Source of the DNA: a virus
Lineage: Duplodnaviria; Heunggongvirae; Uroviricota; Caudoviricetes
DNA: 8,906 nt
Reading direction: 5' to 3' (one strand)
Virus record (IMG/VR): IMGVR_UViG_2690316276_000009
Span: 1-8,906 of that record
Shown here: piece after piece, positions 1 to 8,906 of the stretch
How positions within the stretch are numbered: position 1 is the first letter of the stretch
How the letters are laid out: each line of letters begins with the position of its first letter
Program-made: the position numbers and the translations under genes
The notes under the pieces: generated by a model
What the model was told of the DNA's origin: nothing
What the model saw: the letters and a program-made list of their open reading frames with translations, nothing else
Database searches by the model: none

Positions 1-267
1 CCATGCCAGTTTCTTTTAACAAACTCCCCGCAAACCAGACAACAGTCAACCGCCTGAATTGTGAAGTATTTAAAAATTTCTCCCGCTAACTGATACCCGG
101 CTAACAGTCTGGCGTTTTCTTTTTCAGCAACGGGAAAGCAACAACCACCACACCCGCCACCAGCACACCGTCAGCCAGCACTGACATTATCCGGCTGCTG
201 CAATGCCATTCACAAAAACAGTAAGCAATCACTTTTTACCGTAACAGGTGATAATCCAGATATGTAT

Positions 268-621
268 CTACCCCAGATGAGTAATCCGAAGTTCATCCAT
301 ACCACAGGTCCTGGCTATTCTGTTGTACTCCTGAACAAGAGCAAATAATTCTGAATTAGCAACCATGAACTCATCGCAAACCCTCTGTATAGCATCACTA
401 TTCAGAATAATAACGTCTCTTCCCGAAAGACGATCAGGAGTACAGAACAAAACTGTCAAACGGCTGAAGGCCTTTGCTCGTGCTGCATTGACTATATCAA
501 TACGCTGCCTAAGGATGAAACACCCCGACGCCTCATCAATATTCACTCTACCCACACCATATGAATGATAAATATTTAATGCTGAAAAAACCATTAGACC
601 GTATAACAAACACTCAATCAA
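268..621 (-). CDS. hypothetical protein (117 aa from TTG; 108 aa if it starts at the first ATG)
   Basis: Open frame in the supplied ORF track. The 5'-most codon is TTG and I see no convincing Shine-Dalgarno before the first in-frame ATG. The region is AT-rich and lies downstream of the tRNA in the late-operon direction. No family recognised. A plus-strand ORF (365-568) overlaps it and cannot be excluded. Confidence 0.25.
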   Translation of the reverse strand: MIECLLYGLMVFSALNIYHSYGVGRVNIDEASGCFILRQRIDIVNAARAKAFSRLTVLFCTPDRLSGRDVIILNSDAIQRVCDEFMVANSELFALVQEYNRIARTCGMDELRITHLG

Positions 622-731
622 TACTTAACAGAACTTTTATTTTTGACAAACATAAAATATTTTCAACAATATCCTGAGCCAGGTATATTTCAGTATAAGG
701 CTCTGCCGGAAGGAATCTGGAAGAATGAATA

Positions 732-808
732 TGGCGCGCTGTACTGGATTCGAACCAGTGACCGATTGCTTAGAAGGCAATTGCTCTGTCCGGCTGAGCT
801 AACAACGC
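732..808 (-). tRNA. tRNA-Arg (anticodon UCU, reads AGA)
   Basis: Minus-strand sequence GCGTTGTTAGCTCAGCCGGACAGAGCAATTGCCTTCTAAGCAATCGGTCACTGGTTCGAATCCAGTACAGCGCGCCA folds by hand as a 77-nt cloverleaf: 7-bp acceptor stem with one G-U pair, D arm GCTC/GAGC, anticodon stem ATTGC/GCAAT with loop CTTCTAA (anticodon TCT), T arm ACTGG-TTCGAAT-CCAGT, encoded CCA. Lambdoid and Stx phages are known to carry rare-codon tRNA genes (ileZ/argN/argO) downstream of Q. Confidence 0.85.
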
Positions 809-885
809 TGAATACCGATAATGGACCGCCATCGGGGACCCGCCCCCGCACCAACAACCCTGTTATCATGTCGTCTGCTCTTCCN

Positions 886-930
886 NNNNNNNNNNNNNNN
901 NNNNNNNNNNNNNNNNNNNNNNNNNNNNNN
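886..930. other. assembly gap (45 N)
   Basis: Run of 45 N directly in the sequence. The flanks are not contiguous biology: a methyltransferase ORF runs into the gap from one side and a tRNA sits on the other. Confidence 0.95.
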
Positions 931-1023
931 CAGGTCAACAGAATTTTCGGGTAACGACCGGATAAATTCCAGGCAGTCGGCGTTGATTAACTCACAACTG
1001 GATATTTTTACAGCATTAAGCAT
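931..1023 (-). CDS. DNA methyltransferase, N-terminal fragment truncated by the gap
   Basis: The minus-strand ORF starting at the ATG at 1021-1023 encodes MLNAVKISSCELINADCLEFIRSLPENSVDL and then enters the N run. The xxDCLExxxxLPxxSVDL stretch is the typical N-terminus of N6-adenine/N4-cytosine DNA methyltransferases, immediately preceding the DPPY motif, which would lie in the gap. Confidence 0.45.
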
Positions 1024-1117
1024 GGATCATTAAGCCTGTCTCTGATAGGCTCATTCTGCTTTTGCGCAAAGCAGTGGGCCTGAGGTTTGCTTGTGAACCC
1101 AACGCATGAGCAGATGG

Positions 1118-1144
1118 CTGGTGGGTGCCCCTAACACCCACCAG
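1118..1144. repeat. perfect 10-bp inverted repeat (CTGGTGGGTG-N7-CACCCACCAG)
   Basis: Read directly from the sequence: 10-bp arms with a 7-nt spacer CCCCTAA, no flanking T/A run. Sits between the terminator at 1161-1187 and the methyltransferase start. Confidence 0.6.
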
Positions 1145-1160
1145 CCGCCCATTTACCACA

Positions 1161-1187
1161 AATAAAAAAGCCTTCACTGCGGAAGGC
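1161..1187 (-). terminator. candidate rho-independent terminator after the 65-aa ORF
   Basis: Minus strand: stem GCCTTC / GAAGGC with a 6-nt loop, followed by TTTTTTATT. The hairpin overlaps the stop codon of the 1174-1371 ORF. Confidence 0.55.
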
Positions 1188-1371
1188 GTCTGTAACAACC
1201 GAACTGATAGTCTGCCAGACCCGCCATAACCAGCTGGGTCAGTATTAACTGGCAGCGTTCGCGTGAAAGGTAAGTATTCTGCGCTATCTCCCCGACTGTC
1301 GCCGGTTCGGTAACGCTTAATTCATTAAACACCACTCTGGCGGTTTCTGTCATATCCTGCTGTTTTAGCAT
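1174..1371 (-). CDS. small HTH-like protein (65 aa), hypothetical; possibly a PapI/FaeA-like winged-helix regulator
   Basis: ATG start preceded by AAAGGAAAAG (Shine-Dalgarno-like). The segment ATVGEIAQNTYLSRERCQLILTQLVMAGL has the pattern of a helix-turn-helix. Bracketed by terminator-like hairpins on both sides. The family assignment is a guess. Confidence 0.45.
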   Translation of the reverse strand: MLKQQDMTETARVVFNELSVTEPATVGEIAQNTYLSRERCQLILTQLVMAGLADYQFGCYRRLPQ

Positions 1372-1490
1372 GTCTTTTCCTTTTCCGGTTAACGTGACAC
1401 ACCAATAACTCTTGTCGAAAAAGCCAGCAAGCTGAAAGACAGGTATTCACCGCCACCAGCGCGTTTACTGTACTGACGCGATTTCAGTCA

Positions 1491-1515
1491 TAAAAAACCC
1501 GCTCGGCGGCGGGTT
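1491..1515 (-). terminator. candidate rho-independent terminator about 40 nt downstream of Q (tR'-like position)
   Basis: Minus strand: AACCCGC-CGCCGA-GCGGGTT hairpin followed by TTTTTTAT. In lambdoid phages the late promoter pR', the Q-utilisation site and terminator tR' lie just downstream of Q. Confidence 0.6.
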
Positions 1516-1554
1516 GTAGAAACTCTTCTAACGTCAGGCATAAAACGCCCATCG

Positions 1555-2409
1555 TTATGACGAATTTACCACAGATTCCGGAAAAATCAACCTAGTTACC
1601 TTTTTTAACTGCCGCTCAGCCCATGCTTCTTCAATATCAAACCGGGTCACCAGCGCATCATAGAATTTCTTAACTGTTTTTTCCCATGACGCGCGTGTTA
1701 TCTGGTTTGTCACCTCGCATATAGCATTAAATGCCTCCGTTGATGGTAGTCTTTCATAGCCACGACCACCACAACGCTGGCAGTCTCTGATAACAGGCAT
1801 ACCACGTTTTACCGACTCTTCACGATGAATGGCGACACCACGCCCACGGCAATCCTTACAGGCGGTGGAAACCTCACCCTTTCCGCCACACTCCGGACAG
1901 GCAACTTTTACCACCTCCCTGACTTTTTTCCATTCTTCCCAGTAAGACGGATACACACCTTTCGTACACTTTGCCCATACCGGCGGCTTACCATCCGGAT
2001 ACTGGACCTTGTTTGTAAAAACTACGCTTTCAATAAATTTTTCCCCATAGCAACAAGGGCACTGCTTTTTACTCGCTGCGCTGCGGGCATAATCCTCAAA
2101 AGCGTACGAAGCCATAATGCGCATCACTACCGGTTTTATTTCTGCCGGAAGTTTTCTCAACGCCGCCACACGATCGCACCGACTGAGTGCATAATCTGCC
2201 AGTAATTCTGTTGCCCGCGCCCTGTCATTCATACTGATGCCCATTTTCCCCAGGAACGCAGAAAACCCCATCTCAGCCCGATTCTGTGTCATGCCCTGCG
2301 CGGCCATCACATCAGTGATACTCAGCGCATCTTTTGACGTTGAGGCCGATGCATCGGTCAGGCAAGGGGATTTTGGGGAGTAGTATTTCGGTAAATCTTC
2401 CAGTTTCAT
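1555..2409 (-). CDS. Q: antitermination protein Q (lambda Q family), 284 aa, with expanded Cys-rich zinc-binding region
   Basis: The N-terminus (YSPKSP...TDVMAAQGM...ND) and C-terminus (KTVKKFYDALV) align by eye with lambda Q (YSPKSP...TDVMAAMGM...; VKPLYDALV). The central region carries CPCC plus three CxxCxGxG-type motifs (CPECGGKG, CKDCRGRG, CQRCGGRG). The start ATG overlaps the rusA stop (ATGA). Confidence 0.85.
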   Translation of the reverse strand: MKLEDLPKYYSPKSPCLTDASASTSKDALSITDVMAAQGMTQNRAEMGFSAFLGKMGISMNDRARATELLADYALSRCDRVAALRKLPAEIKPVVMRIMASYAFEDYARSAASKKQCPCCYGEKFIESVVFTNKVQYPDGKPPVWAKCTKGVYPSYWEEWKKVREVVKVACPECGGKGEVSTACKDCRGRGVAIHREESVKRGMPVIRDCQRCGGRGYERLPSTEAFNAICEVTNQITRASWEKTVKKFYDALVTRFDIEEAWAERQLKKVTRLIFPESVVNSS

Positions 2410-2780
2410 TTTTTGACCTGCTCTTCATGCATTATGGGGTAAATCTTCACCCCCAGACGTCCACCAGATACTGGCTGACCACGAACGATATTGATTTCAT
2501 CAAACTGCTCATCGTCCATTAACACTCCCGCATGTGTCAGTGCATCCAGTGGTGCTTTCAGGATATTGTCCAGGTCACGACGGCGCTTATCCGGTGGCTC
2601 TGCAATAATCTTTATCGCCAGTCTTCCGGACAGGCTTAATTTCAGTCGCTGCTGACGGACAATAAGCGCCACATCCCGGCGATAACGCTCACCGGCTTTT
2701 GATACAAAATATGTGTTGTCACGACGTCGCCAGTAAGTATTCACCGTCGGCGGATAAGGTAAAATAAACTCATGGCGCAT
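2406..2780 (-). CDS. rusA: crossover junction endodeoxyribonuclease RusA (Holliday junction resolvase), 124 aa
   Basis: PDKRRRDLDNILKAPLDALTHAGVLMDDEQF matches the conserved RusA catalytic region (RRRDLDN ... D). Sits immediately upstream of Q as in DLP12-type and other lambdoid prophages. Stop overlaps the Q start. Confidence 0.85.
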   Translation of the reverse strand: MRHEFILPYPPTVNTYWRRRDNTYFVSKAGERYRRDVALIVRQQRLKLSLSGRLAIKIIAEPPDKRRRDLDNILKAPLDALTHAGVLMDDEQFDEINIVRGQPVSGGRLGVKIYPIMHEEQVKK

Positions 2781-2881
2781 CAGCGCAGCACCTCCTGCAC
2801 CAGTTTTTCAAACTTTCCGACTCTGGTTTCCAGCTCTGCCACACAGTCCACCAGCTCATCTACTGCTTTCTGTGCGCGATG
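2780..2881 (-). pseudogene. 3' fragment of the small ORF found intact at 3999-4241, cut at the N at 2882
   Basis: 2780-2881 is identical to 3999-4100; the match ends exactly at the N. Confidence 0.6.
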
Positions 2882-2882
2882 N

Positions 2883-3628
2883 AATTTCTTAACTGTTTTT
2901 TCCCATGACGCGCGTGTTATCTGGTTTGTCACCTCGCATATAGCATTAAATGCCTCCGTTGATGGTAGTCTTTCATAGCCACGACCACCACAACGCTGGC
3001 AGTCTCTGATAACAGGCATACCACGTTTTACCGACTCTTCACGATGAATGGCGACACCACGCCCACGGCAATCCTTACAGGCGGTGGAAACCTCACCCTT
3101 TCCGCCACACTCCGGACAGGCAACTTTTACCACCTCCCTGACTTTTTTCCATTCTTCCCAGTAAGACGGATACACACCTTTCGTACACTTTGCCCATACC
3201 GGCGGCTTACCATCCGGATACTGGATCTTGTTTGTAAAAACCTCGCTTTCAATAAATTTTTTTCCGTGACAGCAGGGGCACTGTTTTTTGCTCGCCGCGC
3301 TACGGGCATAATCTTCAAACGCATACGAAGCCATAATACGCATCACTGCCGGTTTTATTTCTGCCGGGAGTTTTCTTAACGCCGCCACGCGATCACACCG
3401 ACTGAGTGCATATTCTGTCAGCAATTCTGTTGCCCGCTCTCTGTCATTCATACTAATGCCCATTTTCCCAAGGAACGCAGAAACCCCCATCTCAGCCCGA
3501 TTCTGTGTCATGCCCTGCGCGGCCATCACATCAGTGATACTCAGCGCATCTTTTGACGTTGAGGCCGATGCATCGGTCAGGCAAGGGGATTTTGGGGAGT
3601 AGTATTTCGGTAAATCTTCCAGTTTCAT
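2883..3628 (-). pseudogene. antitermination protein Q paralogue, 3' end missing and fused in frame across the N at 2882 to the preceding fragment
   Basis: The track ORF 2780-3628 encodes Q residues 1-250 and then ...KTVKKXHRAQKAVDELVDCVAELETRVGKFEKLVQEVLR, which is the C-terminus of the 3999-4256 ORF. The true Q C-terminus (FYDALVTRF...) is absent. Confidence 0.65.
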
Positions 3629-3999
3629 TTTTTGACCTGCTCTTCATGCATTATGGGGTAAATCTTCACCCCCAGACGTCCACCAGATACTGGCTGACCA
3701 CGAACGATATTGATTTCATCAAACTGCTCATCGTCCATTAACACTCCCGCATGTGTCAGTGCATCCAGTGGTGCTTTCAGGATATTGTCCAGGTCACGAC
3801 GGCGCTTATCCGGTGGCTCTGCAATAATCTTTATCGCCAGTCTTCCGGACAGGCTTAATTTCAGTCGCTGCTGACGGACAATAAGCGCCACATCCCGGCG
3901 ATAACGCTCACCGGCTTTTGATACAAAATATGTGTTGTCACGACGTCGCCAGTAAGTATTCACCGTCGGCGGATAAGGTAAAATAAACTCATGGCGCAT
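3625..3999 (-). CDS. rusA: RusA Holliday junction resolvase (second copy, protein identical to 2406-2780)
   Basis: Protein identical to the 2406-2780 copy; same overlap with the downstream Q start. Confidence 0.85.
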   Translation of the reverse strand: MRHEFILPYPPTVNTYWRRRDNTYFVSKAGERYRRDVALIVRQQRLKLSLSGRLAIKIIAEPPDKRRRDLDNILKAPLDALTHAGVLMDDEQFDEINIVRGQPVSGGRLGVKIYPIMHEEQVKK

Positions 4000-4241
4000 C
4001 AGCGCAGCACCTCCTGCACCAGTTTTTCAAACTTTCCGACTCTGGTTTCCAGCTCTGCCACACAGTCCACCAGCTCATCTACTGCTTTCTGTGCGCGATG
4101 CTTCGCCTGCATCAGTTCCCGAAGCGCGGGTACCATATCTTTACGGATAGCGTCTTTTGTTATGCCCGTTTTTTCGAGTTGTTCAGCATGACGCAGCATT
4201 TCCTGCGCGTGTTTACGCAATTGTTCAGGGGTAAAAGTCAT
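3999..4241 (-). CDS. small phage protein, hypothetical (80 aa from the ATG at 4241; track ORF 85 aa from TTG at 4256)
   Basis: First codon of the track ORF is TTG; the first ATG gives MTFTPEQLRKHAQEML.... The N-terminus resembles those of the 55-aa and 114-aa ORFs at 8142-8650. Stop overlaps the rusA start by 1 bp. Confidence 0.5.
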   Translation of the reverse strand: MTFTPEQLRKHAQEMLRHAEQLEKTGITKDAIRKDMVPALRELMQAKHRAQKAVDELVDCVAELETRVGKFEKLVQEVLR

Positions 4242-4467
4242 TGTCTGGTTGTTCAAAAGAAACGCTCCATCTTACTGCTGTCAGTTCGTTTATTACTGTA
4301 TCTGCGCGGATTGCCGGGCTTCATGGGAGTGGAAAGCACCCGTGCACTTTCCTGGTCCACAGGCAGAAAATGTCCGTAGACTGGCCCCCTGAATCTCCAG
4401 ACAACCAGTATCACTTAAATAAGTGATAGTCTTAATACTAGTTTTTAGACTAGTCATTGGAGTACAG

Positions 4468-4833
4468 ATGATTGATGTCTTAGGGCCGGAGAAACGCAGA
4501 CGGCGTACCACACAGGAAAAGATCGCAATTGTTCAGCAGAGCTTTGAACCGGGGATGACGGTCTCCCTCGTTGCCCGGCAACATGGTGTAGCAGCCAGCC
4601 AGTTATTTCTCTGGCGTAAGCAATACCAGGAAGGAAGTCTTACTGCTGTCGCCGCCGGAGAACAGGTTGTTCCTGCCTCTGAACTTGCTGCCGCCATGAA
4701 GCAGATTAAAGAACTCCAGCGCCTGCTCGGCAAGAAAACGATGGAAAATGAACTCCTCAAAGAAGCCGTTGAATATGGACGGGCAAAAAAGTGGATAGCG
4801 CACGCGCCCTTATTGCCCGGGGATGGGGAGTAA
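4468..4833 (+). CDS. insC: IS2 transposase OrfA (InsC), 121 aa
   Basis: [54 protein letters not shown]... is the IS2 InsC sequence. The A6G slippery heptamer AAAAAAG at 4785-4791 is the known -1 frameshift site that produces the InsCD fusion. Confidence 0.85.
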
Positions 4834-5197
4834 GCTTAGTCAGCCGTTGTCTCCGGGTGTCGCGTGCGCAGTTGCACGTCATTCTCAGACGAACCGATGA
4901 CTGGATGGATGGCCGCCGCAGTCGTCACACTGATGATACGGATGTGCTTCTCCGTATACACCATGTTATCGGAGAGCTGCCCACGTATGGTTATCGTCGG
5001 GTATGGGCGCTGCTTCGCAGACAGGCAGAACTTGATGGTATGCCTGCGATCAATGCCAAACGTGTTTACCGGATCATGCGCCAGAATGCGCTGTTGCTTG
5101 AGCGAAAACCTGCTGTACCGCCATCGAAACGGGCACATACAGGCAGAGTGGCCGTGAAAGAAAGCAATCAGCGATGGTGCTCTGACGGGTTCGAGTT
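4791..5197 (+). pseudogene. insD: IS2 transposase OrfB (InsD), N-terminal about 135 codons only
   Basis: [41 protein letters not shown]... matches the InsD N-terminus. The reading frame leaves IS2 sequence at the N at 5198 and continues as the antisense of the Q fragment. Confidence 0.75.
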
Positions 5198-5198
5198 N

Positions 5199-5431
5199 CA
5201 CCGACTGAGTGCATATTCTGTCAGCAATTCTGTTGCCCGCTCTCTGTCATTCATACTAATGCCCATTTTCCCAAGGAACGCAGAAACCCCCATCTCAGCC
5301 CGATTCTGTGTCATGCCCTGCGCGGCCATCACATCAGTGATACTCAGCGCATCTTTCGACGTTGAGGCCGATGCATCAGTCAGGCCGGGGGATTTTGGGG
5401 AGTAGTATTTCGGTAAATCTTCCAGTTTCAT
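5199..5431 (-). pseudogene. antitermination protein Q, N-terminal fragment (about 77 codons), third copy
   Basis: Encodes MKLEDLPKYYSPKSPGLTDASAS...TEYALSR, matching Q copy B except for C16G, then stops being Q at the N at 5198 where IS2 sequence begins. Confidence 0.7.
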
Positions 5432-5808
5432 TTTTTGACCTGCCCTTCAAGCATTATGGGATAAATCTTCACCCCCAGACGTCCACCAGATACTGGCTGA
5501 GCACGAACGATATTGATTTCATCAAACTGCTCATCGTCCATTAGCAACCCCGCATGCGTCAGCGCATCCAGCGGCGCTTTCAGAATATTGTCCAGGTCAC
5601 GGCGGCGCTTATCCGGTGGTTCTGCAATAATTTTTATTGCCAACCTTCCGGACAGGCTTAATTTCAGCCGCTGCTGGCGAACAATAAGCGCCACTGCCCG
5701 GCGATAACGCTCCCCGGCTTTTGATACAAAATATGTGCTGCCACGACGACGCCAGTAAGTGTTCACCGTCGGCGGGTAAGGTAAAACAAATTCTATGCGC
5801 TCGGTCAT
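5428..5808 (-). CDS. rusA: RusA Holliday junction resolvase, divergent paralogue (126 aa)
   Basis: Same RusA core (RRRDLDN...DDEQF) with a different N-terminus (MTERIEFVLPYPP) and several substitutions. Start abuts the stop of the DUF968 gene. Confidence 0.85.
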   Translation of the reverse strand: MTERIEFVLPYPPTVNTYWRRRGSTYFVSKAGERYRRAVALIVRQQRLKLSLSGRLAIKIIAEPPDKRRRDLDNILKAPLDALTHAGLLMDDEQFDEINIVRAQPVSGGRLGVKIYPIMLEGQVKK

Positions 5809-6867
5809 TTATGCTTTCCACTTCAGAACACCCGAATTTCTCGCGTGCATTAAAAAACGAATCAGCAACAACAGCTGACTGCCGTGTTTCTCTTCAAAAT
5901 CTTTTACTCCGGCATGTAGTTCGTTACGGCATTTACGGCATAACGGAATAACAAACAAATCATCAGCCTTTGTTCCCATCCCTCCCAGTCCATGACCAAT
6001 GATGTGATGCGGATCATCTGCCTGATTGCCACACGTCATGCATTTCTGCGTTTTTACCCAGCGCGTGTATACAGGCATCTCTTCCCGTTGTGATTTCTGG
6101 CGCTGGAGATACTGAGCCGGTGACTCCGGATCAACGGCAATGCTGACCACCGTCTTTTCCTGTGGTGGGTTCTGTTGCTGGTGGACGTGAGGCAGTAACG
6201 CAATATTTTTTGTGCGCTGCTTCAGTATGCTGGTGGCTGTCTGCTCTCCCGGTATGATGTCGCTTTCACTGTACACAGAGCGAATTTTTTCCGCACGCAA
6301 CCCCAGCGAACGACGTAATACCGCTTCCGGTAGCGCGTCCGCCACCTGATTGCGGACCGCCCACCAGGATAATTCAGCCAGAGATAATTCACGCTCCTGC
6401 GTACCGCTTATTGCGTGACCGATGACGTCAATCATCCATGCTGACAGGTTTTGATGAGCAAGTTGCTCGAGTGATTCGGATGTCTGGTCACGCAGCTGGT
6501 TGTCGCAGTGCCAGCACAACACCATTGCGCCGGTACCATAACGGTGAATGACGGTTTCGCTGTGATGATAATCGCCGTGTGGCCACTGGCAGGATTTAAT
6601 ATGGCGCAACAGCCAGTCAGACAATGCACCAGCACCACCAGCAGCACGAATCACCCGTGCGTTACTGAAAAACGGCAGCAATGTTTTGTCTTCCACCAGC
6701 GGCTGGCGAGCGGCAGGAACGACCCCGGACGGCAGATTACGCATGCTTTTTGGTTCCGGCTCCACCAGTATTCTGCCGTTATGGAATGCTGACATTGATT
6801 CACGGCCTGGCTTAACGATAACCAGACCGAGTTCCGGTACCAGAACAGGTCGAAGTAATACCCGCAC
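5809..6867 (-). CDS. DUF968-type phage protein with C-terminal HNH-like Cys/His motif (YdfU-like), 352 aa from GTG
   Basis: GTG start preceded by GGAGGT at good spacing; alternative ATG at 6795. C-terminus CMTCGNQADDPHHIIGHGLGG...LCRKCRNELH looks like an HNH/zinc-finger nuclease motif. Position upstream of the Q-side genes parallels ydfU next to quuQ in the Qin prophage. Family assignment from recall, not a search. Confidence 0.6.
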   Translation of the reverse strand: MRVLLRPVLVPELGLVIVKPGRESMSAFHNGRILVEPEPKSMRNLPSGVVPAARQPLVEDKTLLPFFSNARVIRAAGGAGALSDWLLRHIKSCQWPHGDYHHSETVIHRYGTGAMVLCWHCDNQLRDQTSESLEQLAHQNLSAWMIDVIGHAISGTQERELSLAELSWWAVRNQVADALPEAVLRRSLGLRAEKIRSVYSESDIIPGEQTATSILKQRTKNIALLPHVHQQQNPPQEKTVVSIAVDPESPAQYLQRQKSQREEMPVYTRWVKTQKCMTCGNQADDPHHIIGHGLGGMGTKADDLFVIPLCRKCRNELHAGVKDFEEKHGSQLLLLIRFLMHARNSGVLKWKA

Positions 6868-6868
6868 A

Positions 6869-7147
6869 TTACCTCCAGATCCGTTGCTGGAATGTGCGGG
6901 ACGGACGCGTTGGCCGTTCGGAGTAAGGGAGCCTGACGGAGATTATCCAGTGACGGTAGTCGAGGCTAAGGGCTTTTTTAACCTCGCATCCGCGCCTGCG
7001 GTAACACTGAATGAGCCATTCGGCCTGTTCTTCAGTGCATGGGGGATGCTGGTACCAATCAGATTTAAATGCGTGAGAGCGCCGCCCGTGCCTGCTGGCA
7101 AAGACGGCTGAATTATCAGAATTGTGTAGTCTGGAATTTTGCGCCAT
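6869..7147 (-). CDS. hypothetical small basic protein (92 aa)
   Basis: ATG with GGAG about 9 nt upstream. Stop lies 1 nt before the GTG start of the DUF968 gene. No family recognised. Confidence 0.4.
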   Translation of the reverse strand: MAQNSRLHNSDNSAVFASRHGRRSHAFKSDWYQHPPCTEEQAEWLIQCYRRRGCEVKKALSLDYRHWIISVRLPYSERPTRPSRTFQQRIWR

Positions 7148-7213
7148 CGGCTTTCTCCGGTGGCACAGTGTTACTCAACAGGGGTTCAGCCCTGCGCTGA
7201 ATTGTAGATGAAT

Positions 7214-7474
7214 TCACTCATCTTCAAAAGCAGAAAAACCAGCCTTAATCCCAGCTTCTTTCAGAGACGGCAACGATGTGACAAATTCATTTGCACGCGA
7301 AATAAAACCATCCGTCACAAGCCCATCCACAAAATGAATTAACGCAGCTCCACTCTTCCTTTGTTGAGACTGTAAACATTTAATACGGCAGTGGCTGACA
7401 ATAGCGCCATTCTCAACGCGCACAGTATAGAGGCCATCTTCACTAAAAATTTCACGTAATTCTTCGATTTTCAT
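7214..7474 (-). CDS. hypothetical protein (86 aa from ATG; track ORF starts 1 codon earlier at TTG)
   Basis: ATG preceded by GGAAGGA. Lies between hok and the DUF968 gene, where rem lies in Qin; that is a synteny-only guess and I do not recognise the sequence. Confidence 0.4.
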   Translation of the reverse strand: MKIEELREIFSEDGLYTVRVENGAIVSHCRIKCLQSQQRKSGAALIHFVDGLVTDGFISRANEFVTSLPSLKEAGIKAGFSAFEDE

Positions 7475-7595
7475 CAACAGAATCCTTCCAGATAAATAGC
7501 ACTCCCCTGTTCGGGGTCCATCCCTCTTCTCCCTGCGCGCTACTTAAGTATTTTTGATTCTATTCCGGCACCATCTAAAACTTCAAACGCGTTGA

Positions 7596-7626
7596 AAATA
7601 AAAACAAAAACCCGCCGAAGCGGGTT
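7596..7626 (-). terminator. rho-independent terminator about 70 nt downstream of hok
   Basis: Minus strand: AACCCGC-TTCG-GCGGGTT (UUCG tetraloop) followed by TTTTTGTTTTTATTTT. Confidence 0.6.
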
Positions 7627-7694
7627 AAGTGTGGGTGCATTGAGGATGCCTGACCCATCAGAGGTGGCGAGGGATTTCTCCCCCGCCTGGTCTC

Positions 7695-7850
7695 TTACTC
7701 CTCAGGTTCGTAAGCTGTGAAGACAGCGACCTCCGTCTGGCCGGTTCGAATTCGTACCTCGCAGAGGTCTTTCCTCGTTACCAGTGCCGTCACTATGACG
7801 GTTAAACAGATGACGATCAGGGCGATTAACATCGCCTTTTGCTGCTTCAT
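7695..7850 (-). CDS. hokD: Hok/Gef-family membrane toxin, HokD/RelF-like (51 aa)
   Basis: MKQQKAMLIALIVICLTVIVTALVTRKDLCEVRIRTGQTEVAVFTAYEPEE matches HokD/RelF as I recall it and has the Hok signature (hydrophobic helix, then TRK.LCE.R). AAGGAG lies 9 nt before this ATG. The track ORF extends 19 codons upstream in frame to an ATG at 7907. Confidence 0.85.
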   Translation of the reverse strand: MKQQKAMLIALIVICLTVIVTALVTRKDLCEVRIRTGQTEVAVFTAYEPEE

Positions 7851-8141
7851 AGCCTGCTTCTCCTTGCCTTTCGGCACGTAAGAGGCTAACCTAGATTTGC
7901 CGTTCATAGATTGAGCCTCAGATTAATGTTAAGCGTCTTGCCGGACGCGTAATGTTAACTGGGGCTTTTCTCTATCTGCCTTTTGGTGTTCATGCCTGAG
8001 ACAGATAGCCTCAAGCACCCGCTGCAATTCTACTTAACTCTCCTTTTCCCGCAAACCGTTTTTATCCCCAGCGGCAAATCGAATACACCACCAGCGCCAC
8101 CGCCATCGCAATTCCTACCGTTGTTAATGCTTCAGGCCAGG

Positions 8142-8486
8142 TCATCGTAAAATATCCTCCACGCTTATCAGTCCGTTCCGCTCCAGATAACTCATCGCCT
8201 TATCCGGTAATTTGCAGTCTGGCTTCGCTTTTCTCAGTTGCCAGGTTAACTGCTTTACCAGCATGGTTAACTCATCGACCAGACGCTGATATCCCACTGG
8301 TTTGTATTCATGCAATTTACCGGCTGGCTCTGCTGCCAGCGATACCAGTGCGATTTCCAGAACAGCAATATCCATCTTATATGTGCGGATGATGTCATGG
8401 TCGATTGTGCCCGGTATGCACAGTCTCTGTGCTTCAATAGTCTCCTCTGCGTGAGCTATTAACTGCTCTCTGGTAAAAGTCGTCAT
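8142..8486 (-). CDS. hypothetical protein (114 aa), downstream member of a coupled pair
   Basis: ATG overlaps the stop of the upstream 55-aa ORF (ATGA). N-terminus MTTFTREQL... and the internal [10 protein letters not shown] parallel the 55-aa partner (MTTITKERI..., [10 protein letters not shown]). No family recognised. Confidence 0.5.
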
Positions 8487-8650
8487 GCCGTAGCCCCTTC
8501 TTGATATTTTTCAAACCAGAACACAACCGGCTCTGCTTCCAGCGATGCCAGCGCAATCCGTGCCAGTTCCATTTGTTCACCACGGGTAAGCCCGTTTTCA
8601 AGCGGGTTTTTAATGAACAATTCAATACGTTCTTTGGTAATAGTGGTCAT
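8483..8650 (-). CDS. hypothetical small protein (55 aa), upstream member of a coupled pair; absent from the ORF track
   Basis: Hand translation of the minus strand: [55 protein letters not shown]. Perfect AAGGAG 7 nt before the ATG at 8648-8650; stop TGA overlaps the ATG of the 114-aa ORF. Confidence 0.5.
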
Positions 8651-8660
8651 GTGTTACTCC

Positions 8661-8906
8661 TTAACCCGCAGTGCTTTCAACTGATGAGGGGAACAAAATC
8701 TTTTCATCAAACCCTGCATTCATATCATGAACAGCAACACACCAATCCATCGACGAACGATTATCAAGAGCCTCCATGATTTCATCCATGCGGCGTAGGT
8801 CATACAGGTAAATGCTTTTATCGCCAATGGTGTAAAAGCCAATTTTTTTCGGTGATGGATGAGGTGTACTGGCAATAGCGGACACTACCATTTGTTCTTT
8901 TTTTAA
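8661..8906 (-). CDS. hypothetical protein, 5'-partial (frame open to the window edge)
   Basis: Track ORF 8661-8891 has no in-frame stop between 8891 and the window end, so the gene probably starts outside the window. Stop TAA at 8661-8663, just before the Shine-Dalgarno of the 55-aa ORF. Confidence 0.35.
   Translation of the reverse strand, partial: LKKEQMVVSAIASTPHPSPKKIGFYTIGDKSIYLYDLRRMDEIMEALDNRSSMDWCVAVHDMNAGFDEKILFPSSVESTAG

Follow-up and report, generated by a model that had tools for sequence, protein, structure and literature searches.

The first 731 nucleotides of the window, by which we mean the whole 8,906-nt stretch of viral DNA that was analysed (IMGVR_UViG_2690316276_000009:1-8906), are best explained as the variable moron slot of a Qin/Stx-type lambdoid prophage. 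According to this reading, to which we assign a probability of roughly three in four, the slot holds a functional 92-codon gene (hereafter ORF92), a decayed copy of tciB, and AT-rich non-coding spacers that were left after the deletion of tciA. Positions 1-731 contain no toxin, neither Stx-like nor Hok-like, and nothing there resembles a toxin gene. This is ordinary mosaic prophage cargo and not a new kind of element, and it leaves the understanding of phage biology unchanged.

The window covers the late regulatory region of an Escherichia coli lambdoid prophage, encoded on the minus strand. Read from right to left, it carries a hok/sok locus, a DUF968 gene, repeated rusA/Q units with an insertion sequence, the Q antiterminator (1555-2409, minus strand; Pfam Antiterm, E 7e-55) with a terminator-like site downstream of it (1515-1496), and a 65-aa ORF (1174-1371, phrog_331). 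These are followed by the late-region N6/N4 DNA methylase gene, which appears in the ORF list as a 5' fragment of 31 codons (931-1023, minus strand) with 94% identity to the methylase 5' end of the stx2A-carrying locus L107. The methylase fragment is cut off by a run of 46 Ns (885-930) that covers the junction upstream of the next gene, a tRNA-Arg with anticodon UCU (tct in the DNA; 732-808, minus strand; ARAGORN, and Rfam tRNA at 68 bits). About 1.1 kb of the Stx2a phage, comprising the remaining methylase and two tRNA genes, is absent at 885-1023, which may reflect either a real deletion or a gap. This tRNA-Arg gene is the last of the late-region tRNA genes and forms the upstream edge of the cargo slot, with 1-731 lying downstream of it in the direction of transcription.

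The first-pass annotation had proposed that 1-731 corresponds to the slot between the tRNA and lysis genes that holds stx in Stx phages, and both synteny and flanks of 94-95% identity bear this out. The Stx2a phage Stx2_EH2201 has the order Q, 65-aa ORF, DNA methylase, tRNA-Met, tRNA-Arg, tRNA-Arg, stx2A, stx2B, iraM (opposite strand), nanS-p, and holin. Window positions 724-849 are 95% identical to the tRNA-Arg gene immediately 5' of stx2A (L107), and over positions 931-1515, which comprise the methylase 5' end and the 65-aa ORF, identity to the Stx2a phage is 94%. Similarity to the Stx2 phage ends a few bases past the 3' end of the tRNA, and the breakpoints relative to both tciAB-type and Stx2 loci fall at about 719-724. 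Since the flanks match the Stx2a phage in direct synteny, 1-731 is the stx-equivalent slot and occupies the position of stx2AB. The backbone common to Stx2-converting phages (Stx2_EH2201, 933W type) thus consists of Q, the 65-aa ORF, the DNA methylase, tRNA-Arg, and a cargo that begins a few bases from the tRNA 3' end; beyond the cargo, iraM on the opposite strand, nanS-p/DUF1737, and holin are also found in relatives of the window. In L001, a close relative, the slot runs on into iraM, DUF1737, and holin. The difference lies in the cargo, which is the toxin in the Stx2 phages, whereas that of the window bears no resemblance to Stx or to any other toxin.

The anti-adaptor gene iraM is located on the opposite strand just past the slot in many relatives (L001, 8485-8820; L087, 2504-2839; L107, 3792-4115). 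It follows stx2B in the Stx2a phage, and it follows the tciB relic in 58 of the 79 window-type loci that had enough downstream flank for comparison.

Slot contents are swapped between related prophages. Inspection of other lambdoid prophages, as the first-pass annotation had advised, revealed stx2AB, TerB plus DUF3927 (tciA-tciB), DUF3927 alone, an AraC-type regulator plus ORF92, and ORF92 plus DUF1883 at this position. Two loci in which homology stops at the ORF92 stop codon (L018 and L038) were rejected as an alternative module, as both carry an insertion sequence. The version found in the window is widespread. The 884-nt block from tRNA-Arg to window position 1 occurs at 96-99.9% identity in 80 IMG/VR prophage contigs, phage mEp460_ev081, and numerous E. 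coli chromosomes. Segment 233-731 is carried by 1183 of 5426 complete E. coli genomes, about a fifth, with CFT073 and ST131 isolates among the carriers, and no RefSeq feature lies over it among the high-identity matches listed.

Positions 1-731 are indeed more AT-rich than their flanks. Their GC content of 41.5% is the lowest among 164 sliding windows of 731 nt (median 49.6%). This composition is unevenly distributed: the non-coding parts 547-731 and 233-267 have 31% GC, ORF92 has 44%, and the DUF3927 ORF has 51%. The spacer at 547-731 (minus strand) is part of the ORF92 module, and 18 of its 185 sites vary among 37 distinct cassette alleles, the set on which all polymorphism figures given here are based.

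The larger of the two ORFs previously noted here, a 117-aa frame with a TTG first codon (268-621, minus strand), had been considered weakly supported. It turned out to contain a genuine coding gene, on firmer ground than had been thought, but the TTG start did not hold up: the conserved form is 92 aa long and starts at GTG 546 (268-546, minus strand). Diverged versions are found in L003 (76% DNA identity; the orthologue is annotated as hypothetical protein WP_001017777.1) and in L004 (72%). In these two lineages and in the window the 92-codon frame is open from the same GTG to the same stop position with no indels in 276 nt, and the orthologues in L003, L004, and L006 are all exactly 92 aa. 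The dN/dS ratio is about 0.26 in every pair (Nei-Gojobori) with synonymous differences of 0.53-0.58 per site, and third codon positions take 48-51% of all differences (p 0.0008-0.003). Among the cassette alleles ORF92 is the least variable segment, with 3.6% of sites varying versus 9.7% in the adjacent spacer (p 0.009). The open frame without indels, the low dN/dS, and the PHROG match, remote homologues, and confident structural model described below together establish ORF92 as a genuine protein-coding gene under purifying selection.

Homology to the diverged orthologues reaches only some 12 nt beyond the GTG on its 5' side, and within the cassette the N-terminal extension of 25 codons that distinguishes the 117-aa ORF (547-621, within the spacer) accumulated one synonymous versus four non-synonymous changes; the conserved product is therefore the 92-aa form. 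Both the 117-aa TTG start and a 108-aa ATG start were rejected in favour of GTG 546, as the extension is not conserved in the diverged orthologues. The 108 positions of the PHROG 2873 profile correspond to an annotation of this gene that begins at the ATG (P0003), and its first 16 positions are not conserved in the diverged orthologues either, which also argues for a protein of 92 aa. The Shine-Dalgarno region of GTG 546 is weak and only G-rich in the window; in the L003 orthologue, an AGGAG lies 4 nt upstream of this start codon. The GTG start, the weak ribosome-binding site, and the AT-rich setting are the likely reasons why no RefSeq feature covers the gene in the matches listed.

As a separate observation, the window allele of ORF92 uses AGA/AGG for five of its ten arginine codons; at 5.4% of all codons, this share exceeds that of every other gene checked. 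The gene lies directly behind the tRNA-Arg(UCU) gene, which reads these rare codons.

The profile search that had been suggested for the larger ORF assigned it to PHROG 2873, a family of unknown function, over residues 1-92 (E 5.6e-58); PHROG 4827, also of unknown function, was a weaker match. Searches of Pfam, NCBIfam, and PADLOC yielded no match for ORF92. A RHIM hit (E 0.09) and scattered single-member Pfam matches were regarded as noise, and GapR/UPF0335, the best match in a PDB profile search (E 0.05-0.25), was not significant. Only 20 matches emerged when 1.84 billion representative proteins were searched with a profile. Remote homologues are 91-95 aa long and 32-40% identical (E 3e-15 to 4e-6), and the remote match P0089 (E 7e-4), located in a Mu-like baseplate region, was treated as doubtful. 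Among 185,579 species-representative genomes ORF92 was found only in E. coli and in one MAG contig (L006), whose protein has the same sequence as the E. coli L003 type. Likewise, a tblastn search of 50,697 phage records with ORF92 and the short hydrophobic protein retrieved only mEp460_ev081, although the low-complexity filter probably hampered the latter query. The distribution of the family in these data is almost restricted to prophages of Escherichia and other enterobacteria.

The AlphaFold2 model of ORF92 (pLDDT 84.6) comprises a long helix at residues 3-35 and another at residues 50-81, with a short beta-hairpin connecting them. Foldseek comparisons with PDB and BFVD retrieved only generic helical hairpins (best E 0.26 in PDB and 0.44 among viral models); efflux-pump adaptor hairpins, prefoldin beta, and TraM were dismissed as relatives, being generic folds with E of at least 0.26. 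Hydrophobic segments are absent from the protein, whose best Kyte-Doolittle window scores 0.94, and its charge is near neutral. It is thus predicted to be a small soluble protein of helix, beta-hairpin, helix architecture. Because it appears non-enzymatic and coiled-coil-like, the most likely mode of action would be that of an accessory factor that modulates host or phage by binding another protein, and a role as toxin or enzyme is unlikely. A more specific proposal, which we advance only tentatively and consider improbable, is that this uncharacterised helix-hairpin-helix family, present in about a fifth of complete E. coli genomes, provides a functional accessory factor that acts either as a partner or regulator of TerB-TciB or as an inhibitor of the host or of competing phages at induction.

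The smaller ORF is a different case. The 28-aa peptide (101-187, minus strand), described earlier as shaped like a single-pass membrane peptide or small toxin, is part of a 43-aa ORF that begins at GTG 232 (101-232, minus strand) and is obtained from the internal ATG 187. Its hydrophobic nature was confirmed: the best 19-residue Kyte-Doolittle window (VLADGVLVAGVVVVAFPLL) scores 2.47, and KKK comes after it, in keeping with a membrane helix. Its interpretation as a stand-alone toxin was not, since the peptide is the 3' half of a degraded DUF3927/TciB gene. The 43-aa ORF matches Pfam PF13064 (DUF3927) at 95.6 bits (cut-off 25; E 1.7e-27) and phrog_1470 ("TciB-like") at E 7.8e-13. Intact TciB/DUF3927 proteins have two hydrophobic segments and are 54 aa long in phage P1 and 54-57 aa in E. 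coli (for example MTVKMRLAVVALLLFLVVMV..DFSSRIMSVLADGVLVAGVVVVAFPLLKKK..). Their gene lies behind a TerB/tciA gene (141-143 aa), with which it overlaps, and the pair occupies this slot, flanked by the tRNA genes on one side and nanS-p/holin on the other. The two-segment architecture (50-57 aa) is incomplete in the window, where the ORF encodes the second segment only and has the N-terminus MIAYCFCEWHC in place of MTVKMRLAVVALLLFLVVMVDF. Instead of an adjoining or overlapping TerB gene there are only the last 18 nt of tciA (243-260, minus strand), identified by aligning the window pairwise with L095, in which the tciA-tciB junction is intact.

Homology to the intact tciA-tciB locus begins at window position 260, seven bases past the ORF92 stop codon. 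The ancestral tciB start GTG, overlapped by the tciA tail, is now GTT (243-245), and the part of tciB that encodes the first segment aligns to L095 with about 29 nt of gaps, an alignment that could reflect replacement instead of decay. From SSRIMSV onward the identity to intact tciB is 94%, and it continues unchanged into the downstream non-coding DNA, which indicates that conservation is not specific to coding sequence. Of the 132 sites of the remnant, 13 vary (9.8%, compared with 9.7% in the spacer; p = 1.0). Among the 37 alleles, GTG 232 was lost in six, one has a stop at codon 8, and one carries L19P in the helix. The changes comprise six synonymous and seven non-synonymous ones, somewhat better than the neutral expectation (p 0.08). 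We conclude that the 43/28-codon ORF is most probably a non-functional relic of tciB that encodes a single hydrophobic helix. Hence, of the two ORFs, ORF92 is conserved as coding across homologous regions, but the short peptide largely is not.

Known tciA-tciB systems are those of phage P1 and of E. coli lambdoid prophages such as phage JLK-2012. Over the 3' 200 nt of 1-731, identity to the DNA that encodes the second segment of tciB and to the sequence downstream of it amounts to 94%, and the P1 genes are also located among tRNA genes. The window differs from these systems by the deletion of tciA and by a tciB that lacks its start codon and first hydrophobic segment. A near-complete tciA-tciB is present in 737 of 5426 E. 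coli genomes, and partial matches occur in 2363 (about 1600 more). The tciB name comes from phage P1, whose tciA resembles TerB; the label "tellurite/colicin resistance or cell-division inhibition" was assigned by homology only, and the tciABC genes are non-essential in P1 (PMC10695390, PMC9603915). Literature searches retrieved no functional study of DUF3927, TciB, or the protein accessions.

We propose that the slot, bounded by the final tRNA gene of the late region and by the lysis cassette, acts as a recombination-prone site for cargo, and that the present arrangement would, on the most economical history, have originated in three steps. An ORF92-tciA(TerB)-tciB(DUF3927) array may have been present downstream of the tRNA gene, an order suggested by the sequences of other lineages. 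A deletion that began just past the ORF92 stop codon would then have taken out all of tciA except its last 18 nt, and tciB would have lost its start codon and first transmembrane segment. ORF92 has remained under selection after the loss of tciA and the decay of tciB.

Members of the ORF92 family are consistently located in the late slot, upstream of holin, where they are preceded by Q, the methylase, an AraC-type gene, or a tRNA gene. The order ORF92, TerB, DUF3927 was found in three contexts, L088/L089 (with a 38%-identical homologue), L006, and L115, which span 38-63% ORF92 identity. In most L003-type loci the partner of ORF92 is DUF1883, and in L004-type loci it is an AraC-type gene. In L002 and L004, 143-aa genes labelled "TolA" were considered as TerB and rejected, as the TerB profile gave no match to them. 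A consensus scan identified a strong intrinsic terminator just past the ORF92 stop codon in L003 and L088, and a promoter-like site upstream of the gene in L003 (10 of 12 consensus positions). In the window, the same scan found no terminator after ORF92, and upstream only a weak promoter-like site in the spacer (666 to 639; 9 of 12 positions); there is also a weak hairpin inside the gene (432-414). Judging from its position, ORF92 would be transcribed by Q-antiterminated read-through from the late promoter across the tRNA gene, perhaps with some additional weak transcription from a promoter of its own.

Lambdoid morons, according to the concept attributed to Hendrix and co-workers, are reportedly extra genes inserted between conserved neighbours that carry their own signals and have an atypical composition. 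ORF92 shares the features of position and composition. Close relatives differ in whether they carry it at this one position (absent from vB_EcoS-813R8, the tciAB loci, and the Stx2 phage; present in the window and in L001/L002), and the slot it occupies is compositionally atypical (41.5% GC). As to signals, the consensus scan placed a terminator in its orthologues (L003, L088) and, in L003, a promoter-like site as well; the copy in the window has lost the downstream terminator and has only the weak promoter-like site. As far as can be judged from sequence comparison, the family behaves as a self-contained unit, and the layout of its orthologues appears to be that of a classic moron.

Three other explanations were weighed against this reading. 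That the region is non-coding late-leader DNA in which the 117/92-aa ORF is open by chance, or that the real gene is a 67-aa ORF on the opposite strand (365-568, plus), is very improbable and largely refuted. Such an account would agree with the missing RefSeq feature over 233-731 among the matches listed and with the non-ATG start and weak Shine-Dalgarno region, and in 8-11% of trials per lineage pair random substitution by itself left the frame uninterrupted. The antisense frame also yields a similar dN/dS, a mimicry that results from the wobble position it shares with the sense frame. However, chance does not account for a dN/dS of 0.26 at such synonymous divergence with no indels in three lineages, for protein-level homologues down to 32% identity, or for the PHROG match and confident structural model; no Rfam family matches the region, and the antisense ORF was rejected because its frame has two stops in the window and two in L004. 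On the other side of the cassette, the 43/28-aa DUF3927 ORF could be a functional single-pass small inner-membrane protein, that is, a shortened TciB instead of a pseudogene. We regard this as unlikely, though not negligibly so. Its Pfam score of 95.6 bits, its intact hydrophobic helix with KKK, and a 6:7 ratio milder than neutral all speak for it, as does RefSeq, which lists either the 43-aa or the 28-aa form, according to the allele, as a DUF3927 family protein, with contig counts from hundreds to over 1000 for each form. Nevertheless, such a protein would have to work without the first hydrophobic segment, the original start codon, and the TerB partner, and the remnant has the variable-site density of non-coding spacer, alleles with a lost start (6/37), a stop at codon 8, or L19P, and an identity of 94% that does not change when the coding sequence ends. 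Some residual function is possible, as the frame is open in most alleles and the 6:7 ratio has a p of 0.08, but it is not the favoured interpretation.

The remaining explanation concerns ORF92 itself, which may belong to a three-gene system with TerB (TciA) and DUF3927 (TciB), for instance a membrane-stress, exclusion, or lysis-timing module, and thus be an orphan in the window. On the one hand, members of its family lie directly upstream of TerB-DUF3927 in L088/L089, L006, and L115, and the ORF92 of the window abuts the last 18 nt of tciA. On the other hand, an intrinsic terminator lies between ORF92 and TerB in L088 and another is located behind ORF92 in L003, the partner is DUF1883 in most L003-type loci and an AraC-type gene in L004-type loci, most intact tciAB loci lack ORF92, and no homologue of it was found beside tciABC of P1. 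In addition, ORF92 is still constrained in the 1183 genomes from which tciA is gone, and co-location may merely reflect the use of one common cargo slot. We therefore consider a system of this kind quite improbable and favour the variable moron slot with a functional ORF92 and a decayed tciB.

The suggestion that 1-731 carries toxin cargo found no support: neither ORF92 nor the DUF3927 ORF matched a toxin family in Pfam, PHROGs, NCBIfam, or PADLOC. In Rfam searches, 1-731 had no match to any RNA family, even at permissive E-values, and contained no antisense-RNA-controlled small-toxin locus, while the true hok/sok of the window (7695-8020) was detected.

The tciB relic is followed by a conserved sequence of about 80-100 nt (1-100, no strand assigned), which is 94% identical to the DNA downstream of tciB in L095. 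In related prophages this element recurs after successive cargo modules, with four copies in L004 (1835-1950, 2105-2220, 2660-2775, and 4596-4711) and two in L087 (3014-3129 and 3495-3610). Its conserved blocks are TTAAAT.CCTCACAATTC, TTGTCTG, TTTGTTAAAAA, and GCATGGTGAATC. RNAalifold gave no conserved RNA structure for the element (-0.41 kcal/mol), and it may be a recombination linker or a promoter.

These results are of relevance because the slot between the late tRNA and lysis genes carries lysogenic-conversion genes that include Shiga toxin, and recognizing its other contents helps in the reading of pathogen genomes. ORF92, a gene under selection for which no RefSeq feature exists among the matches listed, represents a useful correction to annotation. 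Conversely, many of the 28-43-aa "DUF3927 family protein" entries are probably fragments of a 54-57-aa protein with two segments. The recurrence of ORF92 beside TerB-TciB provides a testable lead for two families of unknown function.

Elsewhere in the window, the unit of Q and rusA (1555-5808) is repeated with a period of 1219 nt. The copies at 2177-2476, 3396-3695, and 5199-5498 are 95-98% identical, and 1664-1963 matches 2883-3182 at 100%. One Q/rusA copy is interrupted by an IS3-like orfA/orfB pair (4423-5405, plus strand). Single N bases at 2882 and 5198 lie exactly at the junctions of chimeric ORFs, and these junctions look like assembly joins or masking and not like biology. Finally, an isrK-like match (7605-7686; 25.7 bits, below the family threshold of 50) lies just downstream of hok in a complete hok/sok type I toxin-antitoxin locus (7695-8020), which comprises a sok RNA (112 bits, Rfam E 1.3e-25) and a Hok ORF (7695-7907, Pfam Hok).

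Follow-up and report, generated by a model that had tools for sequence, protein, structure and literature searches.

An apparent triple rusA-Q array in a Shigella sonnei draft scaffold is very probably an assembly artefact drawn from two distant prophage loci

The stretch of DNA analysed here (the window, 8,906 nt) carries a Q antiterminator gene, two fragments of Q, three rusA genes and the first part of an IS2 element, with prophage flanking genes on either side (Table 1). It is the entire WGS record CXBB01000183.1 (8906 bp), reversed, from the draft assembly GCA_001254295.1 of Shigella sonnei, i.e. a draft scaffold and not finished sequence; on its right, the record ends within the terminus of a multi-copy IS. 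A sequence-only reading of the window had missed that it is a complete 8.9-kb draft scaffold, and had taken an EHEC-type strain as its model where the host is Shigella sonnei and not an EHEC-type E. coli. Non-ACGT letters occur at three places and nowhere else: a run of 46 N at 885-930 (previously given as 45 N at 886-930, which needs correcting) and single Ns at 2882 and 5198, which do fall, as had been noted, at the transitions from one gene copy to the next. The window is thereby divided into four pieces, the first of which has a truncated tRNA-like stretch at its terminus.

Table 1. Coordinates of the pieces, gaps, genes and segments of the window.
Feature	Position	Strand	Remarks
Piece 1	1-884		Locus X right flank, iraM/DUF3927 side; 884 nt 100% identical to locus X of S. 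sonnei 53G
tRNA-Arg(TCT)	732-808	minus	Inside piece 1
46-N run	885-930		Scaffold gap
Piece 2	931-2881		Y flank and X core
Y-type flank, start of piece 2	931-1553	minus	931-1489 found only at locus Y, absent from X
DNA methyltransferase N-terminus	931-1023	minus	In Y-type flank
65-aa ORF	1174-1371	minus	In Y-type flank
Q antiterminator, copy A	1555-2409	minus	Intact, X-type, 284 aa; Pfam PF03589, E = 7e-55
rusA, copy A	2406-2780	minus	X-type, 124 aa; Pfam PF05866; identical to locus X
85-aa gene, 3' end	2781-2881	minus	X-only; same as 4000-4100 and locus X; closes piece 2
Single N	2882		Join of pieces 2 and 3
Piece 3	2883-5197		Q patch of Y type, followed by rusA and 85-aa gene of X type and by generic IS2
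Q fragment, copy B	2883-3628	minus	Lacks 3' end; Y-type patch 3226-3484, X-type N-terminal codon 16
rusA, copy B	3625-3999	minus	X-type, 124 aa; identical to rusA 2406-2780
85-aa gene	3999-4256	minus	Complete; 3625-4256 is a redundant second copy of locus-X sequence
IS2, initial 820 nt	4378-5197	plus	orfA 4468-4833 (PF01527); orfB cut off
Single N	5198		Join of pieces 3 and 4
Piece 4	5199-8906		Pure Y
Q N-terminal fragment, copy C	5199-5431	minus	77 codons, pure Y-type; 100% identical to locus Y
rusA, copy C	5428-5808	minus	Y-type, 126 aa; Pfam PF05866; 100% identical to locus Y
Locus Y left flank	5809-8906	minus	DUF968 5809-6867, 92-aa ORF, rem, hokD with sok RNA, small ORFs

In all copies every rusA and Q ORF is on the minus strand. 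The copy A Q protein scores 183.6 bits against PF03589 (cut-off 26.7), which places it in that family, and the 124-aa and 126-aa proteins are predicted members of the RusA Holliday-junction resolvase family from their PF05866 scores of 61.3 and 61.6 bits, respectively (cut-off 22.8). The window had been described as holding one intact Q and two Q pseudogenes. The intact gene stands, but the frames of the other two are cut by the Ns, so that these are contig-end truncations and not pseudogenes. Across the N at 2882, the copy B fragment is joined in frame to the last part of the copy A 85-aa gene; an ORF crossing this N is present on one contig only in the collection, CXBB01000183.1 itself.

Copies A (1664-2881) and B (2883-4100) align at an offset of 1219 with 31 mismatches over 1218 nt (97.45% identity). 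All 31 lie within 2007-2265 and are flanked by 343 nt and 616 nt of identical sequence, confirming that A and B diverge only in a patch of Q; 3625-4100 is identical to 2406-2881. Copy C (5199-5810) aligns with B (3396-4007) at an offset of 1803 with 47 mismatches over 612 nt. Scattered changes had been reported for C, which holds after an initial 158 identical nt, and so does the report of a different upstream gene (DUF968 instead of the 85-aa ORF); homology between C and B stops near 5793. The length and identity of these repeats are far beyond chance.

The closed S. sonnei genomes contain two rusA-Q modules only, approximately 670 kb apart and on the same strand (in CP104423, locus X at about 2.53 Mb and locus Y at about 1.86 Mb). 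The gene order at locus X is IS2 interrupted by IS21, 85-aa gene, rusA (124 aa), Q (284 aa), tRNAs and iraM, and at locus Y it is hokD, rem, DUF968, rusA (126 aa), Q (273 aa), 65-aa gene and methylase. The two Q-rusA modules are ∼95% alike and share exact common stretches of 40, 63, 69 and 343 nt; the X-type Q is 11 codons longer than the Y-type because of an 8-nt indel near the 3' end. Comparison with closed genomes, which had been proposed as a check and was made here within the species, therefore gave two separate loci and no tandem: each of the retrieved closed S. sonnei loci has a single module. A search of 5,426 complete E. coli genomes found a single Q-rusA as the usual layout, and no genome among them has 80% or more of 931-8906 covered at one place. 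No match of at least 99% across the pieces was found in them for 931-8906, 2883-5197 or 931-2881, as the source is a Shigella and was not included in the E. coli collection searched. Three E. coli matches labelled 'Q (x2) + IS3 transposase' proved to have a complete IS2 within Q, at another position, and no duplication. The unusual tandem resolvase-antiterminator array, one of two possibilities raised from the letters of the window, is therefore unsupported.

When the pieces were compared with the closed genomes, they mapped to these two separate loci. Piece 1 is 100% X. The X counterpart of the gap that follows it is 137 nt long in closed genomes, includes another tRNA and lies between piece 1 and the 3' end of Q; in the window, the gap is followed on its 3' side by 559 nt of locus-Y flank in place of X sequence. 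The Y-type flank of piece 2 has a single mismatch (at 1014) to locus Y of Ss046, its segment 1490-1552 being common to X and Y. Piece 2 follows Y as far as 1553 and X from 1594 onwards, where copy A has the X-type 8-nt indel, i.e. the switch occurs within the 40-nt common stretch. The rest of copy A is X-type at 31/31 patch sites, its Q protein is identical to that at locus X of closed S. sonnei and is found on at least 1000 contigs, and its homology to Y is gone past about 2771. At site 1553 the window has the Y allele (C at the 8 readable closed Y loci, A at 22/22 closed X loci). In every readable closed locus, the flank is of the same type as site 1553 and the 8-nt indel. This concordance is broken by two drafts only, the source record and a second draft, ACBEVO010000235.1 (L040), in which Y flank is likewise joined to X core; L040 has A at site 1553, and the switch points of the two drafts differ.

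Piece 3 makes a switch of its own. It is Y-type at 31/31 patch sites and X-type at 35/35 rusA sites, changing within the 69-nt common stretch, with 0 mismatches to Y and 31 to X over 2883-3553 and 100% X-type sequence over 3554-4532. The segment 4533-4578 is absent from 53G locus X, and from 4579 on the sequence matches any IS2 copy. The IS2 of the window is uninterrupted, whereas that of locus X in closed genomes has IS21 inserted and 46 nt of IS2 missing. Piece 4 has one mismatch over 3708 nt to locus Y of CP064376. All of the differences among copies A, B and C are therefore X-versus-Y alleles of the closed genomes, with no private change in any copy. The copies had been read as three paralogs; the paralogy is real, but there are two true paralogs, and the copies in the window are X/Y mosaics without divergence of their own.

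Breaks and switches fall at repeat or variant boundaries, with the exception of the end of piece 2 (2881), which lies in X-only sequence and is unexplained. Pieces 3 and 4 both open on the base directly after an X/Y SNP. The N at 2882 occupies the SNP site equivalent to 1663, and just ahead of the common 17-45-mer at the start of piece 3, 20 X-type loci have G where 10 Y loci have A; the N at 5198 occupies the SNP site equivalent to 2176/3395. Known ambiguity was present at 2883 and 5199 and partly at 5197 (IS2 copies diverge two bases further on), and was not found at 884, 931 or 2881 within the loci compared. The first 29 nt of piece 4 already contain Y-specific SNPs, and its start is not fully explained by extension with a 29-nt overlap. 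A real IS2-Q junction at 5198 was rejected, the break being at IS2 position 820 and not at an IS end. The Ns may stand for ambiguous bases at SNP sites instead of marking gaps; our verdict is unaffected either way.

From these comparisons of sequence, the triple rusA-Q array is very probably a repeat-induced scaffolding or gap-filling artefact made from two distant prophage loci, and not a biological feature. That the pieces map to two loci, with a mosaic of alleles, indicates that the 'three tandem copies' are two distant real copies shown three times, and the joins at Ns bear out the scaffold chimera of paralogous lambdoid prophages that the sequence-only reading had favoured. The assembler, scaffolder or gap-closer would have been unable to tell apart X and Y, the two dispersed remnants of lambdoid prophages. 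This would have produced four pieces with ends in shared repeat, X/Y switches inside common stretches and redundant mutual overlaps, which would then have been chained across the 46-N gap and the two single Ns. As to the software, the pattern is consistent with edges being extended greedily by 30-mers up to ambiguous repeat bases, in the manner of SSPACE + GapFiller, and we infer the probable cause from this. GapFiller extends by 30-mers from both gap edges and halts at ambiguous overhangs, leaving repeats open (PMC3446322). A Velvet+SSPACE+GapFiller pipeline, which its authors call greedy and capable of false joins, gave a mean of 405 contigs when run on 299 S. sonnei (PMC5320598).

We considered three other ways in which the record could have arisen. 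The first is that the rusA-Q module was truly amplified in tandem and its copies later underwent gene conversion by the other prophage. The sole point in favour of this is the way the record orders its pieces, and we regard it as exceedingly unlikely. Neither junction is crossed by unbroken sequence, both being N, and that at 5198 would join the middle of IS2 to the middle of Q. The copies are neither identical nor privately diverged, all of their divergence being pre-existing X/Y alleles, and the same arrangement is absent both from the closed S. sonnei loci retrieved and from the complete E. coli genomes searched. Three real but non-adjacent copies would be present if there were a third dispersed paralog with a Y-patch Q, a 124-aa rusA, the 85-aa gene and an intact IS2. 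Piece 3, a contig without Ns, has this combination, and hybrid Q proteins that match its N-terminus and patch exactly were found on 24 and 11 contigs of further drafts. However, these hybrid Qs are never on contigs longer than 9.9 kb, while pure X Q and pure Y Q are each found on at least 1000 contigs, including 5-Mb contigs. Closed genomes show the 124-aa rusA and the 85-aa gene once per record, always beside the IS21-disrupted IS2, and piece 3 has no private variant, being exactly Y and then X. A third paralog is therefore very unlikely.

If prophages X and Y had exchanged sequence reciprocally in the source strain, the assembler adding only the redundancy and piece 3, the products would be Y-flank::X-core (piece 2) and X-flank::Y-core (pieces 1 and 4). 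Piece 2 does join Y flank to X core without an N, and the scaffold ends, with an X right flank and a Y left flank, have the form of the reciprocal product. The same kind of hybrid is seen in L040, 366 contigs of S. sonnei, the longest of 84 kb, carry a Y-left/X-right hybrid Q (P0018), and S. sonnei genomes are visibly rearranged near these loci (flanks of L026-L031). However, X and Y are direct repeats ∼670 kb apart, so that exchange would delete or duplicate 670 kb, and there are no hybrids among the closed loci examined. The two drafts switch at different points, in the 40- and 63-nt common stretches, as greedy short-k-mer walking predicts, and piece 3 would still be chimeric under exchange. 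We therefore consider exchange in the source strain improbable, although P0018 means that real X/Y exchange may have occurred in some strains. If true of this isolate, and perhaps of an S. sonnei sublineage, exchange would give rise to hybrid Q-rusA loci and imply a large chromosomal rearrangement or 670-kb duplication via prophage homology, an event that the scaffold would show in distorted form.

An assembly artefact, as we prefer to read the array, has no biological significance, each prophage having an ordinary single rusA and single Q. The case illustrates that single-N joins in drafts of IS- or prophage-rich genomes can mimic tandem gene arrays, and that they can yield chimeric alleles and annotated fusion or 'pseudogene' ORFs, and then protein database entries; the spurious ORFs here are the 282-aa fusion of Q with the 85-aa gene and an 87-aa Q fragment. 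Hybrid Q sequences, from such errors or from rare real exchange, are already in public collections.

The window resembles known misjoins in short-read drafts (PMC5320598, PMC3446322) in its N-marked joins between pieces ending in or at repeats, in sequence duplicated on either side of a one-N gap, in paralog switches inside exact common stretches of at least 30 nt and in an IS-rich host genome that breaks into hundreds of contigs. It differs in that the edge at 5199 does not follow neatly from the published 29-nt-overlap rule. Like the paralogous lambdoid prophages of EHEC O157 and Shigella, X and Y are two remnants with near-identical segments that confound short-read assembly; here the two copies are 670 kb apart in Shigella sonnei and form no tandem array. 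Each real locus corresponds to the lambdoid late-regulation module (nin-region rusA and Q), with one RusA (PF05866) overlapping the start of Q (PF03589), DUF968 or a small ORF upstream, and tRNAs, methylase and lysis genes downstream; nothing about it is unusual beyond the longer X-type Q. We take the equivalents in E. coli K-12 to be the defective prophages DLP12, with rusA-quuD, and Qin, with ydfU/DUF968-quuQ, rem and hokD.

The non-ACGT characters in the window are confined to a run of 46 N at 885-930 and single Ns at 2882 and 5198, which separate four N-free pieces. Copies A (1664-2881) and B (2883-4100) of the repeated rusA-Q segment align in register at an offset of 1219 and differ at 31 of 1218 positions, every one within 2007-2265. 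Copy C (5199-5810) lines up with B at an offset of 1803, with 47 differences over 612 positions and an initial 158 nt identical to B. The copies, offsets and single Ns described in the sequence-only reading stand; its N run, placed at 886-930 with 45 N, had to be corrected. All genes of the region lie on the minus strand except the IS2 ORFs. Two gene calls of the source record are annotation artefacts produced by the N joins: a 282-aa Q::85-aa fusion with an X residue (2780-3628) and an 87-aa Q fragment (5168-5431).

N-free pieces and features, in window coordinates
Feature	Position	Strand	Remark
Piece 1	1-884		
Piece 2	931-2881		
Piece 3	2883-5197		
Piece 4	5199-8906		
Q antiterminator, intact, 284 aa	1555-2409	minus	PF03589
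rusA, 124 aa	2406-2780	minus	PF05866; identical to 3625-3999 copy
rusA, 124 aa	3625-3999	minus	PF05866; identical to 2406-2780 copy
85-aa ORF	3999-4256	minus	
IS2, first 820 nt	4378-5197	plus	
rusA, third copy, 126 aa	5428-5808	minus	
DUF968	5809-6867	minus	
hokD ORF	within 7695-7907	minus	
sok antisense RNA	7845-8020	minus	Rfam RF01794, 112 bits

Among indexed public assemblies, an ORF reading through the N at 2882 was found on one contig only, CXBB01000183.1 of GCA_001254295.1; its length is 8906 bp, so the window spans the whole record in reverse orientation. At its right end the record stops inside the terminus of a multi-copy IS. Closed Shigella sonnei chromosomes encode identical copies of the Q (284 aa), 85-aa, rusA (124 aa) and DUF968 proteins, and the source names of identical proteins are likewise S. 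sonnei. Closed S. sonnei genomes carry two separate rusA-Q prophage remnants. Locus X (e.g. 53G, HE616528, L005) consists of IS2 with an IS21 insertion, the 85-aa gene, rusA (124 aa), Q (284 aa), tRNAs, DUF3927 and iraM; locus Y (e.g. Ss046, CP000038, L032) consists of an IS, small ORFs, hokD, (rem), DUF968, rusA (126 aa), Q (273 aa), a 65-aa ORF and a DNA methyltransferase. In CP104423, X (~2.53 Mb) and Y (~1.86 Mb) are on the same strand with ~670 kb between them. Neither Q nor rusA is duplicated in any closed locus retrieved, and 0 of 5,426 complete E. coli genomes cover 80% of 931-8906 in one place, their usual layout being methylase, small ORF, Q, rusA, DUF968.

X and Y can be aligned over ~1490-2771 and differ at 1553, by an 8-nt indel at 1594, at 1663, at a 31-SNP patch in Q (2007-2265) and at 35 rusA SNPs, with exact shared stretches of 63, 40, 68, 343 and 69 nt between these diagnostic sites. 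At the indel, X-type Q (284 aa) has the tail ...KKVTRLIFPESVVNSS and Y-type Q (273 aa) ends ...KKVTR; in E. coli, a 273-aa Q that carries the X-type patch is common, with at least 1000 contigs. Piece 1 is X throughout (100%). Piece 2 opens with Y flank (931-1489, not in X) and the Y allele at 1553, and is X-type from the indel to its end within the X-only 85-aa gene. Piece 3 starts at the base directly after SNP 1663, is Y-type at 31/31 patch sites and X-type at 35/35 rusA sites, and then runs through the 85-aa gene into a generic intact IS2, not the IS21-disrupted, 46-nt-shorter copy of every closed locus X retrieved. Piece 4, whose first base directly follows SNP 2176, is Y throughout (100%) and has a single mismatch to CP064376 over 3708 nt. 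X-type rusA and the 85-aa gene tail are present twice in the window, and the shared 69-nt stretch three times. No copy contains a substitution that is neither an X nor a Y allele, and the three-copy "divergence" is therefore the difference of two paralogs, sampled in three overlapping, partly chimeric pieces.

IS21 interrupts the IS2 beside the 85-aa gene in the retrieved closed copies of S. sonnei locus X, and base-level comparison with 53G showed that the 46 nt of IS2 at 4533-4578 are missing there; the uninterrupted IS2 of the draft looks like a collapsed-repeat path. Piece 1 carries tRNA-Arg(TCT) at 732-808 and, after it, a truncated tRNA-like stretch with which the piece ends (884). The next 137 nt before the Q 3' end in 53G hold another tRNA, of CAT anticodon type as judged by eye; the scaffold has at that spot instead 46 N and 559 nt of the other prophage's (Y) flank.

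The two-locus mapping, the X/Y mosaic and the N joins uphold the reading of the array as a scaffold artefact, which it very probably is, and not a real feature. The Sanger high-throughput pipeline (Velvet, then SSPACE, then 120 GapFiller rounds) was run on 299 S. sonnei and gave 405 contigs on average, and its own authors call it greedy, with false joins possible (PMC5320598). GapFiller grows both gap edges base by base with 30-mers and halts at ambiguous overhangs, and gaps stay open mainly in repeats (PMC3446322). A procedure of Velvet/SSPACE/GapFiller type, which may be the one used here, would drop out of phase wherever a shared stretch reaches 30 nt, would halt at X/Y SNPs, in keeping with the start of piece 3, and would place duplicated sequence to either side of the one-N gap that remains. 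Each X/Y switch observed lies within a 40-69-nt stretch; the patch, with no more than 20 nt between SNPs, contains none. This procedure does not account in full for the ends at 2881 and 5199.

A real reciprocal X/Y exchange, under which piece 2 would be genuine and so would the scaffold ends, is unlikely. Every closed locus readable in the test is concordant for flank type, site 1553 and the indel, and the discordant records are two drafts only, the source and L040, a 4-kb contig of another assembly. L040 hints at such an exchange, as does P0018, a Y-left/X-right hybrid Q; but 670 kb separate X and Y, which are direct repeats, none of the closed loci examined is hybrid, the two drafts change from Y to X at different points (1553-1594 in the source, 1489-1553 in L040), and piece 3 would be chimeric even so. 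L040 (ACBEVO010000235.1, GCA_053221695.1) is 4053 bp, N-free, and runs from one IS edge to another; in it, X-type Q (284 aa), rusA (124 aa) and the 85-aa gene are joined to the methylase flank of locus Y. By exact-sequence look-up, pure X and pure Y Q each occur on at least 1000 contigs, some ~5 Mb, and the piece-3-type hybrid on 24 contigs (273-aa form) and 11 (284-aa form), all at most 9.9 kb. P0018, which lies outside the window, has a Y N-terminus, Y patch and X C-terminus; none of its 366 S. sonnei contigs (longest 84 kb) is of Mb size, and it represents either a chimera that assembly produces repeatedly across the shared 343 nt or a lineage that has truly recombined. Given copies built of X and Y alleles, a third dispersed paralog is less probable still. 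The true tandem array that the sequence-only reading had entertained is rejected as scarcely credible: X and Y are separate loci, there are no private alleles, Ns stand at the joins, and it would need both an N-masked junction joining mid-IS2 to mid-Q and gene conversions that copy Y exactly.

A 250-bp stretch (7137-7386) covering rem and the start of a 92-aa ORF is shared by the window and CP064376 (L029) and is absent in the other nine closed loci retrieved (L023-L028, L030-L032), including Ss046; it is possibly a lineage marker. A hok/sok type I toxin-antitoxin occupies 7695-8020, and Rfam confirmed sok and the tRNA. The predicted RusA resolvase and Q antiterminator both score above Pfam cut-offs. 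The DUF968/rem/hokD-sok context resembles that of an E. coli Qin-type defective prophage. As units, the real modules are of the standard lambdoid late-control kind and offer nothing new.

Follow-up and report, generated by a model that had tools for sequence, protein, structure and literature searches.

The window analysed here, a stretch of 8,906 nucleotides, carries a gene whose product belongs to the lambda-type Q antiterminator family. We read it, with a probability of roughly three in four, as a late-gene antiterminator of a long-arm subtype, in which a second Cys4 module sits at the hinge of the arm and which would work by a lambda-like mechanism. The gene itself is an annotated and common antiterminator that does not overturn the known mechanism; what lambda's own Q lacks is the second, zinc-ribbon-like module, as predicted from modelling. 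Q proteins set the timing of the lysis genes in lambdoid prophages and of the toxin genes in Stx phages and, to our knowledge, structural and mechanistic work on the Q-lambda family has all been carried out on lambda Q.

Reading frame and allele

The sole long open reading frame (ORF) at 1555-2409 in the ORF list lies on the minus strand, with an ATG at 2409 and a TAA at 1557-1555. An intact ORF is thus found where the earlier note had placed it, with the correction that the gene runs on the minus strand; a plus-strand reading was ruled out, its translation being riddled with stops. The length given there, 284 aa against 207 aa for lambda Q, is that of the intact ORF, but the family norm is 273 aa and the remaining 11 aa stem from the loss of a repeat.

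1555-2409, minus strand: Q antiterminator ORF, 284 aa plus stop (family norm 273 aa, ending at nucleotide 1591)
1555-1590, minus strand: read-through tail LIFPESVVNSS plus TAA, from comparison of 81 related loci

Across these 81 loci, an 8-bp repeat (GTAACTAG/GTAACAAG) is present in one copy in the window allele and in two copies, including the TAA stop, in the usual allele. The latter, found in 80 related viral contigs, reads ...GTAACTAGGTAACAAGGTTGATT with its TAA stop and yields a 273-aa protein; one related locus has three copies of the 8-bp unit. Loss of one copy removes the usual stop, so that the Q ORF runs through its own promoter to a TAA overlapping the AACGAT element described below, and the last 11 of the 284 residues are coded by the late promoter itself. 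The related loci come from a single-protein scan and are all at least 95% identical, which makes them informative on the stop-codon polymorphism and not on the diversity of Q-binding elements (QBE). E. coli TK3889 has the identical read-through allele, annotated there with a length of 284 aa. The tail is a property of this allele and not of lambda Q, in which residues 202 and 206 contact the flap-tip helix (PMC9388147); an extension at this end of the protein could therefore alter its activity.

Family membership and predicted fold

The protein matches Pfam PF03589 ('Antitermination protein Q') at 183.6 bits, for a cut-off of 26.7 (E 7e-55). Its best match among PDB sequences is lambda Q (7ubm/7ubn, phmmer E 1.8e-40), in two colinear blocks of about 30% identity: residues 1-113 align with lambda Q 1-113, and residues 182-273 with lambda 116-207. 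The protein can thus be described as lambda Q plus 68 residues (114-181) at a single position. PHROG 127 ('anti-termination protein Q-like'), which contains both lambda Q and the window protein, is matched at 1e-110 over residues 1-273. Since lambda Q matches the 253 positions of this profile in two pieces, the long arm is built into the family profile itself.

The AlphaFold2 (AF2) model of the 273-aa form, computed with a homologue alignment, has a pLDDT of 88.7 and a pTM of 0.76. When it was compared to the PDB using Foldseek, significant matches were to Q-lambda entries only, the best being 7ubn_Q, the NusA-engaged form (E 4.7e-15, TM 0.83 normalised to lambda, rmsd 3.8 Å). A fold search of BFVD returned nothing significant, lambda Q included. 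The assignment to the lambda Q family made in the earlier note is therefore borne out by the Pfam score, the PDB sequence match and the predicted fold. Q21 (PF06530) and Q82 (PF06323) share the regulatory role and lambdoid gene position of Q-lambda (PMC9388147). They are analogues of the window protein and not relatives: neither gave a Pfam match at E <= 0.01, and no Q21 appeared among the listed PDB fold matches.

In Q-lambda, residues 61-113 and 153-207 form the body, a four-helix bundle with a helix-turn-helix, and residues 114-152 form the arm, a zinc ribbon made of helix 3 and strands 1 and 2 (PMC9388147). The N-terminal segment is disordered alone; with NusA it forms a torus, or nozzle, at the RNA-exit channel, residues 1-44 folding upon NusA binding (PMC9388147). 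AF2 and Foldseek predict the architecture of the Q-lambda family for the window protein as well, a four-helix-bundle body with a helix-turn-helix and a zinc-ribbon arm. Body, helix-turn-helix, zinc-ribbon arm and N-terminal segment are thus shared, as predicted, with lambda Q (PDB 4MO1, 7UBJ-7UBN; PF03589), whose gene is likewise positioned after the nin/rusA region. The protein divides as follows:

2230-2409, minus strand: residues 1-60, corresponding to the N-terminal segment of lambda Q, colinear with lambda 1-60, G39 conserved
2071-2229, minus strand: residues 61-113, first half of the four-helix body, aligned to lambda 61-113
1867-2070, minus strand: residues 114-181, extra module not in lambda Q, a gap in the lambda alignment (pLDDT 76-92)
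1750-1866, minus strand: residues 182-220, lambda-type zinc-ribbon arm, equivalent to lambda 116-154 (HMMER)
1591-1749, minus strand: residues 221-273, second body half including the helix-turn-helix region, aligned to lambda 155-207

Residues 1-60 align to lambda 1-60 and the model is nearest to the engaged conformation (7ubn_Q). The predicted helices of the body span residues 60-80, 82-85 and 92-108 in its first half, and 223-231 and 239-272 in its second half, which ends in ...KKVTR (compare ...NAVTR in lambda).

An extra cysteine module at the hinge

Four cysteine motifs are found in the arm:

2050-2061, minus strand: Cys motif 1, CPCC, residues 117-120 (C117, C120), in the extra segment
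1876-1899, minus strand: Cys motif 2, CPECGGKG, residues 171-178 (C171, C174), in the extra segment, with weak anti-TRAP/DnaJ motif matches
1837-1860, minus strand: Cys motif 3, CKDCRGRG, residues 184-191 (C184, C187), equal to lambda C118/C121
1759-1782, minus strand: Cys motif 4, CQRCGGRG, residues 210-217 (C210, C213), equal to lambda C144/C147

The earlier note had assigned all four motifs to the insertion. All four are present in the protein, but only motifs 1 and 2 lie within residues 114-181. Motifs 3 and 4 align to the lambda zinc ligands with an identical 26-residue spacing in the HMMER alignment, and hence correspond to the ordinary Q zinc ribbon. No change is seen in any of the eight cysteines, nor in G176, G189, G215 or G217, across 56 homologues (25-91% identical to the window protein), in an alignment whose mean column identity is only 52%. 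Because of this invariance, the Cys-rich insertion stands well beyond chance, and the addition to lambda Q's single zinc ribbon, proposed in the earlier note, is genuine and conserved. Motif 3 is shortened from CxxC to CxC in many homologues, both cysteines being retained.

The 68-aa extra segment contains 17 residue types and nine aromatics, with a net charge of +4, and is not of low complexity. The possibility raised earlier, that the cysteines all belong to an ordinary Q finger and that the additional length is a low-complexity linker, does not hold: the segment is diverse in composition and has predicted beta structure, and motifs 1 and 2 are additional to the lambda finger. In the AF2 model, the extra module comprises a strand at 114-116, a knuckle at C117-C120, a strand at 125-136, a loop with short helices (pLDDT 76-78), a strand at 159-170, a second knuckle at C171-C174 and a strand at 179-181. 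Motifs 1 and 2 thus border two equal 12-residue strands, with short strands outside, and the two beta-hairpins, each with a CxxC turn, make up a zinc-ribbon pattern. The lambda-type arm that follows is modelled as a knuckle (C184-C187), a strand (192-194), a helix (196-202), a strand (207-209) and a knuckle (C210-C213). A model of the arm only (residues 108-226, pLDDT 77.8) superposes on the lambda arm over 43 columns with 37% identity and an rmsd of 1.4-1.6 Å using Foldseek; a hand count over the HMMER alignment of residues 182-224 with lambda 116-158 also gives 37%. In the model, therefore, it is motifs 3 and 4 that make up lambda's zinc site.

Based on this superposition and on the strand pattern, we predict two tandem Cys4 modules, pairing motifs 1 with 2 and 3 with 4. 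The second zinc ribbon for which the earlier note had suggested a structure prediction is thus obtained, in the form of a zinc-ribbon-like module that bears a long beta-hairpin and precedes the lambda-type ribbon in tandem. We infer that C117, C120, C171 and C174 bind zinc. One homologue (P0192) retains only a motif-2-like pair and motif 4, and fits neither this pairing nor the interleaved one considered last. When the extra module alone was submitted to Foldseek, matches were insignificant (eS26, UvrA, DnaJA2, BSD2).

Given the lambda boundaries between body and arm, the extra module is inserted exactly at the body/arm hinge. Relative to lambda Q, the arm grows from 39 to 107 residues, the 68 hinge residues bringing a predicted second Cys4 site and the long beta-hairpin. 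In Q-lambda, the arm swings by about 75 degrees to QBE positions 11-13, its tip (133-137) contacts sigma region 4, and residues 110-112, 117 and 122-126 contact the beta' zinc-binding domain (PMC9388147). Counterparts of the beta'-contact residues are kept in the window protein (SAA at 110-112 and RGRGV at 188-192), and the extra module lies between them. From its position, it is plausible that the insertion changes the engagement of RNA polymerase or of the Q-utilisation site (qut). Searches of the literature on QuuQ/ydfT, Q and zinc, Q and DnaJ, and PF03589, incomplete in coverage and thus a weak negative, returned no description of a two-zinc Q arm.

Long arms are common among Q proteins

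The exact 284-aa protein is recorded as 'antitermination protein [Shigella sonnei] / MULTISPECIES [Shigella]' on at least 1000 contigs. At 80% identity or more, the DNA is present in 2495 of 5426 complete E. coli genomes (46%), where it is annotated as 'antitermination protein' beside rusA. In complete genomes and in phage mEp460, the gene comes after rusA and before tRNAs and lysis genes; the contig of the window ends before the latter. The gene is thus already catalogued and common, and its long-arm subtype includes the Q proteins of mEp460, mEp237 and ES18 and YdfT of E. coli K-12.

YdfT (QuuQ, b1559, 250 aa), from the cryptic prophage Qin, is 40% identical to the window protein over its full length and bears the same four Cys motifs, as CEHC, CQHC, CRGC and CGRC. 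AACGAT-GGG and a terminator are present downstream of its gene, in a hokD/DUF968 neighborhood as in the window. It differs by a hairpin between motifs 1 and 2 that is 19 residues shorter, by the sequence of the promoter spacer and by the lack of rusA between the DUF968 gene and Q. It is annotated only as 'putative antitermination protein Q', and we found no functional study of YdfT/QuuQ in a literature search of incomplete coverage. A long arm with four Cys pairs is also observed in the Q proteins of mEp460 (98.9% identical), mEp237 (54%), Erwinia phage Midgardsormr38 (48%) and ES18 (gp73, 43%), all annotated by similarity only. Motif 3 is CxC in ES18 and many others, and hairpin length varies among the long-arm Qs of phages.

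To survey arm lengths, we screened 150 cluster representatives at 50% identity, in 26 of which both body halves could be located. Lengths in these 26 are bimodal: six arms have 39 aa and two Cys pairs, and twenty have 65-111 aa and four pairs. No arm of intermediate length or with three Cys pairs occurs among the 26; one 57-aa arm exists outside this set. Length varies between motifs 1 and 2, in a stretch of 10 to about 60 residues that is poorly conserved at its tip. In an evenly spaced sample drawn from a ranking of 249 matching phage records, about half have long arms. The search for this subtype across prophages suggested earlier thus finds it widespread, and the word 'expanded', implying an unusual protein, does not fit a family in which lambda Q carries the shortest arm and long arms account for most of the diversity sampled. 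Judging from the arm-length survey and a tree, both weak evidence on this point, the polarity is probably the reverse, with lambda Q as the minimal member.

A further step would be to hypothesize that the two-zinc arm is ancestral as well as prevailing, that lambda Q is a deletion derivative produced by recombination between motifs 1 and 3, as repeats of CxxCxGxG type, and that the extra ribbon and hairpin make a contact missing in lambda, be it to the beta' zinc-binding domain, to the flap, to DNA between the two QBE half-sites or elsewhere. A neighbor-joining tree of the body regions is star-like and bears no support values; midpoint rooting leaves long arms on either side of the root, with lambda branching close to the base of a long-arm clade, which is suggestive only. 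We put this scenario forward tentatively, as a possibility rather than an expectation. If it were true, the way in which long-arm Qs load would differ measurably from that of lambda Q, for instance through an arm that is rigid and extended beforehand or through a changed dependence on NusA.

A late promoter, pause element and terminator at the end of the gene

Promoter, candidate QBE, pause element and terminator follow the Q gene at 1590-1490, in an arrangement closely resembling that of lambda pR':

1585-1590, minus strand: -35 hexamer TTGATT of a pR'-like late promoter, from lambda pR' comparison, conserved in related loci
1569-1584, minus strand: 16-nt spacer TTTCCGGAATCTGTGG, candidate Q-binding element from its position in the promoter spacer
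1563-1568, minus strand: -10 hexamer TAAATT, identical to lambda pR'
1551-1556, minus strand: AACGAT, matching lambda exactly, a -10-like element for sigma-dependent pausing where the transcript is predicted to start
1490-1515, minus strand: intrinsic terminator from a terminator scan, stem 1515-1496 followed by T6

The cassette reads TTGATT-N16-TAAATT-CGTCAT-AACGAT-GGG and then the terminator, where lambda pR' reads TTGACT-N17-TAAATT-TGACTC-AACGAT-GGG: the two share one layout, with no difference in the -10 and pause elements. Elements of the AACGAT type act in sigma-dependent pausing (PMC9388147). A consensus promoter scan of 931-1700 called no promoter, and the promoter was placed by the lambda pR' comparison. 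The terminator, a 7-bp stem (five G-C pairs) with its T6, lies about 65 nt past the predicted start, and its RNA folds at -21.9 kcal/mol (z = -2.4). The leader up to the terminator is thus shorter than that of lambda, which is 194 nt. No Rfam family was matched by the short leader RNA.

The cassette is conserved in the 80 related loci, K-12 Qin, mEp237 and an Stx2c phage, and the terminator in K-12 Qin as well. The spacer follows a narrower pattern. It is conserved as TTTCCCGAATCTGTGT in mEp237 and as TTTCCCGAAACTGCGG in Midgardsormr38, the three sharing TTTCCsGAAwCTG, and differs in lambda (where it has 17 nt instead of 16), K-12 Qin, ES18 and the Stx2c phage. This distribution fits a Q-binding element co-varying with Q type, and makes TTTCCGGAATCTGTGG a candidate binding element of the window Q. 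The lambda QBE is likewise located in the promoter spacer.

Proposed mechanism and role of the extra module

On the lambda model, Q would bind the QBE in the spacer of the late promoter that begins at the 3' end of its own gene, and there meet an RNA polymerase held by sigma70 at the AACGAT pause element. With NusA, the N-terminal residues (about 45) would fold into a ring at the RNA-exit channel, enabling polymerase to pass the terminator about 65 nt farther on, as well as those beyond it. The arm would present first the new Cys4 module with its length-variable hairpin and then the lambda-type ribbon, where lambda has one 39-residue ribbon. The extra module may stiffen or extend the hinge and add a surface for contacts with polymerase or promoter DNA, thereby tuning the specificity of loading with the mechanism unchanged. 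If it does contact polymerase or DNA, the lambda loading model is incomplete for most natural Qs, including those of Shigella and E. coli prophages.

We may also ask whether the extra module is a functionally neutral decoration, real as a structure but tolerated because its hairpin points to solvent, with specificity and loading set by the helix-turn-helix body, lambda-type ribbon and N-terminal segment alone. Lambda Q works without it, the layout of promoter, pause element and terminator is identical for long- and short-arm Qs, and the hairpin varies in length and has a poorly conserved tip. However, the two extra Cys pairs and their flanking glycines stay invariant down to 25% identity, three-pair intermediates are missing from the 26 classified representatives, and a location between lambda's contacts with the beta' zinc-binding domain is hard to square with no effect. 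We therefore consider a neutral module improbable.

Prophage context

The window has been scaffolded from short contigs (46 N at 885-930, one N each at positions 2882 and 5198) and contains three rusA-Q copies, two of which are cut at scaffold joins. A genuine tandem triplication of rusA-Q was rejected, as copy boundaries coincide with the single-N positions. The window also holds an IS2-like fragment, hok/sok, a DUF968 gene and a tRNA-Arg. Many of the carriers are cryptic Qin-like prophages.

Such surroundings raise the question of whether the gene has become inactive, a relic within a prophage in decay and ridden with IS elements, with its stop lost and late genes no longer under its control. 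The Qin-like context (hok/sok, DUF968, rusA), the IS2-like fragment with two truncated Q copies and the 8-bp deletion of the stop codon all point this way. Against decay, the ORF is intact and keeps every conserved residue, and -35, -10, pause element and terminator are intact too. Furthermore, occurrence of the identical 284-aa protein on so many contigs indicates a stable allele, and the truncations of copies 2 and 3, at single-N joins, are probably assembly breaks. A relic thus seems unlikely to us, and we retain the reading of a long-arm late-gene antiterminator.

Resemblance to DnaJ

The earlier note had likened the cysteine repeats to those of DnaJ. At the level of motifs this is correct: the window protein shares with the DnaJ cysteine-rich domain (PF00684) and with anti-TRAP both CxxCxGxG motifs and Cys4 zinc sites formed from knuckle pairs. 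The likeness does not extend further. PF00684 (DnaJ_CXXCXGXG) scores 29.2 bits, below its cut-off of 32.7, over residues 171-218 and motifs 2-4 only; TIGR02349 (DnaJ) and anti-TRAP give weak matches across motifs 2 and 3; and DnaJ and DnaJA2 structures fit the model at E 0.47-2.4 and rmsd 10-11 Å in Foldseek. Since the single ribbon of lambda Q, which has CxxCxGxG motifs of its own, gives a similarly weak DnaJ match, the resemblance belongs to the whole Q-lambda family.

In DnaJ, the sites are interleaved (1+4, 2+3) in a V-shaped hairpin fold, unlike the tandem sites predicted here. An interleaved arrangement in the window protein, 1+4 being lambda's zinc site and 2+3 an added distal site, could draw on the CxxCxG(x)G type of all four motifs, on the sub-threshold Pfam match, on a 13-residue distance between motifs 2 and 3 as in anti-TRAP together with the weak TIGR02349/anti-TRAP matches, on the first Cys pair of lambda being as far from the body helix as motif 1 (C118 versus C117), and on the name 'chaperone protein DnaJ' given to such proteins in some database entries. 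This pairing is nevertheless very unlikely, for besides the low Pfam score and the poor fit of DnaJ structures, lambda's strand-helix-strand is matched by the sequence after motif 3 and not after motif 1, motifs 3 and 4 keep lambda's spacing and superpose on its ribbon, and the two 12-residue strands draw motifs 1 and 2 together. In precomputed Pfam annotation, long-arm Q proteins are assigned PF00684, and also PF27659.

A conserved spacer and a variable repeat at the end of Q

The late promoter of the window lies on the minus strand at the 3' end of Q copy 1 (2409-1555), and its spacer (window 1569-1584) follows the consensus TTTCCsGAAwCTGyGk. E. coli and Shigella prophages share this spacer with mEp237 and with an Erwinia phage (loci L085, L088), phages with Q proteins of only 48-54% identity. 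It also contains a near-palindrome, TTCCGGAA. Judged from sequence, the late-promoter spacer is a candidate for the Q-binding element of this Q subgroup.

Directly upstream of the -35 element, an 8-bp tandem repeat (GTAACTAG/GTAACAAG; window 1585-1600, minus strand) spans the Q stop codon. The copy number of this repeat is 1, 2 or 3 across the compared loci L002-L083. The window allele has a single copy, which deletes the Q stop and adds 11 amino acids encoded by the promoter.

Repeated rusA-Q modules and scaffold joins

The window has a scaffold structure, with a 46-N gap at 885-930 and single-N joins at 2882 and 5198. The rusA-Q module occurs three times, as seen from the repeats 2177-2476, 3396-3695 and 5199-5498. 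Besides copy 1, these include two truncated Q genes, the second of which adjoins a transposase fragment ending at the 5198 join:

2883-3628: Q copy 2, 3' end missing, nine residue differences from copy 1
5199-5431: Q copy 3, codons 1-77 only
4423-5197, plus strand: IS2/IS3-family transposase fragment (HTH_Tnp_1, 2.4e-19; HTH_21, 2.7e-11)

Because the cut points coincide with N joins, both truncations are probably assembly breaks, falling in DNA repeated among several prophages; on the same ground, a true tandem triplication of rusA-Q is disfavoured.

Genes downstream of Q and elsewhere in the window

Several features are observed beyond the late terminator:

1174-1371, minus strand: 65-aa ORF
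1187-1170: terminator belonging to this ORF
931-1023, minus strand: start of a further ORF, interrupted by the N gap
732-808, minus strand: tRNA-Arg (anticodon TCT)

The 65-aa ORF has a weak winged-helix (TrmB-like) match, sub-threshold at 18.0 bits (cut-off 25.6); several IMG/VR contigs, L074 among them, carry this ORF and the sequence downstream of it. In its position the tRNA-Arg gene resembles the tRNA genes that follow the late promoter of Qin-like and Stx-type prophages.

Two further minus-strand features were identified:

7695-8020, minus strand: hok/sok type I toxin-antitoxin locus, comprising a Hok/Gef peptide (PF01848, 3e-23) and sok RNA (Rfam RF01794, 112 bits)
5809-6867, minus strand: DUF968/HNH protein (YdfU-like), 352 aa, upstream of rusA

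Unusual Q homologues and Q labels

A precomputed Pfam match, PF27659.1, is present on most long-arm Q proteins, those with four Cys motifs (database proteins P0001-P0120). One Q family member of 223 aa, P0192, has an arm of 57 aa retaining only a motif-2-like CPQC and motif 4 (CPRC), with IILAAGAG in the position of motif 3. Its Cys pattern fits neither the tandem (1+2/3+4) nor the interleaved (1+4/2+3) pairing scheme, and this protein may be degenerate.

In phage mEp460_ev081, the equivalent of the DUF968/HNH gene bears the label 'Phage antitermination protein Q', apparently through an annotation error or as a putative claim. Some database proteins, such as P0200, seem to combine DUF968 with the Q C-terminus, either as fusions or through merged gene calls.

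Follow-up and report, generated by a model that had tools for sequence, protein, structure and literature searches.

The protein encoded at 5809..6867 on the minus strand of an 8,906-nucleotide stretch of phage DNA (the window; positions 1 to 8,906 of the IMG/VR virus record IMGVR_UViG_2690316276_000009, Caudoviricetes) carries arginine at residue 314, a position that in its relatives holds a histidine predicted to bind metal directly. The coding sequence is 352 codons long, begins with GTG, ends with TAA, and was assigned from the open reading frame list, Pfam, and PHROG 96 to the YdfU (DUF968) family. The explanation that we favor, and that we consider fairly probable rather than secure, is that this family consists of HNH nucleases of phage recombination or replication, and that the copy found in Shigella sonnei is a catalytically impaired remnant of such an enzyme. 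Arg314 is the sole unusual feature of an otherwise ordinary, catalogued prophage gene. Both the DUF968 protein and its family are already known, and the HNH assignment and the RusA and Q neighbors were published in 2017. The additions made here are small: the S. sonnei H314R allele, an Asp in place of the Asn of the motif throughout the family, a counted synteny, and an N-terminal two-thirds of the protein that lacks a known fold. The discovery value of the finding is correspondingly little.

Results

The DUF968 Protein and Its Family

A sequence-only reading of this DNA had called the protein DUF968-like and proposed a Pfam search. When run, that search matched residues 160-344 to DUF968 (PF06147) with 210.3 bits against a gathering cut-off of 27.8 (E=2.6e-62), the match spanning profile positions 1-169 of 171. 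PHROG 96 ('HNH endonuclease') aligns over all of its positions, 1-334 of 334, with residues 1-349 (E=1e-162), and 30 diverse homologues align end to end with the protein, N-terminal domain included; NCBIfam has no model for it. Databases list an identical protein under the name 'DUF968 domain-containing protein [Shigella sonnei] / MULTISPECIES [Shigella]', and it occurs in 3132 blocks of an assembly collection and on at least 1000 contigs that carry the name Shigella sonnei. Of the 5426 complete Escherichia coli genomes, 4549 contain related DNA, the best identity being 93.7%; in the best-identity genomes the gene is annotated 'DUF968 domain-containing protein', and the top match is a frameshifted pseudogene. 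The earlier description of the family as poorly characterized agrees with our literature search, which found no functional or experimental study of DUF968/YdfU proteins.

The start codon of the DUF968 open reading frame is the GTG at 6867-6865 on the minus strand, preceded after a 4-nt spacer by a Shine-Dalgarno GGAGG (6872..6876, minus strand). Between the two lies the TAA stop codon of an upstream open reading frame of 92 amino acids (6869..7147, minus strand; phrog_1212, E=7e-35; no Pfam family), so that its end overlaps the ribosome-binding region of the DUF968 gene; the junction reads GGAGGTAATGTG. Close alleles retain the GGAGG and a GTG at the same position, and more divergent homologues start at the same aligned residue with either GTG or ATG. 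At the other end of the gene, the stop codon TAA (5811-5809) abuts the ATG of rusA at 5808 to give TAAATG. The rusA gene (126 amino acids; 5428..5808, minus strand) matches Pfam RusA at E=1.5e-16 as well as phrog_34, and its end overlaps by 4 nt the start of a gene for antiterminator Q, whose 5' part (5199..5431, minus strand; direct repeat family D1) runs to a single N at 5198 and is matched by the N-termini of two full Q copies. The sequence-only reading had described a GTG start with a strong GGAGG and a stop codon abutting rusA, both of which are found as described, and its suggestion that the gene is expressed together with rusA holds at the level of translational linkage. Because their starts and stops overlap or abut, the 92-aa open reading frame, DUF968, rusA, and Q can be read as a translationally coupled string.

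Measured against 24 E. coli and Shigella prophage alleles, the dN/dS of the DUF968 gene is 0.08-0.19, with a median of 0.13. This median and the Pfam match of E=2.6e-62 identify the open reading frame as a real gene, and the codon comparison indicates that the gene and its family are under purifying selection.

The C-Terminal Domain

The peptide that the sequence-only reading had singled out as an HNH or zinc-finger nuclease module, CMTCGNQADDPHHIIGHGLGG...IPLCRKCRNELH, comprises residues 276-318 of the DUF968 protein. It contains an HNH/beta-beta-alpha-metal motif, placed from the family alignments (C276-x2-C279, H287-H288, D303, C310-x2-C313, R314, and H318; 5914..6042, minus strand), within a C-terminal domain that was delimited with AlphaFold, Foldseek, and BFVD to residues 243-352 (5812..6141, minus strand). 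The Pfam family HNHc_6 scores 28.0 bits here against a cut-off of 26.6. In an AlphaFold2 model of the full-length protein, built from a 31-sequence alignment and having a mean pLDDT of 86, the core of the domain is predicted to consist of a strand at 285-288, a second strand at 306-309, and a helix at 311-319; modeled alone, residues 243-352 gave a pLDDT of 91 and a pTM of 0.81. The full-length model retrieved nothing from the PDB with Foldseek better than E=2.6, whereas the domain-only model gave HNH matches, the best being EcoKMcrA (E=0.019, probability 0.85), followed by Cas5-HNH, type I-E HNH Cascade, CBASS Cap5, IscB, and phage P1 Ref (TM 0.49 both ways), and, further down, by Gme HNH, Cas9, VcaM4I, and TagI. 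HNH domains make up most of the top 50 PDB matches, none of which falls below E=1e-3. In BFVD, stand-alone phage proteins of about 110 amino acids match the domain at E=1e-7.

His-Me finger nucleases have a near-invariant catalytic His where strand 1 ends, and their metal ion is bound directly by an Asn or His from the opening turn of the helix; the residue immediately preceding the catalytic His and helix positions +4 or +8 often contribute further ligands (PMC5714182). Mapped on the family alignment, this rule falls on H287-H288, H314, and H318. H288, at the end of strand 1, is at least 90% conserved in the family alignment and invariant in the alignment of the C-terminal domain. The Asn of the H-N-H motif is absent from the family alignment at the aligned place, which is taken instead by D303, an Asp invariant in the family and found there in YbcO as well. 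Two CxxC pairs, C276/C279 and C310/C313, flank the finger, and all four cysteines are present in the window protein; homologues always keep C276, sometimes lack C279, and often have His in place of C313. From their placement we take these pairs to act as zinc knuckles, and the C-terminal approximately 110 amino acids are predicted to form a zinc-knuckle-stabilized His-Me finger (HNH). The module claimed by the sequence-only reading is upheld as a fold, by HNHc_6, AlphaFold, Foldseek, and the published rule (PMC5714182), but not as an intact site: since R314 replaces the metal-binding His, the quoted motif is a damaged HNH site. The conservation of the catalytic His and Asn, which had been proposed as a check on the claim, proves to be mixed in the same way, as H288 is at least 90% conserved, the place of the Asn is held by the invariant D303, and residue 314 is His in the family but Arg in the window copy.

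The Arg314 Allele

Residue 314 is encoded by CGT (5926..5928, minus strand), where homologues have CAT for His. His occupies the position in 173 of 176 motif-bearing homologues retrieved, and Arg in none of them. A set of 80 species-level genomes across Enterobacterales gave 78 readable loci, each with His at this residue, and 314 alone among the 352 positions carries a residue that none of the 85 close homologues of the same length has. Sequencing error can be ruled out as the source of Arg314, given that the allele is shared by two IMG/VR contigs, which nevertheless differ from the window by a 250-bp indel, and by thousands of S. sonnei assemblies. Each of the eight complete S. sonnei chromosomes examined has an unbroken DUF968 open reading frame, and S. 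sonnei also has a paralogue in which the His is retained. Because position 314 is a direct metal ligand by the family rule, the window copy has probably lost that ligand and would have impaired nuclease activity or none.

The N-Terminal Region

The N-terminal domain, residues 1-160 (6388..6867, minus strand), is modeled with a pLDDT of about 80-96, and its first 135 residues match the unannotated phrog_11007 at E=5e-67. The region belongs to no Pfam family. PDB sequence searches with the N-terminal 190 amino acids and with a full-length profile found no match to it at E<=10, and Foldseek found no match to the domain in either the PDB or BFVD, the matches in BFVD being confined to the C-terminal domain. 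The N-termini of DUF968/HNHc_6 proteins from Listeria and Staphylococcus have been described as Orf-like (Curtis et al. 2014, PMC4118853). A likeness of the window protein to lambda Orf (NinB; PDB 1PC6) was sought at its N-terminus and yielded no NinB Pfam match at E<=0.01 and no PDB or Foldseek match.

A cluster of Cys and His residues in this region (C93, H101/H102, C118, C121, and D122; 6502..6591, minus strand) was recognized in the alignment and is modeled as a beta-hairpin plus helix, with AlphaFold2 strands at 105-110 and 113-118 and a helix at 119-125. C93 and C118 are invariant in the family alignment, W119 and D122 are at least 90% conserved, and positions 101 and 121, judged by eye, are mostly Cys or His. 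The cluster is plausibly a structural zinc site, and residues 93-122 may constitute a zinc-binding module that has not been described. We considered whether the segment CQ...YHH...LCWHCDN, which resembles the C-terminal HNH, reflects an internal duplication, and rejected the idea, as BLASTP gave E=2.9 and hhalign of the two domain alignments a probability of 0.8%.

Several unusual domain combinations were set aside as well. Fusions of the N-terminal domain to tail-fibre, portal, capsid, and J-protein pieces were judged to be chimeras created by deletion in decayed prophages or assemblies; six database proteins (P0127, P0146, P0160, P0174, P0176, and P0226) join the first 150-300 YdfU residues to such pieces, most likely through deletion in decayed prophages or through misassembly. 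Such YdfU chimeras could mislead surveys of domain architecture. C-terminal domains joined to Dam or MT-A70 fragments were likewise judged to be deletion chimeras and uninformative. A fusion of the C-terminal domain to a LexA DNA-binding domain also exists in databases.

Gene Neighborhood

On complete S. sonnei chromosomes the order of genes is hok, rem, a gene of 90-92 amino acids, DUF968, rusA, Q (273 amino acids), and an N6/N4 methyltransferase gene, and IS elements flank the prophage on both sides. A wider sample of 80 loci was drawn from one-genome-per-species data with a 10-sequence alignment. Directly downstream of DUF968 (n=78), the open reading frame belongs to the Q families PF06530 in 38 cases, PF03589 in 17, and PF06323 in 6, to DUF1133 in 16, and to RusA in 2. 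A RusA profile located rusA on the same strand within 3 kb at 51 of the 80 loci, upstream of DUF968 in 48 and downstream in only 3, these last being E. coli, S. flexneri, and E. albertii records. Approximately 16 of the 48 upstream rusA genes end at the DUF968 start; most of the others are separated from it by one gene, which encoded a KilA-N or Rha/ANT protein at all eight loci sampled. In four metagenomic relatives, DUF968 lies just ahead of a late regulator and lysis genes, and the placement of rusA is variable or rusA is absent. The linkage of rusA and DUF968 is frequent and loose, and the order seen in the window is the rare one. The earlier placement of the gene directly upstream of rusA is correct for this DNA and does not extend to the family, in which that order occurs at 3 of 80 loci and the usual arrangement has rusA upstream and Q downstream.

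Ahead of the other two rusA copies in the window lies, instead of DUF968, a coiled-coil protein represented by its C-terminal part (3999-4256 and 2780-2881, minus strand; phrog_2565, E=1e-32). Sister prophages therefore have different genes in the place upstream of rusA.

The Remainder of the Window

The window resembles a scaffold chimera, with a run of 46 Ns at 885-930 and single Ns at 2882 and 5198, exactly at repeat junctions. It holds three near-identical rusA-Q modules (1555-2780, 2780-3999, and 5199-5808; 95-100% identity), where complete S. sonnei chromosomes and the IMG/VR contig L003 have a single module between DUF968 and the downstream region. A fragment of an IS3-family transposase gene (4423-5197, plus strand) comprises an HTH_Tnp_1 orfA and the beginning of orfB (HTH_21); it runs up to the N at 5198, where it abuts the truncated Q gene. 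A tRNA-Arg gene (anticodon TCT; 732-808, minus strand; ARAGORN and Rfam) lies beyond the 46-N run, which separates it from the third rusA-Q module.

On the other flank of DUF968, a 250-bp segment (7137-7386) is present in the window and at loci L012, L076, and L077; L002 and L003 lack it but are 99.7-100% identical otherwise, and in these two contigs the 250-bp deletion fuses a rem-like open reading frame to the 92-aa open reading frame. Further upstream is a hok/sok type I toxin-antitoxin system (7609-8020, minus strand), with a Hok/Gef open reading frame at 7695-7907 (Pfam E=3e-23) and sok RNA at 7845-8020 (Rfam, 112 bits). Past hok/sok come a strong terminator-like hairpin (7626-7609) and then a promoter-like site (7586-7557) ahead of the rem-like open reading frame.

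Discussion

The gene is located in the late part of the nin region in a degraded lambdoid prophage of S. sonnei. We suggest that the proteins of this family are Mg2+- or Mn2+-dependent DNA endonucleases acting on intermediates of phage replication or recombination, in a role that would resemble that of lambda Rap (NinG) or of YbcO from phage 82 and DLP12, encoded in the same genomic slot. H288, at the end of strand 1 and preceded by H287, would serve as the general base; in the family, His314 in the first turn of the helix and His318 four residues further on would provide metal ligands; and the N-terminal domain of approximately 240 amino acids may supply substrate recognition. The Arg314 copy is then most likely a catalytically impaired remnant, at best still able to bind DNA, a reading that draws on the Arg at a ligand position, on the fixation of the allele in S. 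sonnei, and on the state of the prophage, itself a remnant riddled with IS elements. Against this stands the fact that the DUF968 open reading frame is intact in thousands of S. sonnei genomes, which could mean that a function has been retained. S. sonnei is a young clone, however, and its age tempers that argument. The two histidines that remain, H287 and H318, might hold a metal ion. The family may in addition have a non-catalytic function that Arg314 leaves unharmed, since the subfamily resembling PdcB of phage P1 is without the catalytic His and keeps the rest of the protein.

Retention of activity is the alternative that most needs weighing, unlikely as we think it to be. The S. sonnei protein would still be an active nuclease whose metal is held by H287 and H318 and whose Arg314 contributes to neutralizing the transition state, the substitution being neutral or changing metal preference only. 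The general base H288 is indeed intact, and so are two of the three His residues predicted as ligands; the open reading frame is unbroken in the eight complete S. sonnei chromosomes examined, and there are His-Me finger nucleases, namely Ref, Vvn, and endonuclease I, that add an Arg to the active site (PMC5714182). Yet the supplementary Arg of Ref and Vvn is situated in the omega-loop and does not replace a ligand, the residue corresponding to 314 coordinates the ion directly (PMC5714182), and natural variation gives no example of the exchange elsewhere, His being the residue at each of the 78 species-level loci and in 173 of the 176 motif-bearing homologues, and Arg the residue in none of them. 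More improbable in our view is the proposal that the main role of these proteins is to bind DNA or protein for late-gene activation or anti-repression, the HNH serving as a structural zinc finger. A Q antiterminator family lies directly downstream in most of the 78 loci, a KilA-N or Rha/ANT gene was found between rusA and DUF968 in 8 of 8 loci sampled, PdcB-like members without HH and H314 keep the four cysteines, D303, and P308, and the C-terminal domain also occurs fused to a LexA DNA-binding domain. The order of genes in the nin region, however, is largely a product of history and does not prove function, and outside the PdcB-like branch the residues HH, D, H, and H are kept across Enterobacterales, which would be hard to explain without catalysis. 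We give less credence still to the idea that Arg314 marks a selected, catalytically silent form in S. sonnei whose N-terminal Cys/His domain binds branched DNA and so modulates RusA or host recombination, the N-terminal domain being, more broadly, a new module for recognizing junctions or other DNA structures.

The sequence-only reading had raised the possibility of a nuclease directed at host or competitor DNA, and a weapon or defense enzyme acting on host, competitor-phage, or plasmid DNA is not a fanciful idea for a domain that is common in toxins and defense systems (PMC5714182) and whose Foldseek neighbors include McrA and Cap5. We nonetheless find it very unlikely. PADLOC-DB 2.0 has no family matching the DUF968 protein, the 92-aa open reading frame, or RusA at E<=0.01; the gene has no adjacent immunity, sensor, or modification gene; its position in an ordinary nin region, beside recombination and antitermination genes, is fixed across the 80 loci; and in 4549 of 5426 complete E. 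coli genomes it is ordinary prophage cargo. Many siphophage HNH proteins work with terminase, and the DUF968 protein might by that general precedent be an HNH partner of terminase in cos cleavage or packaging, like gp74 of HK97. This we regard as the least credible reading of all: the gene belongs to the nin (early-right) operon and precedes Q and the lysis genes, not lying beside terminase or portal genes, and the HNH proteins that accompany terminase are small and have a single domain.

An impaired YdfU-family nuclease thus remains our preferred account of the S. sonnei protein, and it has some practical consequences. Annotation pipelines that label the Arg314 copy 'HNH endonuclease' should flag the missing metal ligand. 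The family as a whole is very common in E. coli and is under purifying selection, and should make a cheap target for biochemistry.

Comparison with Known Systems

The DUF968 and DUF1364/YbcO families were placed together in group 7 of the His-Me finger nucleases by Jablonska et al. (2017, PMC5714182), who named YdfU of the Qin prophage, listed RusA, Q, and antirepressors as DUF968 neighbors, and proposed a role in recombination like that of NinG and Ref. YdfU of E. coli K-12 Qin (PF06147) is of the same family as the window protein and shares its full-length architecture, the motif CxxC...HH...D...CxxC-H...H, and the RusA and Q neighbors; the window allele differs from this family in having Arg at metal-ligand position 314.

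YbcO of DLP12 and phage 82 (DUF1364; PDB 3g27) is the best PDB sequence match of the window protein, a marginal one at E=0.84 with a single sequence and E=0.12 with a profile, and the alignment pairs the positions of H288, D303, and H314. In DLP12 it lies directly upstream of rusA. YbcO has 96 amino acids and consists of the finger only, without the N-terminal region of approximately 240 amino acids found in the DUF968 protein, and its His-Me finger is assigned to the same published group (PMC5714182).

The Orf-HNH proteins of Listeria and Staphylococcus (HNHc_6; PMC4118853) share with the window protein a zinc-finger HNH match that is just above the cut-off, and for them, too, a role in phage recombination has been proposed; a likeness to lambda Orf is reported for their N-terminus (PMC4118853), whereas that of the window protein has no NinB or PDB match. 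Lambda Rap (NinG) is a branch-specific endonuclease with a His-Me finger of group 24 (PMC5714182), which is encoded in the nin region shortly before Q and acts on recombination intermediates. It belongs to a different Pfam family (PF05766), to which the window protein has no match, and its domain organization differs, so the likeness that we infer between the two is one of function, by analogy.

Phage P1 PdcB is a distant full-length homologue, with about 25% identity over residues 32-348, and is found in a plasmid-prophage, not beside Q or rusA. Three rows of our alignment (P0200, P0205, and P0223), with 28%, 27%, and 25% identity, were taken as PdcB-like on that low identity; they have lost HH, H314, and mostly H318, and have kept the Cys pairs, D303, P308, and the N-terminal Cys cluster. 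Because of these losses, PdcB-like members look to be a naturally non-catalytic subfamily. The H314R allele that occurs naturally in S. sonnei and the PdcB branch of P1, which lacks these His residues, together offer a ready-made set of active-site variants.

Follow-up and report, generated by a model that had tools for sequence, protein, structure and literature searches.

The window, a stretch of 8,906 nt, carries on its minus strand a hok toxin gene at positions 7850–7695 (51 codons and a stop; ATG at 7850–7848, stop codon at 7697–7695). Its product, MKQQKAMLIALIVICLTVIVTALVTRKDLCEVRIRTGQTEVAVFTAYEPEE, corresponds to the last 51 codons of a 70-aa frame in the ORF list, matches the Pfam family HOK_GEF (PF01848; 81.6 bits, E = 3e-23, cut-off 22), and aligns with HokD of Escherichia coli K-12 with 51 residues out of 51 identical, the two coding regions differing by a single, synonymous base; hence the assignment to the HokD/RelF type in the original prediction, made from the sequence alone, is correct. 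The strong Shine–Dalgarno sequence seen there is AAGGAG at 7865–7860 (minus strand), 9 nt upstream of the hok ATG, and the 19-codon in-frame upstream extension to an ATG at 7907 yields the mok reading frame (7907–7695, minus strand; 70 codons in the ORF list), which is in frame with hok, overlaps it fully, and matches the annotated mokW of phage 933W in its position and in its C-terminal 51 codons. The mok Shine–Dalgarno sequence, GAGG at 7919–7916 (minus strand), is located 8 nt upstream of the mok AUG, and both it and the start codon lie inside the target (7899–7969) of the putative antisense RNA, Sok. Downstream of hok, the terminator scan identifies an intrinsic terminator on the minus strand (AACCCGC-UUCG-GCGGGUU followed by a T-run, 7626–7599, with the stem at 7626–7609), 69 nt past the stop codon, close to the distance first noted for it; in the alignment it is kept in K-12 and in E. 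coli GF4. An isrK-like match on the hok 3′ UTR (7605–7686; 25.7 bits, below the gathering score of 50) was judged to reflect a generic hairpin-plus-terminator resemblance and rejected, as were further sub-threshold matches in the permissive Rfam scan.

The Rfam scan of the whole window produces one strong match in the region, to RF01794 (“sok”), at 7845–8020 on the minus strand (112.4 bits, with a gathering score of 59; E = 1.3e-25), spanning model positions 1–157 of 157. Reading along the hok-sense strand up to the hok start codon, RF01794 amounts to a model of the hok mRNA leader, and the complement of that leader includes Sok. By homology, position 1 of the model places the putative 5′ end of hok mRNA at 8020; with the 3′ end in the T-run of the terminator, the full-length transcript would span 8020–7599 on the minus strand (approximately 417–422 nt), and the leader, from 8020 to the hok ATG at 7850, would be 170 nt long. 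The leader and transcript features are far beyond chance, as seen both from the E-value of the Rfam match and from the minimum free energy of the predicted transcript (8020–7604, 417 nt), which is –168.9 kcal/mol, z = –6.5 versus dinucleotide shuffles, MFE predictions for an RNA of this length being indicative only.

The transcript contains the complete set of fold-back elements, all on the minus strand. The translational activator tac (GGGUGCUUGAGG, 8020–8009) is predicted to pair with the fold-back inhibition element fbi (CCUCAAUGCACCC, 7645–7633) in the full-length mRNA, and with the upstream complementary box ucb (anti-SD of mok; AAGCCCC, 7967–7961) after 3′ truncation; the tac/ucb pairing is a stem of the Rfam consensus. 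Between tac and ucb is a conserved 5′ hairpin (8008–7972; stem 8008–7999 with 7981–7972), which is the second helix of the consensus and is present in all folds; it accounts for the inverted repeat CTATCTG...CAGATAG that had been noticed in the leader and is indeed real. The downstream complementary box dcb (CCUC, 7885–7882) belongs to the third helix of the consensus.

In the MFE fold of the full-length transcript tac and fbi form 12 base pairs with one bulge and pair probabilities of 0.90–1.0, and this pairing is more stable than those of 297 out of 300 shuffled 5′ ends (3/300 did as well), while the mok Shine–Dalgarno region is sequestered by ucb positions 7966–7961. If fbi is removed in silico (3′ end at 7647–7656), tac positions 8020–8013 pair with ucb 7967–7961, and the mok Shine–Dalgarno sequence pairs with dcb 7885–7882 inside the antisense-target hairpin, the latter pairing appearing only in the 3′-truncated fold and not in the full-length one. 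Refolding upon the loss of fbi towards tac/ucb and mok-SD/dcb is the published model for plasmid R1 (PMC9841398). For mRNAs ending in silico at 7644 or 7661 other alternative pairings between the 5′ and 3′ parts are predicted, so the predicted switch depends on where the trimming stops. Moreover, the isolated 176-nt leader can also fold as a 5′ hairpin with tac paired to the sequence immediately downstream, the type of metastable structure proposed for nascent hok transcripts (PMC9841398). Both checks proposed initially, folding of the minus strand and comparison with covariance models, are thus positive, with the fold-back elements behaving in silico like those of R1.

For comparison we used eight other hok loci, anchored by their RF01794 matches: those of 933W and E. 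coli GF4, two from P1-like or other E. coli plasmids, three from F-type or IncN plasmids of other genera, and one a chromosomal hokC. In six of these eight, as well as in the window, the first 16 nt of the mRNA have a strong complement 43–54 nt past the hok stop codon, and at most 7/300 shuffled 5′ ends equalled the observed tac/fbi stability. Moreover, tac and fbi covary, with GGGUGC/GCACCC in loci of the hokD/W type versus GGCGC/GCGCC in those of the plasmid R1 type, that is, with a compensatory U-A to C-G change. The complementarity is not significant in two of the eight compared loci (L005 and L009); since in both of them IS421 just downstream of hok displaces fbi, they were not counted as evidence against the pairing.

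The putative hok promoter (8054–8027, minus strand) consists of a weak –35-like hexamer TTGCGG (8054–8049; 3/6 matches), a 16-nt spacer and the –10 hexamer TAGAAT (8032–8027). A TAnAAT hexamer is found 6–7 nt upstream of the Rfam-anchored mRNA 5′ end in 9/9 hok loci, the DNA further upstream being unrelated, and the –10 hexamer is nearly invariant across 69 unique IMG/VR loci. A consensus scan of positions 7400–8300 for sigma-70 promoters and terminators called neither the hok nor the sok promoter, its only calls being the hok terminator and, at 7586–7557, an unrelated site resembling a promoter; the hok promoter was missed as its –35 hexamer matches the consensus in 3/6 positions. The evidence for promoters therefore comes from positional conservation, and that of the –10 hexamer in 9/9 loci argues for a dedicated hok promoter.

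The interval of about 230 bp between hok and the preceding gene, initially described as a leader, is present, but it does not form a single leader: it contains a conserved 27-codon ORF at 8145–8062 (minus strand), located between the preceding 114-aa gene and the putative hok promoter, then this promoter-like region, and then the 170-nt leader proper. The upstream ORFs at 8891–8062 are co-oriented with hok, with no terminator predicted in between, and those of 114, 55 and 76 aa match neither RelB/RelE nor any other Pfam family. No sign of control by the small upstream ORFs was seen, and the putative promoter of the locus itself separates them from hok.

On the opposite, plus strand, a putative Sok antisense RNA of 71 nt (7899–7969) aligns with the annotated sokW misc_RNA of 933W, being identical to it, position for position, in 64 nt out of 71, with all differences in the first 10 nt; its 5′ end is placed by this homology and should be regarded as provisional. 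Spanning the mok Shine–Dalgarno sequence and AUG, the segment is predicted to leave its 5′ tail single-stranded and to form a long hairpin followed by a U-tract (–32.9 kcal/mol, z = –5.5); the terminator hairpin carries a 16-nt insertion compared to the Rfam consensus. The putative sok promoter (7864–7892, plus strand) comprises the –35 hexamer TTGCCT (7864–7869), a 17-nt spacer and the –10 hexamer TAACCT (7887–7892; 3/6 matches), so that the sok start would fall 7 nt downstream of the –10 hexamer. Both hexamers are identical in 933W and lie inside a block (7846–7892) that also takes in the hok Shine–Dalgarno sequence and is common to most of the 1639 matching plasmid records, with approximately 87% identity among the plasmid matches listed. 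The plus-strand search for a promoter and terminator pair, suggested as a further check, succeeded in part: promoter-like hexamers are present, and a hairpin with a U-tract is recognized via the sokW alignment, but the consensus scan of 7400–8300 called neither the promoter nor any plus-strand terminator for Sok.

Taken together, the full-length RF01794 match, tac, fbi, ucb and dcb, and the Sok homologue bear out the apparently complete transcript context of the original prediction. The latter left undecided whether the gene is controlled by an antisense RNA, by the upstream small ORFs or by read-through, and the evidence supports antisense control by Sok with the full fold-back apparatus.

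The state of hokD in E. coli K-12 is different. With the 546-nt query used in all distribution searches, K-12 derivatives match at query positions 278–546 only, that is, from window position 7864, 14 nt before the hok ATG; in the K-12 annotation relB-relE ends 71 nt upstream of hokD, and in the alignment the K-12 sequence upstream of the breakpoint is unrelated to the window. The K-12 locus shares with the window the Hok protein, the 3′ UTR, fbi and the terminator, and lacks the promoter, tac, ucb, the Sok gene, the mok start and dcb, all present in the window; the sok promoter is absent from the region of homology except for its first base, and no RF01794 match is found at the K-12 hokD locus. 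The earlier statement that K-12 hokD is devoid of the mok/sok control elements thus proves accurate, and its relBEF-type arrangement, with relB-relE upstream and the leader, the mok start and sok lost, is not that of the window. The possibility, raised in the original prediction, that fold-back elements would be missing and hok would simply be a third cistron, as in relBEF, is contradicted by the presence of these elements and of the Sok homologue.

Downstream of the gene the order in the window is hok-rem-92-aa ORF-DUF968(ydfU)-RusA-Q. The series rem, small ORF, DUF968/ydfU and then antiterminator Q is common to the window, the K-12 Qin prophage and GF4, whereas RusA between ydfU and the antiterminator is found in the window and GF4, unlike K-12. 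The truncated homology in K-12 and the shared downstream synteny imply that the window holds an untruncated, ancestor-type hokD, and we consider the locus, from sequence comparison, to be the ancestral form of K-12 hokD (relF), residing in an E. coli prophage that is lambdoid and Qin-like. The truncation of an ancestral 70-codon hokD by relBE has already been published (PMC6379469), and hokD of K-12 shares a transcript with relBE (PMC5120126). The prophage surrounding the cassette looks damaged: a Q-like gene carries an IS2-like insertion, and the RusA/Q module is duplicated.

The closest characterised relative is the hokW-sokW locus of the Stx2 phage 933W and of Sp5, a Sakai prophage, which is 91.7% identical to the window over 95% of the query and, like the window, belongs to a lambdoid phage. 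In both, a 27-codon ORF, the promoter, tac, the Sok target, mok, hok and fbi follow one another in this order, mok has 70 codons and Sok 71 nt, and the GenBank record of 933W annotates mokW, hokW and the 71-nt sokW antisense RNA. The two loci differ in four C-terminal residues of Hok (47/51 identical) and largely differ in the first ~10 nt of Sok, those pairing with mok codons 2–5; the 933W copy has no UUCG terminator after fbi, and its downstream neighbour genes are not those of the window. Experiments have established hokW-sokW as a toxin-antitoxin system, in which sokW acts from its own promoter and its antitoxin activity depends in part on RNase III and Hfq (PMC8621323).

The architecture and the predicted folding pathway of the window are also those of plasmid R1 hok/sok (parB) and related loci of F-type plasmids (PMC9841398), with tac/fbi, tac/ucb and mok-SD/dcb pairings and a cis-antisense Sok over the mok start in common. 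The differences are the carrier (prophage versus plasmid) and the compensating changes in tac and fbi relative to R1-type loci; HokW, four residues away from the Hok of the window, is 44% identical to R1 Hok (PMC8621323). While mok of the window is in frame with hok, several of the plasmid loci compared (L006 and L007) either have no upstream in-frame ATG or have it at another position. In the chromosomal hokC/mokC (gef) of E. coli, mok is, as in the window, an in-frame N-terminal extension (69 aa), tac has the same sequence, and RF01794 scores 119.8 bits; this locus resides at a different chromosomal site, and in the hokC example IS421 is inserted just downstream and there is no fbi complement, whereas the window copy is uninterrupted. 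A preprint names HokD/RelF among the hok homologs studied in detail (bioRxiv 10.1101/2025.08.07.668861).

The locus is of a common, previously described kind. A match to the query is present in 4942 of 5426 complete E. coli genomes, with at least 80% query coverage in 3435/5426, at a median of two and a maximum of 11 places per matching genome; moreover, 83 phage records match, mostly of Stx-converting and other Escherichia phages. From IMG/VR we retained 80 contigs, all encoding the identical Hok protein, of which 69 unique sequences were compared. The tac sequence is present in 77 contigs out of 80, and two are of the K-12 type.

Among the sampled phage loci the transcript varies most in the segment 7910–7896, which covers mok codons 2–5 and the target of the Sok 5′ tail. 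In the MAFFT alignment it has 16 variants in the 69 unique sequences, with an entropy of 0.66 bits per column versus 0.1–0.4 in the rest of the leader, this comparison being valid only within the untranslated leader, as the loci were picked by protein identity and the low variability of the coding region is an artefact of that selection. None of the 16 variants has lost the mok ATG, and in the sampled transcript comparison the window differs from 933W almost only in this segment. An exact-pattern scan with the Sok-tail variant of the window, applied to one genome per species, yields a single match, in a 3.3-kb scaffold assigned to a Collinsella MAG, which is probably mis-binned enterobacterial phage DNA. 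The variability of the segment may tentatively be ascribed to diversifying selection for mutually orthogonal Sok specificities among co-resident lambdoid prophages, an explanation we regard as rather doubtful; if true, it would mean that each co-resident prophage enforces its own retention or lysis timing without cross-protection. The same pattern could arise if a hairpin loop and the initial mok codons were under relaxed constraint.

We conclude with high confidence that a Qin-like lambdoid E. coli prophage carries here a complete cassette of the hok/mok/sok type I toxin-antitoxin family, presumably acting by the classical mechanism. The sequence elements, their conservation and covariation, and the predicted alternative pairings are observed in this analysis; transcription starts, 3′ processing, RNase III cleavage, toxicity, the trigger and the biological role we infer with the R1 paradigm as a model. 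By this analogy, the weak promoter with the –10 hexamer at 8032–8027 would produce a hok mRNA of about 420 nt, in which tac is paired with fbi and ucb masks the mok Shine–Dalgarno sequence, so that the full-length form would be neither translated nor bound by Sok. Slow trimming of the 3′ end would strip off fbi, releasing tac to pair with ucb and placing the mok Shine–Dalgarno sequence, together with dcb, in the antisense-target hairpin. The trimmed mRNA would become translatable, mok first and hok by translational coupling, and would at the same time become the target of Sok, an unstable 71-nt RNA from the opposite strand (7899–7969) covering the mok Shine–Dalgarno sequence and AUG and presumably directing RNase III cleavage, as it does in R1 and hokW. 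Once Sok synthesis stops, Hok would be made and would depolarise the inner membrane; the triggers may be loss of the element, a block of transcription, or prophage induction, the latter shown for hokW-sokW.

The least certain part of this scheme is the role of the cassette, which could be prophage retention, help in lysis upon induction, or abortive infection. It is quite possible, if not what we would expect, that the cassette works mainly in host lysis and phage release upon induction, with retention or phage defence being secondary. When the Sp5 prophage is induced, sokW RNA disappears and HokW accumulates, about 1 h before endolysin, and deletion of hokW-sokW halves phage release (PMC8621323). 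The position of hok in the window would suit such a role: the gene is placed in the early-right region, ahead of Q, and is read in the same direction as the genes that lead to Q, so that induced read-through would run head-on into sok transcription, and such a collision would be compatible with the disappearance of sokW after induction. On the other hand, the effect has been reported from a single phage, the change in phage yield is two-fold, the window prophage may not be inducible given the IS2-like insertion in its Q-like gene, and the roles are not mutually exclusive.

It is improbable that the cassette, although intact in structure, is silent and has no killing or regulatory activity in its host, as a remnant in decay comparable to several chromosomal hok loci. 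The damage seen in the surrounding prophage would agree with decay, and structural completeness is no proof of activity, as intact chromosomal hokA, hokB and hokC are reported to show no post-segregational killing (quoted in bioRxiv 10.1101/2025.08.07.668861). However, no IS element, frameshift or lost element is found within 7599–8054, the close relative hokW-sokW is active (PMC8621323), and the retention of tac and of the mok ATG across the IMG/VR loci argues for purifying selection on the module.

It is very improbable that hok is a mere downstream cistron of the upstream prophage operon, expressed by read-through without RNA control of its own, as in K-12 relBEF: the co-orientation with the upstream ORFs without an intervening predicted terminator and the precedent of K-12 co-transcription would agree with it, and read-through could plausibly contribute as well when the prophage is induced, but all R1-type control elements are present and conserved, the –10 box keeps its position before the mRNA 5′ end despite unrelated upstream genes, a Sok homologue is encoded on the opposite strand, and the upstream ORFs have no Pfam match, to RelB/RelE or to any other family.

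The complete hok/mok/sok cassette is thus an already known kind of element, and its importance beyond correct annotation is small. Automatic annotation labels such loci as “hokD” only, omitting mok, Sok and the mRNA elements, E. coli GF4 being an example. This label suggests the crippled K-12 arrangement, while most E. coli genomes carry in their prophages a complete, probably active cassette, and recognition of the full module helps in interpreting prophage stability, the timing of lysis, and the counts of type I toxins.

Among the 69 unique phage loci, all encoding an identical Hok, the segment of the hok transcript with the highest variability is 7896-7910 (–), which corresponds to the first ~12 nt of the antisense RNA Sok (7899-7910, plus strand). 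Sixteen variants of this segment are present in these loci, with the mok ATG kept in all of them, and the differences between the hok transcripts of the window and phage 933W are almost confined to it. The segment may set the specificity of Sok. Among species-representative genomes, the exact variant of the window was found only in JAIHTM010000277.1, a short scaffold (3262 bp) binned as a Collinsella MAG, which is probably mis-binned enterobacterial prophage DNA.

The 3' end of the hok mRNA also differs between loci: in the window, the E. coli GF4 prophage and K-12 a UUCG terminator follows the fbi element, whereas in the 933W-type loci fbi is kept and the terminator is missing. The latter arrangement is observed in 933W itself (about 3010-3030 of the locus) and in 37 of the 80 IMG/VR loci. 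As the sequence of these loci diverges from that of the window, GF4 and K-12 starting a few nucleotides 3' of fbi, their mRNA 3' ends must form differently. The hok 3' UTR of the window has an isrK-like Rfam match (7605-7686, minus strand), which is sub-threshold (25.7 bits vs. the gathering score of 50); a genuine isrK, accompanied by DicF and C4 RNAs, is located at another place in the related GF4 prophage (1194-1668 of the GF4 sequence compared). Just 3' of the hok terminator, a promoter-like site TTGAAG-18-TAGAAT (9/12) is observed at 7557-7586 (–), upstream of a rem homologue at 7477-7214.

In two further comparison loci, plasmid pS163-2.4 (1031-1360) and hokC of E. coli 2018-02-2CC (868-1413), the IS4-like element IS421 lies just 3' of the hok stop codon, and no fbi partner for tac was found in either of them. 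This arrangement parallels the IS-inactivated hok loci described in K-12.

Elsewhere in the window, region 1555-5810 contains a tandem 1219-bp duplication of a module formed by RusA and a Q-like antiterminator, with about 97-100% identity between the copies. An IS2-like element, whose ORFs at 4423-5405 resemble orfA and orfB, interrupts a third, incomplete copy of the module. Several ORF translations include runs of X where the sequence is N-masked or has gaps, at approximately 850-900, 2880 and 5190. Downstream of the Q-like genes, a tRNA-Arg gene (anticodon TCT; 732-808, minus strand) adjoins a DNA-methyltransferase-like ORF fragment. In E. coli GF4, tRNA genes for Ile and Lys likewise lie 3' of Q, a location typical of Stx-type lambdoid prophages.

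Upstream of hok lies a 27-codon ORF (8062-8145, minus strand), whose start codon overlaps the stop codon of a 114-aa ORF within the sequence ATGA and whose end is 8 nt upstream of the putative hok –35 box. The predicted product of this ORF is hydrophobic and has no match in Pfam. Counterparts with amino-acid substitutions are present in GF4 (MSWPEAFTTVG...) and 933W (MTWPEAFANVGTVMAVVLVVYSICRWR), being annotated in neither record. This ORF may be genuine and encode a small membrane protein in lambdoid phages.

Follow-up and report, generated by a model that had tools for sequence, protein, structure and literature searches.

Two small open reading frames (ORFs) of 55 and 114 codons overlap directly upstream of a hok gene in prophage DNA, and their layout raises the question of whether they form a dedicated two-gene module. 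The window analyzed here is the whole 8,906-nucleotide stretch taken from IMG/VR virus record IMGVR_UViG_2690316276_000009. The original prediction, made from the letters of the DNA, described the ORFs as translationally coupled, diverged paralogues in the place of relBE that could be a toxin-antitoxin-like or regulatory module, or simply known small prophage proteins. From our analysis we conclude that the two ORFs very probably belong, as neighbors, to a large mosaic family of accessory genes in lambdoid prophages whose products are small and all-helical, that recombination gave rise to the 55-aa ORF, and that the two make up no dedicated two-gene module. The features of the pair and its surroundings are as follows.

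8483..8650, minus strand: 55-aa ORF, a chimeric small gene with a near-identical RefSeq copy, WP_000207997.1 (hypothetical protein).
8142..8486, minus strand: 114-aa ORF, encoding a minimal N-module plus C-module protein, with a near-identical RefSeq copy, WP_000206826.1 (hypothetical protein).
8657..8662, minus strand: Shine-Dalgarno sequence AAGGAG of the 55-aa ORF, 6 nt before the start, read from the sequence.
8494..8499, minus strand: Shine-Dalgarno sequence AAGGGG of the 114-aa ORF, 7 nt before the start, within the HNH-derived tail of the 55-aa ORF and inherited with it.
8661..8906, minus strand: upstream 87-aa gene, near-identical to RefSeq WP_000224227.1 (phrog_1714) and cut by the end of the window.
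7695..8020, minus strand: hok/mok/sok type I toxin-antitoxin cassette (Pfam Hok and Rfam sok), an independent moron outside the pair.
7695-7907, minus strand: hok/mok ORF (Pfam Hok, E 3e-23), directly downstream of the pair.
7845-8020: sok RNA (Rfam RF01794, 112 bits).
7626-7609: terminator-like hairpin.

Both ORFs, the overlap and the two Shine-Dalgarno sequences were found where they had been placed, with the ATG of the 114-aa ORF (8486-8484) lying on the TGA of the 55-aa ORF (8485-8483). The paralogy that had been proposed holds for the N-terminal ~50 residues: BLASTP aligned the two proteins with 18/54 identities (E 1e-5) at their N-termini only, and both match the PHROG profiles phrog_660, 60, 3323 and 5117. 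Neither ORF gave a match in scans of Pfam (E ≤ 1), NCBIfam or PADLOC, and a sequence search of the PDB returned chance-level matches only (E ≥ 0.4). Near-identical copies, at about 99.8% DNA identity across the pair, have RefSeq entries already and occur in sequenced phages as well as in hundreds of genomes. The genes are thus known as sequences and ordinary in kind, and the fallback reading of known small prophage proteins was essentially right, the products being RefSeq hypothetical proteins that belong to PHROG families of unknown function. A promoter-like site was sought between the upstream gene and the pair and none was found; because of this, both genes are presumably read within the prophage early operon.

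The position of the pair was also as described. The gene order of the K-12 Qin prophage in NC_000913.3 is ydfT-ydfU-rem-hokD-relE-relB, and that of the window is Q-rusA-DUF968-(92 aa)-(87 aa)-hok-(114 aa)-(55 aa), so the two ORFs do occupy the slot equivalent to relBE next to hokD. They resemble RelB and RelE in neither sequence nor fold, again in line with the original reading. The hok cassette is an insertion independent of the pair, and the 114-aa gene adjoins this hok in only 296 of the 563 genomes that carry it. Homology to the hokW cassette of Stx phages ends at ~8145, where the 114-aa gene has its stop codon, and in STEC711 and ArgO145 a parDE cassette stands in the place of hok. The site just 3' of the C-module gene repeatedly takes toxin-antitoxin morons (hok/sok, parDE).

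Three parts can be distinguished in the 55-aa ORF.

8527..8650, minus strand: N-module A (codons 1-41), the 5' module common to Eaa, DUF550, DUF551 and dATP/dGTP-pyrophosphohydrolase genes.
8524..8530, minus strand: recombination breakpoint at the microhomology CCGGTTG (codons P41-V42-V43), placed by the limits of homology on both sides.
8483..8530, minus strand: tail and ATGA junction; both stem from a gene for a 121-aa HNH endonuclease (3' end).

On the N-terminal side, the 55-aa ORF matches phrog_3323 (E 1e-19), phrog_60 (E 4e-18) and phrog_660 (E 4e-10), and its product is named 'EaA protein' in the record of phage vB_EcoS-689R5. A 164-nt query of the gene matched 1338 of 5426 complete E. 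coli genomes by megablast, mostly through N-module A, which places a match in about a quarter of these genomes. Sampled partial matches were 88-99% identical and ended at ~8524-8537, and positions 8524-8650 (codons 1 to about 42) correspond to the 5' ends of genes annotated as DUF550, DUF551, dATP/dGTP pyrophosphohydrolase or hypothetical. At the protein level, homologues of N-module A pass into many unrelated continuations right after EAEP, including DUF550 and DUF551 (NCBI names) and 'Eaa protein'.

On the other side, positions 8487-8533 align with an HNH endonuclease gene at its 3' end (megablast, 5426 complete E. coli genomes). In STEC711, the gene of a 121-aa HNH endonuclease (WP_001229294.1) lies before the 114-aa gene and overlaps it by ATGA in the same way, and its DNA is identical to that of the window from CCGGTTGTG across the junction into the 114-aa gene. 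The last 15 codons of the 55-aa ORF are DNA-identical to the end of the HNH gene, and residues 31-54 match phrog_2118 (HNH endonuclease) with an E value of 0.002. The HNH catalytic motif (HADH…N…H) is absent from the 55-aa ORF, which keeps only those last 15 codons. In the complete E. coli genomes searched by megablast, homology to N-module genes ends at ~8524 and homology to the HNH arrangement ends at ~8533. These alignments identify the 55-aa ORF as codons 1-41 of an Eaa-type gene joined, at a microhomology of 7 nt, to the end of the HNH gene. Along with the tail, the HNH gene supplied the stop codon, the second Shine-Dalgarno sequence and the ATGA coupling. The same tail is found behind two other N-module variants, P0230 (54 aa) and P0240 (61 aa), which is the expected product of exchange between conserved module flanks. 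Parsimony suggests that the HNH arrangement is ancestral and the 55-aa arrangement derived.

The second ORF is built from two modules, both on the minus strand.

8322..8486, minus strand: N-module B (residues 1-55, starting MTTFTREQL), a predicted helical hairpin (H6-22 + H30-51).
8145..8291, minus strand: C-module (residues 66-114), with predicted helices at 66-87, 93-103 and 109-113.

The 114-aa protein has its N-module and C-module joined by a linker of 10 residues; an enzymatic cargo is absent. It matches phrog_660 with an E value of 8e-43 and is 99% identical to gp10 of phage ArgO145. An AlphaFold2 model (pLDDT 82.7) is all-helical, and comparison of this model with known folds returned generic helical-bundle matches only and no specific fold. 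N-module B also heads the DUF551 proteins P0064 and P0066. The C-module is nearly invariant across the family and is common to phrog_924, 8171 and 30109; the gp45/gp45.1 region of phage N15 matches it as well.

Both modules belong to a much larger set of proteins. A profile search of 1.84 billion representatives recovered 768 clusters (50% identity) at E ≤ 0.001, and the members share a three-part plan. The first part is an N-terminal helical hairpin with conserved ends (MTTxTKEQL...) and a variable interior, of which there are many variants. The second is a variable middle or cargo of 0 to about 250 residues, for example DUF551 or a DUF550/MazG-like dATP/dGTP pyrophosphohydrolase. The third, often present, is the nearly invariant C-terminal module (ELTMLVKQL...). 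The C-module ends P0267, a bona fide Ead_Ea22 protein (PF13935), and is present in P0361, which has a PF04447 dATP/dGTP pyrophosphohydrolase as cargo. In a 92-aa member (P0248) the N-module is fused straight to the C-module, and in a 50-aa member (P0315) the C-module stands alone. Annotators name the family loosely 'Eaa' or 'Ea22', and PHROGs 660, 3323 and 60 correspond to it. The literature on Eaa, DUF550 and DUF551 that we searched yielded nothing on the N-module or the C-module, and the relevant papers concern Ea22 proper. The N-module and the C-module are widespread domains without Pfam coverage.

The original prediction had also placed an 80-aa ORF (3999-4241) in the same family, as a sign that a small phage module is used at more than one position. 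Use at several positions is supported by a 146-aa 'Ea22 protein' gene two genes upstream of the pair in vB_EcoS-689R5 and by the Eaa/DUF550/DUF551 genes, but membership of the 80-aa ORF in the family is not supported. Its alignments were weak and short: BLASTP matched it to the 114-aa ORF over 16/33 residues (E 6e-4) and gave no alignment with the 55-aa ORF, and hhalign against the family profile returned a probability of 9% over 19 columns. Its PHROG matches (phrog_2565, 2539) are unlike those of the pair. Complete genomes have it between a gene for a replicative helicase and rusA, and in the window, which has single-N joins at 2882 and 5198, it is on a different scaffold piece from the pair.

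Occurrence was counted in 5426 complete E. coli genomes at a query coverage of at least 80%. The 114-aa gene was present in 563/5426, the pair in 324, the 55-aa gene in 318, the 114-aa gene together with this hok in 296, and hok, the pair and the upstream gene together in 241. Thus about 240 of the 563 genomes with the 114-aa gene lack the 55-aa gene, and in most sampled cases of this kind the HNH gene lies upstream. The 55-aa gene is essentially always accompanied by the 114-aa gene, as its tail is part of the junction between them. In ArgO145, an inducible Stx2a phage, the HNH-114 arrangement corresponds to gp11-gp10 in the early-left operon, which is read towards xis and int, and is followed by the parDE cassette on the opposite strand. 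In the STEC711 prophage, this HNH-114-parDE block is located in the region close to Q. A further arrangement is provided by a 101-aa protein (P0031) in which N-module A is joined, at IALASLAAEP, to the rest of the 114-aa protein, which makes it a recombinant of the pair's two ORFs. It takes the slot of the pair at two loci (L005, L006), with the 87-aa gene upstream and hok downstream, and is also found beside an integrase (L007). The upstream 87-aa gene travels both with the pair and with the recombinant. The two genes are accordingly not co-conserved as a two-gene unit: the larger occurs in 563 genomes and the pair in 324, the larger has the HNH gene as another partner, and a single recombinant gene can replace both. 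This is an outcome that the original prediction itself had named as grounds for its rejection.

Together these observations favor the following account. Recombination at conserved module borders reshuffles N-module, cargo and C-module; the 114-aa gene is a minimal version of the family, and the 55-aa gene is a by-product of recombination between an Eaa-type gene and the HNH gene that normally precedes the 114-aa gene. The 114-aa protein may be a small oligomerizing adaptor like Ea22 that acts on phage development or host physiology through the C-module, which would then be its functional end. We offer this Ea22-like mechanism tentatively, as a possibility drawn from analogy rather than as the expected outcome. 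The 55-aa product would be either inert or able to interact through its N-hairpin only.

A different view of the short product is that its N-hairpin is under selection and pairs with that of the 114-aa protein, or with those of further N-module proteins in the same prophage, and so modulates oligomeric state or activity in the manner of a dominant-negative or specificity factor. Several observations fit such a hetero-oligomer. The N-modules are homologous helical hairpins, a prophage may carry several N-module genes (for example the 146-aa gene two genes upstream in L002), and the Shine-Dalgarno sequence of the 55-aa ORF is strong. ORFs made of an N-module alone are common and unbroken, and the HNH-derived tail stands behind three N-module variants (P0122, P0230, P0240). 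The 55-aa ORF itself is intact in about 318 genomes, and this intactness, with the recurrence of the tail in P0230 and P0240, could mean that the short form has been selected and is not a passive remnant. Its copies are 96-100% identical, so that their diversity is too low for dN/dS. An AlphaFold2 model of a natural fusion of the 55-aa and 114-aa proteins (P0001), taken as a proxy for the heterodimer, reached a pLDDT of 39, too low to be informative. However, in-frame swaps of the interior are expected from recombination between coding flanks and need no selection on the short product, and both the HNH arrangement and the 101-aa recombinant indicate that the pair is dispensable. We consider selected pairing of this kind unlikely.

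The same idea can be extended to the family as a whole. The N-hairpin and the C-module might be the ends of a dedicated cargo-shuffling scaffold by which temperate phages of enterobacteria display diverse effector domains, with the interior of the hairpin setting oligomerization or partner specificity and stand-alone N-hairpins such as the 55-aa ORF acting as selected modulators of co-resident members. Such a scaffold would amount to two new and very widespread domains that Pfam lacks and that follow their own regulatory logic, and we regard it as decidedly unlikely.

A further reading of the locus is a type II toxin-antitoxin-like module in which a 55-aa antitoxin neutralizes a toxic 114-aa protein, the two being coupled and placed beside hokD where relBE would be. 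In its favor, a small gene lies upstream of a larger one, the two overlap by ATGA and have strong Shine-Dalgarno sequences, they stand where K-12 Qin has relBE, the 55-aa gene in full length hardly ever occurs without the 114-aa gene (318 versus 324 genomes), and the slot is a hotspot for such systems, with hok/sok here and parDE elsewhere. Against it, the ATGA coupling comes from the HNH gene, and of the ~240/563 genomes that have the 114-aa gene but not the 55-aa gene, most of those sampled carry the HNH gene with an identical junction. At the same locus, the 101-aa recombinant removes the separate 55-aa gene altogether, and both modules occur in hundreds of other architectures. Furthermore, an inducible Stx phage carries the 114-aa gene and lacks the 55-aa gene, which implies that the 114-aa gene alone is not toxic.

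The proteins themselves do not look like toxin and antitoxin. Neither ORF matches a toxin-antitoxin or defense family in Pfam, NCBIfam or PADLOC. In profile scans and in the AlphaFold2 model, the 114-aa protein belongs to no known toxin family or fold (RelE/ParE, MazF, VapC and others); the alpha/beta fold of RelE and ParE is absent and the model is all-helical. The 55-aa protein has no antitoxin DNA-binding domain of the RHH, HTH, AbrB or Phd/YefM type and consists of an Eaa-type N-hairpin with a 14-residue tail from the HNH gene. The proposal of a toxin-antitoxin or regulatory pair thus fails both on co-conservation and on signatures of family and fold, and we consider the toxin-antitoxin reading highly improbable. 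Finally, it is hard to credit that the two ORFs are halves of a ~168-aa gene broken by a frameshift: fused versions of 167, 168 and 137 aa do exist (P0001, P0002, P0024), yet these rare forms (1-3 member sequences, obtained from run assemblies) are unlike each other and each need their own indel or frameshift, while the separated ATGA state is the majority (324 genomes), its junction is identical to the HNH-114 junction, and a fusion would have two tandem N-modules, a layout unseen elsewhere in the family.

Module shuffling therefore remains our preferred explanation of the locus, and it removes a false lead, as a two-gene cassette coupled by ATGA beside hok looks like a toxin-antitoxin system but here arose by module shuffling. 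The case is a caution for predictions of toxin-antitoxin systems or defense islands that rest on 'guilt by layout', and small 'orphan' ORFs of prophage early regions can be in-frame recombination chimeras. Our findings on the pair leave the current understanding of phage biology unchanged. The points of modest interest are the 55-aa chimera, the two modules without a Pfam entry, and the landing of toxin-antitoxin morons 3' of the C-module gene.

Among known families, the Ea22/ead-like and the Eaa/DUF550/DUF551 proteins are the closest. Ea22 of lambda and Phi24B, encoded in the exo-xis region, is a pro-lysogenic, modular early protein with a tetrameric coiled coil and a dimeric C-terminal domain, and the C-terminal domain is thought to contact a host factor (PMC7093339, PMC10834534). 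Like the pair, the Ea22/ead-like genes (PF13935) are early-operon accessory genes of lambdoid phages with high mosaic diversity, and their modular products begin with a short conserved stretch, are helical in the middle and end in a C-terminal domain that can be exchanged. The genes described here lie among ead/Ea22-like neighbors at three loci (L001, L003, L007) and in ArgO145. The two groups are further linked by the PF13935 protein P0267, which ends in the C-module of the 114-aa protein, and some annotators label relatives of the N-module 'Ea22 protein' or 'EaA protein'. In contrast, the N-terminus of Ea22 reads ..INYQALREAAE.. and that of the pair MTTxTKEQL..., and the C-module is unlike the C-terminal domain of lambda Ea22; the Ea22-type proteins in L001 and L002 end in ...GIRIKGE. 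In a Pfam search at E ≤ 1, neither ORF matched PF13935, a profile that the same type of search detects in P0267.

The Eaa/DUF550/DUF551 proteins (PF04447, PF04448) of P22-like and lambdoid prophages share N-module A with the 55-aa ORF, at 88-99% DNA identity in the sampled matches and with the same junction. They differ in that the 55-aa ORF is an N-module without DUF550 or DUF551 and the 114-aa ORF is N-module B plus the C-module with no cargo; neither ORF matched PF04447 or PF04448 in Pfam. Since the pair fails the defining Pfam profiles of Ea22 and of Eaa/DUF550/DUF551, it is not filed under either, and by its profile matches its place is in PHROGs 660, 3323 and 60, of unknown function.

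With RelBE of K-12 Qin and other type II pairs, the two ORFs share a place directly upstream of hokD and the layout of two genes with overlapping stop and start codons. Unlike those pairs, the partners here are paralogues of each other, are not co-conserved, have no similarity to them in sequence or fold, and take their junction from an unrelated HNH gene.

The locus can also be compared with the modular theory of Susskind and Botstein. In lambdoid mosaicism, recombination at module boundaries, or 'linkers', depends on conserved border sequences that flank unrelated interiors. At the locus and in the family described here, the borders lie not between genes but inside the coding sequence, at the ends of protein domains, and the 101-aa recombinant (P0031), the direct fusion P0248 and the 55-aa chimera are the hybrid products that the theory would lead one to expect.

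The site directly downstream of the 114-aa gene, whose nearly invariant C-terminal part (residues 66-114) we call the C-module, forms an insertion hotspot for toxin-antitoxin cassettes and morons. The cassettes found at or near this position are as follows.

Window, 7907-8145: hok/sok, downstream of the 114-aa gene
Strain STEC711 (locus L003), 3234-3796: parDE, downstream of the 114-aa gene, opposite strand
Inducible Stx2a phage ArgO145 (locus L008), 5550-6061: parDE, downstream of the 114-aa gene, opposite strand
K-12 Qin prophage: relBE and hokD, same site
Strain PRO_A-1490 (locus L001), 8013-8851: ImmA/IrrE peptidase and HTH pair, between hok and the DUF968 gene

The other side of the pair formed by the 55-aa and 114-aa ORFs carries a further relative in the related phage vB_EcoS-689R5. 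Two genes upstream of the pair (8319-8759 of locus L002), this phage encodes a third paralogue of 146 aa, annotated as 'Ea22 protein' and beginning [43 protein letters not shown]..., with the same architecture around the N-terminal helical hairpin as the pair. Only a fragment of the 146-aa paralogue is present in strain PRO_A-1490, as a pseudogene remnant at 10641-10767.

The window is a scaffold, with one run of 46 N (885-930) and single-N joins at 2882 and 5198. Three blocks (2177-2476, 3396-3695 and 5199-5498) are 95-98% identical, and each contains 5'-terminal sequence of the Q antiterminator gene and 3'-terminal sequence of rusA. Because these near-identical blocks adjoin scaffold joins, segments 931-2881, 2883-5197 and 5199-8906 appear to be individual contigs, derived from similar lambdoid prophages and butted together, rather than a true tandem triplication. 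Three further features of the window are listed below.

735-808, minus strand: tRNA gene (Rfam RF00005, 68 bits), adjoining the 46-N gap
4423-4833: InsC-like ORF of the partial element described below
Start at 4791: InsD-like ORF of the same element

The tRNA gene fits with the cluster of tRNA genes that related prophages have downstream of Q, represented in PRO_A-1490 by tRNA-Arg and tRNA-Ile. The region upstream of the 80-aa ORF (3999-4241) is broken by a partial, putatively IS2-like element (~4375-5197), assigned by its InsC sequence. Complete genomes have a replicative DNA helicase gene at this position.

The C-module was also found in other phages. Actinobacillus phage vB_Apl-pPE4 (PP818812.1, 12972-13649), a record attributed to Actinobacillus pleuropneumoniae, contains an E. 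coli-type hok cassette together with the 114-aa gene's C-module end, and the DNA identity is 96.6%. So close a match is surprising in a phage of Pasteurellaceae; it may be due to contamination, to a wrongly assigned host or to a recent transfer. Phage N15, a linear plasmid-prophage, encodes the C-module in its gp45/gp45.1 region (AF064539.1/NC_001901.1, 38756-38890; 71% identity over 45 aa), and therefore the range of the C-module is wider than the integrating lambdoid phages.
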